From assembly GCA_016792625.1 (NCBI GenBank), contig JAEUKK010000159.1, positions 12,875-76,874 on the forward strand: a DNA stretch of 64,000 nt, in the 5' to 3' direction. Below are positions 1 to 64,000 of this stretch, in pieces. The stretch's first letter is position 1, and each line of letters starts with the position of its first letter. The notes under the pieces are model-generated. The model was not told the DNA's origin. It worked only from the letters and a program-made list of their open reading frames with translations, and searched no databases. A program made the position numbers and the translations under genes. The stretch comes from Deltaproteobacteria bacterium (GTDB lineage: Bacteria > Myxococcota_A > UBA796 > UBA2385).

Positions 1-375
1 ACCGACCCCGCGGCGGTCGAGGTGCACAGCCTGGGCAGCGTGCAGGCCGACGCCGACGGCAGCGCCGACTGCCTGAGCCTGAGCCTGGGCGTCGAGCCCG
101 ACCGCACCGAGGCGGTGGCCGGGGTGAGCACCCGGTTCACCTGCGACTCCCTCGAAGACCTCGCCGTCTCGGTCTTCGTCAGCGACGCCGAGGCCACCGT
201 CTGGACCGACTGCCGGGCCCAGGGCGACACCGCCGGGGTCTTTGCGGGGCGGGAGGACGTGCCGAGCTGCCCGGTGCCGCTCGAGGCCGCGCCGGCCGCG
301 GCGGACACCGGCGCCGACACCGGCGGAGGCGTCGAGGTCAGCCTCGCCGTCGGTGATCTCGGCGATTGCCCATAA
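1..375 (+). CDS. 3' part of a hypothetical, probably exported protein (5' end outside the window)
   Basis: Frame 1 is open from base 1 to TAA 373-375 with G/C-ending codons; Cys-containing, acidic, with an ADTGADTGGG linker like other exported proteins here. Confidence 0.7.
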   Translation, partial: TDPAAVEVHSLGSVQADADGSADCLSLSLGVEPDRTEAVAGVSTRFTCDSLEDLAVSVFVSDAEATVWTDCRAQGDTAGVFAGREDVPSCPVPLEAAPAAADTGADTGGGVEVSLAVGDLGDCP

Positions 376-418
376 GGTGGGGAGGGCGGGCCTGCGGCCC
401 GGTCCGGCCCGGCGCACC

Positions 419-3400
419 TCAGAGCGCGCTCGCGTCCACGCCGCCTGCGGGCTCGTCGAAGACAGCGTCGTACTCGGTGGAGTTGCGCTGTTGTTGCTCG
501 CGCAGGCGCTGGTCGAGGCCCTGGAAGAGGCCCGGGGCCGCCGCGGGCGCGGGGGCGCCGCGGGCGGGTCGACCGCCCCCGCCCTGCTGCAGCGGGCTGA
601 AGGCCACGTGCGGGCCCTGCCATGCGAAGACCTGCGAGCCGCCGGGCACCACGGCAACGCCGCGCGCGTCGGCCTTGGCCGCGACCAGCCCACCCGGGCC
701 CTGGGCCCGCAGCTCGGCGCCGGCCGCCGGCCCTCCGTCGCGCCGCAGCGCCACGCGCAGGCCGGCCGGGCCCTCCTCGGCGCTGAGCTGCAGCGCGCTG
801 ACCACGACCAGGGCCGCCGTCTCTTGCCCGCCGCCGCTGAGCTGCAGCCGCCAGGCGCCCGGGCCCGGGAGGCGCAGGCGCAGCTCCTCTTCGGCGACGT
901 AGGGGCCCGCCCGCACCCGCTCGCGGGCCGACCAGGCCGGGCTGACCCCCGCCACGGGCACGGTCAGCGCGCCGCTCAGCCCACCGTCGCGCAAGAAGAT
1001 GGTGCGCAGGTCGAGCGGGTAGGCCGTGATGGCCACCTCGTCGAGGTTGGCGAGCTGGACGGGCACCCGGACGTCGGGGCCCGGGCTGAACAGCAAGGGC
1101 GTCGAGGCCTCGAGCGTGGTGCGGCGCAGCAGGGCCGCGGCCTGGGCGGCCTCGGGGAAGCGCGCCCCCACCTCAGCGTAGGCCTCGGCGGCGGCGTCCA
1201 GCCGACCGGCCGCCTCGTGCAAGCGGGCGAGGCCATAGGCGGCGTCATGGGCCAGCGGAGAGGGGCCCCCGTACCCATCGCCCAAGGGCCACTGCCCGTC
1301 GCGCAGCTCGCGCAGGATGGCGCCAGCGGCGTGGTCTTGACCGAGCTCCAGCCGGGCGAGGGCCTCGGTGAAGCGCAGCGCGTCGAGCGCAGGGTCGGCG
1401 GGGTCGCCCTGGCCCACCTCGGCCGCCCAGCGGGCCGCCTCGGCCGGGGCGCCCAAGGCCAGCAGGCCGCGTGCGAGCTGAAAGCCCACCTGCACCCGCT
1501 CGGGCGCCTCGGGGTGCAGGGCGAGGAACTCGCGGTCCCAGGCGGCGGCGAGCAGGCGCAGGTCGGCGGCGCCCAGCCCCTCCCGCTGCAGCTCTTCGGG
1601 GGCGCCCGCGTCGGCCATGCGGCTCAGCTCCCCCGAGAGCAGCGACTCGGCCTCGACCACCGCCGGCAAGGCGGGTGAGCGGGCGGCCAGCTCCCGCATC
1701 AGGCGCAGGCCGAGCAAGGCGCCCAGCTGGCCTTCGACCTCGCGAATCGGCTGGGCTTCAGCCACAAACGCCGCGCTCAGCGCGGCGCGCTGCACCGTCC
1801 AGGCGCGGGAGAGCTGCCCGGCCTCGGCGTAGGCCGCGGCCACCGCCTGCACCTCGCCGAGGCCCAGGTGCGCGTCGGGCGCGGCGTCGCGCAGGGCCTC
1901 GAAGGCGGCGACCCGCTCGGCGGGGCCGGCGCCCGCGCTCGCGTCCCAGCGCAAGCGCATGACCTGGGCGCGCTCCTGGGCGGGCCAGGCGTCAAAGGCG
2001 GGCCAAGCGGACAGGGCCGGGCGCGGGTCTTGGCCCACGGCGGCTTGGGCGCGGGCGAGGGCCAGGGCCGCTGCGCGCTCCAGCGGGAGGGCCGCGGGCG
2101 CACCCGACGCGGGGTCGGCGGGCAGGGCGACGAGGTGCAGGGGCGCGGCGGGGACGGGCTGGCCGTCGGGCCCGGGCGCCCAGAGCCCGTCGAGGGTCCA
2201 GGCCCCGGGCTGGTCGGCCCGCAGCCCACCCGCGCTCGCCCGCAGCCCGGCCGGGAGGGCCAAGGGCAAGGGCCCGCTGGCCACTTGCACGACCAGCGCG
2301 TCACCTTCGCGCAGCACGCAGGGCTGGGTCGGGCCCCCGCAGGCCGGCGCGCGCCCCTCGCGGGCCCGGTGCTCGAGCAGCGGGGCGGCGAGGGGGCCGC
2401 CGAGGGGGCCGGCCGCGCGCCGCTCTGCCCAGAGGGCCGGCGCCGCGGGCGCAGCGGGCGCCACCTCCGCTCCGCGCTCGAGCAGGGCGGGGCCGCCGCG
2501 CAGCGCGACGACCGCGCCCGGGGGCAGCACCAAGCGCACCTCCCGTGTTTTGCCTGCGTCGAGCACGCCCTGCTCCACGCCGTTGACGAGCACCACGGTC
2601 GGCGCGCGGTCGGGCCGCAGGGCCCGGTCGGCGCTGGCGAGGCGCAGCAGCTCGACGGCTTCGGCCCGCAGGGGCGCGCCCGGGGGCGGCAGCGGGGCGC
2701 CCGCGCGGGCATAGGCGAGGGCAGGCCCGCGCGAGCCGAGGCGCGCCTCGAGCAGAACACTGAGCAGATCGCTGTCTCCGCGCAGGTTGGCGGGGACGGG
2801 GCGGCCCAGCGCGTGCAGGCAGAGGCCCAGCCGCGCGCGCTCCGCGGGCAGCAGCTGGTCGGACTCGCGCAGCAGCCGGCCCAGCGCGGGCTCGTCGACC
2901 GCCAAGCCGGCCACGGCCTGGGCCCAGAGCGCCGCCGCCCGCGCCCCGCTGCCATCCACGCTGCGCTCGACCGCCGCTGCCATGGCCTCGAGCGTGGCCC
3001 GGGCGACCGGCGGACCGCCGGGGAGGGCGGCCAGCCCGCCGGCCAAGGCCAGCTCTTCGACGGAGATCGCGCCGCCCGGGCGGCTGTGCGGCGGCGGCCC
3101 CCACAGCGCGGCGGCGATCTGGCGCAGATCGGCGGCGGCCAGGGCGCCCTCCGCTTCGGGCAGGCCGGGCAGCGCGGCCAACAGCGCCCGGCCCCGCGCG
3201 ACCAGCGCCGCCCGACCCTCCCGCGGCCCGAGCTCCTCCGCCGGCGGCCCCTCGGTCGCCACCGCCCACAAGGGCAGCCCGCCCGCCGCGCTGCGCCGCA
3301 CCCGCAGCAAGCGGCCGGCGGGGTCGGCGTGCTGGGGCGGCGCCACCGCCGCGCTGAGCAGCAGCGTGGAGAGGGTGCGCCCCTCCTCTTCGAGGCGCAG

Positions 3401-6400
3401 CGCCCGCTCCTCCCCCGCCCGCAGGGGAGAGGTCTGCACCAGCACCGCCTCCCCCGGGGCGAGGCGCAGCTCCCGCGGCGGGCCGTCGCCGATCAGCCGA
3501 AGCTGGCGGGGGGCCTCGCTGGGGTTGTGCGCCCAGACCTGGGGAGCGAGCTGGTCTTCGGGCCCGAGCTGCCCCATTGCCCCGGGGGTATAGGGCGCGA
3601 GGCCGGGCAGGAGCGGTTCGGCAGCCCCCGGCCCGTGCACGAGCAGGCGGGGCGCGGCCTCGGCCGGCAGGCGCAGCCGGGCCCAGCCCATCGCCGCCGG
3701 GCTGAGCGCGAGGGCCTCGACCACCACGCCCTCAGGCAGGCCATCCAGCGCGGGCAGGGGCACGCGCAGGCGGCCGTCCGGGTCGGTCTCGGCCACCACC
3801 CAGAGCAGGCGCGCGCGCCGGGCCACCGGGAAGCTGCGGCGCGTCGGCTCGCCGGCCCGCCCGCTGCCCACCGCGCCCGCGCTGCCAAAACCGCCCCCGC
3901 CCGAGCCATAGCCCGAGGCGCCCGAGCCTCGGCCCGTCGTGCCGATCGACCCGAGCAAGATCGGCTCCTGGCCGTCAAAGGCATCGGCCAGCGGCGTGTC
4001 GAGCAGCTCGCCGCGGGCCGCCGCGGCGGCGCGGGCCGCCTGCACCTCGCGCTCGGCCTCGGCCAGCAGGCCCGCGGCGATCGGCGCCGCGTGGGCCGCC
4101 GACCAGAGCGCGCCGCCCACCCCGGCGCCCCCGCCGGTGGGGCTGCCCCCCAGCCCGTGCAGGGTAGGCAGGCCGCGGCCGGGCAGCCGCGGGTCGTGGG
4201 CCCGCAGCGCGACCCGGGCGCGGGTGGGCCGCCCAGCGGCGTCGCGCACGCGCAGCTCGAGCGCGCCGTCGGCGCCCCGCTCCAGCCCGACCTGCAGGGC
4301 CGCCTGCACCTCGACCTCGACGGCGGCCGCCGTGCCGTCGGGGCGGGTCGCGACCAAGCCGAGCGCGCCGTCCACCGCCGGCAGCGGCAGGGCCACCCGC
4401 TGGGGCCCCGCGCCGAGCAGGCGCAGGCCCTCGGCGCCCACGCCCTCGAGGCTGAGCAGCGCGGGGCCGACCAGCTGGGCCTCGACCAACCCGCCCGCGG
4501 GCAAGGGGGCGCCCGCCGGGTGGAGCAGGCGCAGCCCCGGGCCGCGCGCCCCCGGCCCCGGCGGCAGGGGCAGGCGCAGCGCGGGGCTGCGGTCAGCGCT
4601 CACCCCCAGCTCGGGCACGAGGCTCAGCACCAGCTCACTATTTTCGGGCAGGTCGGCCAGCTCGAGCCCGCGCAGGTCGAGGGCCACCGCGCCGTCGGGG
4701 CCGAGGGTGAGCGGCAGCCGGCGCAGCAGGCGCAGGGGCGCGGCGGGCCCCTCGGGTTCGGGCTGCGCGCCGGCCCAGCCGGCCCCGGCCACAAAACCCT
4801 CGGGCGGGTCAAGGTCGGGGGGCTCTGGCGCCGGCGCGGGCGTGGGAGCCGGGGCGGCGACCGAGACGAGCAGGGTGTAGGCGCCGGCCGGGCCGCGCAG
4901 GTGCACGTCTGCGGCGTCACTCCCGACGAGCTGGGCCTCGATCTGCGGCGCGGCCGCCGCGGGGTCTGGGGCCCGGCCGGGGGCGCTCAGCCAGCTGCTC
5001 GCCGCGTCGGCGAGCTGGGCCTGCAGCCGCAGGGCGCCGCTCGCGGGCAGGGCCACCCGCCCATCGGGGCCCGTCCAGAGCACGGGGCTCGGATCAGGCG
5101 CGGTGGACGGGGCCTCGGCCCGCCGGGGGACCGCCCGCACCCGCACCGGAGCGCCGGCCACCGGCCGCCCGAGGCCATCGCGCACCCGCGGCTGGCCGCC
5201 GGCCCAGTCCAGCACCAGCCCATCGGCCGGCGTGGCGGGAGCGACCTGCACGGTGCCGATCACGACGGGCCGCTCCTCCCCCTCGACCTGGGCCCAGAGC
5301 TCGACCCCGACCTCGCGCAGGCCGGTGGGCAGCTGCAGGCGCAGGGCGAGGCCGCCGTCGGGCCCGAAGGTGCCACGCACGCTGGTGAAACGAGAGCGGT
5401 CATGCTGCAGCCAGACCTCGACCTCGCCGCGCAGGGGGCCCCGGCCCGGCTCACCCGGCCGTGGGCTGCTCGGCTGGCGCCGCCCCACGAGCAGCAGCTC
5501 GATCGGCTCGCCGGGCAGGTAGGCCGGGCGGTCGGTCTGGGCGAGCAGCTGCACCTCGGCGCCCTCCCCCGCCGTCGCGGGCCAGGCCACCTCGGCGAGG
5601 GCAGGACCGCGGGCGGTCATCGCCAGCACCTGCGCCTCACCTTCCGGCACGACGAGGCGCAGCAGGCCGTCGGGGCCGGTCCGGTGCTCCGCGACGCCCG
5701 CGCCCGTCCGCACCCAGACCGCGGCGCCGCGGGCGGGCTGGCCGCCGGCGAGCACCCCGATGAGCAGCTCTTCGCCCACCCCGCGCAGCAGCAGCTCGGC
5801 CTCGCCGTGCAGCAGCAGCACCTTGGCCTCGGTGGTCGGGGTGGCCGCGGTCAGGGCGTAGAGCCCAAAACCGGGCACGGGCACCTCGAGGGGCAGGCGG
5901 CGCTCGACCCCGGGCTGGCCGCCAGGCAGGGCCTGGGCCCACTCGGCGTCGGGGCGCACCACGCCGACGTCCAGCTGCTCCAGATCGGTGATCTGGCCAC
6001 CTGCCCGCAAGAGGGCCTCGGGGTCGATCGTGTGCAGGCGCAGGCTGAGCGCGTCGACGCCGCGGGCGCGCAGGCGGACCGTGGCCCGGCGGGCCGGGAG
6101 CGGGCCCGCGGGCGGGTCTTCGGGCCGGCGGCCGGCCTCGAGGTGCAGGCGGGGCTGGCGCAGGTCGGCGGCGAGGGCCGCGGCCGGGGCCCCGCCGGGG
6201 GCGGCGGCCAGGGCGTCGAGCCAGGCGAGGGCCGCCTCTCCGCCGTCGCGCGCCGCGCGGAGCTGGTGCAGGCCCCGCAGCGCGAAGTCGGGGTCGGCCC
6301 CATCGGCGAGCAGGGCGGCGAGCCGGGCCTCGGCCACCGCCGGGGGCGCCCGGTCTAGCGCGAGCGCGGCGGCCTCGACCGCGATCGCCGACCGGGCCGG

Positions 6401-7618
6401 GCCCCGGGGGGCCTCGGCGAGGATGGCGTCGTAGGCGGGCAAAGCCTCGGCCCCGACCTCGGCCGCGCGGGCGCGCGCAGCGGCGAGGTGGTCCTGGCGC
6501 AGGGCCTGCTCCAGCGCGGGCCGCTCGGGTGAGCCCGGGTCGAGGGCCAGCAGGGCCCCGCGGCGCAGGGCGGCGGCCTCGGCGGCGGCCCGGGGCGTCG
6601 GGGCGAGGGCGGGCTCGATGATGAGCAGCGCGCGCAGGGCGGCGCGTTGGTCGTCCACCACGGTGCTCTCGACGAGAGGGAGCAGCAGCGCCTGCGCGCG
6701 GCCGAGCTCCCCCGCCCGGCGCAGCCAGGCGGCCGCCTCGAGGCGCCAAGCCGCGGCGGCGGGGCCCGGCGGGGCGGCGGCGATCGCCCGCTCCATCAGC
6801 AGGGTCGCCTGGGCGAGATCGACGCGCAGGCGCAGCTGGGCGCGGGCCCAGTCATCGGCCGGGCCGCTGCCGAGCGCGGGCAGCAGGTCGTCGGCCAGAC
6901 CGCCGGCCGCCAGCGGCGCGGCCAGCCAGAGCAAGGCCGGCGCGGGGGCCTGCTCCCACGCCTCCACGAGGCGGGCGGCGCAGAGCGCGGCCAGGGCGTC
7001 GTGGGGCAGGGCGGCCCGGGCCTCGGGGCCGACGCCGGGGTCGAGCACCATCAGGCGGCGGGCGGTGGCCTCGGCGATCGGCCGCAGCTCGGCGATCGGC
7101 GCTTCGCGGGACAGGGCGAGGCTGCGCAGCTGGCGCTCCTCGGGCCCCATGCGCGCGCCGGGGCGGGCCTGCTGATCGGCGAGGGCGGCGAGGCGCTGGG
7201 CCAAGGCCAGCTCCCGCGCCGGGCCGAGCGCCCGGGCGCTGGCCGCCTGCAGCCGCGCGGTCGCGCCGGCCTGGTCACCTTGGGCCCAGGCCGCCTCGGC
7301 CGCGTCGAAGCGGGCCCGGCCCGCGCAGGCGGCCTCGTCGGGCACAGCGTCCAGCACGCTGATCGCGCGGGTGTACTGCTTGTCGGCCAAGAGCACCGCG
7401 CCGATGAGGCAAGAGAGCGCGGCGCGGTCGGCCGGGTCCTCGGCCGCGCGCAGGCGGGCCTCGAGCTGGCGCAGGGCGGGGCCGCGCTGGCCCCGGGCGA
7501 GGTCGGACAAGGCCGCGTCCCCGGCGAGGGCGCCGGCGCTGACCCAGCGGTCGGCGGGGGCGGCGGCGGCCGGGGCGGCCCCAAGGGTCAGGGCCAAGGC
7601 GAGGGCGCGGCGGGGCAT
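419..7618 (-). CDS. Large exported TPR + MG2/alpha-2-macroglobulin-like protein (2399 aa)
   Basis: ATG 7618 with GGAGG upstream; signal peptide MPRRALALALTLGAAPAAA; MG2-type QTDRPAYLPGE; A2M-type WVVAETDPDGRLRVPLP; helical TPR-like blocks at both ends. No CxEQ thioester motif seen. Confidence 0.75.
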   Translation of the reverse strand: MPRRALALALTLGAAPAAAAPADRWVSAGALAGDAALSDLARGQRGPALRQLEARLRAAEDPADRAALSCLIGAVLLADKQYTRAISVLDAVPDEAACAGRARFDAAEAAWAQGDQAGATARLQAASARALGPARELALAQRLAALADQQARPGARMGPEERQLRSLALSREAPIAELRPIAEATARRLMVLDPGVGPEARAALPHDALAALCAARLVEAWEQAPAPALLWLAAPLAAGGLADDLLPALGSGPADDWARAQLRLRVDLAQATLLMERAIAAAPPGPAAAAWRLEAAAWLRRAGELGRAQALLLPLVESTVVDDQRAALRALLIIEPALAPTPRAAAEAAALRRGALLALDPGSPERPALEQALRQDHLAAARARAAEVGAEALPAYDAILAEAPRGPARSAIAVEAAALALDRAPPAVAEARLAALLADGADPDFALRGLHQLRAARDGGEAALAWLDALAAAPGGAPAAALAADLRQPRLHLEAGRRPEDPPAGPLPARRATVRLRARGVDALSLRLHTIDPEALLRAGGQITDLEQLDVGVVRPDAEWAQALPGGQPGVERRLPLEVPVPGFGLYALTAATPTTEAKVLLLHGEAELLLRGVGEELLIGVLAGGQPARGAAVWVRTGAGVAEHRTGPDGLLRLVVPEGEAQVLAMTARGPALAEVAWPATAGEGAEVQLLAQTDRPAYLPGEPIELLLVGRRQPSSPRPGEPGRGPLRGEVEVWLQHDRSRFTSVRGTFGPDGGLALRLQLPTGLREVGVELWAQVEGEERPVVIGTVQVAPATPADGLVLDWAGGQPRVRDGLGRPVAGAPVRVRAVPRRAEAPSTAPDPSPVLWTGPDGRVALPASGALRLQAQLADAASSWLSAPGRAPDPAAAAPQIEAQLVGSDAADVHLRGPAGAYTLLVSVAAPAPTPAPAPEPPDLDPPEGFVAGAGWAGAQPEPEGPAAPLRLLRRLPLTLGPDGAVALDLRGLELADLPENSELVLSLVPELGVSADRSPALRLPLPPGPGARGPGLRLLHPAGAPLPAGGLVEAQLVGPALLSLEGVGAEGLRLLGAGPQRVALPLPAVDGALGLVATRPDGTAAAVEVEVQAALQVGLERGADGALELRVRDAAGRPTRARVALRAHDPRLPGRGLPTLHGLGGSPTGGGAGVGGALWSAAHAAPIAAGLLAEAEREVQAARAAAAARGELLDTPLADAFDGQEPILLGSIGTTGRGSGASGYGSGGGGFGSAGAVGSGRAGEPTRRSFPVARRARLLWVVAETDPDGRLRVPLPALDGLPEGVVVEALALSPAAMGWARLRLPAEAAPRLLVHGPGAAEPLLPGLAPYTPGAMGQLGPEDQLAPQVWAHNPSEAPRQLRLIGDGPPRELRLAPGEAVLVQTSPLRAGEERALRLEEEGRTLSTLLLSAAVAPPQHADPAGRLLRVRRSAAGGLPLWAVATEGPPAEELGPREGRAALVARGRALLAALPGLPEAEGALAAADLRQIAAALWGPPPHSRPGGAISVEELALAGGLAALPGGPPVARATLEAMAAAVERSVDGSGARAAALWAQAVAGLAVDEPALGRLLRESDQLLPAERARLGLCLHALGRPVPANLRGDSDLLSVLLEARLGSRGPALAYARAGAPLPPPGAPLRAEAVELLRLASADRALRPDRAPTVVLVNGVEQGVLDAGKTREVRLVLPPGAVVALRGGPALLERGAEVAPAAPAAPALWAERRAAGPLGGPLAAPLLEHRAREGRAPACGGPTQPCVLREGDALVVQVASGPLPLALPAGLRASAGGLRADQPGAWTLDGLWAPGPDGQPVPAAPLHLVALPADPASGAPAALPLERAAALALARAQAAVGQDPRPALSAWPAFDAWPAQERAQVMRLRWDASAGAGPAERVAAFEALRDAAPDAHLGLGEVQAVAAAYAEAGQLSRAWTVQRAALSAAFVAEAQPIREVEGQLGALLGLRLMRELAARSPALPAVVEAESLLSGELSRMADAGAPEELQREGLGAADLRLLAAAWDREFLALHPEAPERVQVGFQLARGLLALGAPAEAARWAAEVGQGDPADPALDALRFTEALARLELGQDHAAGAILRELRDGQWPLGDGYGGPSPLAHDAAYGLARLHEAAGRLDAAAEAYAEVGARFPEAAQAAALLRRTTLEASTPLLFSPGPDVRVPVQLANLDEVAITAYPLDLRTIFLRDGGLSGALTVPVAGVSPAWSARERVRAGPYVAEEELRLRLPGPGAWRLQLSGGGQETAALVVVSALQLSAEEGPAGLRVALRRDGGPAAGAELRAQGPGGLVAAKADARGVAVVPGGSQVFAWQGPHVAFSPLQQGGGGRPARGAPAPAAAPGLFQGLDQRLREQQQRNSTEYDAVFDEPAGGVDASAL

Positions 7619-7664
7619 CGAACCTCCATCCCGGTGCGGGACCACCGGCGCGCGCGCCGGTTCC

Positions 7665-8624
7665 TTAGGCCCAGCCGCGCTGCCGCACGATCTGGCGGGC
7701 CAGGGCGAGGGCCGCCCGGGTCGAGTGGGGCTGGGCGCGCCCCGTGCCGACCAGGGCGTCGGCGGTGCCGTGGTCGACGCTGGTGCGGACGATCGGCAGG
7801 CCCAAGCTCCAATTGACGGAGCGCCCGAAGTCGACCGCCTTGAGCGGGGCGAGGCCCTGGTCGTGGTACATCGCGACCACCAGCTCGCTGCGGCCGGCCC
7901 GGGCCTCCATGAACGCGGTCTCGGCCGAGACCGGGCCCTCGACCGGCCAGCCCTCGGCGGCCAGCGCGGCGCAGACCGGCCCGATGGTGTCGAGCTCTTC
8001 GCGGCCGAGCAGGCCCTCTTCGCCGGCGTGCGGGTTGAGGCCGCAGACCAGCACCCGGCGCGGGTGCAGGCCGAGCTCGGTGTGCAGCGCGCTGGTCGCG
8101 GTGGTGATGACGTGGCGCAGGCGGTTCGCGGTGATCGCCGCCGGCACGGCCGACAGCGGGATGTGCGTGGTGACCAGCGCCACCCGCAGCTCGCCGCCCA
8201 CAAACGCCATCACCTCTTCGTCGGGCACGCCGCAGAGGTGGGCCAAGAAGTCGGTGTGGCCTTGGAAGCGAAAACCACGCTCAGCCAAGCGCTTCTTGTG
8301 GATGGGGCCGGTGACCAGGGCGCCGGGCGGGCCGCGCAGCAGGGCCTCGGCGGCGAGGCGCACCGCGGCGGCTTCGGCGGGCTCCTCGCCGTCCTCGGTG
8401 ACCACGAAGGGCAGCCCGGCGCCGGCATAGGCGCGGGCCTCGGCCAGGGGCAGCTCGACCAAGCGCAGGGCGCGGGCGAAGGCCCCCGCCGCCTCGACCG
8501 ACCGGCGCCGACCGATGAGGACGACGTCGTGGTGGCCATCTTCGTGGAGCACCCGCAGGCTCAGCTCAGGGCCCACGCCCATGCCGGGGGTGAGCAGCAG
8601 GGTGCGCGGGCGGTGCAGCGACAC
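7665..8624 (-). CDS. pdxA: 4-hydroxythreonine-4-phosphate dehydrogenase
   Basis: Motifs GVGPE, VTGPIHK, GHTDFL, VALVTTHIPL, GLNPHAGE, AMYHDQGLAPLK, RTSVDHGTA; GTG start 8624 just after the surA-like gene. Confidence 0.95.
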   Translation of the reverse strand: MSLHRPRTLLLTPGMGVGPELSLRVLHEDGHHDVVLIGRRRSVEAAGAFARALRLVELPLAEARAYAGAGLPFVVTEDGEEPAEAAAVRLAAEALLRGPPGALVTGPIHKKRLAERGFRFQGHTDFLAHLCGVPDEEVMAFVGGELRVALVTTHIPLSAVPAAITANRLRHVITTATSALHTELGLHPRRVLVCGLNPHAGEEGLLGREELDTIGPVCAALAAEGWPVEGPVSAETAFMEARAGRSELVVAMYHDQGLAPLKAVDFGRSVNWSLGLPIVRTSVDHGTADALVGTGRAQPHSTRAALALARQIVRQRGWA

Positions 8625-8631
8625 GGCGCCC

Positions 8632-9717
8632 TCAGAGCGCGCCGAGGCCGCCGGGCACCTCGAGCTTGACCTCGACCGCGGCCTGGCGGCGCTGGGCCCG
8701 GTACCAAAGGTCCATCTCGTCTTGGGCGCGCTGGCCGTAGACCTGGTCGAGCAGGGCCTCGCGCAGCTCTTCAAAGGGCGGCAGGCCGGCCGCGCGCTGG
8801 GCGACGACCATGAGCACGAAGACGCGGTCTTTGATCTGCACGGGGCGGGTGGGCTTGCCCAGCCCCGCCTCGAGCAGGGCCCGCTCGGCGTCGACCGGCA
8901 GCTGGCCGATCTTAAAGGTGCCCAGGCTGCCCCCGGTGCCGCACTCATCGAGCTTGGCCGCGGCGGCGATGAGCGCGTCAGGGTCAGTGATCTGGGCGGC
9001 GGCGGCGGTGGCCTTCTCGACCGCCGCGCTCAGCCCGGCCGCCGGGTCGGCGCCGCTGATCTTGAAGCAGACCGCGCCCACGTCGCGCTCGGCGGGGGCG
9101 CGGCTCTCGGCCTCTTTCTCTTTGTAGGCGGCGAGCAGCTCGTCGTCGGAGATGGTGACCCGCGGCTGGATCACGGCCTGGCTGAACTTGGACTCGCGCA
9201 GGCCCTCGCGCATCTCGTCGCGGTACTGATCCCAGCTGATGCCCTGCTGGGCGACGGCCTCACGCAGCTGGATCACGGTGAGGTTGTTGCGCTTGGCGAC
9301 GTCCTCGATCGTGCGCTCGAGCTCGGCGTCGGTCACGTCGAGGTTGAGGCGCACGATCTCTTGCCGGATGAGCCGGCGCATGATCAGCACGTCGAGCACC
9401 TCGAGCTCAAGCTCGCGCACCGCCGCCTTGGCCGCCGCCGGGTCGCTGGCCTTGGCCCGGGCCGCGGCCAAGATCTCGTCGCGGCCCAGCTCGTAGACGT
9501 CCGAGATGGTGATCACGTCGTCGTTGACGATGGCCGCCACCCGGTCGATCTCGAGGCTCGGGGCCACAGCAGGGGCATCGGACAACGCAGGGCCCGGCTG
9601 CTGGGCGCCCGCGACCGCCGCACCCAGGACCAGGGCGCCCGCCACAGCGGCGAGAGAGGTCCGCGCCGCCGCCGCGCCGAGCGCGCGCAGCGCCTGCCCC
9701 GCCCGCCGCAGGCTCAC
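8632..9717 (-). CDS. surA: SurA-like periplasmic chaperone / PpiC-type PPIase
   Basis: Signal peptide; IDRVAAIVNDDVITISDV (SurA N domain); degenerate parvulin GGSLG; canonical position upstream of pdxA. Confidence 0.85.
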   Translation of the reverse strand: MSLRRAGQALRALGAAAARTSLAAVAGALVLGAAVAGAQQPGPALSDAPAVAPSLEIDRVAAIVNDDVITISDVYELGRDEILAAARAKASDPAAAKAAVRELELEVLDVLIMRRLIRQEIVRLNLDVTDAELERTIEDVAKRNNLTVIQLREAVAQQGISWDQYRDEMREGLRESKFSQAVIQPRVTISDDELLAAYKEKEAESRAPAERDVGAVCFKISGADPAAGLSAAVEKATAAAAQITDPDALIAAAAKLDECGTGGSLGTFKIGQLPVDAERALLEAGLGKPTRPVQIKDRVFVLMVVAQRAAGLPPFEELREALLDQVYGQRAQDEMDLWYRAQRRQAAVEVKLEVPGGLGAL

Positions 9718-10799
9718 TTGGCGTCCCCGCCGGCCTCAGGGCCGCCCGCGGGGGGCGCGCCCGCCGGAGCGCCGCCGGCCGGGATCGGGGCGCCGGGCAG
9801 CTCGCCGCCGGGCACCTCGGCATCGCCGCCGTCGTCCATGCCGGGGCCCTCGCCGAGCTCACCCTTCATCGCGCCGGCCGCGGTCACGGCCTTGAGATCG
9901 ACCGCCATCAGCTTGGCGTCGTCGATGGTGACCTTGGCGCCGACCTTGAGCTTGGCGACGTAGTCGTCGTACACCTGGGTGAGCTTCTCGTTCTTCACCT
10001 TGCGGATGACCGAGCCCTTCATCTGGGCGAAGGTGCGCTCGACCCGCTGGCGCTTGTTGCTCACCTGGATGATGTTGATGCCCTCAGGGCTGCGGAAGGG
10101 CTCAGACAGCTCACCTTCGCCCATGGTGAAGGCCTTGTCGACGACCGGCTGGTCGAGGCCGGGCTTGCCGTCCTTGGGGACGAAGCCGACGTCGCCGCCG
10201 CGGCGGCGGTAGGGGTCTTCCGAGACGCGGCCGGCGATCTCTTTGAACTTGTTGATGTCGCCCTTGAGCTCGGCGTGCACCTTCTGGGCCTCGGCCATGG
10301 CCTCAGCCTCGGTGCGCTTGTCGCCGACCTTGATGAGGATGCGCTTGATCTGCACCTTCTCGGGGACGACGAACTCTTCTTTGTGCGACTCGTAGTAGGC
10401 CTGGAGCTGGTCGTCGGGGAAGTCGCTGTTCTTGACCTGGCGGTAGACCTCTTCGCGCAGCAGGGTGTTGACCATCACCTTCTGCACCTTGGGGTCTTTG
10501 TCGAAGCCCTTGGCCAGGGCGTTCTTGTAGAGCAGCTTCTCTTCGACCAGGCGCTCGAGCACCTCTTTGCGCTCTTCGAGGCTCAGCGTGTCGCCGTTGG
10601 CGGGGGCCTTGCGGGCGGCGGCCTGCTTGAACTCGATGTCGCCGATCGGCACCCCGTCGACGTTGGCGATCTCGACGCCGATGTCGATCACGGCCTGCTG
10701 GGGAGCGGCCTCGCCGGTCGGCTTGCCGCTGGTCCCGCCGTCTTCACACGCGGTGAGCAGGGCCAGGAGCGAGGTCAAGAGCAGCACAGGGGAGCGCAT
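9714..10799 (-). CDS. PpiC-type peptidyl-prolyl isomerase lipoprotein
   Basis: Lipobox LLALLTAC; YYESHKEEF..PEKVQIKRILIK, SEDP..RRGGDVGF, GELSEPFRSPEG parvulin motifs; stop overlaps the next start. Confidence 0.9.
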   Translation of the reverse strand: MRSPVLLLTSLLALLTACEDGGTSGKPTGEAAPQQAVIDIGVEIANVDGVPIGDIEFKQAAARKAPANGDTLSLEERKEVLERLVEEKLLYKNALAKGFDKDPKVQKVMVNTLLREEVYRQVKNSDFPDDQLQAYYESHKEEFVVPEKVQIKRILIKVGDKRTEAEAMAEAQKVHAELKGDINKFKEIAGRVSEDPYRRRGGDVGFVPKDGKPGLDQPVVDKAFTMGEGELSEPFRSPEGINIIQVSNKRQRVERTFAQMKGSVIRKVKNEKLTQVYDDYVAKLKVGAKVTIDDAKLMAVDLKAVTAAGAMKGELGEGPGMDDGGDAEVPGGELPGAPIPAGGAPAGAPPAGGPEAGGDAK

Positions 10800-10973
10800 G
10801 TCAGATCTCCGGGGGCGACTGGGGGGCCGCCCGATCAGCGCGCTGGTCGTGTGGGCCGGGACCAGCCGGGTCATGAGGAAAGGGGCGAAGGGGGCAGGCC
10901 GGATTAGCGCACAGCCCCCTCAAAGGCAACGCGGAGCGGCCGATGCGGGGGCCTCCTCCTGCTCGGAGCCGCC

Positions 10974-11573
10974 ATGTCCCCCGCCGCCCTCGCCCGCTGG
11001 GCCCTCGCCGCCCTCCCCCTGCTCGGCCTCTCCGCCCTCGCCCGCGCCGGCGCGGTGCGTGTCGAAGCCGGCGTGGCCACCGAGGTCCTGCTCGAGAGCG
11101 TCCCCGTGGTGCGCACCTACGGCCCCGGCACGGTCACCCTGCCCGAGGTGCCCGCCGGGCCGCACAGCTTCGAGGTCTTCCGCGGCGGGCGCTCCGAGCT
11201 GATCACCGTCGAGGTGCCCGAGCAGGGCGAGGTCCGCCTGCTCATCGGCGAAGCGGCGCTGACCACCGACGCCGCGCCCACCGCCCCCGATCCGGCGGTG
11301 GGGCCGCGGGTGCTGCTCAAGGCGGTGGCCGGCCAGCGCTTCGGCCTGGTCATCGACGGAAAACGCGCCGGCGAGCTGCACCCTGAGCAGCCCCTGCGCC
11401 TCGACAGCCTCAAGGTCGGCGTGCACAAGGTCGAGCTGCGCAGCGTCGACCACCTCACCGTCTGGGCCCGGGGGGAGCTCGACCTGCGGCCGGGCGATGA
11501 CCTCGCGATCACCGTGCAGGAGGGCAAGCTGCCCGAGACCTTTGGCCGCGCCGGCGCCTGGACGGCGAAGTAG
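10974..11573 (+). CDS. Exported protein with two PEGA-like beta-sandwich repeats
   Basis: GGAG RBS; signal peptide; repeated segments VPAGPHSFEV and LKVGVHKVEL, plus IDGKRAG. Confidence 0.65.
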   Translation: MSPAALARWALAALPLLGLSALARAGAVRVEAGVATEVLLESVPVVRTYGPGTVTLPEVPAGPHSFEVFRGGRSELITVEVPEQGEVRLLIGEAALTTDAAPTAPDPAVGPRVLLKAVAGQRFGLVIDGKRAGELHPEQPLRLDSLKVGVHKVELRSVDHLTVWARGELDLRPGDDLAITVQEGKLPETFGRAGAWTAK

Positions 11574-11605
11574 CCGCCTCCGCCGCGGGATAGGCCACGC
11601 CTGAG

Positions 11606-13564
11606 GTGGCCGTGGCCGACCGCTCCGTCCGCACGCCGGTCCTGCTCGCCTTTCTGCTCTCGGTCGGGGCCTCGGGCGGCGCGCTGGCCTACACGGTGAG
11701 CCAGCTCGCCACGATCGGCGAGCGCCTCGACGCGCTCGACCGCAGCTACCTGCCGCTGGCCGCGGTCACCGCCGAGCTCGGCGCGCTGACCCGCCAGCTC
11801 GACCGCGAGCAGGCCCGCGGGGGTCGAGCCGGGGGCGCCTCGGCCCGCCGGGCCAGCGCCGCCTTCTTCTCCGCCGGGCTCAGCGCGGCGGTGCAGCGCG
11901 GCCACAGCATCGTCGACGCGGCCACCGCCGAAGCCGAGAGCCGAGAGGAGCGCACGGCCCTGGCCCTGCTCGACGCCCAGCTGCGCCAAGCCGACGAGGC
12001 CCGCGCCGCGTGGGAGGCCGCGGTCGAGGCCGAGCTCACCGCCGAAGCGGCATCCGAAGCCGCGCCTGCCTCTGGACCAACTGAGGGCAAAGCAGCGTCT
12101 GTGTCGTCGTCTTCGTCGTCCACCACCCCAACAACGGCGCCCGCCGCCGCGCCCGCCGGGGGGCCCCCAGCGAGCGAGGGGAGCGCCGCGCAGGGGGCCG
12201 CCCCGCCGGCCACGCCCGCCGAGCAGGCCCGGGCGCACCTCGTCGACCGGGTGGGCCGGCTCGCCGCCCTGGTCGAGGACCGCATCGAGACCTTGAGCGC
12301 GCGGGCCGCGCGGGCCCAGCGGCGCGCGACCGCGGTGGGCGGCGCGCTGGCCGGCATCTCGCTGCTGCTCAGCGGCCTGCTCTCGGTGGGCGCGCTCAAC
12401 ACGCTGCGGCCGGTCAGCGATCTCGTCGCCCAAGTGCTGCGCCAGCGGGCGGCGGCCACGCCCGGCCGGGTCGAGCTGCGGGCCGAGGGTGAGCTCGCCC
12501 TGCTCGCCCGCGAGTGGAACGCCATGGCCGAGGCCGTCTCGGAGCGAGACCGGCGCCTCAAGGAGCGCGCCGAGGTGCTCGACCGGCTGAGCCTGCGCCT
12601 GCGCAGCGTGCTCGACACCATCCAGGTCGGCATCGTGGTGGCCGAGGGCGGGGCGGCGGTGGTGGTCAACCCCGCGGCCCGCCGCCTGTTCATGGCCAGC
12701 GAGGGCGGGAACCTGCCCGCCGAGCTGCGCGGGCTGGGCGCCGGCCGGGTCGAGGCCCTGCCTGTGGCCGCCCGCCTCATCGACGTCGAGGTCGTGCCCT
12801 ATGGCCCGCGGGGGCTTCTTTTCGTCGGAGAGGACGTCACGGCCCGCATTCGCGACCGCGAGCGCCTCGCCCGCAGCGAGCGCCTGGCCCTGGTCGGCCA
12901 GATGCTCGCCCAGGTCACCCACGAGGTCCGCAACCCGCTCAACGCGATGAGCCTGCACGCCGAGATCTTGTGCGATGAGCTGACCGACGCCGAGCAGCTC
13001 GACATGATGCGGACGATCACCGGGGAGATCCGCCGGATTGAGGCGGTGACCGGCCGTTACCTCGAGCTGAGCCGGGGGAGGCGGCCCGAGCTCGGCCTCG
13101 CCGCGCCCGCCGCCCTCTGCGCCGAGGTGCTGCGGGTGGAGGAGGAGGCCTTACGCCGGGCGGGCCTGCGGGCCAGCCTGCGTACCTCAGGGCCCTCGGG
13201 GCCCGTCGAGCTGGACGCCGAGGCCCTGCGCCGGGCCCTGCGCAACCTGCTCAAGAACGCGGCCGAGGCCGGCGCCCACAGCGCCGAGGTCTGGGTGCAT
13301 ATCGACGAAGACAGCGTGCAGGTCGCTGTGTCCGACGATGGCCCAGGGATGGACCCCGAGACCGCCCGCCAAGCCTTCGACCCCTTCTACACCACCAAAG
13401 CCCAGGGCACGGGGCTCGGCCTGGCCATCACCCGCCAAGAGCTTGAAGAGGTCGGCGGTCAGATCAAGGCGATCCCCCAACCCGAGGGCGGCCTGCGCAT
13501 CGAGCTGAGCCTGCCCGCCGGCCCCGCCGCCCGCCGCGCCCTGCGCCGGGCCGAGGTGGGCTGA
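11606..13564 (+). CDS. Membrane sensor histidine kinase (HAMP/PAS-like, HisKA, HATPase)
   Basis: Two TM segments; H-box THEVRNPLN; N-box NLLKNAAEA; DDGPGM; FDPFYTTK; GTGLGL. Confidence 0.92.
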   Translation: MAVADRSVRTPVLLAFLLSVGASGGALAYTVSQLATIGERLDALDRSYLPLAAVTAELGALTRQLDREQARGGRAGGASARRASAAFFSAGLSAAVQRGHSIVDAATAEAESREERTALALLDAQLRQADEARAAWEAAVEAELTAEAASEAAPASGPTEGKAASVSSSSSSTTPTTAPAAAPAGGPPASEGSAAQGAAPPATPAEQARAHLVDRVGRLAALVEDRIETLSARAARAQRRATAVGGALAGISLLLSGLLSVGALNTLRPVSDLVAQVLRQRAAATPGRVELRAEGELALLAREWNAMAEAVSERDRRLKERAEVLDRLSLRLRSVLDTIQVGIVVAEGGAAVVVNPAARRLFMASEGGNLPAELRGLGAGRVEALPVAARLIDVEVVPYGPRGLLFVGEDVTARIRDRERLARSERLALVGQMLAQVTHEVRNPLNAMSLHAEILCDELTDAEQLDMMRTITGEIRRIEAVTGRYLELSRGRRPELGLAAPAALCAEVLRVEEEALRRAGLRASLRTSGPSGPVELDAEALRRALRNLLKNAAEAGAHSAEVWVHIDEDSVQVAVSDDGPGMDPETARQAFDPFYTTKAQGTGLGLAITRQELEEVGGQIKAIPQPEGGLRIELSLPAGPAARRALRRAEVG

Positions 13565-13687
13565 GGCCGCGGCCCGCCCGCCCGACCAGAAGCCCGCCAC
13601 CCAGGCCAGCCGACCGCGACGGCCGCGTTAGCGCCGCCCGGCCCGCGCGCGCCCGCAGCGAGGCGCACAGGCCGGAGGCCCCCCGCC

Positions 13688-14587
13688 ATGATGACCGAGA
13701 GTTTTCGCTCCAACCCCGGCTCCGTCCTCATCTGGCAGTGGCGGAACGCCCTCTACTACGCCATCGCCGGCGCGGCGGCCTGGGCCCTCATCGTGCCCGC
13801 TGGCCTCAAGGAGCTGCAGCTGCCCGTGACGCCCATCTCGGTGGTCGGCGCCGCCATCGGCATCTTCGCGTCCTTCCGCGCGAACCAGGCCTACGACCGC
13901 TGGTGGGAGGGCCGGCGCCTCTGGGGCGGCCTGGTCAACGCCTCGCGGCACTGGGCCAGCCAAGTGCTGGCCTACCTGCCGGCCGACGAGGCCCCGCTGG
14001 CCGAGGCCTTGGTGCTGCGGCAGGTCACTTTTGTGCACGCCCTGCGCTGCCGCCTGCGTGGCCAGACCCCTTGGGAGGACCCGGACTTCCGCCGGGTCGG
14101 CGAAGACACGCCCGCCCTGCGCGGCAGCACCAACCTGACCGCGGCCCTGCTGCTGGCCCAGCTGCGCGCGCTCGCCGCCCTGTCCGACCGGGGCGGCCTC
14201 GACCCGCACCGCCTCGCCTCGCTCGACCGCACGCTGACCGAGCTCATCGGCCTGCAAGGCGGCTGTGAGCGCATCCAAGGCACGCCCCTGCCGCGGGGCG
14301 TGGGCTTCATCTTGGTGCTGCTGATCAACACCTTCGCCATCTTCTTGCCCTTCGCCCTGGTGCACGACCTGGGCTGGGTGGCGGTGCCGGTCAACGTGGT
14401 GGTCTGCCTCGCTTTTGCGCTGATCAGCGAGGCGGGTCGGGTGCTCGAAGACCCGTTCAACCTCTTCTACAACGGCCTGCCGCTGCACGATCTCAGCATC
14501 AAGATCGAGCGCAACCTGCGCGAGGCCCTCGGCCACACCGCGCTGCCCGCGCCGGTGGCCGTGCAGCCGCCGGGCGTGCTGATGTAG
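13688..14587 (+). CDS. Bestrophin-family ion channel
   Basis: FRANQAYDRWWEGRRLWG, GGCERIQGTPLP and LEDPF motifs; TM segments. Confidence 0.92.
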   Translation: MMTESFRSNPGSVLIWQWRNALYYAIAGAAAWALIVPAGLKELQLPVTPISVVGAAIGIFASFRANQAYDRWWEGRRLWGGLVNASRHWASQVLAYLPADEAPLAEALVLRQVTFVHALRCRLRGQTPWEDPDFRRVGEDTPALRGSTNLTAALLLAQLRALAALSDRGGLDPHRLASLDRTLTELIGLQGGCERIQGTPLPRGVGFILVLLINTFAIFLPFALVHDLGWVAVPVNVVVCLAFALISEAGRVLEDPFNLFYNGLPLHDLSIKIERNLREALGHTALPAPVAVQPPGVLM

Positions 14588-14614
14588 GCCGACCTAGCGC
14601 GGGGTCAGGCGCCT

Positions 14615-15574
14615 TCAGCGCGCCGGGCTGGCGTCGACCCGGAAGGTGTAGCGCTCATAGAGGTGCGGGGCCTCGGAGCGCAGCGGCGTATCGTAGACCG
14701 CCAGCCCGATGAAGGGCGCGAAGCGGAGGGAGTAGGTGCCGGCGGGCAGCGGGCCGTCCGAGGTCCAGGCGAATTCACCGGGGACCTCGGAGAAAGAGGA
14801 TGTGAACAGCCGGTCTTGCTCGCTGCGGTCGCCGGCGAACAGCTCGACCCACATGGGGATGGTCTCGGGGAAGGCCATCGACAGGCTCACCACGCTGTCT
14901 TCGGCGATGGTGAAGCGGTACCAGTCGACCGGCTCGTCGCTCTCGCCGAGCGTCGAGACCATCCAGGCGCTGTGCTCGGCGCCCGTCGGCACGTGACGGG
15001 CCTCTGCGGCGGTGTTGTTGGGCTCGTAGCAGTCGTCGTACTCGGTCCAGGTCCAGCGCGCCTCGGCGGTGTAGGGCTCCTCGGGCCCGGGCAAGCCGCG
15101 GCCCCACTCGGCGAGGCCCATGACCAGCTCTTCGCCGGGCGCGGCCACACCGGCCAGGACGACATCTTCACCCGGCCCGACGTCAAGCTCGATCTGGAAG
15201 GTGCTCAGCTCGGGGTGCTCCAGCGTGAGGCCCATGGTCACCAGGTCATCGTCGGAGCGCGGGCTGACCAAGGTGAAGGTCAGCAGGCCGCTGAGGCGGT
15301 CGGCCGGCGCGAAAAAGGGCGTGAGCAGCTCGCCGGCATGCTCCATGGGGGTGGAGATGACCCCGGCGAGGGATTCGGCGGCCACCGGCAGACACTCGTC
15401 CAGGGTCGGGTCGATGAGCGGAGCGTCGCCCCCGCCAGAGCCTGCGCCGGTGTCGCCGCCGCTGTCGGGCTTGCCGCCGTCCACGCAGCCCACGGGGAGG
15501 GAGAGAAGCCCGAGCAGCGCGAAGGCGCCGCGCACGGGGGGACAGGACAAGGAGGAGGAGGAGGGGCTGTGCAT
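14615..15574 (-). CDS. Hypothetical lipoprotein with C-terminal PPC-like (pre-peptidase) domain
   Basis: Lipobox LSLPVGC; DCYEPNNT, VDWYRFTI, LPAGTYSLR. Start uncertain. Confidence 0.65.
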   Translation of the reverse strand: MHSPSSSSLSCPPVRGAFALLGLLSLPVGCVDGGKPDSGGDTGAGSGGGDAPLIDPTLDECLPVAAESLAGVISTPMEHAGELLTPFFAPADRLSGLLTFTLVSPRSDDDLVTMGLTLEHPELSTFQIELDVGPGEDVVLAGVAAPGEELVMGLAEWGRGLPGPEEPYTAEARWTWTEYDDCYEPNNTAAEARHVPTGAEHSAWMVSTLGESDEPVDWYRFTIAEDSVVSLSMAFPETIPMWVELFAGDRSEQDRLFTSSFSEVPGEFAWTSDGPLPAGTYSLRFAPFIGLAVYDTPLRSEAPHLYERYTFRVDASPAR

Positions 15575-15778
15575 GGCGCGCTCGCTGGCCCGAGGGGCCG
15601 AGGGAGGGGCAGCCCGGAGGGCCGGGCGGTCGTGACCAGGGAGCTCCCGTTCACACACCCTCGGTACCGTCCGCCCGTGAACGGGCCGTGAAGAGGCCCG
15701 GGCAGGTCCGAGGGAACCGGCGCCGCCGTGGGCAGATCACGCCGGTTAGACGCCACGCCCCGCTGCCCATGAGGACGA

Positions 15779-16276
15779 ATGCCGCCCCGCTCGCCTCCCC
15801 CGCTCAGCCCCCAGGGCCTGCCGCTGCGCGGCAGCGCCGGCCCCCGGGTGCTCAACGACATTGGCCTGACCGACGCCGAGCTTGCCGCCTTCCTGCCGCC
15901 CGAGGCCCCCACCCTGCTGCGCAGCGTGCTGTGGTGCCAGTTCAGCGGCCCGGCCCGCCTCGAGGACATCGCCGCGGCCTTCGCCGACCGCTACACGACC
16001 CGGCTCGTGCCCGACGCCCGGCGCTTCCCGCCGGACGGGCCCGAAGAGGGCGTGCCCGTGCGCGAGGTCGAGCTGATGACCCGCGGCCGCTACGCCCGGT
16101 ACACCTTCCTGGGCATGCGGGGCGACCACTACATCGAAGACGGCCACTTTCAGCTCGAGGCCACCTTCTTCGGCGCGGGGACGGGCTGGGGTTCGAACCG
16201 CGCGCTGTACAGCCGCTTCAAGGCCCTCGAGCTGCCCCGCATCGGCGCGGTCGACATCGTGGAGCTGACCGCGTGA
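15779..16276 (+). CDS. Hypothetical protein
   Basis: Host-like codon bias and ordinary protein composition; stop lies 16 bp before the cyclase start. Confidence 0.7.
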   Translation: MPPRSPPPLSPQGLPLRGSAGPRVLNDIGLTDAELAAFLPPEAPTLLRSVLWCQFSGPARLEDIAAAFADRYTTRLVPDARRFPPDGPEEGVPVREVELMTRGRYARYTFLGMRGDHYIEDGHFQLEATFFGAGTGWGSNRALYSRFKALELPRIGAVDIVELTA

Positions 16277-16292
16277 CCACCCCGCGCGCGAC

Positions 16293-17954
16293 ATGGCCGG
16301 TGCCGCGGTGAGCGCCCCGCCCAGCGCGCGGGGGCCCGACGCCCCGGCGGCACTGCTCCAGGTCGAGCTCGACAAGGCCGAGGGCGTCAAGGCCGGCGGG
16401 ATGGCCCTGCTCATCGCCGTCGGCATCCTGCCCATCTTCGTGTTGATGCGCACCGTCGGTGGTTTCGTCGACCGGGTCGCCGCCCGGCCCGGCGTGGTGG
16501 CCGCGGTGCTCGGCCTCTCGGTGGTCATGTTCGCCATCGAGGCCACCGCCTGGTGGACGGTGCGCCGCGAGACCCGGGCGGGCCGCCGCCTCTCGCGCTG
16601 GCCGGGCCGCCTGCTCGTCGCGCTCGAGGCGATGGCGCCGACCCTCGTGTTGGTCCTGATCGGGGCCTTTTTGCCGGGTGAGCACGCCCTGACCGCGCCC
16701 CAGCTGCTGCTCTACGCCGTGTTCATCGGGCCGAGCGCGGTGCGCCTCGACCCCGGCCTGAGCCTGCTCTCGGGTGTGCTCGCCGCGGGCTCCTACGCGG
16801 TCGTCGCGGGCGCGCTGCTGTCGGCGGGGCGGGTCGACCACCCGCTGGAGCAGGACCTCGCCACCCACGCCATGCGGGTGCTCTACCTGTTGATGACCGG
16901 CGGAGCAGCGGCATTTGTCGCCGCCCAGCTGCGCCAGCGCTTCACCGCGGCCCTGCAGGCCAGCGCCGAGCGCGCCCGGGTGGTGCACATCTTTGGCCGT
17001 TATCTTCACGATGACGTGGTGGACCATCTTTTGCATGACCCCGACGGCCTGCGCCGGGGCGGCGAGCGCCGCACCTTGACCGTGATGATGACCGACCTGC
17101 GCGGCTTCTCGAGCCTCGCCGAGGGCCTGCCGCCCGAGCGGGTGGTCGCCCTGCTCAACCACTACCTGGGCGAGATGGTGCCGGTCGTGCTCGAGAACGG
17201 CGGCACCATTGACGAGATCATCGGCGACGCCCTGCTGGTCATCTGGAACGCCCCCGCCGACCAGCCCGACCACGCCCGCCGGGGGCTGCGCTGCGCGATC
17301 GGCCTGCAGCAGCGCATGGCCGCCGTAAACGCCTGGACCGCCGCCGCGGGCCTGCCCGCGCTCGAGATGGGCATCGGCCTGCACACCGGCGAGGCGGTGG
17401 TGGGCAACATCGGCGCCGACCAGCGCCAAAAGTACGGCGTGGTGGGCACCACGGTGAACCTCGCCGCCCGGGTCGAGTCGGCCACGGTCGGCGGGCAGGT
17501 GCTGGCCACCGCCGCCACCCTCGCCCAGGCCGGCGAGGGCCTGCAGCTCGGCGCGCGGCGGAGCCTGCGCCCCAAGGGCAGCGCCGCGCCCATCGAGGTG
17601 GCCGAGCTGCTCGGCCTCGACGGCCAGCGCCTGCCCGGCGCCGACGAGACCCTGTCGCCCGCCCCACCCCAGGCCCTGCGCCTGCGCGCCGTGCGCGGCA
17701 AGGAGCTCGACGCCGAGGCCATCGAGGCCCTGCTGCGCGCCGCGGGCCCCCGCCGCCTCGTGGTCCAGCTCGCCGCCCCACAGCCCGAGGTCGACGACGT
17801 GCAAATCGAGCACAACGGCGCGGTCGCCTACGCCCGCCTGAGCCCCGAGGGCCCCGACACCGCGCTGCTGCGCCTCACCTCCGCGGCCGGTGCCGCCGCC
17901 CTGCGGGCGGCCGGCCTCGCGCTGCCCGCCGATCCGACAACTGCAACACATTGA
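16293..17954 (+). CDS. Membrane class III nucleotidyl cyclase, possibly guanylyl cyclase, with C-terminal extension
   Basis: Multi-TM N-terminus; MTDLRGFS, GGTIDEIIGDAL, GIGLHTGEAVVGNIG, KYGVVGTTVNLAARVE. Confidence 0.92.
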   Translation: MAGAAVSAPPSARGPDAPAALLQVELDKAEGVKAGGMALLIAVGILPIFVLMRTVGGFVDRVAARPGVVAAVLGLSVVMFAIEATAWWTVRRETRAGRRLSRWPGRLLVALEAMAPTLVLVLIGAFLPGEHALTAPQLLLYAVFIGPSAVRLDPGLSLLSGVLAAGSYAVVAGALLSAGRVDHPLEQDLATHAMRVLYLLMTGGAAAFVAAQLRQRFTAALQASAERARVVHIFGRYLHDDVVDHLLHDPDGLRRGGERRTLTVMMTDLRGFSSLAEGLPPERVVALLNHYLGEMVPVVLENGGTIDEIIGDALLVIWNAPADQPDHARRGLRCAIGLQQRMAAVNAWTAAAGLPALEMGIGLHTGEAVVGNIGADQRQKYGVVGTTVNLAARVESATVGGQVLATAATLAQAGEGLQLGARRSLRPKGSAAPIEVAELLGLDGQRLPGADETLSPAPPQALRLRAVRGKELDAEAIEALLRAAGPRRLVVQLAAPQPEVDDVQIEHNGAVAYARLSPEGPDTALLRLTSAAGAAALRAAGLALPADPTTATH

Positions 17955-17971
17955 TCATCGACCGTAACAAA

Positions 17972-18107
17972 ACCACGAGAGCCCAGGCCTTCGCGGCGAG
18001 CCCCCTCCTCGCCCAACGCCGCCCCAAAACGCGCCGTCGCGCACCCACAAGAGCCGAGGCCTTCGCGGCGCCCCACCTCATCGCCCACTCGAGCCCCAAA
18101 ACGCGCC
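17972..18107 (+). repeat. Imperfect direct repeat, two ~64-bp copies with 72-bp period
   Basis: gagcccaggccttcgcggcg..gccccaaaacgcgcc (17972-18035) versus gagccgaggccttcgcggcg..gccccaaaacgcgcc (18044-18107). Confidence 0.8.
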
Positions 18108-18213
18108 AAGCCGGGGGCCGGATCTTGGAGAACCGGCAAAGGGGGGCCATTGCGGGCTGGCGCGCGGCGCTGCCATGCGCCGCGCGAAGCCTGCCCGCCG
18201 GCCCCCCTTGGCG

Positions 18214-18275
18214 GGGGATCCAAGGGGCCCCGCGGGCCCCTTGGCCGAGGGGTCCGGGGGCCGGCGGCCCCCGGC
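18214..18275. repeat. Tandem REP-like GC hairpins
   Basis: ccaaggggccc-cgc-gggccccttgg followed by ccgggggcc-ggc-ggcccccgg, each preceded by gggg(a)t; in a convergent intergenic region. Confidence 0.65.
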
Positions 18276-18431
18276 TCCCACGAACCCAAAAGACCGGGCC
18301 AGCGCGCGCCCCGCGCAGCGACCACACCGCCCCCGCGCAGCATCAGGCAACCGGCGCACAAAGCCCAGCGCAGCCAAAGCGCAAAAGCCAGCTCCGCAGA
18401 AGCTCCCGGCGCGCGCAGCGGAAAAGGGGCA

Positions 18432-18863
18432 TCAGCCCGCCGGAAAGGCCGCCATATCCATAAAGAAAACCTCCCAATGATGGCCATCGAGGTCAAAGAA
18501 CGTCCGCGTATACATAAACCCATGATCCGTGGCCGGCATCGCCTGGGTCGCGCCCAGCGCCAACGCAGCGTCGGCCACCTGATCCACCTCTTCGCGGCTG
18601 CCCACCGAGAAGGCCGTGATGTGCCCCGTGGTGGCGTGGCCCTCAGGCCGCGGGCGGGCGCAGAAGCCGTCGAAGCGCGGCTGCACCAGCAGCATCACAA
18701 AGGCGTCGTCGCCGACCAACATGCAGGTGGCGGTCTCGTCGGTGAACATCGGGTTGAAGGTGAAGCCGAGCGCGGTGAAGAAGGCCACGGCGCGGTCGAG
18801 ATCAGCGACCGGCAGGTTCAAGAACAGCTTGCGGCCCGGGTGGGCGGGGACTTGGGGGCTCAT
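18432..18863 (-). CDS. VOC/glyoxalase family protein
   Basis: LFLNLPVADLDRAVAFFTALGF, SREEVD, DHGFMY.R.FFDLDGHHWE. Confidence 0.92.
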   Translation of the reverse strand: MSPQVPAHPGRKLFLNLPVADLDRAVAFFTALGFTFNPMFTDETATCMLVGDDAFVMLLVQPRFDGFCARPRPEGHATTGHITAFSVGSREEVDQVADAALALGATQAMPATDHGFMYTRTFFDLDGHHWEVFFMDMAAFPAG

Positions 18864-18944
18864 CTGTGCTCCGGTGCCGCCAAAAGTGCAGCGGCCCGGG
18901 GCGCATAGCCTCGGGCCGCTGCTCCACCCACTGAACAGAGGCGC

Positions 18945-19721
18945 TCAGCCGCCGGGAGCCGGGGCGGGCGCCGCCGGAGCAGGCGCTGGGGCCGCGCCGC
19001 CCGCCGCCGCCGGATCGGTGGGCGCCGCGCCGCCCGCCGCCGCGGGATCGGTCGGGGCCGCGCCGCCCGCCGCCGCCGGGTCGGTCGGGGCCGGGCTGCC
19101 CGAAGCCGCGCCCGCGTTCGGGTTCGGCGTGGTGTCGCGGTTGATCGTGATGGTGATGCTGGGGACACCATCGGCCAGGCTCACCGGGTTGCCCGGATAG
19201 TCCATGCTGATGTCATTGGCGTCAGGGCCGTTGCTCTCGTAGTCGAGGATGGCCGAGAGCTGGATCGCATCGGTGCCCTTGGGTAAGTAGAGCTCAAAGG
19301 GCCCGGGCTGGGCGATGCGGATGACCGCGACCGGCGCGTCGCCGTTGGCGCGCTTGGCGGTGGCGGTGTGCACGTCGATCTGGATCTGCCCCTTCTCCCA
19401 CCCGGGGACCTCGACGGTGCCGCCGAGCTTGATCGAGCCCTCGGCGGTGGCCAGCGTGGCTTGGTCGGGGGCGCCGCTGCCGCCGCCGCCACCACCCTCG
19501 CCGCTCGGCGGAGGCGGGGGCTGACCGGGGCCGCCCGGGGCCGGCGTGCCCGCCTCACCCGAGGCGATCGGGGTCTCGGTGGGCTCGGAGCAGGCGGTGA
19601 CCAGGCCGAACAGCAGCGCCAGCGCGCCGACAGCCATGGAGGAGCGGGGGCTCAGGCCGGCGGGCCGAGCAGGGGCGCCGGAGGTCAGGCCGGCGCGGGG
19701 GCCGGTGGAGGTGCGGGGCAT
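18945..19721 (-). CDS. Hypothetical lipoprotein with Pro/Gly/Ala-rich linkers
   Basis: AAGGAG RBS before ATG 19721; lipobox LFGLVTAC; C-terminal PTDPAAAGGAA x3. Confidence 0.7.
   Translation of the reverse strand: MPRTSTGPRAGLTSGAPARPAGLSPRSSMAVGALALLFGLVTACSEPTETPIASGEAGTPAPGGPGQPPPPPSGEGGGGGGSGAPDQATLATAEGSIKLGGTVEVPGWEKGQIQIDVHTATAKRANGDAPVAVIRIAQPGPFELYLPKGTDAIQLSAILDYESNGPDANDISMDYPGNPVSLADGVPSITITINRDTTPNPNAGAASGSPAPTDPAAAGGAAPTDPAAAGGAAPTDPAAAGGAAPAPAPAAPAPAPGG
18991..19089 (-). repeat. 33-bp coding tandem repeat x3 (PTDPAAAGGAA)
   Basis: Three near-identical units visible in DNA and protein. Confidence 0.8.
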
Positions 19722-19922
19722 CGAGGAGGCTCCTTGCGTGCGCGGCCGCCCGCGGCGCGCGACCGCGCCCGGCGGGGGGATGGGCAAACCCTACAGATCC
19801 CGGCCGCGGGACGCAAGCGACCCCGACCGGCACGTCGCTCTCGACCCGCGGCGACCACGGGCCAGCTGCGCCCCCCGCCTTCGAGGCCGGCGCGATAGCC
19901 GCGCCGCCGAGGAGGGCCCGCC

Positions 19923-21608
19923 GTGCCCCACGCTGAGCTGCCCGTCACCGCGCCCGCCGACGAGGATGGCGCGCTGCTCCTCGACGGGAACACCCTCCAG
20001 TTCGCTGACCTCGTCGAGGTCGCCCGTTTTGGCCGCCCCGTCCGCCTGCACCCCGAGGCCCGGCGGCGCATGGCGGCCTCGGCGGCCTGGGTCCAGGCGG
20101 CCGGCGCGGGTGACCAGACCGTCTACGGCGTCACCACCGGCTTTGGCTCGCTGGCCCGGGTGAACATCGCGGCCAAAGACCGGGCCCTGCTCTCGCTCAA
20201 CCTCATCCGCTCGCACGCGGCCGGGGTGGGCGCACCCCTGCCCGTGCCCGCGGTCCGCGCGATGATGCTGCTGCGCGCCAACGCCCTGAGCAAGGGCGCC
20301 TCGGGCTGCCGCCCGCTGCTGGTCGACACCCTGCTCGCCATGCTCAACGCCGGCCTGACCCCGGTGGTGCCGGCCCAGGGCAGCTGCGGCTCCTCGGGTG
20401 ACCTCGCCCCGCTGGCCCACCTCGGCCTCGTGCTCGCCGAGGGCAGCGGCGGCGGCCGGGCCGTGCTGCGGGGCGAGGAGCTCGACGCCGGCGAGGCGAT
20501 GGCCCGCGCCGGCCTGCAGAAGGTGCGCCTCGAGGCCAAAGATGGCCTCGCCATCACCAATGGCGCGCAGCTGACCACGGGCATCGCCGCCCTGTGCTGC
20601 TGGGACGCCGACCTGCTCGCCCAGGCCGCCGAGGCCGCCGCGGCGATGAGCTTTGACGCCCTGCGCGGCTGCACCCGGGCCCTGCACCCGGCGGTGCACC
20701 AGCTGCGGCCCTACCTGGGCGCCCAGCAGACCGCGGCCAACCTGCGCCGCCTGCTCACCGGGAGCGCCCTGGTCGACAGCGTTCCGGGCAAGGTGCAGGA
20801 CGCCTACGCCCTGCGCTGCGCGCCCCAAGTGCTCGGCGCCTGCCGCGACAGCCTGCGCTTCGCCGCCAGCCAGGTCGCGGTCGAGCTCAACGCGGCCACC
20901 GACAACCCCCTGATCTTGATGAACGCCGGCCCGATGGACGAGGGCTTCCCCGATGACCCCTCGAATCGGGCCTACAGCGCGGGCATGTTCCACGGCGAGC
21001 CGGTGGGCATGGCGATGGACACGCTGAAGATCGCCGCCGCCGAGATCGCCAGCCTGTCCGAGCGGCGGCTGTACCGCCTGACCACCGGCCTGCTGAGCCA
21101 GCGCCTCCCCCCGGGCCTCGCGCGGGCCGACCGCCCCAACCTCGGCCTGATGCTCCCCCAGACCACCGCCGCGGCGCTGGTCAGCGAGAACAAGGCCCTG
21201 GGCTGGCCCGCCAGCATGGACAGCATCCCCACCTGCGAAGATCAAGAAGATCACGTGGCGATGAGCACCACCGCCGCCCGCCGCGCCGCCGCCGTGCTCG
21301 AGAACAGCCGCCGGGTCGTCGCCATCGAGCTGCTCGGCGCCGCGCACGCCCTGGCCATGCGCCGCGAAGAAGAGCCCGGGGTGCGGCTCGGCGCGGGCAC
21401 CGGCGCCTTGCTCGACCAGCTCAGCGCCCTGCCCGGCGCGCTCTCGACCGATGGCGCGCCGGCCGAGGCCATCGCCGCCATCGACGGCCTGCTCGTGGCC
21501 GACGACTGGCGCGCCGCCTTGCCGGCCCTGCTGCCGGTCGGGCCGGTCGACCGCCCCTTGCGCCGCGCCTTCGAGAGCGCCCCGCAGCACGTCGAGGTGA
21601 GCCGATGA
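19923..21608 (+). CDS. hutH: Histidine/aromatic ammonia-lyase family, MIO-competent subunit (SSG triad)
   Basis: VYGVTTGFGSL inner loop; LIRSHAAGVG; GSCG-SSG-DLAPLAH; VQDAYALRC; TDNPL; QEDHVAM. GAGGAG RBS, GTG start. Confidence 0.85.
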   Translation: MPHAELPVTAPADEDGALLLDGNTLQFADLVEVARFGRPVRLHPEARRRMAASAAWVQAAGAGDQTVYGVTTGFGSLARVNIAAKDRALLSLNLIRSHAAGVGAPLPVPAVRAMMLLRANALSKGASGCRPLLVDTLLAMLNAGLTPVVPAQGSCGSSGDLAPLAHLGLVLAEGSGGGRAVLRGEELDAGEAMARAGLQKVRLEAKDGLAITNGAQLTTGIAALCCWDADLLAQAAEAAAAMSFDALRGCTRALHPAVHQLRPYLGAQQTAANLRRLLTGSALVDSVPGKVQDAYALRCAPQVLGACRDSLRFAASQVAVELNAATDNPLILMNAGPMDEGFPDDPSNRAYSAGMFHGEPVGMAMDTLKIAAAEIASLSERRLYRLTTGLLSQRLPPGLARADRPNLGLMLPQTTAAALVSENKALGWPASMDSIPTCEDQEDHVAMSTTAARRAAAVLENSRRVVAIELLGAAHALAMRREEEPGVRLGAGTGALLDQLSALPGALSTDGAPAEAIAAIDGLLVADDWRAALPALLPVGPVDRPLRRAFESAPQHVEVSR

Positions 21609-23122
21609 GCGCCGCCGCCCTGCCGCTGTACCACCGCGAGGCCCGCGGCCCGCTGGCCGGCGCCCCCACGGTCACCCTGCGCCCCGGCGCCCTGCCCTTA
21701 GAAGACCTGATCGCCGTGGCCCACGGCGCTCCCGTCGAGGTTGACCCCGAGGCGCGCGCCGCCTTGCGCGGCTGGGACGGCCCCGTGCTGCGCGACAAAC
21801 GCCAGTGGCTGGTCGGCGCCCACGCCGCCGCCCACCCCGAGGCCGACCTGCCCCGGCTGTTCATCCTCGGGCACTGCGCGGGCGTCGGCGCGCCCCTGCC
21901 CCGCGAGGTCGTGCGCGCGGCGATCGCCGCCCGGGCCCAGGTGCTGCTGCAGGGCTGCTCTGGGGTGCGCCCCGCCTGTGTGGACGTGCTGGTCGACATG
22001 CTCAACGCGGGCCTGCACCCCGTCGTGCCCGCCCAGGGCTCGGTGGGCGCGGCGGGTGACCTCGCGCCGATGGCCCACGTGGCCCGGGTGGCGGCGGCCC
22101 TCGACGGCCCCATCCCCGGCCTGCGGCCCTTCTCTCCGACCCAAAAAGAGGCGCTGGCGCTGATCAACGGCGTCAGCCTCTCCTGTGCGCTCGCCGCGGT
22201 GGCGATCAGCCGGGCCGAGCGGGTGCTCTCCGCCGCCGTCGAGGCCGCCGCGATGAGCCTCGAGGCCCTGCGCGCGGCCCCCGGCTGCCTCGACCCGCGG
22301 GCGCTGGGCCTGCGCGGCCACCCCGGCGTGGCCCAGGTGGGCGCGGCCCTGCGGGCCCGCCTCGAAGGCAGCACCCTGGTCGTCGAAGGCAGGCCGCCTG
22401 ACGCTTTTTCGGTGCGCTGCGCCCCCCAGGTTTTGGGCGCGGCGGTCGACGCGGCGGCCAGCGCCCGGGCGGTGGTCGAGGCCGAGCTGGGCGCCGTCTC
22501 TGACAACCCGCTCTGCCTCTGGCCCGCGGACGGCGGCCCTCCCGCGCTGATCGAGGCGGGGAACTTCCACGGCGCCAGCCTCGGCTTGGCCATGGACCAC
22601 CTCAAAGCTGCGCTGACCCAGGTGGCCACGATTAGCGAGCGGCGCACCTTCCGCCTGACCTATGGGCAGCTCAGCTCTGACCTGCCGAGCTTCCTCGTCC
22701 CCGGCACCGGCCTGAACTCGGGCTTCATGCTGGCCCAGTACACGGCGGCCAGCCTGGCCAGCGAGTGCAAGGGCCTCGCCCACCCGGCGAGCGTCGACAG
22801 CATCCCCACCGTGCAGCACCACGAAGACCACGTGAGCATGGCCCCGATCGCCGCCCGCACCGCGCTCATGCTCATCGAGTGCGTGGCCGACATCGTGGCC
22901 ATCGAGGCGATGTTGGCGGCGCAGGCCCTCGACCTGCGCCAGCGTGGCCTCGGCGAGGGCGGCGGGCAGATCGCCCCGGCCATCGAGGCCCTGCGCGCCC
23001 AGGTGCGCGCCGTCGTCCACTTCTGGGAAGACGATGGGGTGATGCACCCCGAGCTCGCCGCCGCTGGCGCTCTTTTGCGCGCCGGGGGCCTGGGCGCGGG
23101 GCCGGCTGCCGCGCCCTGGTGA
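21605..23122 (+). CDS. Second ammonia-lyase paralog lacking the MIO serine (AAG) and the catalytic Tyr loop
   Basis: GSVG-AAG-DLAPMAH; KEALALING; SDNPL; GNFHG; NSGFMLAQYTAASL; EDHVSM. No YGxxTGFG; ATGA overlap with the upstream gene. Confidence 0.85.
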   Translation: MSAAALPLYHREARGPLAGAPTVTLRPGALPLEDLIAVAHGAPVEVDPEARAALRGWDGPVLRDKRQWLVGAHAAAHPEADLPRLFILGHCAGVGAPLPREVVRAAIAARAQVLLQGCSGVRPACVDVLVDMLNAGLHPVVPAQGSVGAAGDLAPMAHVARVAAALDGPIPGLRPFSPTQKEALALINGVSLSCALAAVAISRAERVLSAAVEAAAMSLEALRAAPGCLDPRALGLRGHPGVAQVGAALRARLEGSTLVVEGRPPDAFSVRCAPQVLGAAVDAAASARAVVEAELGAVSDNPLCLWPADGGPPALIEAGNFHGASLGLAMDHLKAALTQVATISERRTFRLTYGQLSSDLPSFLVPGTGLNSGFMLAQYTAASLASECKGLAHPASVDSIPTVQHHEDHVSMAPIAARTALMLIECVADIVAIEAMLAAQALDLRQRGLGEGGGQIAPAIEALRAQVRAVVHFWEDDGVMHPELAAAGALLRAGGLGAGPAAAPW

Positions 23123-23195
23123 GGCCCGGCGCCTCGGGGCTGTGCACAAGGCCTGTGCAGGCACCTCCAGGCGCAGCGCGCAGGGCGCCGCGGCG

Positions 23196-23212
23196 TGTTG
23201 CAGTGCGCAACA
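23196..23212. promoter_or_regulatory. 17-bp palindrome TGTTGCA-N3-CGCAACA, resembling the motifs at 24448 and 24470
   Basis: Sequence tgttgcagtgcgcaaca in the convergent intergenic space. Confidence 0.45.
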
Positions 23213-23307
23213 CCTCCACCCCGGCTGCATCGACCTCCGAAAAACACGAGGCCCCCGCTGGGCGCGGCGCGCAGCGAGGGCGGTGAGGATGCGGGGCAGC
23301 GCCGCGC

Positions 23308-24252
23308 TTAGATGACCGCGCGCAGGCGCCCGAGGGCCCCGACCTCGATCTGGCGCACGCGCTCGCGGCTCAGGCCCATCGACTTGCCGATGTCGGCCAT
23401 GGTGCGGGCCTCGACGCCCTCGAGCCCGTAGTGGTTGACCAGGATGTAGCGCTCGCGGTCATCGAGCACCTCGCCGAAGGCCCCGCGCACGAGGCCCAGC
23501 GCCTGGGTCTTCATCGCGTTGTTGTCAGGGTTGATGTCGCGGCCCTCGGCGGCGAGGCGGTCGCCCACGCAGAGGCCGTCATCATCGGGCTGGTCGATGC
23601 TGACCACGCCGCCCTGGGCGAGCAGCAGCTGGGCGCGGGCGCGCTCGACGCCCACCTCTTCGGCGAGGTCGTCGAGGGTCCAGTCTTCGCCCATGCGGTC
23701 GAGGCGCTCGGCGGCCTGCTGCAGGTTGCGGATCTGCTCGACCGCCCCGCCCGGCAGGCGCACCATGCGGCCCGAGGTCTCGAGCGCGCGGGTCATCTGG
23801 GCCCGCACCCACCACCGCGCGTAGGTCGAGAAGCGGATGCCGCGGTCGGGGTCGAAACGTTTGGCCGCGCGCAGAAGGCCGATGTAGCCCTCTTGCACAA
23901 GGTCCTCTTCGCTCATCAGCGAGCAGGCCAGCTTGCGGGCCTCGCCGCGGGCGATGCGGCGGGCGGACATCCCGAGCTCCCACCGCAGGGACTCGGCATC
24001 GGCCAACTTCTGGTGGGCCTTGGTCACGTCGCCGCGGATGCTCGGGTCGGTCTTGGCGATCACCGCGCAGGCCTCGACGGCCTCGATCAGGCGATCCACC
24101 GCGCCGGCGCGGGTGCGCTCGGTGCGGGTCGGCCGCCGGCGCAGAACCCGCTCAGCCTCGTCAATCCCGGCGATGGCCTCGCGGGCCTCGCGCTCAGCGA
24201 CGCGGATGCGGTGGGCGAGATCGCGCTCTTCTTCGGCGGAGATGCGGAGCAT
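23308..24252 (-). CDS. Alternative sigma-70 factor (regions 1.2-4, no region 1.1)
   Basis: EDLVQEGYIGLLRAAKRFDPDRGIRFSTYARWW; RMVRLP; TMADIGKSMGLSRERVRQIE; GGAGG before ATG 24252. Confidence 0.93.
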   Translation of the reverse strand: MLRISAEEERDLAHRIRVAEREAREAIAGIDEAERVLRRRPTRTERTRAGAVDRLIEAVEACAVIAKTDPSIRGDVTKAHQKLADAESLRWELGMSARRIARGEARKLACSLMSEEDLVQEGYIGLLRAAKRFDPDRGIRFSTYARWWVRAQMTRALETSGRMVRLPGGAVEQIRNLQQAAERLDRMGEDWTLDDLAEEVGVERARAQLLLAQGGVVSIDQPDDDGLCVGDRLAAEGRDINPDNNAMKTQALGLVRGAFGEVLDDRERYILVNHYGLEGVEARTMADIGKSMGLSRERVRQIEVGALGRLRAVI

Positions 24253-24357
24253 AGGGCCCTCCATCGGTGGGCGCGCGGGGCGCCCGGGGCTGGGTTGAGG
24301 CACAAGAGAGGAGCAGGCGCGGGGAAGAGGGGGCGCAGGGCGCGGCGTGCCAGTTCA

Positions 24358-24373
24358 AGCAAGCAGTGTGCCA
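24358..24373 (-). promoter_or_regulatory. Sigma-54 (-24/-12) promoter facing the sigma-70 gene
   Basis: Minus strand reads TGGCAC-ACTGC-TTGCT, an exact match to TGGCAC-N5-TTGCW, ~105 bp upstream of the ATG. Confidence 0.85.
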
Positions 24374-24447
24374 GGGCTACGGGCCGGGTCGGGCCGCGGA
24401 TCGCTGCAGACGCAGTCACTATACACAACCGCATACGGTTTGTACAG

Positions 24448-24486
24448 CGTTGAAAGTTGCAACCTGCAGCGTTGCAGGATGCCACA
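24448..24486. promoter_or_regulatory. Tandem putative enhancer (UAS) sites for the adjacent bEBP
   Basis: CGTTGAA-agt-TGCAACC (24448-24464) and CGTTGCA-gga-TGCCACA (24470-24486), 22 bp apart, 75-113 bp upstream of the -24 box. Confidence 0.6.
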
Positions 24487-24518
24487 GGCGCCGGTAGGTC
24501 ACACCTGAGGCCACATCG

Positions 24519-25901
24519 ATGGACATCACGCTCCCCGAAGACAACCTCTCCGCCCTGCTCAGCAACCCGCTGGTCGTCGGCCTGCTTGACCAGATCAGCG
24601 ATGGGGCGGTCGTCATCGACGTGAGCAGCCGGCGCATCTTGGCGATGAACCGCCGCGCCCGGCAGCTGCTCGGGGCCAGCGAAGATGAGGTGAGCGGCGC
24701 GCTCTGCCGCGAGGCGCTCAACTCGCCGCTGTGCAAGCCGGCCTGCCTGCTCACCGAGGGCCTGCGCGCCGAGGGCCGGGCCGAGGCCGGCTGCGCGCCG
24801 CGGGAGTCCGAGGTCTTTTACCGGGGCCGCGAGGGCGCCCCGCTGCTGCACGCCCGGGCGCGCATGATCGTGGTGCGGGCCCCCGATGGCCGGCCGATCG
24901 CCGGCATCGAGATGTTCTCCGACCTCACCGAGACCCGGCGCCTCGAGAAGGCGCTCGGCGACCGCCGCAGCCTGCACGGGATCATCGGCCAGGCCCCACC
25001 GATGCAGCGCCTCTACGAGCTGCTCGAGCAGGTCGCGCCCTATGACCTGCCCGTGCTGATCACCGGCGAGAGCGGCGTGGGCAAAGAGCGGGTGGCCGAC
25101 GCGCTGGTGGGCCTGTCCGACCGCGCACGCAAGCCCTACGTCAAGGTGAATTGTGCCGCGTTGAACCCAAGCTTGGTCGAGAGTGAGCTGTTTGGGCACC
25201 GCCGCGGCGCGTTCACCGGCGCGGTGGCCGACCGCCGGGGCAGTTTTGAAGAGGCCCACGGCGGCACGCTGCTGCTCGACGAGCTGGGCGAGCTGCCGCT
25301 CTCGCTGCAAGCCAAGCTGCTGCGCGTCATTCAGCAGGGTGAGCTGCAGCGGGTGGGCGAAGACCGCCCGCGCACGGTCGACGTGCGGGTGATCGCGGCG
25401 ACCAACCGCGACATCGAAGCCGACGTCCAGACGGGCCACTTCCGCGAGGACCTCTACTACCGCCTCGCCGGCGTGCGCCTGCACGTGCCCCCGCTGCGCG
25501 AGCGCAAGGGCGACCTGCCGCTGCTGGCCGAGCACTTCCTGCACCGCTTCGCCGACGAGGCCCGCCAGCGCGGCCGCGCCAAAACCACGCCGGGCCTGCG
25601 CGCCGACGCCCTGGCCGAGCTGGTGGGGCGCGACTGGCGGGGCAACGTGCGCGAGCTCGAGAACGTCCTGCGGCTGGCCTTTATCCGCGTGCCCGAGGGC
25701 GCGCTGATCGGGCCCGATCATGTGGCGGCGCCGACCAGCCGCCCGAGCGCCGAGCCCGAGCCGGTCTCGCTGCAAGAGCTTGAGAAGCGGGCGATCCAGC
25801 GCGCGATGGACCAGTCCGAGGGAAACATGGCCGCCGCCGCGCGCCTGCTCGGGGTCGACCGCACGACGCTGTGGCGCAAGCTGCGGCGCGGCGAGGGCTG
25901 A
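24519..25901 (+). CDS. Sigma-54 enhancer-binding protein with Cys-motif PAS domain (OrpR-like)
   Basis: PAS-like N-terminus with C-x8-C-x3-C; GESGVGKE, ESELFGH..GAFTGA, LLLDE, WRGNVRELEN; Fis-type HTH AARLLGVDRTTLWRKL. Confidence 0.93.
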   Translation: MDITLPEDNLSALLSNPLVVGLLDQISDGAVVIDVSSRRILAMNRRARQLLGASEDEVSGALCREALNSPLCKPACLLTEGLRAEGRAEAGCAPRESEVFYRGREGAPLLHARARMIVVRAPDGRPIAGIEMFSDLTETRRLEKALGDRRSLHGIIGQAPPMQRLYELLEQVAPYDLPVLITGESGVGKERVADALVGLSDRARKPYVKVNCAALNPSLVESELFGHRRGAFTGAVADRRGSFEEAHGGTLLLDELGELPLSLQAKLLRVIQQGELQRVGEDRPRTVDVRVIAATNRDIEADVQTGHFREDLYYRLAGVRLHVPPLRERKGDLPLLAEHFLHRFADEARQRGRAKTTPGLRADALAELVGRDWRGNVRELENVLRLAFIRVPEGALIGPDHVAAPTSRPSAEPEPVSLQELEKRAIQRAMDQSEGNMAAAARLLGVDRTTLWRKLRRGEG

Positions 25902-25930
25902 ACCCAGGCCTCCGCCCGGCTTCCTCCAAG

Positions 25931-26047
25931 CGCCCCGCCGGCCTGCGGCCGCCGGCGCCCCTCCTCCGGGCGCGGCGCGGCGCGCCTTGGCCGCTGCGCG
26001 GCCCGCCCTGCGGGCGGCCCTCCGGCCGGGCTGGCGCGCGCAAGGCG
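25931..26047 (+). repeat. Dispersed ~120-bp hairpin-rich repeat, copy A
   Basis: cgccccgccggcctgcggccgccggc...ggcggccctccggccgggctggcgcgcgcaaggcg; similar to 50546-50672(-) and 57489-57606(+). Confidence 0.7.
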
Positions 26048-26131
26048 CCAGCCCACGTTGAGATTGAACATCGAAATCAAAATGTGCGCCGGGGGGCTTG
26101 CGGCCTCCCCCAGCCAGCGGTAGGGATCAAC

Positions 26132-26158
26132 TGAAATCGATAATCAGTATCGCTTTCA
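26132..26158. promoter_or_regulatory. Fur-box-like palindrome upstream of the heme operon
   Basis: TGAAATCGATAATCAGTATCGCTTTCA: AT-rich inverted repeat with a GATAAT core, 22 bp before hmuY; a second AT-rich patch lies at 26058-26083. Confidence 0.75.
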
Positions 26159-26180
26159 ATCCAGCCCCGCCGGAGCCCCC

Positions 26181-26960
26181 ATGCGCGCCCAAGCCCTCCT
26201 CTCCACCCTGCGCGGCCCCGCGCTGCTCAGCCTCGCGCTGGCGGCCTGCGGCGGCGACGCCAAAGACAGCGCCGCGACCGACGCGGCCGACACCTCCGCC
26301 ACGGGCGACGACGGCGCCGCTGATGATGGCGCCGCTGACGGCGCCGACGGCTCCACCGACGATGGCGCAGACGGCGCCGACGACGGCGCAGCAGACGGCA
26401 CAGACGGCGCAGACGGCGCAGACGGCACCGACGGCGCGACCGATGGTGGCGAGGGCGCCGCAGACGGCGGTGAGGGCGCAGACGGCGCCGATGGGGGCGA
26501 TGACGGCGGCGCGGCCCTCGCCTGCGCGCCGGGCAGCGACCGGGTCAGCGCGGCTGAGGCCGACGGGGTCTGGTCGGCCAGCCTGCACACCGAAGACGAC
26601 GCGACGTGGACCTGCCTCGGCCTGACCGACGGCGCGCAGCGCACCGCGGCCTACACGATGGCCTGGCAGCAGTGGACCGTGGCGCTGGGCGCGGGCGTCG
26701 AGGCCCAACTGCTGCCCGACACGGCCTTCGACGCGGTGAGCACCGCGCCCACCGATGGCTGGACCAGCGACGCAGACGCTGTCTTCGGCGACTGGTACAT
26801 CTACGACGGCGCGACCCATACGCTGACCGCGCGCCCCCACCTTTACTTGTTGCGCGGGCCCGACGGCGCGGCCTTCAAGTTGCAGATCCTCTCCTACTAT
26901 GACGCCGAGGGCACCGTTCACCGGCCCCAGCTGCGCTGGGCCGCGCTGGTCGGGGGCTGA
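26181..26960 (+). CDS. hmuY: HmuY-family heme-binding lipoprotein with Asp/Gly-rich stalk
   Basis: Lipobox LALAAC; (DGA)n linker; GDWYIYDGATHTL..YLLRGPDG..FKLQILSYYD; heme operon context. Confidence 0.8.
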   Translation: MRAQALLSTLRGPALLSLALAACGGDAKDSAATDAADTSATGDDGAADDGAADGADGSTDDGADGADDGAADGTDGADGADGTDGATDGGEGAADGGEGADGADGGDDGGAALACAPGSDRVSAAEADGVWSASLHTEDDATWTCLGLTDGAQRTAAYTMAWQQWTVALGAGVEAQLLPDTAFDAVSTAPTDGWTSDADAVFGDWYIYDGATHTLTARPHLYLLRGPDGAAFKLQILSYYDAEGTVHRPQLRWAALVGG

Positions 26961-26963
26961 GCC

Positions 26964-28988
26964 GTGCGCCGCGCCGCCGCGCTCTGCGTGGGCCTGCTCG
27001 GGGCCGCGCGCCCCGCCCAGGCCGACCCGAGCGGGGCGACGGCCCCCGAGGCCACCCCTGATGGCTCTGAGCCTGGCGAGACCATCGTCGTGACCGGGTC
27101 GCGCGCCCCCGAGACCCGCCGCGGGGCGGTGGTGCGCACCACGGTCATCACCCGCGACGAGATCACGCGCTCGGGCGCGGGCAACCTCGCCGACCTGCTC
27201 GAGCAGCAGGCGGGGCTGCAGCTCGTGCGCGGCCTGCGCGGCGCGAACCTGAGCCTGCAGGGCATGTCTCCCGACCATGTGCTCGTGCTCATCGACGGCC
27301 AGCGGGTGGCCGGGCGCGTGGATGGCGCGATCGACCTCAGCCGCATCCCCACCGGGGGCGTCGAGCAGGTCGAGATCGTGCGCGGCCCGGCCTCCACCCT
27401 CTACGGCGCCGACGCGATGGGCGGCGTGATCAACATCATCACCGCGCAGCCGCCCCGCGGCCCCGCGCTCTCCTCCTCCGCCGAGCTGGGGGCGCCGCTG
27501 ACCGCGGCCGCCACCTCCTCTGCGGGTCTGCCTCTGCCGCTCGGTCCCACCGGCGGCCACGCCCACGCCTCGGTCGGGCGCGGCGCCAGCCGGTGGGGTC
27601 AGCGGTTCGGGGCCTCGGCCCAGCAGCTCCCGGCCTTCGACCTCGATCCGGGCGATGTGGCCACCAGCGCCGACGCCCAGGCCCAGCTCGAGCTGACCGG
27701 CCAGGTCTGGCACCGGCCCAACGAGGCCCAGCGGTGGACGCTGCGGGGCAGCGCGCTGCGCCGGCGGGCCCAGGGCGTCGACAGCGCCGAGACCGGCGCC
27801 GTCTACGACCGCCGCCACCTCACCGAGACCGTGGGCCTGAGCCTCGGCCCGACCCTGCGCCTCGGGGCCGACACCCAGCTGCAAATCACGAGCTGGACGA
27901 GCTTCTTCCGCGATCAATACCTGCTCGACCAGCGGGGCGCGACCGCCGAAGACGCCTACCAAGACACCCGCGACCTGTGGACCGAGCTCGACCTGCAGCT
28001 CGACCACGCCGCGGGCCCGAGCCACCTGCTCACCGCCGGCCTCGAGGGCGCCCGCGAGGCCCTGTGGACCGACCGCCTCGCCGGCGGGCAGGCCGACCGC
28101 CTGCGCGGGGCCGCCTTCGCCCAGCACACCTTCCGCCCGGCCGCCGCCCCCCGCCTGTCGACCGCGGCGGGCCTGCGCCTCGACCACGACACCCAGTTCG
28201 GCCAGGCCCTCTCACCAAAGGTAGCGATCAAGCTCGACGCCACCTCGGCGCTGGCCCTGCGCCTCTCGGGCGGCTGGGGCTACAAGGCGCCCGACTTCAA
28301 AGACCTCTACATCCGCTTCGCCAACCCCACCGCCAATTACGCGGTGGAGGGCAACCCCGCGCTGCGCCCCGAGCGCGCGCTCGGCGCCAACCTCGCCGCC
28401 GACTGGTTCGGCCCCCGCGGGCTCGCGCTGGGCCTCGAGGGCTACGGCCAGCGGGTCACCGGGCTCATCCAGCCGGCGCTGACCAGCGCGGCCAGCGCCG
28501 GGCAGGCGGCCCGCTACTCCTACGTCAACGTCGCCGAGGCGATCACCGCCGGGGCGCAGGCCGACGCCCGGGCCCGGCCGGCGCCCTGGGCCTGGGGGCA
28601 GGCGGGTCTCAGCTACGGGTGGACCGTGGACCGCGCCGAGGGCCGCCCCCTCGCCAACCGCCCCACCTGGATGGCCACCGCGAGCGCCGGGCTCGAGCGC
28701 CCCGCGGCGGGCCCCGCGCTGGACGCCCGCCTGGGTTTTGTCGGCGCGCGCCCGCTCTATGAAGATGACGACGGCGACGGTGTGGAAGACACGGTGATCG
28801 CCCCGTCGACCCTCAACCTCGACGCGCGGCTGCGCTGGCGCTGGCCGGGCGGCGGCGCGGTCTGGCTCGGCGCCGAGAACCTGCTCAACGCCGGTGATGC
28901 GGTCGCCTCACCGCTGCGGCCCCGCCAGCTGGTTGTCGGCGCCTCGGGCGGCCTGCCGCGCCTGCAGCGCACGCAACCCTCCCCCTGA
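26964..28988 (+). CDS. TonB-dependent outer-membrane (heme) receptor
   Basis: TonB box ETIVVTGSR; plug VLIDG, VEIVRGPASTLYGADAMGGVINIIT; YKAPDF..LY, GNPALRPE, GAENLLN. Confidence 0.93.
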   Translation: MRRAAALCVGLLGAARPAQADPSGATAPEATPDGSEPGETIVVTGSRAPETRRGAVVRTTVITRDEITRSGAGNLADLLEQQAGLQLVRGLRGANLSLQGMSPDHVLVLIDGQRVAGRVDGAIDLSRIPTGGVEQVEIVRGPASTLYGADAMGGVINIITAQPPRGPALSSSAELGAPLTAAATSSAGLPLPLGPTGGHAHASVGRGASRWGQRFGASAQQLPAFDLDPGDVATSADAQAQLELTGQVWHRPNEAQRWTLRGSALRRRAQGVDSAETGAVYDRRHLTETVGLSLGPTLRLGADTQLQITSWTSFFRDQYLLDQRGATAEDAYQDTRDLWTELDLQLDHAAGPSHLLTAGLEGAREALWTDRLAGGQADRLRGAAFAQHTFRPAAAPRLSTAAGLRLDHDTQFGQALSPKVAIKLDATSALALRLSGGWGYKAPDFKDLYIRFANPTANYAVEGNPALRPERALGANLAADWFGPRGLALGLEGYGQRVTGLIQPALTSAASAGQAARYSYVNVAEAITAGAQADARARPAPWAWGQAGLSYGWTVDRAEGRPLANRPTWMATASAGLERPAAGPALDARLGFVGARPLYEDDDGDGVEDTVIAPSTLNLDARLRWRWPGGGAVWLGAENLLNAGDAVASPLRPRQLVVGASGGLPRLQRTQPSP

Positions 28989-29004
28989 CCTCGCCGAGGC
29001 GCCC

Positions 29005-29649
29005 ATGATATCCCCCGCTCCTCTATCCGTCGACGCGACCCCTCTCCGCCTGGGCCTCTTGGCCCTGATCCTCATCTCTGGGGGCTGCGCGGCCGACCTG
29101 CGCGCGACCACCCAGACCGATGACGGGATCGCCGACACCGGCGGCCCCACCGACACCGAGGCGGTCGGCGGCGGCGACACCGGCGCGCCGCAGGTCTTTC
29201 GCACGGTGATCGACGCCAGCTCGGAAGAGGCCTGGGCGCCGCTCGACCTCGACGCCGCACACACGGGCGCCGAGCCCGAAGACGGCGGCTGGGACCTGCA
29301 GGCCCGCCGCTACCTCATCGCGCTCAACGGCGGGGTCAGCGGCGAAGGTGGCGTGCAGGTCGCCATCCTCGACGGCGTGACCCTGGATGGGGTCGACGCC
29401 GCGGCCCTCGACGCCCTGCCCGCCGCGGCCTGGGTCAGCGACCAAGAGGACGACGACGGCGACGGCATCCCCGCTTACGCCTTGAACGAGTGGTATGACT
29501 ACGACAGCGCCGCCCACACGTTGAGCCCCAAGGCGCGGGTCTACGCCCTGCGCAGCACCGAGGGCGCCCGCTTCGCCCTGCAAATAGAGGACTACTACGA
29601 CGAGGCCGGAACCTCGGGGCACCTGAGCCTGCTGTGGGGTGCGCGGTGA
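29005..29649 (+). CDS. hmuY: Second HmuY-family lipoprotein
   Basis: Lipobox LISGGC; WDLQARR..IALNGGVSG; EWYDYDSAAHTLSP..VYALR..FALQIEDYYD. Confidence 0.82.
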   Translation: MISPAPLSVDATPLRLGLLALILISGGCAADLRATTQTDDGIADTGGPTDTEAVGGGDTGAPQVFRTVIDASSEEAWAPLDLDAAHTGAEPEDGGWDLQARRYLIALNGGVSGEGGVQVAILDGVTLDGVDAAALDALPAAAWVSDQEDDDGDGIPAYALNEWYDYDSAAHTLSPKARVYALRSTEGARFALQIEDYYDEAGTSGHLSLLWGAR

Positions 29650-30554
29650 GCCGCGCCCTTCGCCTGCTGTGGGACACCATCCCCGCGGTGCTGCTCGCGG
29701 CTGCTCTGCTGATCGGGCAGGCGCAGGCGGGCACGGGCACCGGCGTGGACGGCGTCCAGGTCAATGTTCCCGCGCCACAGCGGGTGGTCGTGCTGGGCGG
29801 CGGGCTCACCGAGCTGGCCTTCGCGCTCGGCGCGGGACCGTTGGTGATCGGCACCGACGCGAGCAGCACCGCCCCCGAGGCCGCGGCCGCATTGCCCAAG
29901 GTGGGGTATTATCGGCAAGCGTCCGCCGAGGGCATCCTCAGCCTGCGGCCCGATCTGGTGATCGCCCACGCCGACACGGGCCCGCCGGCGGTGCTGGGCC
30001 AGCTGCGCGCGGCGGGCTTGCCCGTGCTGGTGGTCGACGGCACGGCCTCTGCCCCAGCGCTGCTCGCCCGGGTTGACCTGCTGGGCGCGATCCTCAACCA
30101 AGGTGAGGCCGCGGCGAAGCTGCGCGCGGCCCTGCAGCGGCAGCTCGACGCCCTGCCCGCGCCGACCGGGGCCCGCCCGCGGGTGCTGTTCATCTACGCG
30201 CGCGGCGGCGGCACGCTGAACGTGGCGGGGGCGGGCACCGCCGCCCACGCGATGATCGAGCTGGCCGGCGGCGAGAACGTGCTCGCCGCCCAGCAGGGCT
30301 ACCTGCCGCTGACCGCCGAGGCGGTGGTGGCGGCCCGGCCCGACGTGGTCTTGTTGACCGCGGGCGGCTTGCAGAGCCTCGGCGGGATGGACGCGCTGCG
30401 CGCTGTCCCCGGCGTGGCCCAGACGCCGGCGGGCAAGGCAGGCCGGGTGCTGACCGTCGATGACCTGACCCTGCTCGGCTTCGGCCCCCGCGCGCCCTCG
30501 GCGGCGGCGGCCCTGCGCGCCGAGCTGTCCCAGGCGACCCGAGGCGCGCCGTGA
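29646..30554 (+). CDS. hmuT: Heme ABC transporter periplasmic binding protein
   Basis: RVVVLGGGLTE..FALG; LPKVGYYRQASAEGILSLRPDL (Tyr ligand); LLGFGPR; GTGA overlap. Confidence 0.9.
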   Translation: MSRALRLLWDTIPAVLLAAALLIGQAQAGTGTGVDGVQVNVPAPQRVVVLGGGLTELAFALGAGPLVIGTDASSTAPEAAAALPKVGYYRQASAEGILSLRPDLVIAHADTGPPAVLGQLRAAGLPVLVVDGTASAPALLARVDLLGAILNQGEAAAKLRAALQRQLDALPAPTGARPRVLFIYARGGGTLNVAGAGTAAHAMIELAGGENVLAAQQGYLPLTAEAVVAARPDVVLLTAGGLQSLGGMDALRAVPGVAQTPAGKAGRVLTVDDLTLLGFGPRAPSAAAALRAELSQATRGAP

Positions 30555-31651
30555 GCGGCCTCGCCGTCGGCGAAGGGGCCCGCGCCCTGCCCACCACCGG
30601 GCCCGGGCGGGGCGCGGTGGGCCTCGGCCTGCTCGGGGCGGGCGCCGCGCTCGCCGCCGGCGCGGGGCTCTGCTTCGGCGCCCTGCCCATCACGGCGGGG
30701 GAGCTCTGGCAGATCGCCGCCGCTGGGCCCACCACGGCGCCGGTCGGCCTCGAGACCGCCGCCACCGTGGTGTGGAGCCTGCGCCTGCCCCGCGTGCTGC
30801 TCGGGCTCGCGGTCGGCGCGGCGCTCGCCGGCGCAGGCGCGACCTTGCAGGGGGTCTTTCGCAACCCGCTCGCCGACCCCGGCGTGGTCGGGGCCTCGGC
30901 GGGGGCGGCGCTCGGCGCGGCGCTGGTCATCGTGCTGCCCCGGGCGCCCGTGGCTTTGGCCCCAGCCGCCGCGGTGCTGCTCGACCTGATTGGCGTGCCT
31001 GGCGCTGCCTTCGCCGGTGCGGCGGCGGCTGGCCTGCTCGCCCTGCGCCTGGGCCGGCGGGGCGGCCAGACCCGGGTCAGCGAGCTGCTGCTGGTGGGGG
31101 TCGCCCTCAACGCGCTGTGCGGCGCCGGCTTGGGGCTGCTGATGGCCATCTCCGACGAGGTGGCCCTGCGCGACCTGAGCTTCTGGATGCTCGGGGCCTT
31201 GGGCGGGGCGACCTGGCCCGTGGTCGGGCTGACCCTACCCGTCGTGACAATCGGTCTGGCGCTCACGCTGCCGCTCGCTCCTTCGTTAGACGCGCTGGCC
31301 CTCGGCGAGGGGCCCGCCGCCCACCTCGGCGTGCGGGTCGAGCGGGTCAAGGCCGTGGGCCTGAGCCTGTCGGCGGCCCTGGTCGGGGTCGCCGTGGCGG
31401 CGGCGGGCATGATCGGCTTTGTCGGCCTCGCCGCGCCGCACCTCGTGCGCCTGCTGCTCGGCCCCAGCCACCGCCTCGGCCTGCCGGGCAGCGCGCTGCT
31501 CGGCGCCGGGCTGCTCGTGGCCGCTGACACCCTGGCCCGCCTCGCCCTGGCCCCGGTCGAGCTGCCGGTCGGCGTGCTGACCACGCTGCTCGGCGCGCCC
31601 CTGTTCTTTGGCCTGCTGCTGCGCGACCGCCGGGCGGGAGGGGCGACATGA
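30551..31651 (+). CDS. hmuU: Heme ABC transporter permease (FecCD family)
   Basis: LRLPRVLLG, QGVFRNPLADP, FWMLG, IGFVGL.APH, ELPVGVLT. Confidence 0.93.
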   Translation: MSGLAVGEGARALPTTGPGRGAVGLGLLGAGAALAAGAGLCFGALPITAGELWQIAAAGPTTAPVGLETAATVVWSLRLPRVLLGLAVGAALAGAGATLQGVFRNPLADPGVVGASAGAALGAALVIVLPRAPVALAPAAAVLLDLIGVPGAAFAGAAAAGLLALRLGRRGGQTRVSELLLVGVALNALCGAGLGLLMAISDEVALRDLSFWMLGALGGATWPVVGLTLPVVTIGLALTLPLAPSLDALALGEGPAAHLGVRVERVKAVGLSLSAALVGVAVAAAGMIGFVGLAAPHLVRLLLGPSHRLGLPGSALLGAGLLVAADTLARLALAPVELPVGVLTTLLGAPLFFGLLLRDRRAGGAT

Positions 31652-32475
31652 CCACCCCCGAACCGCAGGAGCGCGGCCTCGCCGCCGCGGGCCTCAGCCT
31701 GCGCCGGGGCGCCCGGATGGTACTGGAGGACGTCGATCTGCGCCTGTTGCCCGGCGAGCGCCTCGCCGTGGTCGGGCCCAACGGGGCCGGCAAGTCGAGC
31801 CTGCTGCGCACGCTCTCGGGTGAGCTGCGGCCGACCGCGGGCGCGGTCAGCCTCGATGGGCGGCCGCTGGGCGCGCTCGACCCGCGGGAGCTCGCCCGCC
31901 GCCGCGCGGTGCTGCCCCAAGACCTCGAGCTGAGCCTGCCCCTGCGCGTCGACGCGGTGGTCGCGCTCGGCCTGCTGCCCCACGCCGGGCGGCTGTCGGC
32001 GGCCGCCGAGCGGGCGGCGGTGGGGGCGGCGCTGCGCGCGGTCGGGGCCGAAGCCCTGGCCGGCCGGGACGCCACCACCCTCTCGGGCGGCGAGCGCCAG
32101 CGGGTGCACCTCGCCCGCTGCCTCGCCCAGCTCAGCCCGGGGCCCGAGGCGGGGGCGCGCTACCTGCTGCTCGACGAGCCGACCAGCGCGCTCGACCTGC
32201 GCCACCAAGCCGAGGTGCTGGCCCAGGCCCGCGCGCTCTCCCGCGCGGGGACCGGCGTGCTCGCCGTGCTGCACGACCTGAACATGGCGGCCGCCTGGGC
32301 AGATCGAGTGGCCGTGCTCGACGGCGGCCGGCTGCGGGCGTTGGGGGCCCCGGCCGCGGTGCTCTGCCCCTCGCTGCTCTCCTGCGTCTGGGGCTGCGCC
32401 ATCGAGTCCCTGCCCCGGGCCGATGGCGGGCCGCCGCTGTTGATCTCCCCTGTGCTGCGGGCCCCCGCGGCCTGA
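31648..32475 (+). CDS. hmuV: Heme ABC transporter ATP-binding protein
   Basis: GPNGAGKSS, LSGGERQRVHLARCLAQL, LLLDEPTSALD, VLHDLN. Confidence 0.93.
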   Translation: MTTPEPQERGLAAAGLSLRRGARMVLEDVDLRLLPGERLAVVGPNGAGKSSLLRTLSGELRPTAGAVSLDGRPLGALDPRELARRRAVLPQDLELSLPLRVDAVVALGLLPHAGRLSAAAERAAVGAALRAVGAEALAGRDATTLSGGERQRVHLARCLAQLSPGPEAGARYLLLDEPTSALDLRHQAEVLAQARALSRAGTGVLAVLHDLNMAAAWADRVAVLDGGRLRALGAPAAVLCPSLLSCVWGCAIESLPRADGGPPLLISPVLRAPAA

Positions 32476-32559
32476 GCGCCTCCGTCTCCCTCTCCTCCCC
32501 CTCCCTCTTCTCGCCCCTCTCGCCACGCTAATCCACCCGACCCAACCGGAGCGCACCAC

Positions 32560-33669
32560 ATGGATCCCACCGCCGCCCAACCCTCCACCCTCCCTGTCGA
32601 TGGCAGCACCCCCGCGCGCCCCACCCGCCTGCGGGCCCGCGAGCGCGCGGCCGCCCTGGGGATCAGCGAAGCGGAGCTGGTCGCGCTCGAGGATGTGCCC
32701 GGCACCCGCCGCCTGCGCGCCGACAAGAACAGCGTCGGTGAGCTGATCGTAGCGCTGCCCAGCCTCGGCGAGGTGATGGCGCTCACCCGCAACCACGCCG
32801 CGGTGGCCGAGCGGGTGGGGGTCTATGCCGGGGTCGAGATCGGCCCCCACGCCAGCCTCGTGATCGGCGAGACCATCGACCTGCGGCTGTTCTTGGGCCA
32901 GTGGAAGACCCTCTTCGCCGCGCCTGTCGAGACGCCCAAGGGCCCACGGTGGAGCCTGCAGGCCTTCGACGCCGCCGGAGAGGCCGTGCACAAGGTCTAC
33001 CTGCCCGTGCAGCCGACGCCGGCGGCCCAGGCCGCCTGGAATGACCTGATCGAGCGCTTCGCCGACCCCGATCCCGCGCCGGTCCAGGCCCAGCCCCGGG
33101 CCGCGCAGCGCGAGCGGTCGGTCGACGCAGCGGCGCTCCTCAGCGGCTGGGCGGCGCTGACCGACACCCACCAGTTCTTCGGCCTGCTGCGGCAGCTCGG
33201 GGCAGGTCATGGCCAAGCGCTGGCCCTGGCCGCCGGCCGCTTCACCCGGCGGGTCAGCGCAGAGGCCGCCGCGCCCCTGCTGCGCGCCGCCGCCGAGACC
33301 GAGACGCCGATCATGGTCTTCGTGGGGAACCCGGGCTGCATCCAGATCCACACCGGGCCGGTGCGCAAGATCGCGCCGATGGGCGCCTGGATCAACGTGC
33401 TGGACGCCGACTTCAACCTGCACCTCGACCAGTCTCGGGTCGAGGCGGCCTGGGTGGTGCAGAAGCCGACCGCCGATGGGGTCGTGAGCTCGCTCGAGCT
33501 CATCGACGCTGCGGGTGAGCCCGTGGTGCGCTTCTTCGGCAAACGGAAGCCCGGCCAAGCCGAGGACCCTGCCTGGCGCACGCTGCTCGCCGGCCTGCCC
33601 GATGCCCCGGCGCCGGCTCTGTCTGCCCCCCTCTCTCCTGCTGCGGGGGCCCCCGATGCCGCGCTGTGA
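32560..33669 (+). CDS. hmuS: Hemin-degrading/trafficking factor (HemS/ChuS family)
   Basis: RARERAAALGISEAELV, VMALTRN, IDLRLF, AVHKVY, TDTHQFF, MVFVGNPGCIQIHTG, FFGKRKPG. Confidence 0.92.
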   Translation: MDPTAAQPSTLPVDGSTPARPTRLRARERAAALGISEAELVALEDVPGTRRLRADKNSVGELIVALPSLGEVMALTRNHAAVAERVGVYAGVEIGPHASLVIGETIDLRLFLGQWKTLFAAPVETPKGPRWSLQAFDAAGEAVHKVYLPVQPTPAAQAAWNDLIERFADPDPAPVQAQPRAAQRERSVDAAALLSGWAALTDTHQFFGLLRQLGAGHGQALALAAGRFTRRVSAEAAAPLLRAAAETETPIMVFVGNPGCIQIHTGPVRKIAPMGAWINVLDADFNLHLDQSRVEAAWVVQKPTADGVVSSLELIDAAGEPVVRFFGKRKPGQAEDPAWRTLLAGLPDAPAPALSAPLSPAAGAPDAAL

Positions 33670-33877
33670 CGAAGAGACGCTGGCCCGGCGCGGCGCCCTG
33701 TCGATCAGCCGCTGTGCCCACTGTGACACCATCTCGCTGCACGTCGGCGGCGTGAGCCTGCGCCTCGAGCCCGAGGTGCTGCACCACCTCTGGGAGCTGA
33801 TCGGCGTGGCGCTCAGCGCCCCGAGCGTGCGGCGTGCCGCGCTGTCCTTCGACCGACCGCGGGCAGAGGCGAGCTGA
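33656..33877 (+). CDS. Small Cys/His-containing hypothetical protein (73 aa)
   Basis: ATG overlaps the hmuS end by 14 bp; host-like codons; SRCAHCDTISLHVGGVSLRL. Confidence 0.6.
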   Translation: MPRCDEETLARRGALSISRCAHCDTISLHVGGVSLRLEPEVLHHLWELIGVALSAPSVRRAALSFDRPRAEAS

Positions 33878-33960
33878 ACCCGGCGGAGGCCGACACCCCC
33901 CACGCCTGGCGATGTGTGGGGCCACGGCGCATTGCCCACAGCCGAGGCCCGCCGCGCCGC

Positions 33961-35214
33961 TCAGGCCCAGTCGGCGAGGCCCGGCTCCATCAAGGCGAGG
34001 TCGACCCGGGTGTTGAGCGCGCCAAAGACCAGGAAGGCGGCGAGGCAGTCTTGCTCCCGCACCCAGCGCGGCGCCACCGCCGGCGGGTCGATCCAGCCGG
34101 CGGCAAACAGCGGGTCGAGGGCCACGGTGTCGCCCGGGGTCAGGCGGCCCGAGAACAGGCGCAGGGGCAGCTCTTTGCGCCCCTCGTTGGCCGCGGCGAG
34201 CATGAAGCCGTGCACCTGCCAAAGCCCGCGCACATAGGCGAGGTCTTTGGCGAAGATACCGCAGCAGACGCCATTGTGGCGCGCACCATCCCCGCCGCGC
34301 AGCACCCGCTGGGCGCTGGCGAAGCTCTCCTGCGGGGGCTGGCCGCCCGCGCGGAAGACCTCGTAGACCTCCATGAAGTCGGCGCCGTCGAGGGCCGCCT
34401 GGACGGCGACCACCCGCAGGGCGATGCGGCGCAGGCGGCTGAGGTCCATGGTGTCGGTGATCAGCTCGGCGAGGGTGGCCAGGCCCTCTTGGATGGCCGC
34501 GGTCCGCGGCGTCGCGAGGCCCAAGCTGCGCAGCACCGGCTGGCCGGCGCCGTTGCGGCGGGTGGCTGCGTGCACCAGCGCCTCGTGGTGCAGCAGCTGG
34601 CGCAGCTGCAGCTCAGAGAAGCGCGCGTCGGCCCGCAGCCGCACCCGCTTGCTGCCCGCGCTGGCGATGCTGGTCAGCTCGGGGTCGAGCTCGACGCTGA
34701 GCGGTGGGTCGGCGAACCAGGGGTCGAGCCAGGCCTGCAGGCGCTCGCGGGCGGCCTCGGCGTCGAGGGTGGCCTCGGGCGGGCTCGAGCGCAGGCGTGA
34801 GGTGGCCGAGATGACGTGCTGGGCGGCCTCAAGGATGGTCGGCGCGCCCGTGTGCAGCGGATCGCTGGGCCGACCATAGAGGTCGAGGGAACGATCCACG
34901 AACTCGGGGCTGCCCAGGCTGTCGAGCAGGTCGACCGCGTCGCGCAAGCTCTGGGCGGTGCGCTGCAAAAAGGCCTCGCCCGGGTCATCGGGGTCGAGGC
35001 CCGCGGCGGCGCCGTCGATGCGCGCCCGGTCGTCGGCCACGTCGGGGCGGGGCACCTGGTGGCCCGGCGCGGCGGGGGCGGCGAGGAAGTCGCGCTCGAT
35101 CTGGGCCGGCCAGTCGAGCTCGCCGAGCACCAGCACACCCTTGCCCGCCGCGCAGACCGCCCGGTCGGCCGCGATCAGCCGCTCGCGCCCGGCCGCGCTG
35201 GGCGCCCAGCTCAC
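33961..35214 (-). CDS. DUF1704 / QEGLA-motif Tyr/Phe carboxypeptidase-like metallopeptidase
   Basis: HHEALVH (HExxxH), IQEGLA, RVLRGG, FAKDLAY. Confidence 0.88.
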   Translation of the reverse strand: MSWAPSAAGRERLIAADRAVCAAGKGVLVLGELDWPAQIERDFLAAPAAPGHQVPRPDVADDRARIDGAAAGLDPDDPGEAFLQRTAQSLRDAVDLLDSLGSPEFVDRSLDLYGRPSDPLHTGAPTILEAAQHVISATSRLRSSPPEATLDAEAARERLQAWLDPWFADPPLSVELDPELTSIASAGSKRVRLRADARFSELQLRQLLHHEALVHAATRRNGAGQPVLRSLGLATPRTAAIQEGLATLAELITDTMDLSRLRRIALRVVAVQAALDGADFMEVYEVFRAGGQPPQESFASAQRVLRGGDGARHNGVCCGIFAKDLAYVRGLWQVHGFMLAAANEGRKELPLRLFSGRLTPGDTVALDPLFAAGWIDPPAVAPRWVREQDCLAAFLVFGALNTRVDLALMEPGLADWA

Positions 35215-35750
35215 GGGGCCACCAGGTCCCAGGTCACGAGGCAGGTCGGCTGCCGGTTCTCCTCGGCGTAGGACCAGCGCACGAAGATCTTGGCGCCCCG
35301 CCAGCGGTAGGCGGCGCCCTCGGGGTCGGCCGCGCCGTAGAGCGCGACCACCGCCTCGCGCACCTCATCACACGCGGCGGCGCTGAGCGTGCGGCTGCGG
35401 GCCTCGACGCGCCGCAGGGCCTCTTGGCGGTCAAAACCGAGGGCGACCGCCAGCTTGTGCGTCCCGAGCGTCAAGGGGGCCCGCGGCTTGGTGTACATCT
35501 GCAGCCGCCCGCCCCCCTCGAGGTACAGCACGGTGGGCGTGTCGAGCAGGCCAAACTTGCTGAGCGGGGCGCCCAAGGGGACCCCCGGCGCGCCGCCCGC
35601 GGCGTCGACCGAGGCCATCACCGCCTCAAGCTCGGCCTGGGGCGGCGGGGGCGGCCCCTCGGCCTCACCCTCTGCGCCACCGCAGCCCAAAACGAGCCCC
35701 AGCGCGCCAATGACGGCCGTCCGAGGGGCGTGGGCGAAGCGGCGGGGCAT
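35211..35750 (-). CDS. Hypothetical lipoprotein
   Basis: GGAGG RBS; lipobox LGLVLGC; stop overlaps the next start. Confidence 0.7.
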   Translation of the reverse strand: MPRRFAHAPRTAVIGALGLVLGCGGAEGEAEGPPPPPQAELEAVMASVDAAGGAPGVPLGAPLSKFGLLDTPTVLYLEGGGRLQMYTKPRAPLTLGTHKLAVALGFDRQEALRRVEARSRTLSAAACDEVREAVVALYGAADPEGAAYRWRGAKIFVRWSYAEENRQPTCLVTWDLVAP

Positions 35751-35848
35751 GGGCGTCCTCCGGTGGCGCGCACGGGCCGGCCACGCGGCCCCGCTGCGGG
35801 CCGGCGGCCTATCCCCTTGAGGCCCGTGCTTCATGGGAGGGCTGCCCC

Positions 35849-38800
35849 TCAGCCGAGCAGCTCGCCGTGGAAGCTCCACCGCCCTGCGGGGAAGTTCGCC
35901 GCGTTGTCCTGCCACCACTGGGCCCAGGCCCGCCGGTGGGCGACCTGCACGCGGTAGGGCCCCTCGGCGTCAAAAGGCAGCCGGCAGCCGGTCGAGATCA
36001 CCAGCTCGTCGTAGGTCGAGCGGCGCACAAAAGCATCGTCGTGGTCGAGGCGCTCGATGAGCTGGCCGGGGTCGAGCAGCTGGCCGTGGCGGTAGCGCAG
36101 GCCGTCCTTGAAGCGCGGCCCGTTGTGCGACCACCAGGTCACCCAGCGGCTGCGCAGCAGGCTCTCCTCGGGGTCTTCGTGGTGGCCGGTGATCAGCTCC
36201 AGCGCGCCGTTGGCCACCGCTTGGCGGCTCCGGTCCTTGCTGCCGAGCTGGTCGAGCAGCCGAGGCACGGCCCGCGGATCGCCGAGGTAGCCGAGGCCCT
36301 GCAGGGCGCCGACGCCGGCCGGATCTTCCTGCTCGGCCACCCGATACAGCAGCAGCAGGTAGCTCGGACCACCGTAGCGGCCGACGATCTCGCCCAGCGT
36401 GCGCGGCGCGTTGCGCACACGCGAGGCCAGGCGCTGGGCCTGCTCATCGACCCCGCGCCACTCGCCGAGCAGCAGCAGCGCCGTGCTCGCCTCACCCGCC
36501 AAGTGCCCGTCGTCGATGCAGCTGAGCAGCTCATCGACCACGCTCGGGTCGCCGATGCGGCCGAGCGCGACGATGGCCGCCCGCTTGACCACCTTGCTGG
36601 CCCGGCCGCTGAGCAGCTTGCGCAGCACCTCGACCGCGCCCTGCTCCCGCCGCCAGCCGAGCACCTCGACCGCCGCCGAGACCCCCGAGGGATCGGGGTG
36701 GCGGCTGGCCGCATCGAGCAGGCCATCGACCAGCGCGGCGTTGGGGCTGCGGGCCATCGCCGCGATCAGCGCCCGGCCGGCGGGGCCGTCGGGCTGCATT
36801 TGCAGCAGGTGGCGGAGCAGGACCTCGGCCGCCTCGTAGCTGCGGTGCCCGGCCAACAGGTCGGCCGCCGCGACGTAGCGGGCGAGGTTGGGGTCAGAGG
36901 TGCGGGGCACGGTGTTGTCGAGCAGGCGCGCGCCCTGCTCGAGCTGGGCGGCGAGCACGCTGACCACGCGCACATCGCAGGCGGCCACGGCCATGCGGTG
37001 GGCGCCCAGCCGGCGCTCGGGGCGGTCGGCGTCGGCGCGGATGAGCGGCGGGCGCGCGCGCTGGGCGTTCACCCGGTCGCGCGCGTGGTCGGCGGCCCGC
37101 TCGAGGTGCCAGTCGATGCTGCGCCCCGGATCGCCGCCGATGGCGTCGGCCGCGGCCACCCCCGCGGCCAGATCGGCGGCCTTGAACAGGTGGCGGGCCT
37201 CGTCGGCGGCGCCGGGCTCGCCCAGGGCGGCGAGGCGCAGCAGGGCCCAGGCCTGGCGCAGCGGGAGCCCAAGCTCGTCGAAGCCAGCGGCGGCGCGGCC
37301 ATAGTCGGCGCGCGCGCGCCCCTCGTCGCCGGTCATGCGGAACAGATCGCCCCGCCGCAGCAGCACGCGCAGCAGCAGCTCGGGCGCGCCCTCGGCGAGG
37401 CCGCGGGCGTGGCGGTACCAGGCCTCGGCGTTGGGGCCATCGCCCTGCTGCCGCGCCAGATCACCGGCCACCAGGGCGTACTGGCCCCGCACCTCGACGT
37501 CGGCCCAGGCCTCGACGGCGTCTTGGGCCGCGGTGAGCAGGCCCGCCGCGGCGTCGAGGCGGTCCTTCATGCGGTGGCGCTCGGCCAGCAGCACCTGGGC
37601 CTCGGCGCGGGCCGCGGGGTCGAGGGGGGCCTCTCCGCGCCGGCGGGGGGCCAGCTCGACGAGGGCCTCCTCCAAGATCTCCTCAGCCCAGGGCTCTTGG
37701 CGCAGCACGGCCAGCCGGCCCAGCGCGAGGCGGGCCCGACCGCCGAGGCTGCCCTTGGCGTCGCGCAGCCGGCGCAGGCGCCGCTCGGCCTCGTCGTGGT
37801 GACCGAGCTCGGTGAGCAGAGCGACGAGCTGCAGGCTGGCCTCGTGGCCATCGAGCGGGCTCGAGAAGGAGAGGGCGCGGTCGAGGAAGGCCTGCAGCGC
37901 GCGCTGCGCCGCGGCCCGCTCCCCCCGGGCGCAGAGCGCGCGGGCCAGCGCCTGGGCGGCGGCCTCGGCCAGCAGGCCCTCGGCCGGGCTGCGGCAGTCG
38001 CTGAGGTTCTCGGTCAAGAAGCGCTGGAGCTCGGCCTCCCACGCGGGGTCGCTCAGATCGAGCATGGCCTCAAGCGCGGTGATCAGCTCGGGGCCGGGCG
38101 CGCCCTCTTCGGGCCAGGGCCGCGGCAGGCGGGTGGCCCGCAGGGCGGCGAGCAGCGCGTCGCGGGCGCTCACCTCGTCCTCGGCGCGCAGGGCTTGGCC
38201 GAGGCGGGCCAGCGCCGCCGTGTGGCTCGGATCGGCCTCGACCGCTTGCATCAGGCGGCCCCGGGCCGACTCGTCGTGGCCAGCCGCGGCGAGGCGATCG
38301 GCGTCGAGCACGAGCAGATCGACGCTGGTCGGGTCGACCTGCAGGCGGGCGGCGAGCTGGGCCTCAGGATCGCGCAGGTTCTCATCGAGGATGCGGACCG
38401 TGGCGGTCAGCCAGCGCTCAAAGCGGGCGTGCAGGGGCAGGAAGCGGCCGGGCTCGCGGGCCTGGGCGGGCAAGATCCAGCGGCCGTAGCGCACCCCGCC
38501 CTCGTGGGCGGCGAAGGCCCAGCGATCCTCGGGCCCGGGGCCGTCGGCGAAGAGGATCACCTCGGGCAGCTCGGCCGAGACCGGGGCCAGCTCGGCCGCC
38601 GCGCGCACCTGCAGGGCGCCGCGGAACAGCGAGGCGCCGTTCCAGCGGGTCAAAAAGCGGCGGAGATCGGCGGGCAGCGGGCCGCCCAGCGCCGCCGCGG
38701 CGTGGCTGAGCGCGTCGCCCGCGGGCGGGGCGGCGAGGTGGTGCACGTCGTGGCGGTACCGATCCAGCACCCGCAGCACGGGGTGGAAGGGATCGGGGCC

Positions 38801-38884
38801 GGCCGCGCCCCCCTCGGGCGCCCCGTGCACGGGGGCGGGCTCTGCGGGGTCACCGGCGAGGGGCGAGGAGCTGAGGGGCTGCAT
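35849..38884 (-). CDS. SMI1/KNR4 (SUKH) + TPR + HEAT-repeat protein (~1011 aa)
   Basis: N-terminal LGGPLPADLRRFLTRWNG (SMI1-like); central TPR-like helices; C-terminal HEAT_PBS-type AIVALGRIGDP and ALQGLGYLGDPRAVPRL. Confidence 0.72.
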   Translation of the reverse strand: MQPLSSSPLAGDPAEPAPVHGAPEGGAAGPDPFHPVLRVLDRYRHDVHHLAAPPAGDALSHAAAALGGPLPADLRRFLTRWNGASLFRGALQVRAAAELAPVSAELPEVILFADGPGPEDRWAFAAHEGGVRYGRWILPAQAREPGRFLPLHARFERWLTATVRILDENLRDPEAQLAARLQVDPTSVDLLVLDADRLAAAGHDESARGRLMQAVEADPSHTAALARLGQALRAEDEVSARDALLAALRATRLPRPWPEEGAPGPELITALEAMLDLSDPAWEAELQRFLTENLSDCRSPAEGLLAEAAAQALARALCARGERAAAQRALQAFLDRALSFSSPLDGHEASLQLVALLTELGHHDEAERRLRRLRDAKGSLGGRARLALGRLAVLRQEPWAEEILEEALVELAPRRRGEAPLDPAARAEAQVLLAERHRMKDRLDAAAGLLTAAQDAVEAWADVEVRGQYALVAGDLARQQGDGPNAEAWYRHARGLAEGAPELLLRVLLRRGDLFRMTGDEGRARADYGRAAAGFDELGLPLRQAWALLRLAALGEPGAADEARHLFKAADLAAGVAAADAIGGDPGRSIDWHLERAADHARDRVNAQRARPPLIRADADRPERRLGAHRMAVAACDVRVVSVLAAQLEQGARLLDNTVPRTSDPNLARYVAAADLLAGHRSYEAAEVLLRHLLQMQPDGPAGRALIAAMARSPNAALVDGLLDAASRHPDPSGVSAAVEVLGWRREQGAVEVLRKLLSGRASKVVKRAAIVALGRIGDPSVVDELLSCIDDGHLAGEASTALLLLGEWRGVDEQAQRLASRVRNAPRTLGEIVGRYGGPSYLLLLYRVAEQEDPAGVGALQGLGYLGDPRAVPRLLDQLGSKDRSRQAVANGALELITGHHEDPEESLLRSRWVTWWSHNGPRFKDGLRYRHGQLLDPGQLIERLDHDDAFVRRSTYDELVISTGCRLPFDAEGPYRVQVAHRRAWAQWWQDNAANFPAGRWSFHGELLG

Positions 38885-39200
38885 GGGGGCCTCGGCGGGG
38901 AGCGGGGATGGTCCACGGCATCGCGCGGGGGCGCCGCGCGGCGACGCAGGCAGCGTCAAGGCTGGGCCGTGGGGAACATCGCGGGGAACACTGACCGATC
39001 CGGAGTGGCGGATGCTGGCCAAGATCCGATCAGCCAGCCCCGCGCGGACGGGCCTGCGACCGTAGCACCGTTGACGCCGCAAGGGAAGGCACTCGAACCG
39101 ACCTGAGCCTGTGGTCGCCGGGCGGCCTGCGGGGCGCGACCGCTGCCGCGGGCCCCGATCTCGGCGTATAGTCGGGCGCTCCGCCGACCCCGAGGTCTCC

Positions 39201-40108
<908 letters not shown>

Positions 40109-40112
<4 letters not shown>

Positions 40113-41014
40113 GGGCGCGCCGCTTCGACGATGGCCTGCAGCGCGCCGCCCTGCGCGCGTCGGCCCTGCTCGGCGCGGGCCTGATCGCCGCCGCGCTGGG
40201 GGCCCTCGATCCGCGGGCGGCGGTGGCCGGGGCGCCCGCTCCGCCCCCTTTTGAGACCGCCGCCGAAGCCGAGCGCTGGGCCCAATTCTCCGCCCACGCC
40301 GCCGCGCGCACGGCGGGCTGGGCCGACGCAGGTGAGCGCCAGCTCGGCAATTTCATCGAGCGCCGCTGGTGCCGCGCCCCGATCAGCCCCGCCGACTGCC
40401 GCGCGGGGCAGTTCTCCAGCGCGCCGCGGCAAGATCACGCGGTGCTGCGCCTCTCCACCCTGTCTTTTCAGCCGGGCGGCGTGCGCTTTGGCCTGAGCTA
40501 CCAGGTCCTCGACCTGCCCGCCGCGGGGCTGGGCCTCTCGCTCAGCCTCGTGTCGGGCGGCCGCAGCGTCATCGGCGATCAGCTCCAGGTCGAGGTCCTG
40601 CGCGCGCCCCGCGCCCCCGACGATCCGCCCCTGCTCCGGCTGGGCGACGTGCTGCGCTGGCCCATCGCCGACGGCGCGGTCGAGGTGCCCCTGCCCGGCG
40701 CGCCCGATCCCATCGGCGCCGCGCGCCTGCTGCGCGCGAGCCCAGACGCCCTGCAGCGGGCCGGCGACGCCCAGCTGGTCGGCCTGGTCGAGGCCGTCGA
40801 CCGCGCCCTGGCCGGCGGGCAGCTCCGCCGCTGCGTGCCCGGGCCCTACCTGGGCGACGGCGCCCCGCCCGCGTGCACGCCGACCCCGCTCAGCCCCGAT
40901 GAACAAGCCGCCGAGCGGGCGCGGGTGCGGGCTGTGGTTGACGCCCAGCGCGCCTTTTTGGCCGCAGAGGCGCCGGCGATCCACGCGCTGCTCGCCGCCT
41001 ATCTGCCCGACTGA
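40109..41014 (+). CDS. Hypothetical exported protein
   Basis: GTGA overlap with the upstream stop; N-terminal hydrophobic segment; two Cys pairs. Confidence 0.65.
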
Positions 41015-41202
41015 AACGCCCCGTGCGCCAAGCGCGCGAGGCTGTGTTCAGCGCTGTGCACGCTCTCTCCCCGCGGGCGAGGCACGGCCGCGCTGGCCAC
41101 GATGGGCAGCAGGCAGAGGCGCCGCTGATCCCCCGGGGCCCCGCGCATGGCCGGGCGGCGCGCTACCCTCGACCCGCCGCCGAGGCGCGGCTGGAGGCGC
41201 AG

Positions 41203-41567
41203 ATGAACAGCACGATGATTGAGAACATTGTCAATGAAGGCGTTGTGGTGCAGCGGTCAGCGCGCTGGCGCTGGGCGGCGCTGGCGCTCGGGCTGGTGGC
41301 CTGCGGCGGCAAAGAGGGCCGGGTCGAAGAGGTCCTCGCGCTCGAGGGCGACGCGACCAGCGGCGCCGAGGTCTACGCGGTGAACTGCGCGGGCTGCCAC
41401 GGGGCCGACGGCGGGGGCGGCAGCGGCCCGAACATCCGGGCGAAGACAGCGAGGAAGAGGTGGCCAGCGTCGTCCTCGAGGGCGAAGACGAGATGCCCTC
41501 CTACGACGGCGACCTGACCGACCAAGAGATCGCCGACGTCGTCGCCTTCGTCACCACGACGCTCTGA
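41203..41567 (+). pseudogene. Monoheme cytochrome c lipoprotein with a 1-bp frameshift (pseudogene or sequencing error)
   Basis: Lipobox LGLVAC and CAGCHG..GPN. Adding one G in ggg 41438-41440 gives GEDSEEEVASVVLEGEDEMPSY...LTDQEIADVVAFV-stop 41567. Confidence 0.82.
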
Positions 41568-41710
41568 GGCGGTCGGGCGCCCACGGCCCCCCGCTGGGCG
41601 TCGCCGGGGCCCCGGGCGGCGCTCCGCCTGCGGCGGGATCGCCGCCCGCCCGGCTCGGTCGGCTGCGCCGACCGCGGCTGCGCCGCGCCCGCGGTCGGCC
41701 GGGCGCGGCC

Positions 41711-42346
41711 TCAGCCTTTGGCCGGCGGCGCCTTGGCCAGAACATCGCGCAGCTCGGCCAAGAGCACCTCAACCGGCAGGCCATGCGGCAGGGCCTTGGC
41801 CATCTCGCCGTCGGGCCCGACCAAGAACAGCAGGCCGCTGTGGTCAACCGCGTAGCCCAGCGCGCTCTCGGGCTGGGGCACCTTGGCGAAGTCGACGCCC
41901 CAGTCCTCGGCCACCGCGCGCACCTCGGCCTCGGTGCCGGTGACGCCGACGATCTTCGGGTCGAAGAAGGCCGCGTACTCGGCGAGGCGGGCGAGCGTGT
42001 CGCGCTCGGGGTCGACGCTGATGAACAGGCCGGCGATGCGGGCGCGGTCCTCGGGCGGCAGGCGCTTGAGCGCGCCCTGCACGGTCTGCAGCGTGGTCGG
42101 GCAGACGTCGGGGCAGGACGCGTAGCCGAAGTAGACGATGACGACCTTGCCCGCGTGATCCGAGAGCCGGACGGGCCCCGCCGCGCTCTGCAGGGCGAAG
42201 TCGCCAAAGCGCGGGCCATCGGCGCCCCCAAGCCAGGCCGGGCGGGCCGGCCCCCAGATGAGCAGGCCCACCAGCGCGGCGATCAGGGCCAGGGGCACCA
42301 GCAGCGGCCAGGGGCGCGGGCGGGCGGGCGGCGGGCGCGGGTCCAT
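41711..42346 (-). CDS. SCO1/SenC family copper chaperone
   Basis: FGYASCPDVCPTT, ISVDPERDT, YAVDHS; N-terminal TM; GAGGAG RBS. Confidence 0.93.
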   Translation of the reverse strand: MDPRPPPARPRPWPLLVPLALIAALVGLLIWGPARPAWLGGADGPRFGDFALQSAAGPVRLSDHAGKVVIVYFGYASCPDVCPTTLQTVQGALKRLPPEDRARIAGLFISVDPERDTLARLAEYAAFFDPKIVGVTGTEAEVRAVAEDWGVDFAKVPQPESALGYAVDHSGLLFLVGPDGEMAKALPHGLPVEVLLAELRDVLAKAPPAKG

Positions 42347-42380
42347 CGGCGGCTCCTCGGGGCGGGCGCCCCGGCGGCCG

Positions 42381-42890
42381 CTATCCGCCGGGGGCGCGGC
42401 TCGGCAGCAGGGCGTGCGCACCGCGGGGGCCGCCGGGCCCCTCAAGCTGAACGTCCATCCTCCAGATCATCTGCCCGCGGACGCAGGCCGGCAGGGGGCC
42501 GCGGGCCTCGAGGCGGCCGGGCGCCACCTCGACCAGCGGCAGGGCGAGGCGGCCCATGCTCATGTCGTGGCCGGTCCAGACCAGCTCGCCGCGCTGGCCG
42601 GCGGCGGCCTCCCCCTCCACCCACACCGTGATCGGCGTGTTGGTGGGGATCGCGGCCGGGGCGCCTCCATCAGCTAGGCGCGGCTCCACCCCGACCTGCA
42701 GGGCGAGGCCGTCGGGCCAGCGCAGCGCGCAGGGCCGCTCCGCCGGGCTGCAGGCGGGGTCGACCCAGCGCCCCTCGGTCACCCGCAGGGCGGTGATCCG
42801 GGCGGGAAGGTCGGGGACGAGCGCGACCAGGCCCAGCAGCCCAAAAGCGAGGCCCCAGGCCGCGGCGCTCAGGGCGCGGCGCAGGTCCAC
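42381..42890 (-). CDS. Membrane-anchored hypothetical protein of the SCO/PCuAC cluster
   Basis: N-terminal TM; CSPAERPC, GHDMSMG, LPACVRGQMIW (Cys/Met/His-rich); located between pcuAC and sco. Confidence 0.7.
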   Translation of the reverse strand: MDLRRALSAAAWGLAFGLLGLVALVPDLPARITALRVTEGRWVDPACSPAERPCALRWPDGLALQVGVEPRLADGGAPAAIPTNTPITVWVEGEAAAGQRGELVWTGHDMSMGRLALPLVEVAPGRLEARGPLPACVRGQMIWRMDVQLEGPGGPRGAHALLPSRAPGG

Positions 42891-42891
42891 C

Positions 42892-43479
42892 TCAGGGGGC
42901 CGCGACGGTCAGCTGCAGGCGGGCCGCGCTGCCGTCATCGAAGAGCAGGCTCAGGGGCACGGTGTCGCCCGCCGCCAGCGGAGCGCGCAGGCCGATGAGC
43001 ATGACGTGGTAGCCGCCGGGTTGAAAGACCAGCGGCCCCTCGGCGGGCACCGGGATCGGCCCCTGCACCGGCCGCATCATCATCATGCCGCCCTCGGCGG
43101 TGTGCTCGTGCAGCTCGACCGCGGCGGCGGCCGGCGAGAGCGCGCGCACCAGGGCCAGCGGGCCGGGCGCCGTGCGCTCGAGCGTGAAGTAGGCGGCGGT
43201 GGCCGGGGCCCCGGGCGGCATGGGCTGGACCCGCCCCGTGACCAAGCGCACCGGGGCGGCGGGCATCGCGTCGATCGGGGGCGCGGCGGCCGAGCCCACG
43301 TCGGGCATGGGGCTCCCCGGGGTGGGCGCAGGGGCCGCGGCGGGCGCGACCTCGGTGACCGGCGGCGGAGGGGGCGCAGGCGGCGACCCACCGCAGGCGG
43401 CGAGCAGGGCGCACAGGCCCAGGGCGGCGTGGCCGACCCGGGCCCCCTTGCCGAAAATACCGTAAATCAGGGCAATCAT
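42892..43479 (-). CDS. Copper chaperone PCu(A)C lipoprotein
   Basis: TAAYFTL, VELHEH..GMMMMR, PGGYHVMLIGL, GDTVPLSLLF; lipobox LLAAC. Confidence 0.92.
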   Translation of the reverse strand: MIALIYGIFGKGARVGHAALGLCALLAACGGSPPAPPPPPVTEVAPAAAPAPTPGSPMPDVGSAAAPPIDAMPAAPVRLVTGRVQPMPPGAPATAAYFTLERTAPGPLALVRALSPAAAAVELHEHTAEGGMMMMRPVQGPIPVPAEGPLVFQPGGYHVMLIGLRAPLAAGDTVPLSLLFDDGSAARLQLTVAAP

Positions 43480-43482
43480 GGC

Positions 43483-44952
43483 TTAGCGGCCCGCCGCGCG
43501 CAGGCGGATGGGGTTGGTGTAGATCCAGGGGTAGGCGATCAGCCAAGGCGCCGGATCATCGCCGAGGAAGGGCCGCAGGTGATGGGGCACCACATCAAAA
43601 CGCACGCGGTAGGCGCCCGGCCCATCCAGGGGGTGCGCGCCGCAGCCCCGCGCCCACTCCACGCCGTCTTTGAAGACCACCGCGTCAATCTCGGGGGCCT
43701 CGTCACCCTTGGGGCTGGCCGCGGCGAGGCGGGGGCAGTCGACCTGCAAAGAAGCGCCGGGGTGGTCGGTCCAGGGCGCGGTCTCGCCGAGCTCCAGCGT
43801 GCGGCTGCCCTCGACCCGCACATCCCAGCCGACCGGGGTGCCGAGCAGCTCGAAGACCACCGCCGCGCGGCCGGCGGCCAGGGCCCGCCGCCAGGCCAGC
43901 GGATCGTCGGCTTCAGCGGCGGGCACGCGCACCTCGTTGTTGAACCAGCGCAACATCCGGCGGTAGCTGTCGCCCCGCTCGCCGTCGCGCAGGCTGGTCG
44001 GCAGCACGTTCTGGTGCGCGTCGGTGCCCGCGACGCCGACGACGTCCAGCTCGGTGTTCAGCGCGTCCCATAGGCCCACGCTGGGCGTCTGCTCACGCAG
44101 GACGGCGAGCATGAACAGGTCGGGCTCGGCGGTGCCGGTGGGCGCGGTCATCGGCGCGATGGCCCCGAGCCAGTCAGCGCGCTCCAAGCCGAGGAATTCG
44201 TCCCGCAGGTCGGGGTCGAAGGCCGCGTGCAGGTTGAACAGCTCGACGCCGACCACGCCGGCCTCGACCTGGGCGCGCAGGCTGTCGAGCTGGCGCTGCT
44301 CGGTGTGGGCGATGAAGGGCAGGGCGCCCACCGCCTCGACCGCGTCGATGGCCTCTGCGTCGAAACGATTGTACATCACGTCATTCTCGACCGGGTCAGC
44401 GCGCACGTGCGCCCGCAGCCCGATCGGCATCAGCTCATCTTCGATGCCCGGCATCCAGTGCAGGGGGCGGCCGTCGGCGCAGCTGATCGTGTTGCCGATC
44501 GCCGCGCCGCCGTCGAGCAGGGGCTGGTCGCCGTCGCGGCTGTGCCACAGCTGGTCATAGGGCTGGTAGGCCGCGTGGGCCGGGTGGTCGGTCACAAAGG
44601 CGAGGTCCACGCCCGCGTCGCAGAGGCCGGCGCGGAGGTCCTGCAAGCAGGGCTCGTTGAGCACGCCCTCTTCAAAGCCGTTCCCATCGCAGGCGTCGTG
44701 CGACCAGGGCGAGTGCAGGTGCACGATCAGGCGCCGGGTCTCCCACCCGCGCACCGCGGGGAAGCTGAGCGCCGAGGCGGGCAGGGCGCGGGTCCAGGGC
44801 TGGGGGCCGCTCGGGCCGGTGTCGGCGGCCGGGGCGCTGTCGGCGGCGGCCTTCTCTGCCGGGGTCGAGGTGGGCCCCCCGCAAGCGCACAACAGCGCGC
44901 CGCAGGCCAGGGTGGGCAGGGATAGGCGCGGGCGGGCGGACAGGGGGCGCAT
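43483..44952 (-). CDS. PHP-like (CehA/McbA-type) metallohydrolase lipoprotein
   Basis: HLHSPWSHD, VTDH, IAH, GVELFN, GTDAH; C-terminal WIYTNPI; lipobox LLCAC. Confidence 0.78.
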   Translation of the reverse strand: MRPLSARPRLSLPTLACGALLCACGGPTSTPAEKAAADSAPAADTGPSGPQPWTRALPASALSFPAVRGWETRRLIVHLHSPWSHDACDGNGFEEGVLNEPCLQDLRAGLCDAGVDLAFVTDHPAHAAYQPYDQLWHSRDGDQPLLDGGAAIGNTISCADGRPLHWMPGIEDELMPIGLRAHVRADPVENDVMYNRFDAEAIDAVEAVGALPFIAHTEQRQLDSLRAQVEAGVVGVELFNLHAAFDPDLRDEFLGLERADWLGAIAPMTAPTGTAEPDLFMLAVLREQTPSVGLWDALNTELDVVGVAGTDAHQNVLPTSLRDGERGDSYRRMLRWFNNEVRVPAAEADDPLAWRRALAAGRAAVVFELLGTPVGWDVRVEGSRTLELGETAPWTDHPGASLQVDCPRLAAASPKGDEAPEIDAVVFKDGVEWARGCGAHPLDGPGAYRVRFDVVPHHLRPFLGDDPAPWLIAYPWIYTNPIRLRAAGR

Positions 44953-45020
44953 CGGACCTCCGGGTCGGACGGTAGCCCGCGGCGGCGCCCCGGGGCGAGG
45001 CCCGCACGGCGGAGGGGACG

Positions 45021-47303
45021 ATGAGCGGCGCAGATCAGCGGGCGGGCGGCGCAGGGCCGACGGCGGTCGAGGGGGCGGCGGGCGCGGCCGCCGTCGACCC
45101 CTTCGCGGCGGCCGAGGCCGGGCTGCGGGCGGCGCCGGGCAGCGCCGAGGCGCGGGCCAATTTGGCGTCCTGGCGGGCGCTCTGCGCGGCCCACCCCCAG
45201 CGGGCCCGGGCCTGGCGCGGCCTCGGCCAAGCGATGGAGCTGCAGGGCGCCTGGCCAGCGGCGCGGGCGGCCCACCAGCGGGCGCGCGCCCTCGATCCGG
45301 GCGACCGGGCGGCCCAGCTCGGCGAGGCCCGCTGCCTGCGCGGGGCCGGCGACGCGGCGGGGGCGGCGCGCCTGCTCGCGGCCCTGCTCGCCGAGGCGCC
45401 GGGCGACTTCGACGGCCAGCTGCTCGCCGCCGACTGGGCCCGCGCGGCGGGGGATCGGGCGGCTGAGCGGGCGGCGCTCGGGGCGGCGCTGGCGGCGCGC
45501 CCGGGGGCGCCGGTGGTGGCCCGCCGGGCGATGACCCTGGCCCTGCAGGCCAAAGATCCGCTGGTGGCGGCCAAGATCGGGCGCGCGGCGGTGGCCCTGG
45601 TGCCGACCGATCCGGCGCTCTGGCAGCTCGTGGGCGAGGCCCTGCGGCAGGCCGGCGCCCCGCGCGAGGCCGAAGACGCGCTGCTGACCGCGGTGCGCCT
45701 GCAGCCGACCTTGGCCGCCGCCTGGGACGCGCTCGGCCTCTGCCGGCGGGCGCGGGGCGACCTGCCCGGCGCGCTGGCCGCCCACCAGCGGGCCCTGGCG
45801 CTGGCCCCCGAGACGGCGGGCCTGCGGGCGCGGGTCGCCGGCTGCATGCTGCTGCTCGATCATGTCGAAGAGGCGGTGGTGCTGCTGCGGGCGGCGCTCG
45901 CCCGGGGAGAGCCGATGGCCGAGCTGGCCAGCCTGCTGCTGCAGCCGACCCGGATGGTCGCCGACTGGGGCCAGCTCGACGCGCTTCGCAAGGCGGCCTC
46001 GGCCAAGGTCGACGAGGCCCTGCGCTGCCGACGCCGGCCGCCCCTGCTGCCCATCCACGAGATCAGCAGCTTTGACGACCCACAGCGCAACCTCGCCGTG
46101 GCCCGCGCCCACTGCCCGCCGGCCCGGGGCGCCCGGCCGCGCGCGGTGGCCGCCACGGGGCCGCTGCGGCTGCTCTTCCACAGCCACGACCTGCGCAACC
46201 ACCCGATCGGCCACCTGACCGCGGGTTTTTTTGGGCGCATCGACCGGGCGCGCTTTGAGGTGGCGATGCTCTCGACCGGCCCCGACGACGGCAGCGCCTA
46301 CCGGGCGCAGATCGCCGCGGGGGTCGACCGCTGGATCGAAGGGGCGGGCCTCAGCGAAAATGCCCTCGCTGAGGCCGTACGCGCCGAGGCCCCCCACCTG
46401 TTCATCGACATGATGGGCCACACCACCGGGCACCGGCTCGGCCTCTTCGCCCGCCGCCTCGCCCCCCTGCAGCTCAGCTACCTCGGCTACCCCGGCAGCA
46501 CGGGGGCCGACTTCTTCGACGGGATCATCGTCGATCACGTGATCGGCGCCGATCCGAGCCAGTTCTCTGAGCCTGTGCTCTGCCTTGAGGGCGCCTATCA
46601 GCCCACCGACGGCGACCAGCCCAAGGCCGCGGCGACCGACCGCCGCGCCGACCACGGGCTGCCCGAAGAGGGCCTCGTGCTGTGCAGCTTCAACCAGCTG
46701 TTCAAGCTCGACCCCGAGGCCTTTGACCTGTGGATGGGCCTGCTCGTCGCGCTGCCCGGCGCGGTGCTCTGGCTGCTCGACTACGGCCCCCAAGCCCGCC
46801 GGCGGCTCTGCGCGGCGGCCGAGGCCCGCGGGGTGGCCGCCGAGCGCCTGGTCTTCGCCCCCTTCGCCGCCCGCCCCGCGCACCTCAACCGGCTCTGTCA
46901 CGCCGATCTGGCGCTGGACCCACTGGTCTACGGCGGGCATACGACCACCAGCGACGCGCTCTGGGCGGGGGTGCCGGTGGTCACCGTGCGCGGGCGGCAC
47001 TTCGCCAGCCGCGTCTGCTGGAGCCTGCTCGCGCACGCCGGTCTGGGCCACCTCGCCTTCCCCGACGCTGCGGCCCTGCGCGGCGCCGTGCTCGCCTGGG
47101 GTTCCGATCCAGCGCTGCGGGCCCAGTGGCGGGCCGCCGCGGGGGCGGTCGCGGCCACGCCCGGCGGCCTCTTTGACACCGACCAATTCACCCGGCGCTT
47201 CGAGCGCGCGCTGCTGCGCCGCTGGGCCGAGCGGGTGGCCGAAGACGCCGGCGCGCCGCCGGGGGCGACGGGCCCCGGGCCGGGCGATTCCCGCCCAGGT
47301 TGA
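45021..47303 (+). CDS. TPR + GT41 O-GlcNAc-transferase-like glycosyltransferase
   Basis: TPRs; SHDLRNHPIGHL, IDMMGHT, RLAPLQLSYLGYPGSTG, CSFNQLFKL, GGHTTTSDALWAGVPVVT, FASRV. Confidence 0.92.
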   Translation: MSGADQRAGGAGPTAVEGAAGAAAVDPFAAAEAGLRAAPGSAEARANLASWRALCAAHPQRARAWRGLGQAMELQGAWPAARAAHQRARALDPGDRAAQLGEARCLRGAGDAAGAARLLAALLAEAPGDFDGQLLAADWARAAGDRAAERAALGAALAARPGAPVVARRAMTLALQAKDPLVAAKIGRAAVALVPTDPALWQLVGEALRQAGAPREAEDALLTAVRLQPTLAAAWDALGLCRRARGDLPGALAAHQRALALAPETAGLRARVAGCMLLLDHVEEAVVLLRAALARGEPMAELASLLLQPTRMVADWGQLDALRKAASAKVDEALRCRRRPPLLPIHEISSFDDPQRNLAVARAHCPPARGARPRAVAATGPLRLLFHSHDLRNHPIGHLTAGFFGRIDRARFEVAMLSTGPDDGSAYRAQIAAGVDRWIEGAGLSENALAEAVRAEAPHLFIDMMGHTTGHRLGLFARRLAPLQLSYLGYPGSTGADFFDGIIVDHVIGADPSQFSEPVLCLEGAYQPTDGDQPKAAATDRRADHGLPEEGLVLCSFNQLFKLDPEAFDLWMGLLVALPGAVLWLLDYGPQARRRLCAAAEARGVAAERLVFAPFAARPAHLNRLCHADLALDPLVYGGHTTTSDALWAGVPVVTVRGRHFASRVCWSLLAHAGLGHLAFPDAAALRGAVLAWGSDPALRAQWRAAAGAVAATPGGLFDTDQFTRRFERALLRRWAERVAEDAGAPPGATGPGPGDSRPG

Positions 47304-47311
47304 GGTGAACC

Positions 47312-47932
47312 ATGACCGGTGGCCGCCGCCGCGCGCTCCGCTACGCCGACTACCTCGAGGCCGAAGCAGCCAGCCCCGAGCGCCACGCGCTGCACGACGG
47401 CGTCGTCTACGCCATGACCGGCGGCTCGACCGCCCACGCCGTGCTCACCGCCGAGCTGCTGCGGCTGCTCGGCAACGCGCTCGCGGCCAGCCCCTGCTTC
47501 GCCGCCAGCGGCGACCAGCGGCTCTTTATCGACGAAGACAACGCCACCTACGCCGACGCGGTGGTGCTCTGCCCGCCGCTGCGCCGCCCCCCGCAGGACC
47601 CGCACGCGATCTGCAACCCGACGGTCATCGTCGAGGTGCTCTCGCCCTCGACCGCGGCCTGGGACCGCGGCGGCAAGTTCGACCTCTACGCGCAGCTGCC
47701 CGGCCTGCGCACCGTGCTGTTCATCGAGCAAGACCAGTGGCGGGTCGAGCAGCGGGACCGCCTCGACGCCGGCGGCTGGCGCCTGCAGGCCCACGGCCCG
47801 GGCGGGGTGGTGCGGCTCGACCAGCCGGCCCTCACGCTGGAGGTCGACGCGCTCTACCAGCGGGTCGAGGCGGCGGGGGGCCCGGGGCGGGGGCAGGCGC
47901 CACGCCCGGCCCCGCGGCGCAGGGGGCGGTGA
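47312..47932 (+). CDS. Uma2-family (DUF820) restriction-endonuclease-like protein
   Basis: DGVVYAMTGGSTAH, YADAVVLC, NPTVIVEVLSPST..DRGGKF..Y. Confidence 0.9.
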   Translation: MTGGRRRALRYADYLEAEAASPERHALHDGVVYAMTGGSTAHAVLTAELLRLLGNALAASPCFAASGDQRLFIDEDNATYADAVVLCPPLRRPPQDPHAICNPTVIVEVLSPSTAAWDRGGKFDLYAQLPGLRTVLFIEQDQWRVEQRDRLDAGGWRLQAHGPGGVVRLDQPALTLEVDALYQRVEAAGGPGRGQAPRPAPRRRGR

Positions 47933-47995
47933 AGGCGCGGGGATGCGCGCGCCGCGACAGGTCATGACCCGGCCGCGGGGACGCACCGGTGTTCT

Positions 47996-49288
47996 ATGGG
48001 TGTAGAACACCGCATGCACAAGCCCACCCTGCTCCGCCGCGCGCGCCCCGGCGCGCCCCTCGCACCCACCGACGCCGAGGCGCAGGCGCCGGCCGCCGCG
48101 CCGCTGGTCGCGCTGCCGCCCCTGCGCGCACCGCTCGAGGCCCCGCGTTTTTCGGCGGCCGTGGCCACCGGCGCACGCCTCATTTTGCAGAGCCGCGCCC
48201 TGCTGTTCCTCATGCTGGCCGTCGCGGCCCTGGTCGCGGTGGCTGCGGCCCAGCTGCCGGGCAGCTTCCCGGCGGCGGTGGGGCGGGCGGTGCTGGGCAT
48301 CACGCTCGGCCTCTTCGCCGCGCTGCGGGGGATCGACGGCCGCAGCCGCCACGCGGCCTTTTGGGTGGGCATGGGCCTCTCTCCGACCGGGCTTGAGCTC
48401 GGGGCGGTCGGCCTCGATCTGGGGGCGATGGCCCTGGCCTGGGGCCTGCCAGGCCTGCTCGGCGTCGATGTGATGGGCGCCCCGGCCCTCTGGGGCGGCC
48501 TGGGCCTGCTGGTCTATGGCGTCGCGGCGGGCACCCGGTCTTCGGCGCCGTCTGAGGCCCTGCGCCTGCCGCGCATGCTCGGGGTCACCCTCGGCGCGGT
48601 CGGCGCGGCGGTGGTGACCGACCTCACCGGCCTCGGCACGACCGATGCGGTGCTGCAGTGGGTGTTCGGCCTCACCGCGCTCAGCGGCCTGCTGCTGCGC
48701 CTGGGCCTCGCCCACCGCTGCCCCGCATCCGCCGCCGGTCGCGGTCGGGCGCGCCCCACCTACCTGATCAGCGCCCTCGCCGGCCTGCTCGCGGTGCCCA
48801 TCCTCGGCGCCCAGCAGCCCGGCGACCTCGAGGCGCGCAGCGGCGTGCAGCAGCTGGGCACCCTCTACGTGCCCGGCGGGGGCAGCGGCGCCTCGGGCGC
48901 GCTGTGGTGGGCGGCGCCGGGCGAGGCTCCGCGCCGGCTGCCCATGCGGGGGGGCTTCCCCGCGGTCGATGAGCACCCCTCGGGCCTGGTGAGCTGGCGG
49001 CGGGTCGACCCCGTGCACCACAGCGCGCCCCTCCTCGCCCACGCGCTGGGCAGCAAGGTCGGCGCCGCCGAGCTCTGGGCGCAGCGCGAGGCGGCGAGCG
49101 TCGACGGCGTGCGCCTCGCCGACGGGCAGATCGTCGAGTGCCCCGGGCGGGCCTGGGGCCCCGACCAGCGACCCCATTGGGTCTCTGACGACGGCCTGCA
49201 GGCCGAGGCCCTCGACGCGAGCGGCCAGCGCTGGCACCTCGACGCGGATGGCTGCCGGCCGGTCGACGCGGCCGCGGTGCGCCGATGA
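47996..49288 (+). CDS. Multi-pass membrane protein, probable ABC permease partner
   Basis: Several hydrophobic segments then a soluble C-terminal region; ATGA-coupled to the ABC ATPase. Alternative start 48014. Confidence 0.6.
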   Translation: MGVEHRMHKPTLLRRARPGAPLAPTDAEAQAPAAAPLVALPPLRAPLEAPRFSAAVATGARLILQSRALLFLMLAVAALVAVAAAQLPGSFPAAVGRAVLGITLGLFAALRGIDGRSRHAAFWVGMGLSPTGLELGAVGLDLGAMALAWGLPGLLGVDVMGAPALWGGLGLLVYGVAAGTRSSAPSEALRLPRMLGVTLGAVGAAVVTDLTGLGTTDAVLQWVFGLTALSGLLLRLGLAHRCPASAAGRGRARPTYLISALAGLLAVPILGAQQPGDLEARSGVQQLGTLYVPGGGSGASGALWWAAPGEAPRRLPMRGGFPAVDEHPSGLVSWRRVDPVHHSAPLLAHALGSKVGAAELWAQREAASVDGVRLADGQIVECPGRAWGPDQRPHWVSDDGLQAEALDASGQRWHLDADGCRPVDAAAVRR

Positions 49289-50094
49289 GCGCCATCGAGG
49301 TCGAGGGTCTGTCGCTGGGCCGGTCGCTGCGGGGGGTCTCTTTCCACCTGCCGGCGGGCAGCTGCTCGGCGGTGATCGGGGCCAACGGCGCCGGAAAAAG
49401 CACCCTGCTCGGCCTGCTCGCCGGCGCGCTCCGCCCCGACACCGGCCGCGCCCGCTGCGGCGGCCCGGTGGCCTACCTGCCCGAGGGCCTGGGCCTCGAC
49501 GGCCTGCTGCGGGTCGAGGCCGCGGTCGCCCTGCTCTCGGGCCTGCCCGGCTGGGAGCCCGCCGTCGGCGGCGCCCTGCTCGAGCGCTTCGGCCTCGACC
49601 CCAAGGCCCGGATCGGCGCGCTGTCGATGGGCCAGCGCACCCGCCTCGGCGTGGCCCTGACGCTCGGCCGCCGCGCCCGCACCTACCTGCTCGACGACCC
49701 CTTCCTCGGCCTCGACCCGATGGCCCAGGTCATCGTCGAGCGCGCCATCTCGGAGCGGGCGGCCGAGGCCACAGTGCTGCTCGGCTGCCAGCACGCCGCG
49801 GCCGCCGAGCGCCTCTGCGACCACCTGCTGCTGCTGCGCGCCGGCGCCCTGCTCTGGTGCGCCCCGGTCGACGCGTGGCGCGCGCGCTACCGCCGCCTGC
49901 GGGTGAGCGGCCCGGTCGACGTGCAGGCGGCGCTCGGCGCCCTGGTGGTGCACCTCGAGCCCCAGGGCGGCGGCACGGTCGTGCTGGTCGACGATCCGGC
50001 AGGCATGGCCGAGCGCCAGCTGCGGGTGGCCGGGGCCCGGGTCGACGAGCAGGCCCTGCCGCTTGACGAGCTGCTGCTCTGGGTGTCGGCATGA
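49285..50094 (+). CDS. ABC transporter ATP-binding protein (YtrB-like)
   Basis: GANGAGKST, LSMGQ, LLDDPFLGLDP (Walker B Glu replaced by Asp). Confidence 0.85.
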   Translation: MSAIEVEGLSLGRSLRGVSFHLPAGSCSAVIGANGAGKSTLLGLLAGALRPDTGRARCGGPVAYLPEGLGLDGLLRVEAAVALLSGLPGWEPAVGGALLERFGLDPKARIGALSMGQRTRLGVALTLGRRARTYLLDDPFLGLDPMAQVIVERAISERAAEATVLLGCQHAAAAERLCDHLLLLRAGALLWCAPVDAWRARYRRLRVSGPVDVQAALGALVVHLEPQGGGTVVLVDDPAGMAERQLRVAGARVDEQALPLDELLLWVSA

Positions 50095-50462
50095 GGCCGC
50101 TCGACCCCGCCTCAGGCCTGCCGCTCTACCTGCAGGTCGCCCGCAGCCTGCAAGAGGACATCGCCGCGGGCAGCTACGCCGAAGGCGACGCCGTGCCCTC
50201 GCTGCGCGACACCGCCGCGGCCCTGCGTGTGAACGTGCACACGGTCGCCAAAGCCTACCAGCTGCTCGAGCGCGACGGGGTGCTCGAGCGCCAGCGGGGC
50301 GACACCTACCGGGTGGCCGCCGCGGCCCAGGCCGCCGCCGAGCTGCTCGCCGCCGACATCGACCAGCTCATCGATCGCGCGGCGGGCATGGGGGTGTCGG
50401 CGGATGTGCTCATCGAGATGATCGAGCGGGCGGTGGAGCGGCAGGCGGTGCGGCGGGCTTGA
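50091..50462 (+). CDS. GntR-family regulator (YtrA subfamily)
   Basis: PLYLQV, PSLRDTAAALRVNVHTVAKAYQLLERDG; short C-terminus. Confidence 0.9.
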   Translation: MRPLDPASGLPLYLQVARSLQEDIAAGSYAEGDAVPSLRDTAAALRVNVHTVAKAYQLLERDGVLERQRGDTYRVAAAAQAAAELLAADIDQLIDRAAGMGVSADVLIEMIERAVERQAVRRA

Positions 50463-50545
50463 GGGGGAGGGTGGCGGGCTGACGGCGGGGAGGGGCGGGC
50501 CGGAGGAGGGCGGGCCGCGCCCGGCCGCGGGGCAGTACCCACCTT

Positions 50546-50672
50546 CGCCTCGCGCGCGCCAGCCCGACCGGAGGGCCGCCGCAGGCGGGTCGACCGGGCC
50601 CCGCCCGGGCGACCGAGGCCGACCGGCCGAGCCCGGAGGGGGGGCGCCGACCGCCGGCAGGCGGGCGGGGCG
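50546..50672 (-). repeat. Dispersed hairpin-rich repeat, copy B
   Basis: Minus strand cgccccgcccgcctgccggcggtcggcgcccc...ggcggccctccggtcgggctggcgcgcgcgaggcg. Confidence 0.7.
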
Positions 50673-50757
50673 CCCAGAGGGGGAGCTCAGGCGTTCTAAG
50701 TCTCGATACCACAACGGGACAGCGAGGGTCGCGGCGCTGCCCCGCCGAACCCACAGC

Positions 50758-51126
50758 TCAGCCGTCGACGGTGGCGGGGCGGATGGGATCGCTGATGCGC
50801 TCGTCCATGCCGAAGTAGACCATGTCAGCGACTTGCAGCTCGAACACGGTGTCACCGGCGCGCTCCAGCTCGCGCGCCAGCAGCTCGCAGCGCTCGCGCT
50901 GCTCGCCCTTGGCCTGCAGCCGCTTGCGGATGCGCGTGAGGTCCTCGCCCCGGCCCGAGTAGGCCGCGCCCGCCTCGCAGGCCGCGAGGGCCTGCTCAAT
51001 GCCGCGCTCCTCGTCGAGCAGGGTGGTCGCCTTGGCGCGGGCCTTGGGCGCCAGCTCTGCGCCCGTGTAGCAGAACACCCATTCGTCGCGGTTGCCGCGC
51101 TCTTCGTCGAGGTAGTGAAAAGCCAT
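50758..51126 (-). CDS. Hypothetical protein (122 aa)
   Basis: GAGGG RBS; host-like codons; helical charged sequence. Confidence 0.72.
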   Translation of the reverse strand: MAFHYLDEERGNRDEWVFCYTGAELAPKARAKATTLLDEERGIEQALAACEAGAAYSGRGEDLTRIRKRLQAKGEQRERCELLARELERAGDTVFELQVADMVYFGMDERISDPIRPATVDG

Positions 51127-51223
51127 CGTCAGCACCCTCTTGCGTCGGCCCGCGGTGGGGCCCTGCCTGCGGGGAGCGCAGCGACATCACGGCGCTCCCT
51201 CCGCGCTGGCTATCGCGCCCCGC

Positions 51224-51829
51224 TCAGGCCGAGGCCGCCGGCGCCCCGTCCATCCCTTTGAGCCGGGCGACCTCATCTTTGGCCAGCACCACCGGCGGCA
51301 CGACCGGCGCCCCGGCCCCATCAAAGAGCGGGCTCTGGCGCCAGGCGCCGCTGAGCCGCGCGCCGCCGATGATCACCGTGCCGCGCACCATCGTCATGAA
51401 CAGGCCGCTGCCCGCCGGCTTGGGCGCGCCCAGCGCGGTGTCGGTGTTGACCTGGGCGACCGCGGCCCCGAAGTCGGCGTCGAGGCGGCCGCGGTCGAGC
51501 GCGAGCTCATTGAGGCCGATGAAGCTGATCTTGGGGTCGGCCAGCGTGCTGCCCACTGGGGTGCCGCAGCAGCGCGTGTGCCACCGCAGCATGCCCCGCG
51601 GGCTCAGGCGCAGCGCCGCGAGCTGCTCTTGCCCGGCGGTGAAGCGCAGGCGCGCCTGGGCCACGTGCACGAGCCCCACGCCGCCCTGGGCGTCGAGTCC
51701 CGCCTCGCCCTGGCCGAGGTGGCGCACAAAGGCGCGGCAGTCGGTGCAAAAGCAGCGCACGCGGTTGCTGGTGCCGTCGGGCGTGACCGCGCCGCGCAGG
51801 GCGCCGCAGCGGCATTGGATGGGGTGCAT
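51224..51829 (-). CDS. DUF6151 / GFA-like Cys-rich protein
   Basis: IQCRCGALRG, RVRCFCTDCRAF, LRLSPRGMLRWHTRCCGTP, SPLF. Confidence 0.85.
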   Translation of the reverse strand: MHPIQCRCGALRGAVTPDGTSNRVRCFCTDCRAFVRHLGQGEAGLDAQGGVGLVHVAQARLRFTAGQEQLAALRLSPRGMLRWHTRCCGTPVGSTLADPKISFIGLNELALDRGRLDADFGAAVAQVNTDTALGAPKPAGSGLFMTMVRGTVIIGGARLSGAWRQSPLFDGAGAPVVPPVVLAKDEVARLKGMDGAPAASA

Positions 51830-52738
51830 GGGAGGGGCCTGGGTGAGGTTGGTGGAGTGGAGGGGGTTTTGGAGGGGTGGCGGGTAATCGGGCGGGAGGA
51901 GGGGGGCCAGGGGGAGGGCGCGGCCACTCCGCACATTCACGACTATTTCTTTGTAATCATGGAAATCGATGGGGCGCCCGTGTGGGCGCGCACACCACCA
52001 TCGCAGACCCGCGGCGGAAGAGGGTCGATCAACCACCCTTGACAATTCCCTGACATTCGCGCACCCCTGAACCTCAGGCACACCGAGCACGACCACCGAG
52101 ATTGGCCCTGCAGTGCACATTCTCAGCTCCGCCGCACCACAACGGGCCGTCGGTTCGCGCCGCGCCAACACCCTGGGGACAGCATGGGGACGCCGTTTTC
52201 GGCGCACAGGTCCCGCGCACCCTCGCTGTGGATCAGGCGGGCGGGCGAGGGCGCGCACCAGCACGGCACCCTCACCGGCCCATCGCACGGTGGGCGCCAG
52301 AGACCTGGTCGGCGGGGCCCGGCGTGGGCGACATCGTATACCCGTCCCCATGGGGACACTCACCATTTGGCTATACATTCCCCCCCTGATGCGAGGGGCT
52401 TGCGCGTCGGCACCGCCCGTGGCCTCATCCGTGTACCAACGGATGGTCCGAGGCGCCGCGGGCGACCTGCGCGGACCAACCCGTCGCCGTGCTGCCCCCC
52501 GTCCTTGGAGGTCCGTGTGCTCGTGTGCTCTCACCTCTCCGGGTGCGGACAGCTGGCCCTTGCCGCCGCGGTGATCAGGCCGGCGCTGCAGCAGCTGGGC
52601 GGCGCGGTCGCGCTGGTGTGGGGAGCGGTGGGTGGCGGGTGGGGGTGAGTGGGGTGTTGGGTTAGGGTTGGGTGAACACAACAACGTAGAACAGTAACGA
52701 AGCTATGAAGAGCGCCACGAGCGTCTCGAGGTGAAACC

Positions 52739-53491
52739 ATGGTTGGATTGCTCGCTCCATTGATTCTCGTCATCGCGCCGTCGGTGGCCCTCGCACAGTC
52801 CGACAACGCCACCGACGGCAAGAAGTGGTCGTCTCGTGCTCCCGGTTTCGGGACCAACGACTGGTGTGCTGACGCCATGACCGTTTGTTGGAAGGCCAAC
52901 CCAGAAACGGTAGCGAAAGACGACGAAGGGGCGCCGAATGCCTTCACAGGTATGCGTTTTTTGGTCGAGGCGCGGTCGAGCTACTACGTAGACTTTGGGC
53001 GACAAGGCTTCGAGACGGACCTTGGGAAACTCGAGCCCGCCTTAGGTTTGGAGGTAAACCTCTGGCGTGCCTGGATTTCAATGCAGGCATTGTACTTCGC
53101 GCCGAGCGAAGTGACGTTTACACCGAGCAAGTTTGCGAAGCGGAAGCTGCTCCCCAACGCCCCCCAGGACAGTTCATCGGACGCGACGGTGGTAGCCGAC
53201 CCGAAGTATGACGTCTTCACAAACGGGTCGGTGGCGCTGGGCCTCGGGTTTTTCGACGGATGGATTGCTGCAGGGGTGCAGATTACTGGGATACCTCACT
53301 CCGAGTTCGTGAACGGGAGGGGCACCTGGGAACAGCGCACCGAGGGCGGCCTGTATATTGCGATTTCGCCCACCAGCGCGATTCGGTCGGGGATGAAGAA
53401 AAAGAAGGGCGAGGTGAAGGCGGATACGACTCCGGACGCGCCTGAAGACCGTACGCCGGACACCGATACCCCGCCGCCAACGGAACCCTGA
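52739..53491 (+). CDS. Exported hypothetical protein with atypical (lower-GC) codon usage
   Basis: GAGGTG RBS; signal peptide ending ALA; beta-strand-like core; many A/T-ending codons, unlike its neighbours. Confidence 0.72.
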   Translation: MVGLLAPLILVIAPSVALAQSDNATDGKKWSSRAPGFGTNDWCADAMTVCWKANPETVAKDDEGAPNAFTGMRFLVEARSSYYVDFGRQGFETDLGKLEPALGLEVNLWRAWISMQALYFAPSEVTFTPSKFAKRKLLPNAPQDSSSDATVVADPKYDVFTNGSVALGLGFFDGWIAAGVQITGIPHSEFVNGRGTWEQRTEGGLYIAISPTSAIRSGMKKKKGEVKADTTPDAPEDRTPDTDTPPPTEP

Positions 53492-53740
53492 CCCGTGGGT
53501 TCGGGGCCCAACGGAACCTGAGACTTAGGGATACCGAAGTCGGCACGTGCAATTTGAGCAGCGGTTGCTGTCGCCGACTGCGGCCCCTACGTCTATGTCT
53601 ACACCGACCGCCAGATGGCCAACCTCGACGCCACGTCCGCGCCATCGGCATCGAGGTCGAGAGCTGGTAGCGGGCCGCCTCCCCCACTTGCACCTCCCGC
53701 CCGCCCGCGCGAGGCTCCCCCATCCCGGCGGAGCCTCCCC

Positions 53741-56700
53741 ATGTCCACCCCGCGCCCACCCCTCCTCCCCGCCGCCCTGGCCCTGCTCGCCGCCGCCTGC
53801 GCCCCGACCATCCCCAAGGGCGACGATGGCGGCGCGGACGGCGATGACGGCGCGGGAGACGGCGCCGCAGACGGCGCAGGCGACGGCAACGCCGATGGCG
53901 CGGACGGCGCCGACGGCGGCGGCCCCGACCCCGAGGCCCCCTGGGTCCGCGACGAGGACCTGAGCCCTGGTCCGGTCGTCTTCACCGAGCTGCACGTCCA
54001 TCCGCCCGAGGGCGACGGTGCGGAGTGGCTCGAGCTGCACAACCCCACGGTCCTGCCGATCGACCTCTCGGGCTGGGCCCTGGTCGATGGCGTCGACTAT
54101 CGCTTCCCCGAGGGCACCCTCATCGAGCCGGGCGGCTATCTGGTGGTGGCCGCCGACCCCGCGGCGCTGGGCGGGGTGGCCGCCGGGCCGGTGCTCGGGC
54201 CCTGGGCGGGGCGCTTGGCCGACGACGGCGAGAAGGTCGAGCTGCGCAGCAACGGCGGGCGGCGCATCGACGCGCTGCGCTACGGGGTCGACGCGCCCTG
54301 GCCGGTCGCGCCCGGGGGCAGCGGGCTGACCCTGGCCAAGGCCCGGCCCACCGACCCGAGCGCCCGCGCCGAGTCCTGGGGGGCCAGCGCGGCGGTGGGC
54401 GGCAGCCCGGGCGCGGCGAACGAGGCGCCCGCGGCAGAGGCGCCCCTGCACCTCTCCGAGTGGGGCGCCGCCGGCGAGGACTGGGTCGAGCTCGAAGCCC
54501 TCGCCGACGTCGATCCCGCCGACCTGCGCCTGCGAACCGACCGGGGCCGCGACCTGCCCCTGCCCGCGGGAGCGGTCGGCGCCGGCGACCTGCTGCTGCT
54601 CGATGGCCTCGACCCGCTTGAAGAGGGCGAGCTGCTGTGGCTGGCCGACGGTGCTTCGGGCGCGGTGCTCGACGCCGGCCGGGTGGCCGCGGCGCCCCGG
54701 GCCCGGCTGGAGCCCTTCGGCCCCGCGCTGCGCCCGACCCCGCCCACGCCGGGCGCGCCCAACCTGGTCGAGCTGACCGAAGACATCGTGATCCACGAGA
54801 TCATGTACCACCGCAACCCCCGGGTCGAAGAGGGCCTGCCCTTCGAAGAGCGCCCTGAGGAGTGGATCGAGCTGTTCAACCGCGGCGAGGCCCCGGTAGA
54901 CCTCGGCGGCTGGCGGCTGGTCGACGCGGTCGGCTTCACCTTCCCCGCCGACACGGTGCTCGCGCCCGGCGGGCTGCTGGTGGTGGCCCGTGACGCAGCC
55001 GCGCTCGTTGCGCTGCACCCCGACGCCCCGATCATCGGCGACTGGGAGGGCAGCCTCAGCAACGCCAGCGACCAGATCGTGCTGCTCGACGCCAACGGCA
55101 ACACCACCGACCAAGTGCGCTACGCCGACGGCGGGCGCTGGCCGACCGCGGCCGACGGCGGGGGGTCGAGCCTCGAGCTGATCGACCCCTGGGCTGACAA
55201 CACCGCGCCGGGCGCCTGGGCGGCCAGCGACGAGGCAGGTCGGGCCCCTTGGACCACCCTGCGCTGGACGGCCGAGGCCGCGCCCAGCGCGGTGGGCCCC
55301 GACGGGGTCTGGAACGAGCTGGTCATGGGCCTGCTCGACGCCGGCGAGGTGCTGGTCGACGATGTCTCGGTCATCGAGGACCCCGACGGCGAGGCCATTC
55401 AGCTCGTGCGCGATCCGGGTTTTGATCGCGACGGCGACTGGCGCACCATCGGCAACCACCGCCGCAGCGCGCGGGTGCCCGACCCCGAAGACCCAGCCGA
55501 CACGGTGCTGCGCCTCGTCGCCACCGGCCCGACCGAGCACATGCACAACCACGCCGAGACGACGCTGGACCGGCCGCTGCGCGGCGTCCGCACCGAGGTC
55601 TCGCTGCGGGCCCGCTGGGTCTCGGGCAGCAACCAGCTCCACACCCGGCTGTACTTCAACCGGATGCCCCGCACCCACCTGCTGCCCCAGCCGGCGACCG
55701 CGGGCACGCCGGGCGCGCCGAACAGCCACGCCGGGGCGCTGGGGCCCACCCTTGTCGGGCTGCGGGCCGATGCGGCGGTGCCCGCACCCGGGGAGCCCGT
55801 AACCATCACCGTGCAGGCAGACGACCCGGATGGGATCTCCTCTCTGGCCGTACGGTGGCGGTTCGACGGCGCCACCACATTCTCCTCCACCGATATGGAT
55901 GAGTCGGCGCCAGGCATCTACACCGCCACCCTGCCCGGCCAAGCCGCCGGCGCCCTGGTGCAGCTCTACGTCGAGGCCGAAGACGCGAGCGGGGCCATCA
56001 GCGCCGCCCCCGCCGCCGGGGCCGAGAGCCGCGCGCTGATCCAGTGGGCCGAGGCCGCGTCTGGGGCGGGCGCCCTCCCGACCCTCCGCCTGCTGATGAC
56101 CGCCGCCGACAGCGCCTATTTTCACGACCCAGTGAACCTGATGAGCAACGAGGGCGTGGGCGCCACCGTCGTCTATGCCGAGCAGGAGGTCTACTTCGAC
56201 GTCAGCGTGCGGGCCAAGGGCAGCCAGCGCGGCCGGCCCGAGGTGCTGCGCCTGGGCTACGGCCTGCGCTTCCTCGACGACGCGCCTTTCCGCGGCGTGC
56301 ACAGCACCGTGCTGCTCGATCGCTCTGAGGGGGTGAACTTCGGCCAGCGCGAGGTGCTGCACAACGTGGTCGCCGCGCGCCTGGGCCTCGAGTCCGCCGA
56401 GCTCAACGACCTCGCCTGGGTGGTCGCGCCGCGCCCCGAGCACACCGGCCCCGTCGAGCTGCAGCTCGACCGCTTCGGCGGCCTGATGCTCGACGCCCAA
56501 TTCGAAGACGGGGGCGCGGGCACCCAATGGGACTACGAGCTGATCTACTTCCCCTACACCTCGGCCGACGGCACACCCGAGGGGGCCAAGCTGCCCCAGC
56601 CCGACGCCGTGATTGGCGTGCCGGTCAGCTACCTCGGCGAAGACAAAGAGGCCTACCGTTGGAACTTCGCCATCCAAAACAACACGGCCCAAGATGAGTA

Positions 56701-57460
56701 CGATGAGCTGATCGCCTTGGGTGAGCTGTTCTCGTCGGATGACGCCACGCTGCTGGCCCGCGCCGACGAGCTCATCGACGTCGAGCAGTGGCTGCGGGCC
56801 TTCGCCTTCGCCACCTTGTCAGGCGCGGTCGACAACTATGGCAGTGATGGCGCCCAACACAACGCCCGCTTCTACCTGCGGCCGGCCGACCGGCGGCTGC
56901 TCTACTTCCCCCACGACCTCGACTTCTACGGCCACCACGCCATGCCCGTCGTCGGGAACGGTGACCTGGCGCGCCTGTTGACCGACAGCCTCTACCACCG
57001 CCGCTACTACGCCGCCCTCGACGACGCGCTGCGGCGGGCCTACTCCAGCGCCTACCTCGCGCCTTGGTGCGCGCGCCTCGCCGCGCTGCTGCCCGACCAA
57101 GACTTCGCCGGCCACTGCGCGTTCATCGACACCCGCGCCGATTGGCTACGGTCAGGGCCGGGCGACGCGGTCGACTCAATCTATCCACCGACCCCTTTCG
57201 TCATCACCACCGGCGATGGGGCAAGGGTCGAGGTCACGACCCCCACCGTGAGCATCGAAGGCAGGGGCGGGGTGTCGGTGCGCGTGATCTCTGAAGACAG
57301 CACCGGCTTCAGCGCCGAACCGGAGTGGACGGGCCCCACCACCTGGGCCCTGACCCTCCCCATACCGACCGGGGCGAGCACGCTCCGCCTCGTCGCCACC
57401 GACCTGCGCGGGGCGGTGCTCGGCGAAGACAGCGTCGAGGTGCTGCGCAGCGATCCCTGA
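53741..57460 (+). CDS. Lipoprotein with lamin-tail domains and a CotH kinase-like domain
   Basis: Lipobox LLAAAC; LTD motifs EWLELHN..IDLSGWAL and IHEIMYH..EWIELFN..VDLGGWRL; CotH-like RAKGS, VDNY..HNARFY..FPHDLD. Confidence 0.85.
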   Translation: MSTPRPPLLPAALALLAAACAPTIPKGDDGGADGDDGAGDGAADGAGDGNADGADGADGGGPDPEAPWVRDEDLSPGPVVFTELHVHPPEGDGAEWLELHNPTVLPIDLSGWALVDGVDYRFPEGTLIEPGGYLVVAADPAALGGVAAGPVLGPWAGRLADDGEKVELRSNGGRRIDALRYGVDAPWPVAPGGSGLTLAKARPTDPSARAESWGASAAVGGSPGAANEAPAAEAPLHLSEWGAAGEDWVELEALADVDPADLRLRTDRGRDLPLPAGAVGAGDLLLLDGLDPLEEGELLWLADGASGAVLDAGRVAAAPRARLEPFGPALRPTPPTPGAPNLVELTEDIVIHEIMYHRNPRVEEGLPFEERPEEWIELFNRGEAPVDLGGWRLVDAVGFTFPADTVLAPGGLLVVARDAAALVALHPDAPIIGDWEGSLSNASDQIVLLDANGNTTDQVRYADGGRWPTAADGGGSSLELIDPWADNTAPGAWAASDEAGRAPWTTLRWTAEAAPSAVGPDGVWNELVMGLLDAGEVLVDDVSVIEDPDGEAIQLVRDPGFDRDGDWRTIGNHRRSARVPDPEDPADTVLRLVATGPTEHMHNHAETTLDRPLRGVRTEVSLRARWVSGSNQLHTRLYFNRMPRTHLLPQPATAGTPGAPNSHAGALGPTLVGLRADAAVPAPGEPVTITVQADDPDGISSLAVRWRFDGATTFSSTDMDESAPGIYTATLPGQAAGALVQLYVEAEDASGAISAAPAAGAESRALIQWAEAASGAGALPTLRLLMTAADSAYFHDPVNLMSNEGVGATVVYAEQEVYFDVSVRAKGSQRGRPEVLRLGYGLRFLDDAPFRGVHSTVLLDRSEGVNFGQREVLHNVVAARLGLESAELNDLAWVVAPRPEHTGPVELQLDRFGGLMLDAQFEDGGAGTQWDYELIYFPYTSADGTPEGAKLPQPDAVIGVPVSYLGEDKEAYRWNFAIQNNTAQDEYDELIALGELFSSDDATLLARADELIDVEQWLRAFAFATLSGAVDNYGSDGAQHNARFYLRPADRRLLYFPHDLDFYGHHAMPVVGNGDLARLLTDSLYHRRYYAALDDALRRAYSSAYLAPWCARLAALLPDQDFAGHCAFIDTRADWLRSGPGDAVDSIYPPTPFVITTGDGARVEVTTPTVSIEGRGGVSVRVISEDSTGFSAEPEWTGPTTWALTLPIPTGASTLRLVATDLRGAVLGEDSVEVLRSDP

Positions 57461-57488
57461 GGCCCCGACCAGCGACCGGCAGCTCAGG

Positions 57489-57606
57489 CGCCCCGTCGGC
57501 CTGCGGCCGCCGGCCCCTGTCCTGCGCGCGCGGGGCCTGCCGGCCCCTTGGTCGCTGCGCGACCGGCCTGCGGCCGCGCTCCGGCCCGGGTGGCGCGCGC
57601 GAGGCG
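57489..57606 (+). repeat. Dispersed hairpin-rich repeat, copy C
   Basis: cgccccgtcggcctgcggccgccggccc...ctccggcccgggtggcgcgcgcgaggcg. Confidence 0.7.
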
Positions 57607-57652
57607 GCCCAAGAGCGCGCCGCGCAGCGGGCTTGCCCTGACAGGATCCCCC

Positions 57653-57677
57653 AGGATGACGCACTGTACGTCATCCT
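57653..57677. promoter_or_regulatory. Perfect 9-7-9 inverted repeat, putative operator
   Basis: AGGATGACG-cactgta-CGTCATCCT, 67 bp upstream of the ATG at 57745. Confidence 0.55.
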
Positions 57678-57744
57678 CGCCGACCAGCCTCGCCCATTGG
57701 TTAAGCTGAAAACGCGCGGGCGCCCCGCCCCGCGCGGAGGACCG

Positions 57745-60700
57745 ATGCCCCGCCGCCCGCTCTCCCGCGCCCTCCTGCTCGGCACCTTCGCCCTCGCCGC
57801 ATGCGCGCCTGCGCCCGAGACCGCGCCTGCCGGGGCTCCGGCGGCTGCCCTGAGCCCACCCCCCGATCCGGCGGTCTGGCAGGCCGAGGTGGGCCGGCGG
57901 CTGCGCGCCGAAGCCCAGGCCATCCGCCTCGAAGACGGCGTCTGGCAGGCCGATGTCGCCGATCTGACCGTGCGCTGGCAGGGCCGCACCGCCGACCTGG
58001 GCGGGCGCCTGCGGCTGCGCACGGCCGCGCTCGGCCGGCCGGGCCAGAGCACCCCGCTCCCCGAGGGCGCGCCCGCCGCGGGGGCCTGCACCGACGTGAT
58101 CGACGCCCTGGGCGCCTGCGTGCCCCGCCTCGAGCGCCACGACGGCGCGCTGACCGAGTGGTGGGTCGGCCAGGGCGGCGCGCTGGCCCACGGCTGGACG
58201 GTGGGGGCGCCGCCGCCCGGCGAGGGCCCGCTGACGGTCATGGTCGCGGTCGAGGGGCACCAAGCCCTCAGCGGCGGCGGTGAAACGCTCACGATGCGCG
58301 ACGGCCAAGGCGACCGCTGGACGATCGACGGCCTCGCCGCTTGGGACGCTGAGGGTCGGGCCCTGCCCGCGCGGCTGCAGCCCTCCACCGGCGGTTTTGT
58401 GGTCGAGGTCGACGACGCCGGGGCGCGCTACCCGGTCGAGATCGACCCCATCTACACGCCGGCCGGCTGGCGGGTCGAGGGCCTCGCCGAGGGCGGCGAC
58501 TTCGGCTTCGTGGTCAAGGTCATCGGCGACGTCAACGGCGACGGCTACGATGATGTCGCGGTGGGCGGGCCCACCTTCGGCGGCGACAACGGCCGGGCCT
58601 ATGTCTACCACAACAGCGCGACCGGCCTCGGGGCCAGCGCGAACCGCCGCCTGCCCGGCGTCGACGGCGCCGACCTGGGCACGGCCCTCGACGGCGCCGG
58701 CGACGTCGACAACGACGGCTATGACGACCTCATCGTCGGCGCGCCCGGCAGCTCGGCAGACGCGGGCGCGGCCTTCCTCTACCGCGGCGGGCCATCGGGG
58801 ATCGAGGCGAGCGCGGCGGTCACGCTCAGCGGCGGCGCCGCAGGCGACCGCTTCGGCCTCGCCGTGGCGGGCGTCGGCGACATGAATGGCGACGGCTACG
58901 ATGATGTGGCGGTGGGCGCGCCGTACAGCGGCAGCAGCCTCGGCGCGGTCGCCGTACACTACGGCAGCGCCAGCGGCATCTCCAGCACCCCCAGCTGGAC
59001 CAAGGTGGGCACGGTGGCCAACGGCCGCTACGGCTCCGCTGTCTCTGGCGTGGGCGACAGCGACGCCGACGGCTACGCCGACATGGTCGTGGGCGGGCCC
59101 GGGGCGAACGCGACCATCGTCCCCCGTTTTGAGTGGCTGCCCGGCAGCGCGAGCGGCGTCGACGCCGCGGGCAGCCTCACGGTGACCTCGGGCGCGGGCA
59201 ACTACCTCGGCTGCGCCATCGATCATGCGGGCGACGTCAACAACGACGGCTACGACGATGTGATCGTGGGGTCTTGGGGTGCCAACTCGGTCTCGGGCCG
59301 GGCCTTCGTCTACCTCGGCAGCGCGGCGGGCCTGTCGACCACCGGCGTCAGCACGCTCAACCCCACGACCACCGGGGTCTACTTCGGCTGGGCGGTGGCC
59401 GGCGTCGGTGACGTCACCGGTGATGGCTACGACGATGTCATTGTCGGCGGCCCCAACTACCTGTCGAGCCGGGGCCGGGTCTATCTGCACCGCGGCCTCT
59501 CTACTGGGGTCTCGACCTCGGCGACGACCATCTACACCGGCGGCGCCTCGACCGACCGCCTGGGCGAAGCGGTCTCGGGCGGGGTCGACCTCACCGGTGA
59601 TGGCACCTCCGACATGCTCGTGGGCTCCAGCGGGTATAGCGCATGGGGTCGGGCCACGGTCTTCCCCGGCACCACGGGCACCCCGAGCACCACCGCCGCG
59701 TATACACTTGAGCCCATCGAGTCCACCGACAACTATGGCTACTCGATCTCGGGCGCCGGCGACGTCAACAACGACGGTTACGAAGACCTCATCGTCGGCG
59801 CGCCCGGGGTCAGCCGCGACGCGGGCGCGGCCTACCTCTACCTCGGGGCGGCAGCCGGCCCCTCGACCACCGCGGCGCGGGTGCTCAGCGGCGGGGCGGC
59901 GGGCGACCGTTTTGGCATCGGGGTCGCGGCAGCAGGCGACGTGAACAACGACGGCTACGATGATGTCATCGTCGGCGCCTCAGCCTACAGCTCGAGCACC
60001 GGCCGCGCCTATGTGTACGCGGGCAGCGCCGCGGGCCTCGGCGCCTCGCCCCTGGTCACCTACACCGGCGCCGCCACCTCGACGGCCTTCGGCACGACCG
60101 TGGCCTCGGCCGGCGATGTGAACAACGACGGCTATGACGACCTCATGGTGTCGGCGCCAAACACCAGCAGCAGCGCGGGGGCGGTGCGCATCTATCACGG
60201 GGCGGTCAGCCCCTCGACCACCGCGGTCACCACCATCACAGGCAGCAGCGGCAGTTACCTCGGCACCGACATCTCAACGGCGGGCGACGTCAACGGCGAC
60301 GGCTACGACGATGTGGCGATCGGGGCCTCTCGGGCGAGCAGCAACGCCGGCCGGGTGACCGTGCACCACGGCGGGCCCGCAGGCGTCTCGAGCACGGCCG
60401 CCACGACCATCACCGGGCCCACCGCCGCGCGCTTGGGCCTCTCCCTCGCCGGGGGCGTCGATCTGGACGGTGATGGCTTCAGCGACCTCGCGATGAGCGG
60501 CCCCTACACCGCTGGCGGCGGGGTGGTGCAGGTCCACCGGGGCAGCGCCACCGGCCTGAGCAGCACCCCCAGCGTCAGCCTGAGCGCGCTCGCCGCCGGC
60601 GACGGCTTTGGTCGGGGCCTCACCTGGCTCGACATCGACGGCGACGGCGCCCTCGAGCTCGCCGTCTCGGCCTACACCGCCGACGACGTCTGGCTCTACG

Positions 60701-63700
60701 CGGGCGCGGCGGGCGCGCTCGGCGCCAGCCCTGTCGAGACCTGGACCGGCCCGACCATCGGCGACACCTCGCCCAAGACCCTGACCGCGGCCGATCTGAA
60801 CGGCGACGGGCTCGATGATCTGGTGGCCTCAGCCTATGTATGGGGCGAAGGCGGCGGGGTGGTCTACGCCATGCTCGCCTACGGGGACGCCGACGAAGAC
60901 GGCGTGTCGGCAGCCGAGGACTGCGACGACAACGACGCGCTGGTCGGCGCCGGCAGCCCGGCCTTCACCGACGCCGACGGTGATGGCTACGGCGGGGCCC
61001 CGACCCTGGCCTGCCCCGGCGACAGCGGCGTGGCCGCGGTGGGCGGTGACTGTGACGACGGCGACGCGGCGGTCTCTCCGGCGGGGAGCGAGGTCTGTGA
61101 CGCCGCCGACGTCGACGAGGACTGTGACGGCCTCACCGACGACGCCGACCCCGGCGTCACCGGGCGCTCCACCTTCTACGCCGATGCCGATGGCGACAGC
61201 TATGGTGATCCGAGCGTCACAACCTCAGCCTGCAGCGCGCCCTCGGGCCACGTCGCCGCCGCGGGTGACTGCGACGACAGCCGGGCGGGGGTCTCTCCGG
61301 CGGGCAGCGAGGTCTGTGACGCCGCCGACAGAGACGAGGACTGCGACGGTCTGGCCAATGACGCCGACCCGGGCGTGAGCGGGCGCTCCACCTTCTACGC
61401 CGACGCAGATGGCGACAGCTACGGTGATCCCAGCGCCAGCACCCTAGGCTGCAGCGCGCCGAGCGGGCATGTGGCCGCCGCGGGTGACTGCGACGACAGC
61501 CGGGCGGCGGTCTCTCCGGCGGGCAGCGAGGTCTGCGACGCCGCCGACCTGGACGAGGACTGCGACGGGCTGACCGACGACGCCGACCCCGGCGTAAGCG
61601 GGCGCAGCACCTTCTACGCCGATGCCGATGGCGACAGCTACGGTGATCCCAGCGTCAGCACCCTCGCCTGCAGCGCGCCCTCGGGCCACGTCGCCGTGGC
61701 AGGTGACTGCGACGACAGCCGGGCGGCGGTCACTCCGGCGGGCAGCGAGGTCTGTGACGCCGACGACCGAGACGAGGACTGCGACGGTCTGGCCGACGAC
61801 GCCGACCCGGGCGTGAGCGGGCGCTCCACCTTCTACGCCGACGCAGATGGCGACAGCTACGGTGATCCCAGCGTCACGACCTTAGCCTGCAGCGCGCCCT
61901 CGGGCCACGTGGCGGTGGCCGGCGACTGCGACGACAGCCGCGCGGGGGTCTCTCCGGCGGGCAGTGAGGTCTGTGACGCCGACGACCGCGACGAGGACTG
62001 CGACGGCCTGGCCGACGACGCCGACCCGGGCGTGAGCGGGCGCAGCACCTTCTACGCCGATGCCGATGGCGACAGCTACGGTGATCCCAGCGTCACAACC
62101 TCAGCCTGCAGCGCGCCGAGCGGGCACGTGGCCGCCGCGGGTGACTGCGACGACAGCCGCGCCGGGGTCTCTCCGGCGGGCAGCGAGGTCTGTGACGCCG
62201 ACGACCGCGACGAGGACTGCGACGGTCTGGCCGACGACGCCGACCCGGGCGTGAGCGGGCGCAGCACCTTCTACGCCGACGTGGATGGCGACAGCTACGG
62301 TGATCCCAGCGTCACGACCTTAGCCTGCAGCGCACCCTCGGGCCACGTCGCCGTGGCAGGTGACTGCGACGACAGCCGGGCGGCGGTCTCTCCGGCGGGC
62401 AGCGAGGTCTGTGACGCCGACGACCGCGACGAGGACTGTGACGGCCTCGCTGATGACGCCGACCCCGGGGTGAGCGGGCGCAGCACCTACTACCGCGACG
62501 CCGACAGCGACAGCTACGGTGATCCCAGCCTCACCACCCTCGCCTGCAGCGCGCCGAGCGGGCACGTGGCCATCGCGGGTGACTGCGACGATACCCGCAC
62601 CGAGATCTCTCCCGACGCCGATGAGGTCTGCGACGGGGGCACCGTCGATGAAGACTGCGACGGGCTGGTCAATGACGACGACCCCACCGTCGACGGCCTC
62701 ACCGAGTTCTATTGGGACGCCGATGGCGACGGCTTCGGCGCCGCCGCGCCCACGGCCTCAGGCTGCCTGCCCCCGGCCGGCTTTGTGGCCACCCCCGGGG
62801 ACTGCGACGACGACGCTCTCTCCGTCTACCCCGGCGCGCCCGAGCCCGACTGCGCCGACCCGGTCGACCGCAATTGCGACGGCTCCACCGGCTTCGCCGA
62901 CCTCGACCTCGACGGCTGGGCCGCCTGTGAGGACTGCGACGACGCCGACCCGACCCGCCACCCGGGCATGGCCGAGCTGTGCGACGGCGCCGACATCGAC
63001 GAGGACTGCGACGGGCTCAGCGATGACGCCGACCCCTCGGCCACCGGCCAGATCGAGGTATACGCCGACGCCGACCTCGACGGCTTTGGCGACAGCGCGG
63101 CGGTGCGGGCGGCCTGCGACCCGGGCCCGGGCGAGGTGACCGTCGGGGGCGACTGCGACGACGGCGATCTGTTGACCTACCCCGACGCGCCGGAGCCCGA
63201 CTGCGCCGATCCCGCCGACCGCAACTGTGATGGATCGACCGGCTTCGCCGACCTCGACCTCGACGGCTGGGCCGCCTGCGAGGACTGCGACGACGAGGAC
63301 GACGCCCGCCACCCCGAAGCCGAAGAGGGCGTAGGCGACGAGATCGATCAGGACTGCGATGGCGCCGAGCTCTGCCTGCCCGACGCCGACGGCGATGGGG
63401 TGGTCGCCGAGGGCGCCGCGCCAGTGGCCTCCGACGACGCGCTGTGCGACGGTCCCGGCGAAGCGACCGCCGCCGCCCCGGTGGGCGACTGCGACGACGA
63501 CGACCCCGCGCGCGCCCCGGGCCTCGAGGACAGCCCCGCCGACGGCGTCGATCAAGACTGCGACGGCGAAGACGCCGCCCCGCCTGACACCGACACCCCC
63601 GACACCGACACCCCTGACACCGACACCCCCGACACCAATACCCCCGACGGGGATGGCTCAGGGGACGGTGGTCTCGCCGACGACAGCGGCGCGCAAGGTG

Positions 63701-63822
63701 TGCCTGGTGGTGAGGGGGGCGGCAAGCCGGGCGGCTGCGGCTGCGGCGGCGGGGCTCCGATCGGCGGGCTGGCCGGGCTGGTCGGGCTCCTCGCGGCGGC
63801 CCTGCGCCGGCGCCGGGCCTGA
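57745..63822 (+). CDS. Integrin-alpha/FG-GAP + MopE-related repeat surface protein with MYXO-CTERM-like tail (2025 aa)
   Basis: GGAGG RBS; lipobox-like ALAAC; 14 GDVNxDGYDD-type repeats; many DCDD..EVCD..DEDCDG units; tail GGCGC-hydrophobic-RRRR. Confidence 0.9.
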   Translation: MPRRPLSRALLLGTFALAACAPAPETAPAGAPAAALSPPPDPAVWQAEVGRRLRAEAQAIRLEDGVWQADVADLTVRWQGRTADLGGRLRLRTAALGRPGQSTPLPEGAPAAGACTDVIDALGACVPRLERHDGALTEWWVGQGGALAHGWTVGAPPPGEGPLTVMVAVEGHQALSGGGETLTMRDGQGDRWTIDGLAAWDAEGRALPARLQPSTGGFVVEVDDAGARYPVEIDPIYTPAGWRVEGLAEGGDFGFVVKVIGDVNGDGYDDVAVGGPTFGGDNGRAYVYHNSATGLGASANRRLPGVDGADLGTALDGAGDVDNDGYDDLIVGAPGSSADAGAAFLYRGGPSGIEASAAVTLSGGAAGDRFGLAVAGVGDMNGDGYDDVAVGAPYSGSSLGAVAVHYGSASGISSTPSWTKVGTVANGRYGSAVSGVGDSDADGYADMVVGGPGANATIVPRFEWLPGSASGVDAAGSLTVTSGAGNYLGCAIDHAGDVNNDGYDDVIVGSWGANSVSGRAFVYLGSAAGLSTTGVSTLNPTTTGVYFGWAVAGVGDVTGDGYDDVIVGGPNYLSSRGRVYLHRGLSTGVSTSATTIYTGGASTDRLGEAVSGGVDLTGDGTSDMLVGSSGYSAWGRATVFPGTTGTPSTTAAYTLEPIESTDNYGYSISGAGDVNNDGYEDLIVGAPGVSRDAGAAYLYLGAAAGPSTTAARVLSGGAAGDRFGIGVAAAGDVNNDGYDDVIVGASAYSSSTGRAYVYAGSAAGLGASPLVTYTGAATSTAFGTTVASAGDVNNDGYDDLMVSAPNTSSSAGAVRIYHGAVSPSTTAVTTITGSSGSYLGTDISTAGDVNGDGYDDVAIGASRASSNAGRVTVHHGGPAGVSSTAATTITGPTAARLGLSLAGGVDLDGDGFSDLAMSGPYTAGGGVVQVHRGSATGLSSTPSVSLSALAAGDGFGRGLTWLDIDGDGALELAVSAYTADDVWLYAGAAGALGASPVETWTGPTIGDTSPKTLTAADLNGDGLDDLVASAYVWGEGGGVVYAMLAYGDADEDGVSAAEDCDDNDALVGAGSPAFTDADGDGYGGAPTLACPGDSGVAAVGGDCDDGDAAVSPAGSEVCDAADVDEDCDGLTDDADPGVTGRSTFYADADGDSYGDPSVTTSACSAPSGHVAAAGDCDDSRAGVSPAGSEVCDAADRDEDCDGLANDADPGVSGRSTFYADADGDSYGDPSASTLGCSAPSGHVAAAGDCDDSRAAVSPAGSEVCDAADLDEDCDGLTDDADPGVSGRSTFYADADGDSYGDPSVSTLACSAPSGHVAVAGDCDDSRAAVTPAGSEVCDADDRDEDCDGLADDADPGVSGRSTFYADADGDSYGDPSVTTLACSAPSGHVAVAGDCDDSRAGVSPAGSEVCDADDRDEDCDGLADDADPGVSGRSTFYADADGDSYGDPSVTTSACSAPSGHVAAAGDCDDSRAGVSPAGSEVCDADDRDEDCDGLADDADPGVSGRSTFYADVDGDSYGDPSVTTLACSAPSGHVAVAGDCDDSRAAVSPAGSEVCDADDRDEDCDGLADDADPGVSGRSTYYRDADSDSYGDPSLTTLACSAPSGHVAIAGDCDDTRTEISPDADEVCDGGTVDEDCDGLVNDDDPTVDGLTEFYWDADGDGFGAAAPTASGCLPPAGFVATPGDCDDDALSVYPGAPEPDCADPVDRNCDGSTGFADLDLDGWAACEDCDDADPTRHPGMAELCDGADIDEDCDGLSDDADPSATGQIEVYADADLDGFGDSAAVRAACDPGPGEVTVGGDCDDGDLLTYPDAPEPDCADPADRNCDGSTGFADLDLDGWAACEDCDDEDDARHPEAEEGVGDEIDQDCDGAELCLPDADGDGVVAEGAAPVASDDALCDGPGEATAAAPVGDCDDDDPARAPGLEDSPADGVDQDCDGEDAAPPDTDTPDTDTPDTDTPDTNTPDGDGSGDGGLADDSGAQGVPGGEGGGKPGGCGCGGGAPIGGLAGLVGLLAAALRRRRA
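61045..62577 (+). repeat. 219-bp (73-aa) coding tandem repeat x7
   Basis: Units start at 61045, 61264, 61483, 61702, 61921, 62140 and 62359; a more diverged unit follows at 62578. Confidence 0.92.
63586..63645 (+). repeat. 15-bp coding repeat x4 (DTDTP)
   Basis: gacaccgacacccc(c/t) units, the last reading DTNTP. Confidence 0.85.
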
Positions 63823-64000
63823 GCGGCGGTCCTGACCGCGGGGTCTGGGCGGCCCCGGCGCAGGCGCCGGGCCGGGTGCGGCCGGGGGTTCGCTGCGCTC
63901 CGTCGGCCTGCGGCCGACCCGCGCCCGCCGGCGCGGCCCCTCTGCCCCCTGCCGCGCGCGAAGCGGCTCCTCGCTCGGCAATTGTCGGTAAGTGAGCCGC

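What the first reader, a model, noticed from the sequence alone, without database searches (positions are those of the whole stretch)
19923..23122. Coupled ammonia-lyase pair: SSG subunit plus MIO-less AAG paralog, a candidate heteromeric lyase
Seen: two full-length HAL-fold genes overlap by ATGA. Gene 1 has the catalytic YGVTTGFG loop, the His-specificity SH, QDAYxxR, and a non-standard Ser-Ser-Gly triad (20391-20399). Gene 2 has Ala-Ala-Gly (22049-22057), no Tyr loop, and PDAF in place of QDAY. Conservation is complementary: gene 2 keeps canonical GNFHG, NSGFMxAQ and EDHVSM, whereas gene 1 has drifted to GMFHG, NLGLMLPQ and EDHVAM. Known: MIO forms from an X-Ser-Gly triad and needs the Ser; HAL/PAL enzymes are homotetramers with active sites built from several subunits; ergothionase shows that a MIO-free member can still be catalytic. 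Inference: either an A2B2 enzyme in which gene 2 donates active-site segments in trans, or two sequential enzymes acting on a histidine derivative. No hutU/I/G gene is in the window.
Basis: partly seen in the sequence, partly recalled or inferred. Interest (0 to 1): 0.85.

Follow-up and report, generated by a model that had tools for sequence, protein, structure and literature searches.

The report
Two-gene histidase with a dead partner subunit
Two overlapping histidine ammonia-lyase genes, one intact and one lacking the catalytic groups, are inherited together across one order of Myxococcota in place of the usual single gene, which suggests an enzyme built from an active and an inactive subunit.

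Summary
Gene 1 (19923-21608) is a complete HAL with a Ser-Ser-Gly triad. Gene 2 (21605-23122) overlaps it by ATGA and has Ala-Ala-Gly, an 8-residue deletion of the catalytic Tyr loop, and Phe for Tyr280.

The pair is a conserved module, not a local oddity.
- 74 of 80 genome loci seeded with gene 2 have an SSG gene directly upstream. The 5 loci without one have it elsewhere in the genome.
- 60 of 62 informative metagenome loci seeded with gene 1 have gene 2 downstream.
- Gene 2 is under purifying selection (dN/dS 0.05-0.25).
- Gene-2-type proteins were found only in the window's own order (42 of 61 genomes). There the pair is the only HAL-family gene in 40 of those 42, and 41 of 42 encode urocanase.
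- Losses of canonical residues are complementary: gene 1 relaxed in the C-terminal loops, gene 2 in the N-terminal catalytic parts.

Best reading (0.55): one heteromeric histidase for the Hut pathway, in which gene 2 is a non-catalytic subunit that completes gene 1's active sites in trans. Binding is not shown; the complex prediction gave only weak support. The SSG triad itself is ordinary. I rate this a new variant of a known kind.

The parts
19923..21608 (+). gene 1 (g1): catalytic HAL-type subunit, 561 aa
   Evidence: PF00221 E 4.7e-165. NF006871 histidine ammonia-lyase 534.9 bits against a cut-off of 524. P. putida HAL E 5.9e-97. GC3 0.95.
20124..20147 (+). g1 catalytic Tyr loop YGVTTGFG (Tyr68 aligns with Tyr53 of P. 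putida HAL)
   Evidence: Tyr68 and Gly69 are invariant in 37 of 37 g1 sequences.
20391..20399 (+). g1 Ser-Ser-Gly triad, the presumed MIO precursor
   Evidence: SSG in all 73 of 80 loci where a g1 ORF was parsed, and in the 5 unlinked copies.
20796..20807 (+). g1 QDAY (Gln277/Tyr280 equivalents), followed by Arg298
   Evidence: Q292, Y295 and R298 are invariant in g1.
21105..21164 (+). g1 loop 395-414, equivalent to P. putida HAL 367-386 including Met382; relaxed in g1
   Evidence: Variable at positions 398, 400-402, 406 and 409-411 among 37 g1 sequences.
21594..21599 (+). GAGGTG Shine-Dalgarno-like hexamer inside the end of g1, 5 nt before the g2 ATG
   Evidence: Read directly from the sequence.
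21605..21608 (+). ATGA start/stop overlap of g1 and g2
   Evidence: A -4 overlap in 55 and a -8 overlap in 8 of 63 parsed pairs. In metagenome loci, -4 in 42 and -8 in 9 of 59.
21605..23122 (+). gene 2 (g2): MIO-less, Tyr-loop-less HAL paralog, 505 aa
   Evidence: PF00221 E 2.8e-122. Below both NCBIfam HAL cut-offs. AF2 model pLDDT 88.8, pTM 0.91. GC3 0.93.
21794..21814 (+). g2 segment DKRQWLV at the site of the deleted Tyr loop
   Evidence: 8-residue gap against P. putida HAL. K65 is invariant and R66 nearly so in 40 g2 sequences.
22049..22057 (+). g2 Ala-Ala-Gly in place of the MIO triad
   Evidence: The eight commonest strings at this site, covering 120 of 121 sequences, all read G-A-A-G.
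22397..22408 (+). g2 PDAF (Gln277 to Pro, Tyr280 to Phe); Arg271 kept
   Evidence: F268, S269 and R271 are invariant.
22682..22741 (+). g2 loop 360-379, equivalent to P. putida HAL 367-386 including Met382; almost invariant
   Evidence: 40 of 40 identical at 13 of the 20 positions and at least 35 of 40 at 6 more; only position 366 varies.
22814..22840 (+). g2 QHHEDHVSM (Glu414 loop), a g2-specific fixed version
   Evidence: Q404 to H409 invariant. pLDDT below 50 for residues 399-408 in the monomer model.

Best explanation
The two genes encode two subunits of one histidine ammonia-lyase, which serves as the histidase of a dispersed Hut pathway.

Gene 1 carries the chemistry: the MIO formed from Ser-Ser-Gly, the Tyr53-type base, and the Gln277, Tyr280 and Arg283 equivalents.

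Gene 2 is a catalytically dead paralog. It has Ala-Ala-Gly, no Tyr loop, and Tyr280 replaced by Phe. It is made by coupled translation and assembles with gene 1 into a mixed tetramer, most simply 2+2 with two live sites.

In that tetramer gene 2 supplies the loops that each HAL active site borrows from neighbouring chains: the stretch equivalent to P. putida HAL 367-386 with Met382, and C-terminal residues. Gene 1 has let its own copies of those loops drift, because they would point into gene 2's dead pockets.

The pair arose by duplication of the order's own hutH, followed by complementary degeneration.

What is shown: the anatomy, the conservation, the co-inheritance, the selection and the complementary loss. 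What is inferred: the physical heteromer, the stoichiometry, which chain supplies which residue, and the substrate.
For: 1. Linkage seeded from g2. 74 of 80 genome loci have a g1-type gene (54-97% identical to g1) directly upstream. All 73 parsed copies are SSG with a Tyr loop. The 5 loci without one come from genomes that each hold an unlinked SSG g1, 5 of 5.

2. Linkage seeded from g1. 60 of 62 informative metagenome loci have g2 downstream.

3. Overlap. -4 or -8 in 63 of 63 parsed pairs and in 51 of 59.

4. Selection. g2 dN/dS is 0.054-0.249 against 0.037-0.26 for g1 in 10 pairs. g1 and g2 pairwise distances correlate at r = 0.90.

5. Distribution. g2-type proteins occur only in the window's order: 42 of 61 genomes, 0 in the other 340 sampled, and every g2 genome has at least 2 HAL matches. 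41 of those 42 have urocanase. The own genome has hutU and hutI and only these two PF00221 genes. Order genomes without the pair have a single canonical ASG or ACG HAL, and in G056 and G112 it lies next to hutU.

6. Phylogeny. g1 is one clade (100), g2 is one clade (100), and both sit together with three single-copy HALs of the order (100).

7. Complementary loss. Of 106 columns at least 90% conserved in canonical HALs, 12 are lost only in g1 (10 of them C-terminal) and 26 only in g2 (24 N-terminal); Fisher p = 8e-6. The g2 loop 360-379 is near-invariant while the g1 equivalent is variable.

8. Published context. HAL sites are built from three monomers and the Met is conserved in bacterial HALs (PMC11432326, passages). 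In AvPAL, positions 268, 294, 306, 400 and 494 of chain B and 407, 533 and 534 of chain C lie nearest to chain A's substrate (bioRxiv 10.1101/2021.06.06.447205, passages).

9. Ser to Ala in the triad abolishes MIO and activity in RxPAL (PMC3903478, passages).

10. Complex prediction: weak support. Score 0.47 against a best control of 0.00. The mark was reached by 58 of 80 solved complexes and 2 of 110 mismatched pairs; at 0.60 or under it was reached by only 7 of those 80 and by both mismatches. The runs agreed in at least 9% of contacts and the partner's pLDDT was at least 82. Homologous homotetramers are solved, so the pass may come from memory.

11. RNA-library contigs of a roughly 95%-identical relative, from two studies, bridge the junction. 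This shows presence in RNA libraries, not a single transcript.
Against: - No direct evidence of binding exists. The prediction is only weak, one of its three runs scored 0.04, and no contacts were returned.
- The assignment of residues to cis or trans chains rests on passages about a distant relative (AvPAL), on rough numbering offsets, on the secondary structure of the g2 monomer model, and on my recollection. No coordinates were available.
- g2 also keeps residues expected to act in cis in its own dead pocket: the His83, Asn195, Asn328/Phe329 and Glu414 equivalents are 91-100% conserved. A purely donor role does not explain this.
- g1 keeps Glu414 and, in the window, the Met, so it might work alone.
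- 2 of 62 g1 loci have no g2 within 2.9 kb. In five genomes the genes are unlinked, so coupling is not obligatory.
- No fused g1-g2 protein was found (weak evidence).
- hutG and hutF were not found above their cut-offs in a genome that is 92% complete.
- The Fisher test treats columns as independent, and the cut at residue 330 was chosen after seeing the data.
Confidence: 0.55

Rival explanations
1. Gene 1 is a self-sufficient homotetrameric histidase. Gene 2 forms its own assembly, or only loosely mixes in, and has a non-catalytic job such as binding histidine or urocanate as a sensor, buffer or regulator.
For: g1 has every canonical catalytic residue. g2 keeps the ligand-binding residues of its own pocket (His83, Asn195, Arg283, Phe329, Met382 and Glu414 equivalents) at 91-100%. 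The genes are unlinked in five genomes. Complex support is only weak.
Against: This reading does not explain why g1 has relaxed exactly the loops that g2 keeps; a g1 homotetramer would need its own Met382 loop. It also does not explain the near-universal start/stop overlap, or why no sampled genome was seen with a g1-type gene alone.
Confidence: 0.2
2. Gene 2 is an active enzyme with MIO-independent chemistry on a histidine derivative, for example a betaine such as hercynine or ergothioneine. It would act before, after or beside gene 1.
For: MIO-free members of the family are real enzymes: ergothionase, histidine betaine lyase and N(pi)-methyl histidine betaine lyase (bioRxiv 10.64898/2026.04.22.720169, passages). 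g2 is strongly conserved.
Against: All described MIO-free lyases keep the Tyr that removes the beta-proton (same preprint, passages). g2 has that loop deleted and also has Phe at the second Tyr. g2 is far closer to P. putida HAL (E 3.6e-73) than to ergothionase 6s7j (E 2.6e-30). No betaine-pathway gene is a conserved neighbour.
Confidence: 0.08
3. The pair makes urocanate or another acrylate for secondary metabolism rather than for catabolism, for example to feed the polyketide or PUFA-type synthase found downstream in some relatives.
For: A KS-AT-ACP-KR multidomain synthase lies downstream in about 22 of 80 loci, and other neighbours are shared in 18-26 loci.
Against: These neighbours are confined to subclades. 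None of them is in the window or its closest relatives. No CoA ligase or loading enzyme was seen among the shared neighbours. Urocanase is present in 41 of 42 pair-bearing genomes, and the pair is their only HAL in 40 of the 42.
Confidence: 0.07

Closest known systems
Canonical bacterial histidine ammonia-lyase HutH (P. putida HAL, PDB 1B8F/1GKM; EC 4.3.1.3)
   Same: Both genes have the same fold and family (PF00221). g1 has the triad Ser-Gly, the Tyr loop, and the His83, Asn195, Gln277, Tyr280, Arg283, Phe329 and Glu414 equivalents. The likely substrate and pathway are the same.
   Different: HutH is one gene and a homotetramer with four identical sites. Here there are two diverged paralogs (33-43% identical to each other). 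One lacks MIO and both Tyr residues. The other has relaxed the loops equivalent to residues 367-386 and its C-terminal conserved residues.
MIO-free trimethylammonia-lyases (ergothionase 6S7J; histidine betaine lyases of Shewanella)
   Same: They belong to the same family and lack the Ala-Ser-Gly triad, as g2 does (bioRxiv 10.64898/2026.04.22.720169, passages).
   Different: They keep the catalytic Tyr, act alone and need a trimethylammonium leaving group. g2 has the Tyr loop deleted, has Tyr280 replaced by Phe, and is always partnered with an MIO-type paralog.
Plant PAL heterotetramers (tobacco PAL1-4; Reichert et al. 2009, seen only as a title in the reference list of PMC9262799)
   Same: Mixed tetramers of paralogous MIO-enzyme subunits.
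   Different: As I recall, all plant isoforms are catalytically competent and also form homotetramers. Here one partner is constitutively dead and the losses are complementary, which points to an obligate pairing.
Engineered Ser-to-Ala triad mutants (for example RxPAL S153A; PMC3903478, passages)
   Same: g2's Ala-Ala-Gly is the natural equivalent of the standard MIO-null mutation, which abolishes MIO absorbance and activity.
   Different: g2 is a natural protein under purifying selection with further losses, not a laboratory mutant.

Membership tests
MIO-dependent histidine ammonia-lyase (HutH): gene 1 | PF00221 fold and a HAL-level family score | tested here: met
   PF00221 550 bits. NF006871 534.9 against a cut-off of 524. 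The equivalog TIGR01225 scores 524.9, just under its cut-off of 539.15.
MIO-dependent histidine ammonia-lyase (HutH): gene 1 | X-Ser-Gly triad able to form MIO | tested here: met
   S157-S158-G159. SSG also occurs in 15 of 149 parsed family representatives, 13 of them with a Tyr loop. MIO formation itself was not testable.
MIO-dependent histidine ammonia-lyase (HutH): gene 1 | Catalytic and binding residues Tyr53, His83, Asn195, Gln277, Tyr280, Arg283, Phe329 and Glu414 | tested here: met
   All are present in the alignment to P. putida HAL and invariant in 37 g1 sequences.
MIO-dependent histidine ammonia-lyase (HutH): gene 1 | Conserved Met382 and its loop, a HAL specificity element | tested here: inconclusive
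   The window copy has Met410, but across g1 the position reads M 21, L 9, I 4, F 3 of 37, and the loop is variable.
MIO-dependent histidine ammonia-lyase (HutH): gene 1 | Homotetramer with four identical sites; histidine-to-urocanate activity | not testable with these tools
   Needs purification and assay.
MIO-dependent histidine ammonia-lyase (HutH): gene 2 | X-Ser-Gly triad | tested here: not met
   A149-A150-G151. The same in 120 of 121 sequences at the eight commonest strings.
MIO-dependent histidine ammonia-lyase (HutH): gene 2 | Tyr53 loop and Tyr280 | tested here: not met
   The loop is deleted (8-residue gap). Phe268 is invariant.
MIO-dependent histidine ammonia-lyase (HutH): gene 2 | Family score cut-offs | tested here: not met
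   NF006871 411.1 against 524; TIGR01225 396.4 against 539.15. The PF00221 fold-level match is met.
MIO-free trimethylammonia-lyases (ergothionase type): gene 2 | Absence of the Ala-Ser-Gly triad | tested here: met
   AAG.
MIO-free trimethylammonia-lyases (ergothionase type): gene 2 | Retained catalytic Tyr for beta-proton abstraction | tested here: not met
   The Tyr loop is deleted. The requirement is taken from passages of bioRxiv 10.64898/2026.04.22.720169.
MIO-free trimethylammonia-lyases (ergothionase type): gene 2 | Closest sequence kinship to ergothionase | tested here: not met
   6s7j E 2.6e-30 against P. putida HAL E 3.6e-73. In the tree g2 is nested with the order's own HALs.

The most novel reading that the evidence does not exclude
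The pair is a natural, order-wide case of a homotetrameric MIO enzyme turned into an obligate heteromer by duplication and complementary decay. In addition, gene 2's MIO-less pocket is not merely vestigial. Its histidine-binding residues are 91-100% conserved, and it would be completed by gene 1's invariant Gln/Tyr/Arg loop. On this reading the pocket still binds histidine or urocanate and acts as a built-in allosteric site, giving a half-of-sites, ligand-regulated histidase.
Probability: 0.25. Interest if true: 0.75.

Novelty: new variant of a known kind. Interest (0 to 1): 0.62.

Why it matters
As far as my searches reach, MIO enzymes (HAL, PAL, TAL and the aminomutases) are treated as homotetramers. 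Searches found no report of a dedicated MIO-less partner subunit.

A conserved catalytic-plus-dead pair would be a clean natural model for three questions:
- how homomers become obligate heteromers;
- which active-site elements of MIO enzymes act in trans;
- whether half the sites suffice for function.

There is also a practical point. Automatic annotation names both genes 'histidine ammonia-lyase' or 'aromatic amino acid lyase' (source names). That label is wrong for gene 2, and it would mislead pathway reconstruction in these abundant freshwater and wastewater Myxococcota.

Tried and rejected
- Decaying pseudogene: rejected. The frame is intact, GC3 is 0.93, dN/dS is 0.05-0.25, and there is a large conserved family.
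- SSG as a special feature: rejected. It is common among canonical HALs (also P0123).
- Conserved operon partners: the window's neighbours recur only in the nearest relatives L003 and L004. hutU and hutI were found in none of the 80 loci. The shared neighbours in subclades look like lineage synteny: an epimerase, unknown proteins, a lipoprotein-like ORF and a PfaA-like synthase.
- Fused g1-g2 protein: none among the 9 longer hits. P0123 is a single HAL domain with an unrelated N-terminus. This is weak evidence.
- Chain assignment from the literature: searches gave little. Only the AvPAL preprint and the GkHAL paper had usable passages.
- No model coordinates or interface contacts were available, so cis and trans roles could not be measured.
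- A search for named triad variants found nothing.
- hutG and hutF: only sub-threshold matches.
- Promoter scan: no sigma-70-like site. The terminator-like hits are unconvincing.
- RNA contigs cannot show expression level or a single transcript.
- Supplementary files of papers were not consulted. They might hold chain-by-chain residue lists.


Full report
**What is in the window.** The window is about 75% G+C and encodes a sigma-54 activator. It lies on contig C117 of a 7.26-Mb assembly that is 92% complete.

Two same-strand ORFs with strong coding signal (GC3 0.95 and 0.93) occupy 19923-21608 (g1, 561 aa) and 21605-23122 (g2, 505 aa). They overlap by ATGA, and a GAGGTG hexamer lies 5 nt upstream of the g2 ATG. 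Both match PF00221 over their full length. Their best solved relative is Pseudomonas putida HAL (E 5.9e-97 and 3.6e-73).

- **g1** has YGVTTGFG, S-H, Ser-Ser-Gly, QDAY..R, GMFHG and EDHVAM.
- **g2** has Ala-Ala-Gly, an 8-residue gap exactly over the Tyr loop, PDAF..R, GNFHG, NSGFMLAQ and QHHEDHVSM.

**The pair is a conserved module.** The 120 best homologues of g2 (53-94% identical) come mostly from Myxococcota or 'Deltaproteobacteria' MAGs. They share the g2 peculiarities:
- the eight commonest strings at the triad, covering 120 of 121 sequences with g2 included, all read G-A-A-G;
- a K-R-x-W-L segment replaces the Tyr loop;
- Phe replaces Tyr280.

A scan of one genome per species, seeded with the g2 alignment, returned 80 loci, the best of 93 confirmed.
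- 74 of the 80 have a g1-type gene (54-97% identical to g1) directly upstream.
- One (L078) starts inside g2.
- Five (L028, L036, L037, L039, L069) have none in the locus.
- All 73 parsed upstream genes carry SSG and a Tyr loop.
- In 63 parsed pairs (62 loci plus the window) the genes overlap by 4 nt (55 pairs) or 8 nt (8 pairs).
- The five 'solo' g2 form one derived clade inside g2. Each of their genomes has an unlinked g1 with SSG and all g1 hallmarks, 5 of 5.

The reciprocal scan of metagenome contigs, seeded with the g1 alignment, returned another 80 loci.
- 59 have g2 downstream by motif, and one more (L195) by tblastn.
- Two (L175, L189) have about 2.9 kb downstream without g2.
- The other 18 end inside g1 or within 400 nt after it. 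I checked four of these by tblastn, and three (L165, L167, L184) show the start of a g2.

So 60 of 62 informative loci have g2 downstream.

**Selection and history.** For ten ortholog pairs, dN/dS is 0.054-0.249 for g2 and 0.037-0.26 for g1. g2 is therefore not decaying. Pairwise distances of g1 and g2 across 63 pairs correlate at r = 0.90, and g2 is slightly faster (1.15-fold; more divergent in 97% of comparisons).

A maximum-likelihood tree of 156 sequences gives the following:
- g1 is one clade (SH-aLRT 100);
- g2 plus the solo copies is one clade (100);
- both sit with three single-copy HALs from the same order in a clade (100) that excludes the other Myxococcota HALs.

The order of branching inside that clade is unresolved (support 0). 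The 156 sequences were 63 g1, 63 g2, 5 solo and 25 canonical HALs from the same phylum. The search was the quick one under LG+G4, and one long-branch row (L120) was kept.

This fits a duplication of the lineage's own hutH.

**Distribution and pathway.** I searched 401 genomes of the phylum. g2-type matches (E at most 8e-96, at least 50% identity) occur in 42 of 61 genomes of the window's order, counting the window's genome, and in none of the other 340. The best match outside the order, at 2e-91, is a canonical ASG enzyme.

All 42 have at least two HAL matches, and 40 have exactly two. Order genomes without the pair carry a single canonical ASG or ACG HAL, or a longer ASG protein. I inspected ten of them. 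In G056 and G112 the canonical gene lies beside hutU.

Urocanase is present in 111 of 121 order genomes and in 41 of the 42 with the pair. The window's genome has hutU (C74) and hutI (C192) above their cut-offs, and only these two PF00221 genes. hutG and hutF were not found above their cut-offs.

No hutU or hutI lies in any of the 80 loci, and the window's neighbours are not conserved beyond L003 and L004.

The simplest function is therefore histidine to urocanate for a dispersed Hut pathway.

**Complementary loss.** I took the 106 alignment columns that are at least 90% conserved in 24 canonical HALs.
- 55 are kept by both paralogs.
- 12 are lost only in g1 (2 before and 10 after g1 residue 330).
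- 26 are lost only in g2 (24 before and 2 after).
- 13 are lost in both.

The Fisher p for the g1/g2 split is 8e-6. Two caveats apply: columns are not independent, and I chose the cut at residue 330 after seeing the data.

An unselected measure agrees. Mean column conservation is 0.74 (g1) against 0.64 (g2) in the N-terminal part, and 0.70 against 0.73 in the C-terminal part. In the segment g1 393-415 it is 0.73 against 0.89.

- **g2 has lost** the Tyr loop, the MIO Ser, Gln277 and Tyr280.
- **g1 has lost or relaxed** Asn328, Phe370, Gly376, Ser379, Met382 (M 21, L 9, I 4, F 3 of 37), Ser418 (fixed as Ala) and C-terminal Arg/Asp.

The g2 loop 360-379 is identical in 40 of 40 sequences at 13 of its 20 positions, and only one position is freely variable.

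**Why this points to a heteromer.** HAL active sites are built from three monomers, and the Met is conserved in bacterial HALs (PMC11432326, passages).

For the related AvPAL, a preprint (10.1101/2021.06.06.447205, passages) states three things:
- the Tyr314 loop and position 400 act from an adjacent chain;
- positions 407, 533 and 534 act from a third chain;
- positions 102, 218, 222, 360 and 453 act within their own chain.

I mapped these by approximate offsets from shared motifs. By that mapping, the region relaxed in g1 (about 398-410, plus the C-terminus) corresponds to elements that serve a neighbour's site. In the AF2 monomer model of g2 (pLDDT 88.8) the Met is the third residue of the helix that starts right after that loop, so I infer that it travels with the loop. 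This chain assignment is inference, helped by recollection of the PAL and TAL literature. It was not measured.

The most coherent arrangement is a 2+2 tetramer. The two g1 chains exchange their Gln/Tyr/Arg loops, which are invariant in g1 and lost in g2. Each g1 site is closed by a g2 loop, which is invariant in g2 and relaxed in g1. g1's relaxed loops then face g2's dead pockets.

One thing is not explained by this. g2 also keeps the His83, Asn195, Asn328/Phe329 and Glu414 equivalents of its own pocket. That leaves room for a ligand-binding, possibly regulatory, role.

**Direct tests available here.** The complex prediction for g1(18-500) plus g2(20-500), with my own alignments, gave weak support.
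- Score 0.47 (runs 0.47, 0.49 and 0.04) against a best control of 0.00.
- The mark was reached by 58 of 80 solved complexes and 2 of 110 mismatched pairs.
- At 0.60 or under it was reached by only 7 of those 80 and by both mismatches.
- The runs agreed in at least 9% of contacts, and the partner's pLDDT was at least 82.

Because homologous homotetramers are solved, this shows likeness rather than binding.

Contigs from RNA libraries of two studies cover a roughly 95%-identical relative and bridge the gene junction. That is compatible with co-transcription but does not prove it.

**Comparison with known systems.** The natural Ala-Ala-Gly of g2 equals the classic MIO-null mutation (RxPAL S153A; PMC3903478, passages).

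Known MIO-free family members are ergothionase and the histidine betaine lyases. They keep the catalytic Tyr and act on trimethylammonium substrates (10.64898/2026.04.22.720169, passages). g2 fails that test, and it is far closer to HAL than to ergothionase.

Plant PAL isoforms form active heterotetramers. I saw only the title of Reichert et al. 2009, in a reference list. As I recall, all subunits there are competent.

Full-text searches found no description of a dedicated MIO-less partner subunit. Subscription journals are largely outside that library.

At 50% clustering the g2 family is a compact group of about a dozen representatives, followed by a sharp score drop to canonical enzymes. SSG occurs in 15 of the 149 representatives that were parsed, so that triad is ordinary.

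**Verdict.** The pair is a conserved, co-inherited, coupled module that replaces hutH in one Myxococcota order. An obligate heteromeric histidase with a pseudo-subunit is the best-supported mechanism (0.55), but it is unproven. I rate it a new variant of a known kind, with interest 0.62.

Noticed in passing
L095, L096, L097 (genomes G072, G332, G257 of the same order): Single-copy HALs of the clade nearest to g1 and g2 carry Ala-Cys-Gly in place of Ala-Ser-Gly; L095 and L097 also have a YG.NTGIG Tyr loop (L096 is cut at its N-terminus). This is a natural Cys variant of the MIO triad.
   Followed up: partly
L047:5786-6499 and equivalents in about 20 of 80 loci: A roughly 237-aa ORF with a lipoprotein-like N-terminus overlaps the g1 start by 4 nt in one subclade. 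It has no Pfam or NCBIfam match and was not found in the window's genome.
   Followed up: partly
L061:9590-17506 and about 21 other loci: A PfaA-like multidomain synthase (KS-AT-ACPs-KR) lies downstream of the pair in some lineages. An NAD epimerase and FG-GAP or acidic-repeat proteins lie upstream. This is probably lineage synteny.
   Followed up: partly
L098-L101 (G202, G242, G292, G167): Order genomes without the pair hold a longer (686-894 aa open frame) ASG HAL-family protein that matches g1 in two separated segments, which suggests an inserted domain.
   Followed up: no
window 1679-6358 (+): A 1,559-aa open frame with 94% G+C at first codon positions and no Pfam match. It may be a low-complexity Gly/Ala/Pro-rich protein, or not a gene at all.
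   Followed up: no
L028, L041, L051, L055 and others (titles): Several MAG records that carry this Myxococcota-type pair are titled Klebsiella pneumoniae, Bifidobacterium breve or Enterobacterales. The submitter taxonomy looks unreliable for these lake and wastewater bins.
   Followed up: no
L066-L068, L072, L076, L079: In a divergent subclade the g2 triad region has decayed further (Val-Gly-Gly or Ala-Ala-Gly followed by Ser where the Asp normally stands), while the partner g1 has YGVNTGYG instead of ...GFG.
   Followed up: partly
window 16293-17954, 23308-24303, 24519-25901, 26964-28988: The pair's neighbours are an adenylate/guanylate cyclase-domain protein, a sigma-70 family factor, a PAS/sigma-54 activator and a TonB-dependent receptor. 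None has an evident link to histidine metabolism.
   Followed up: no
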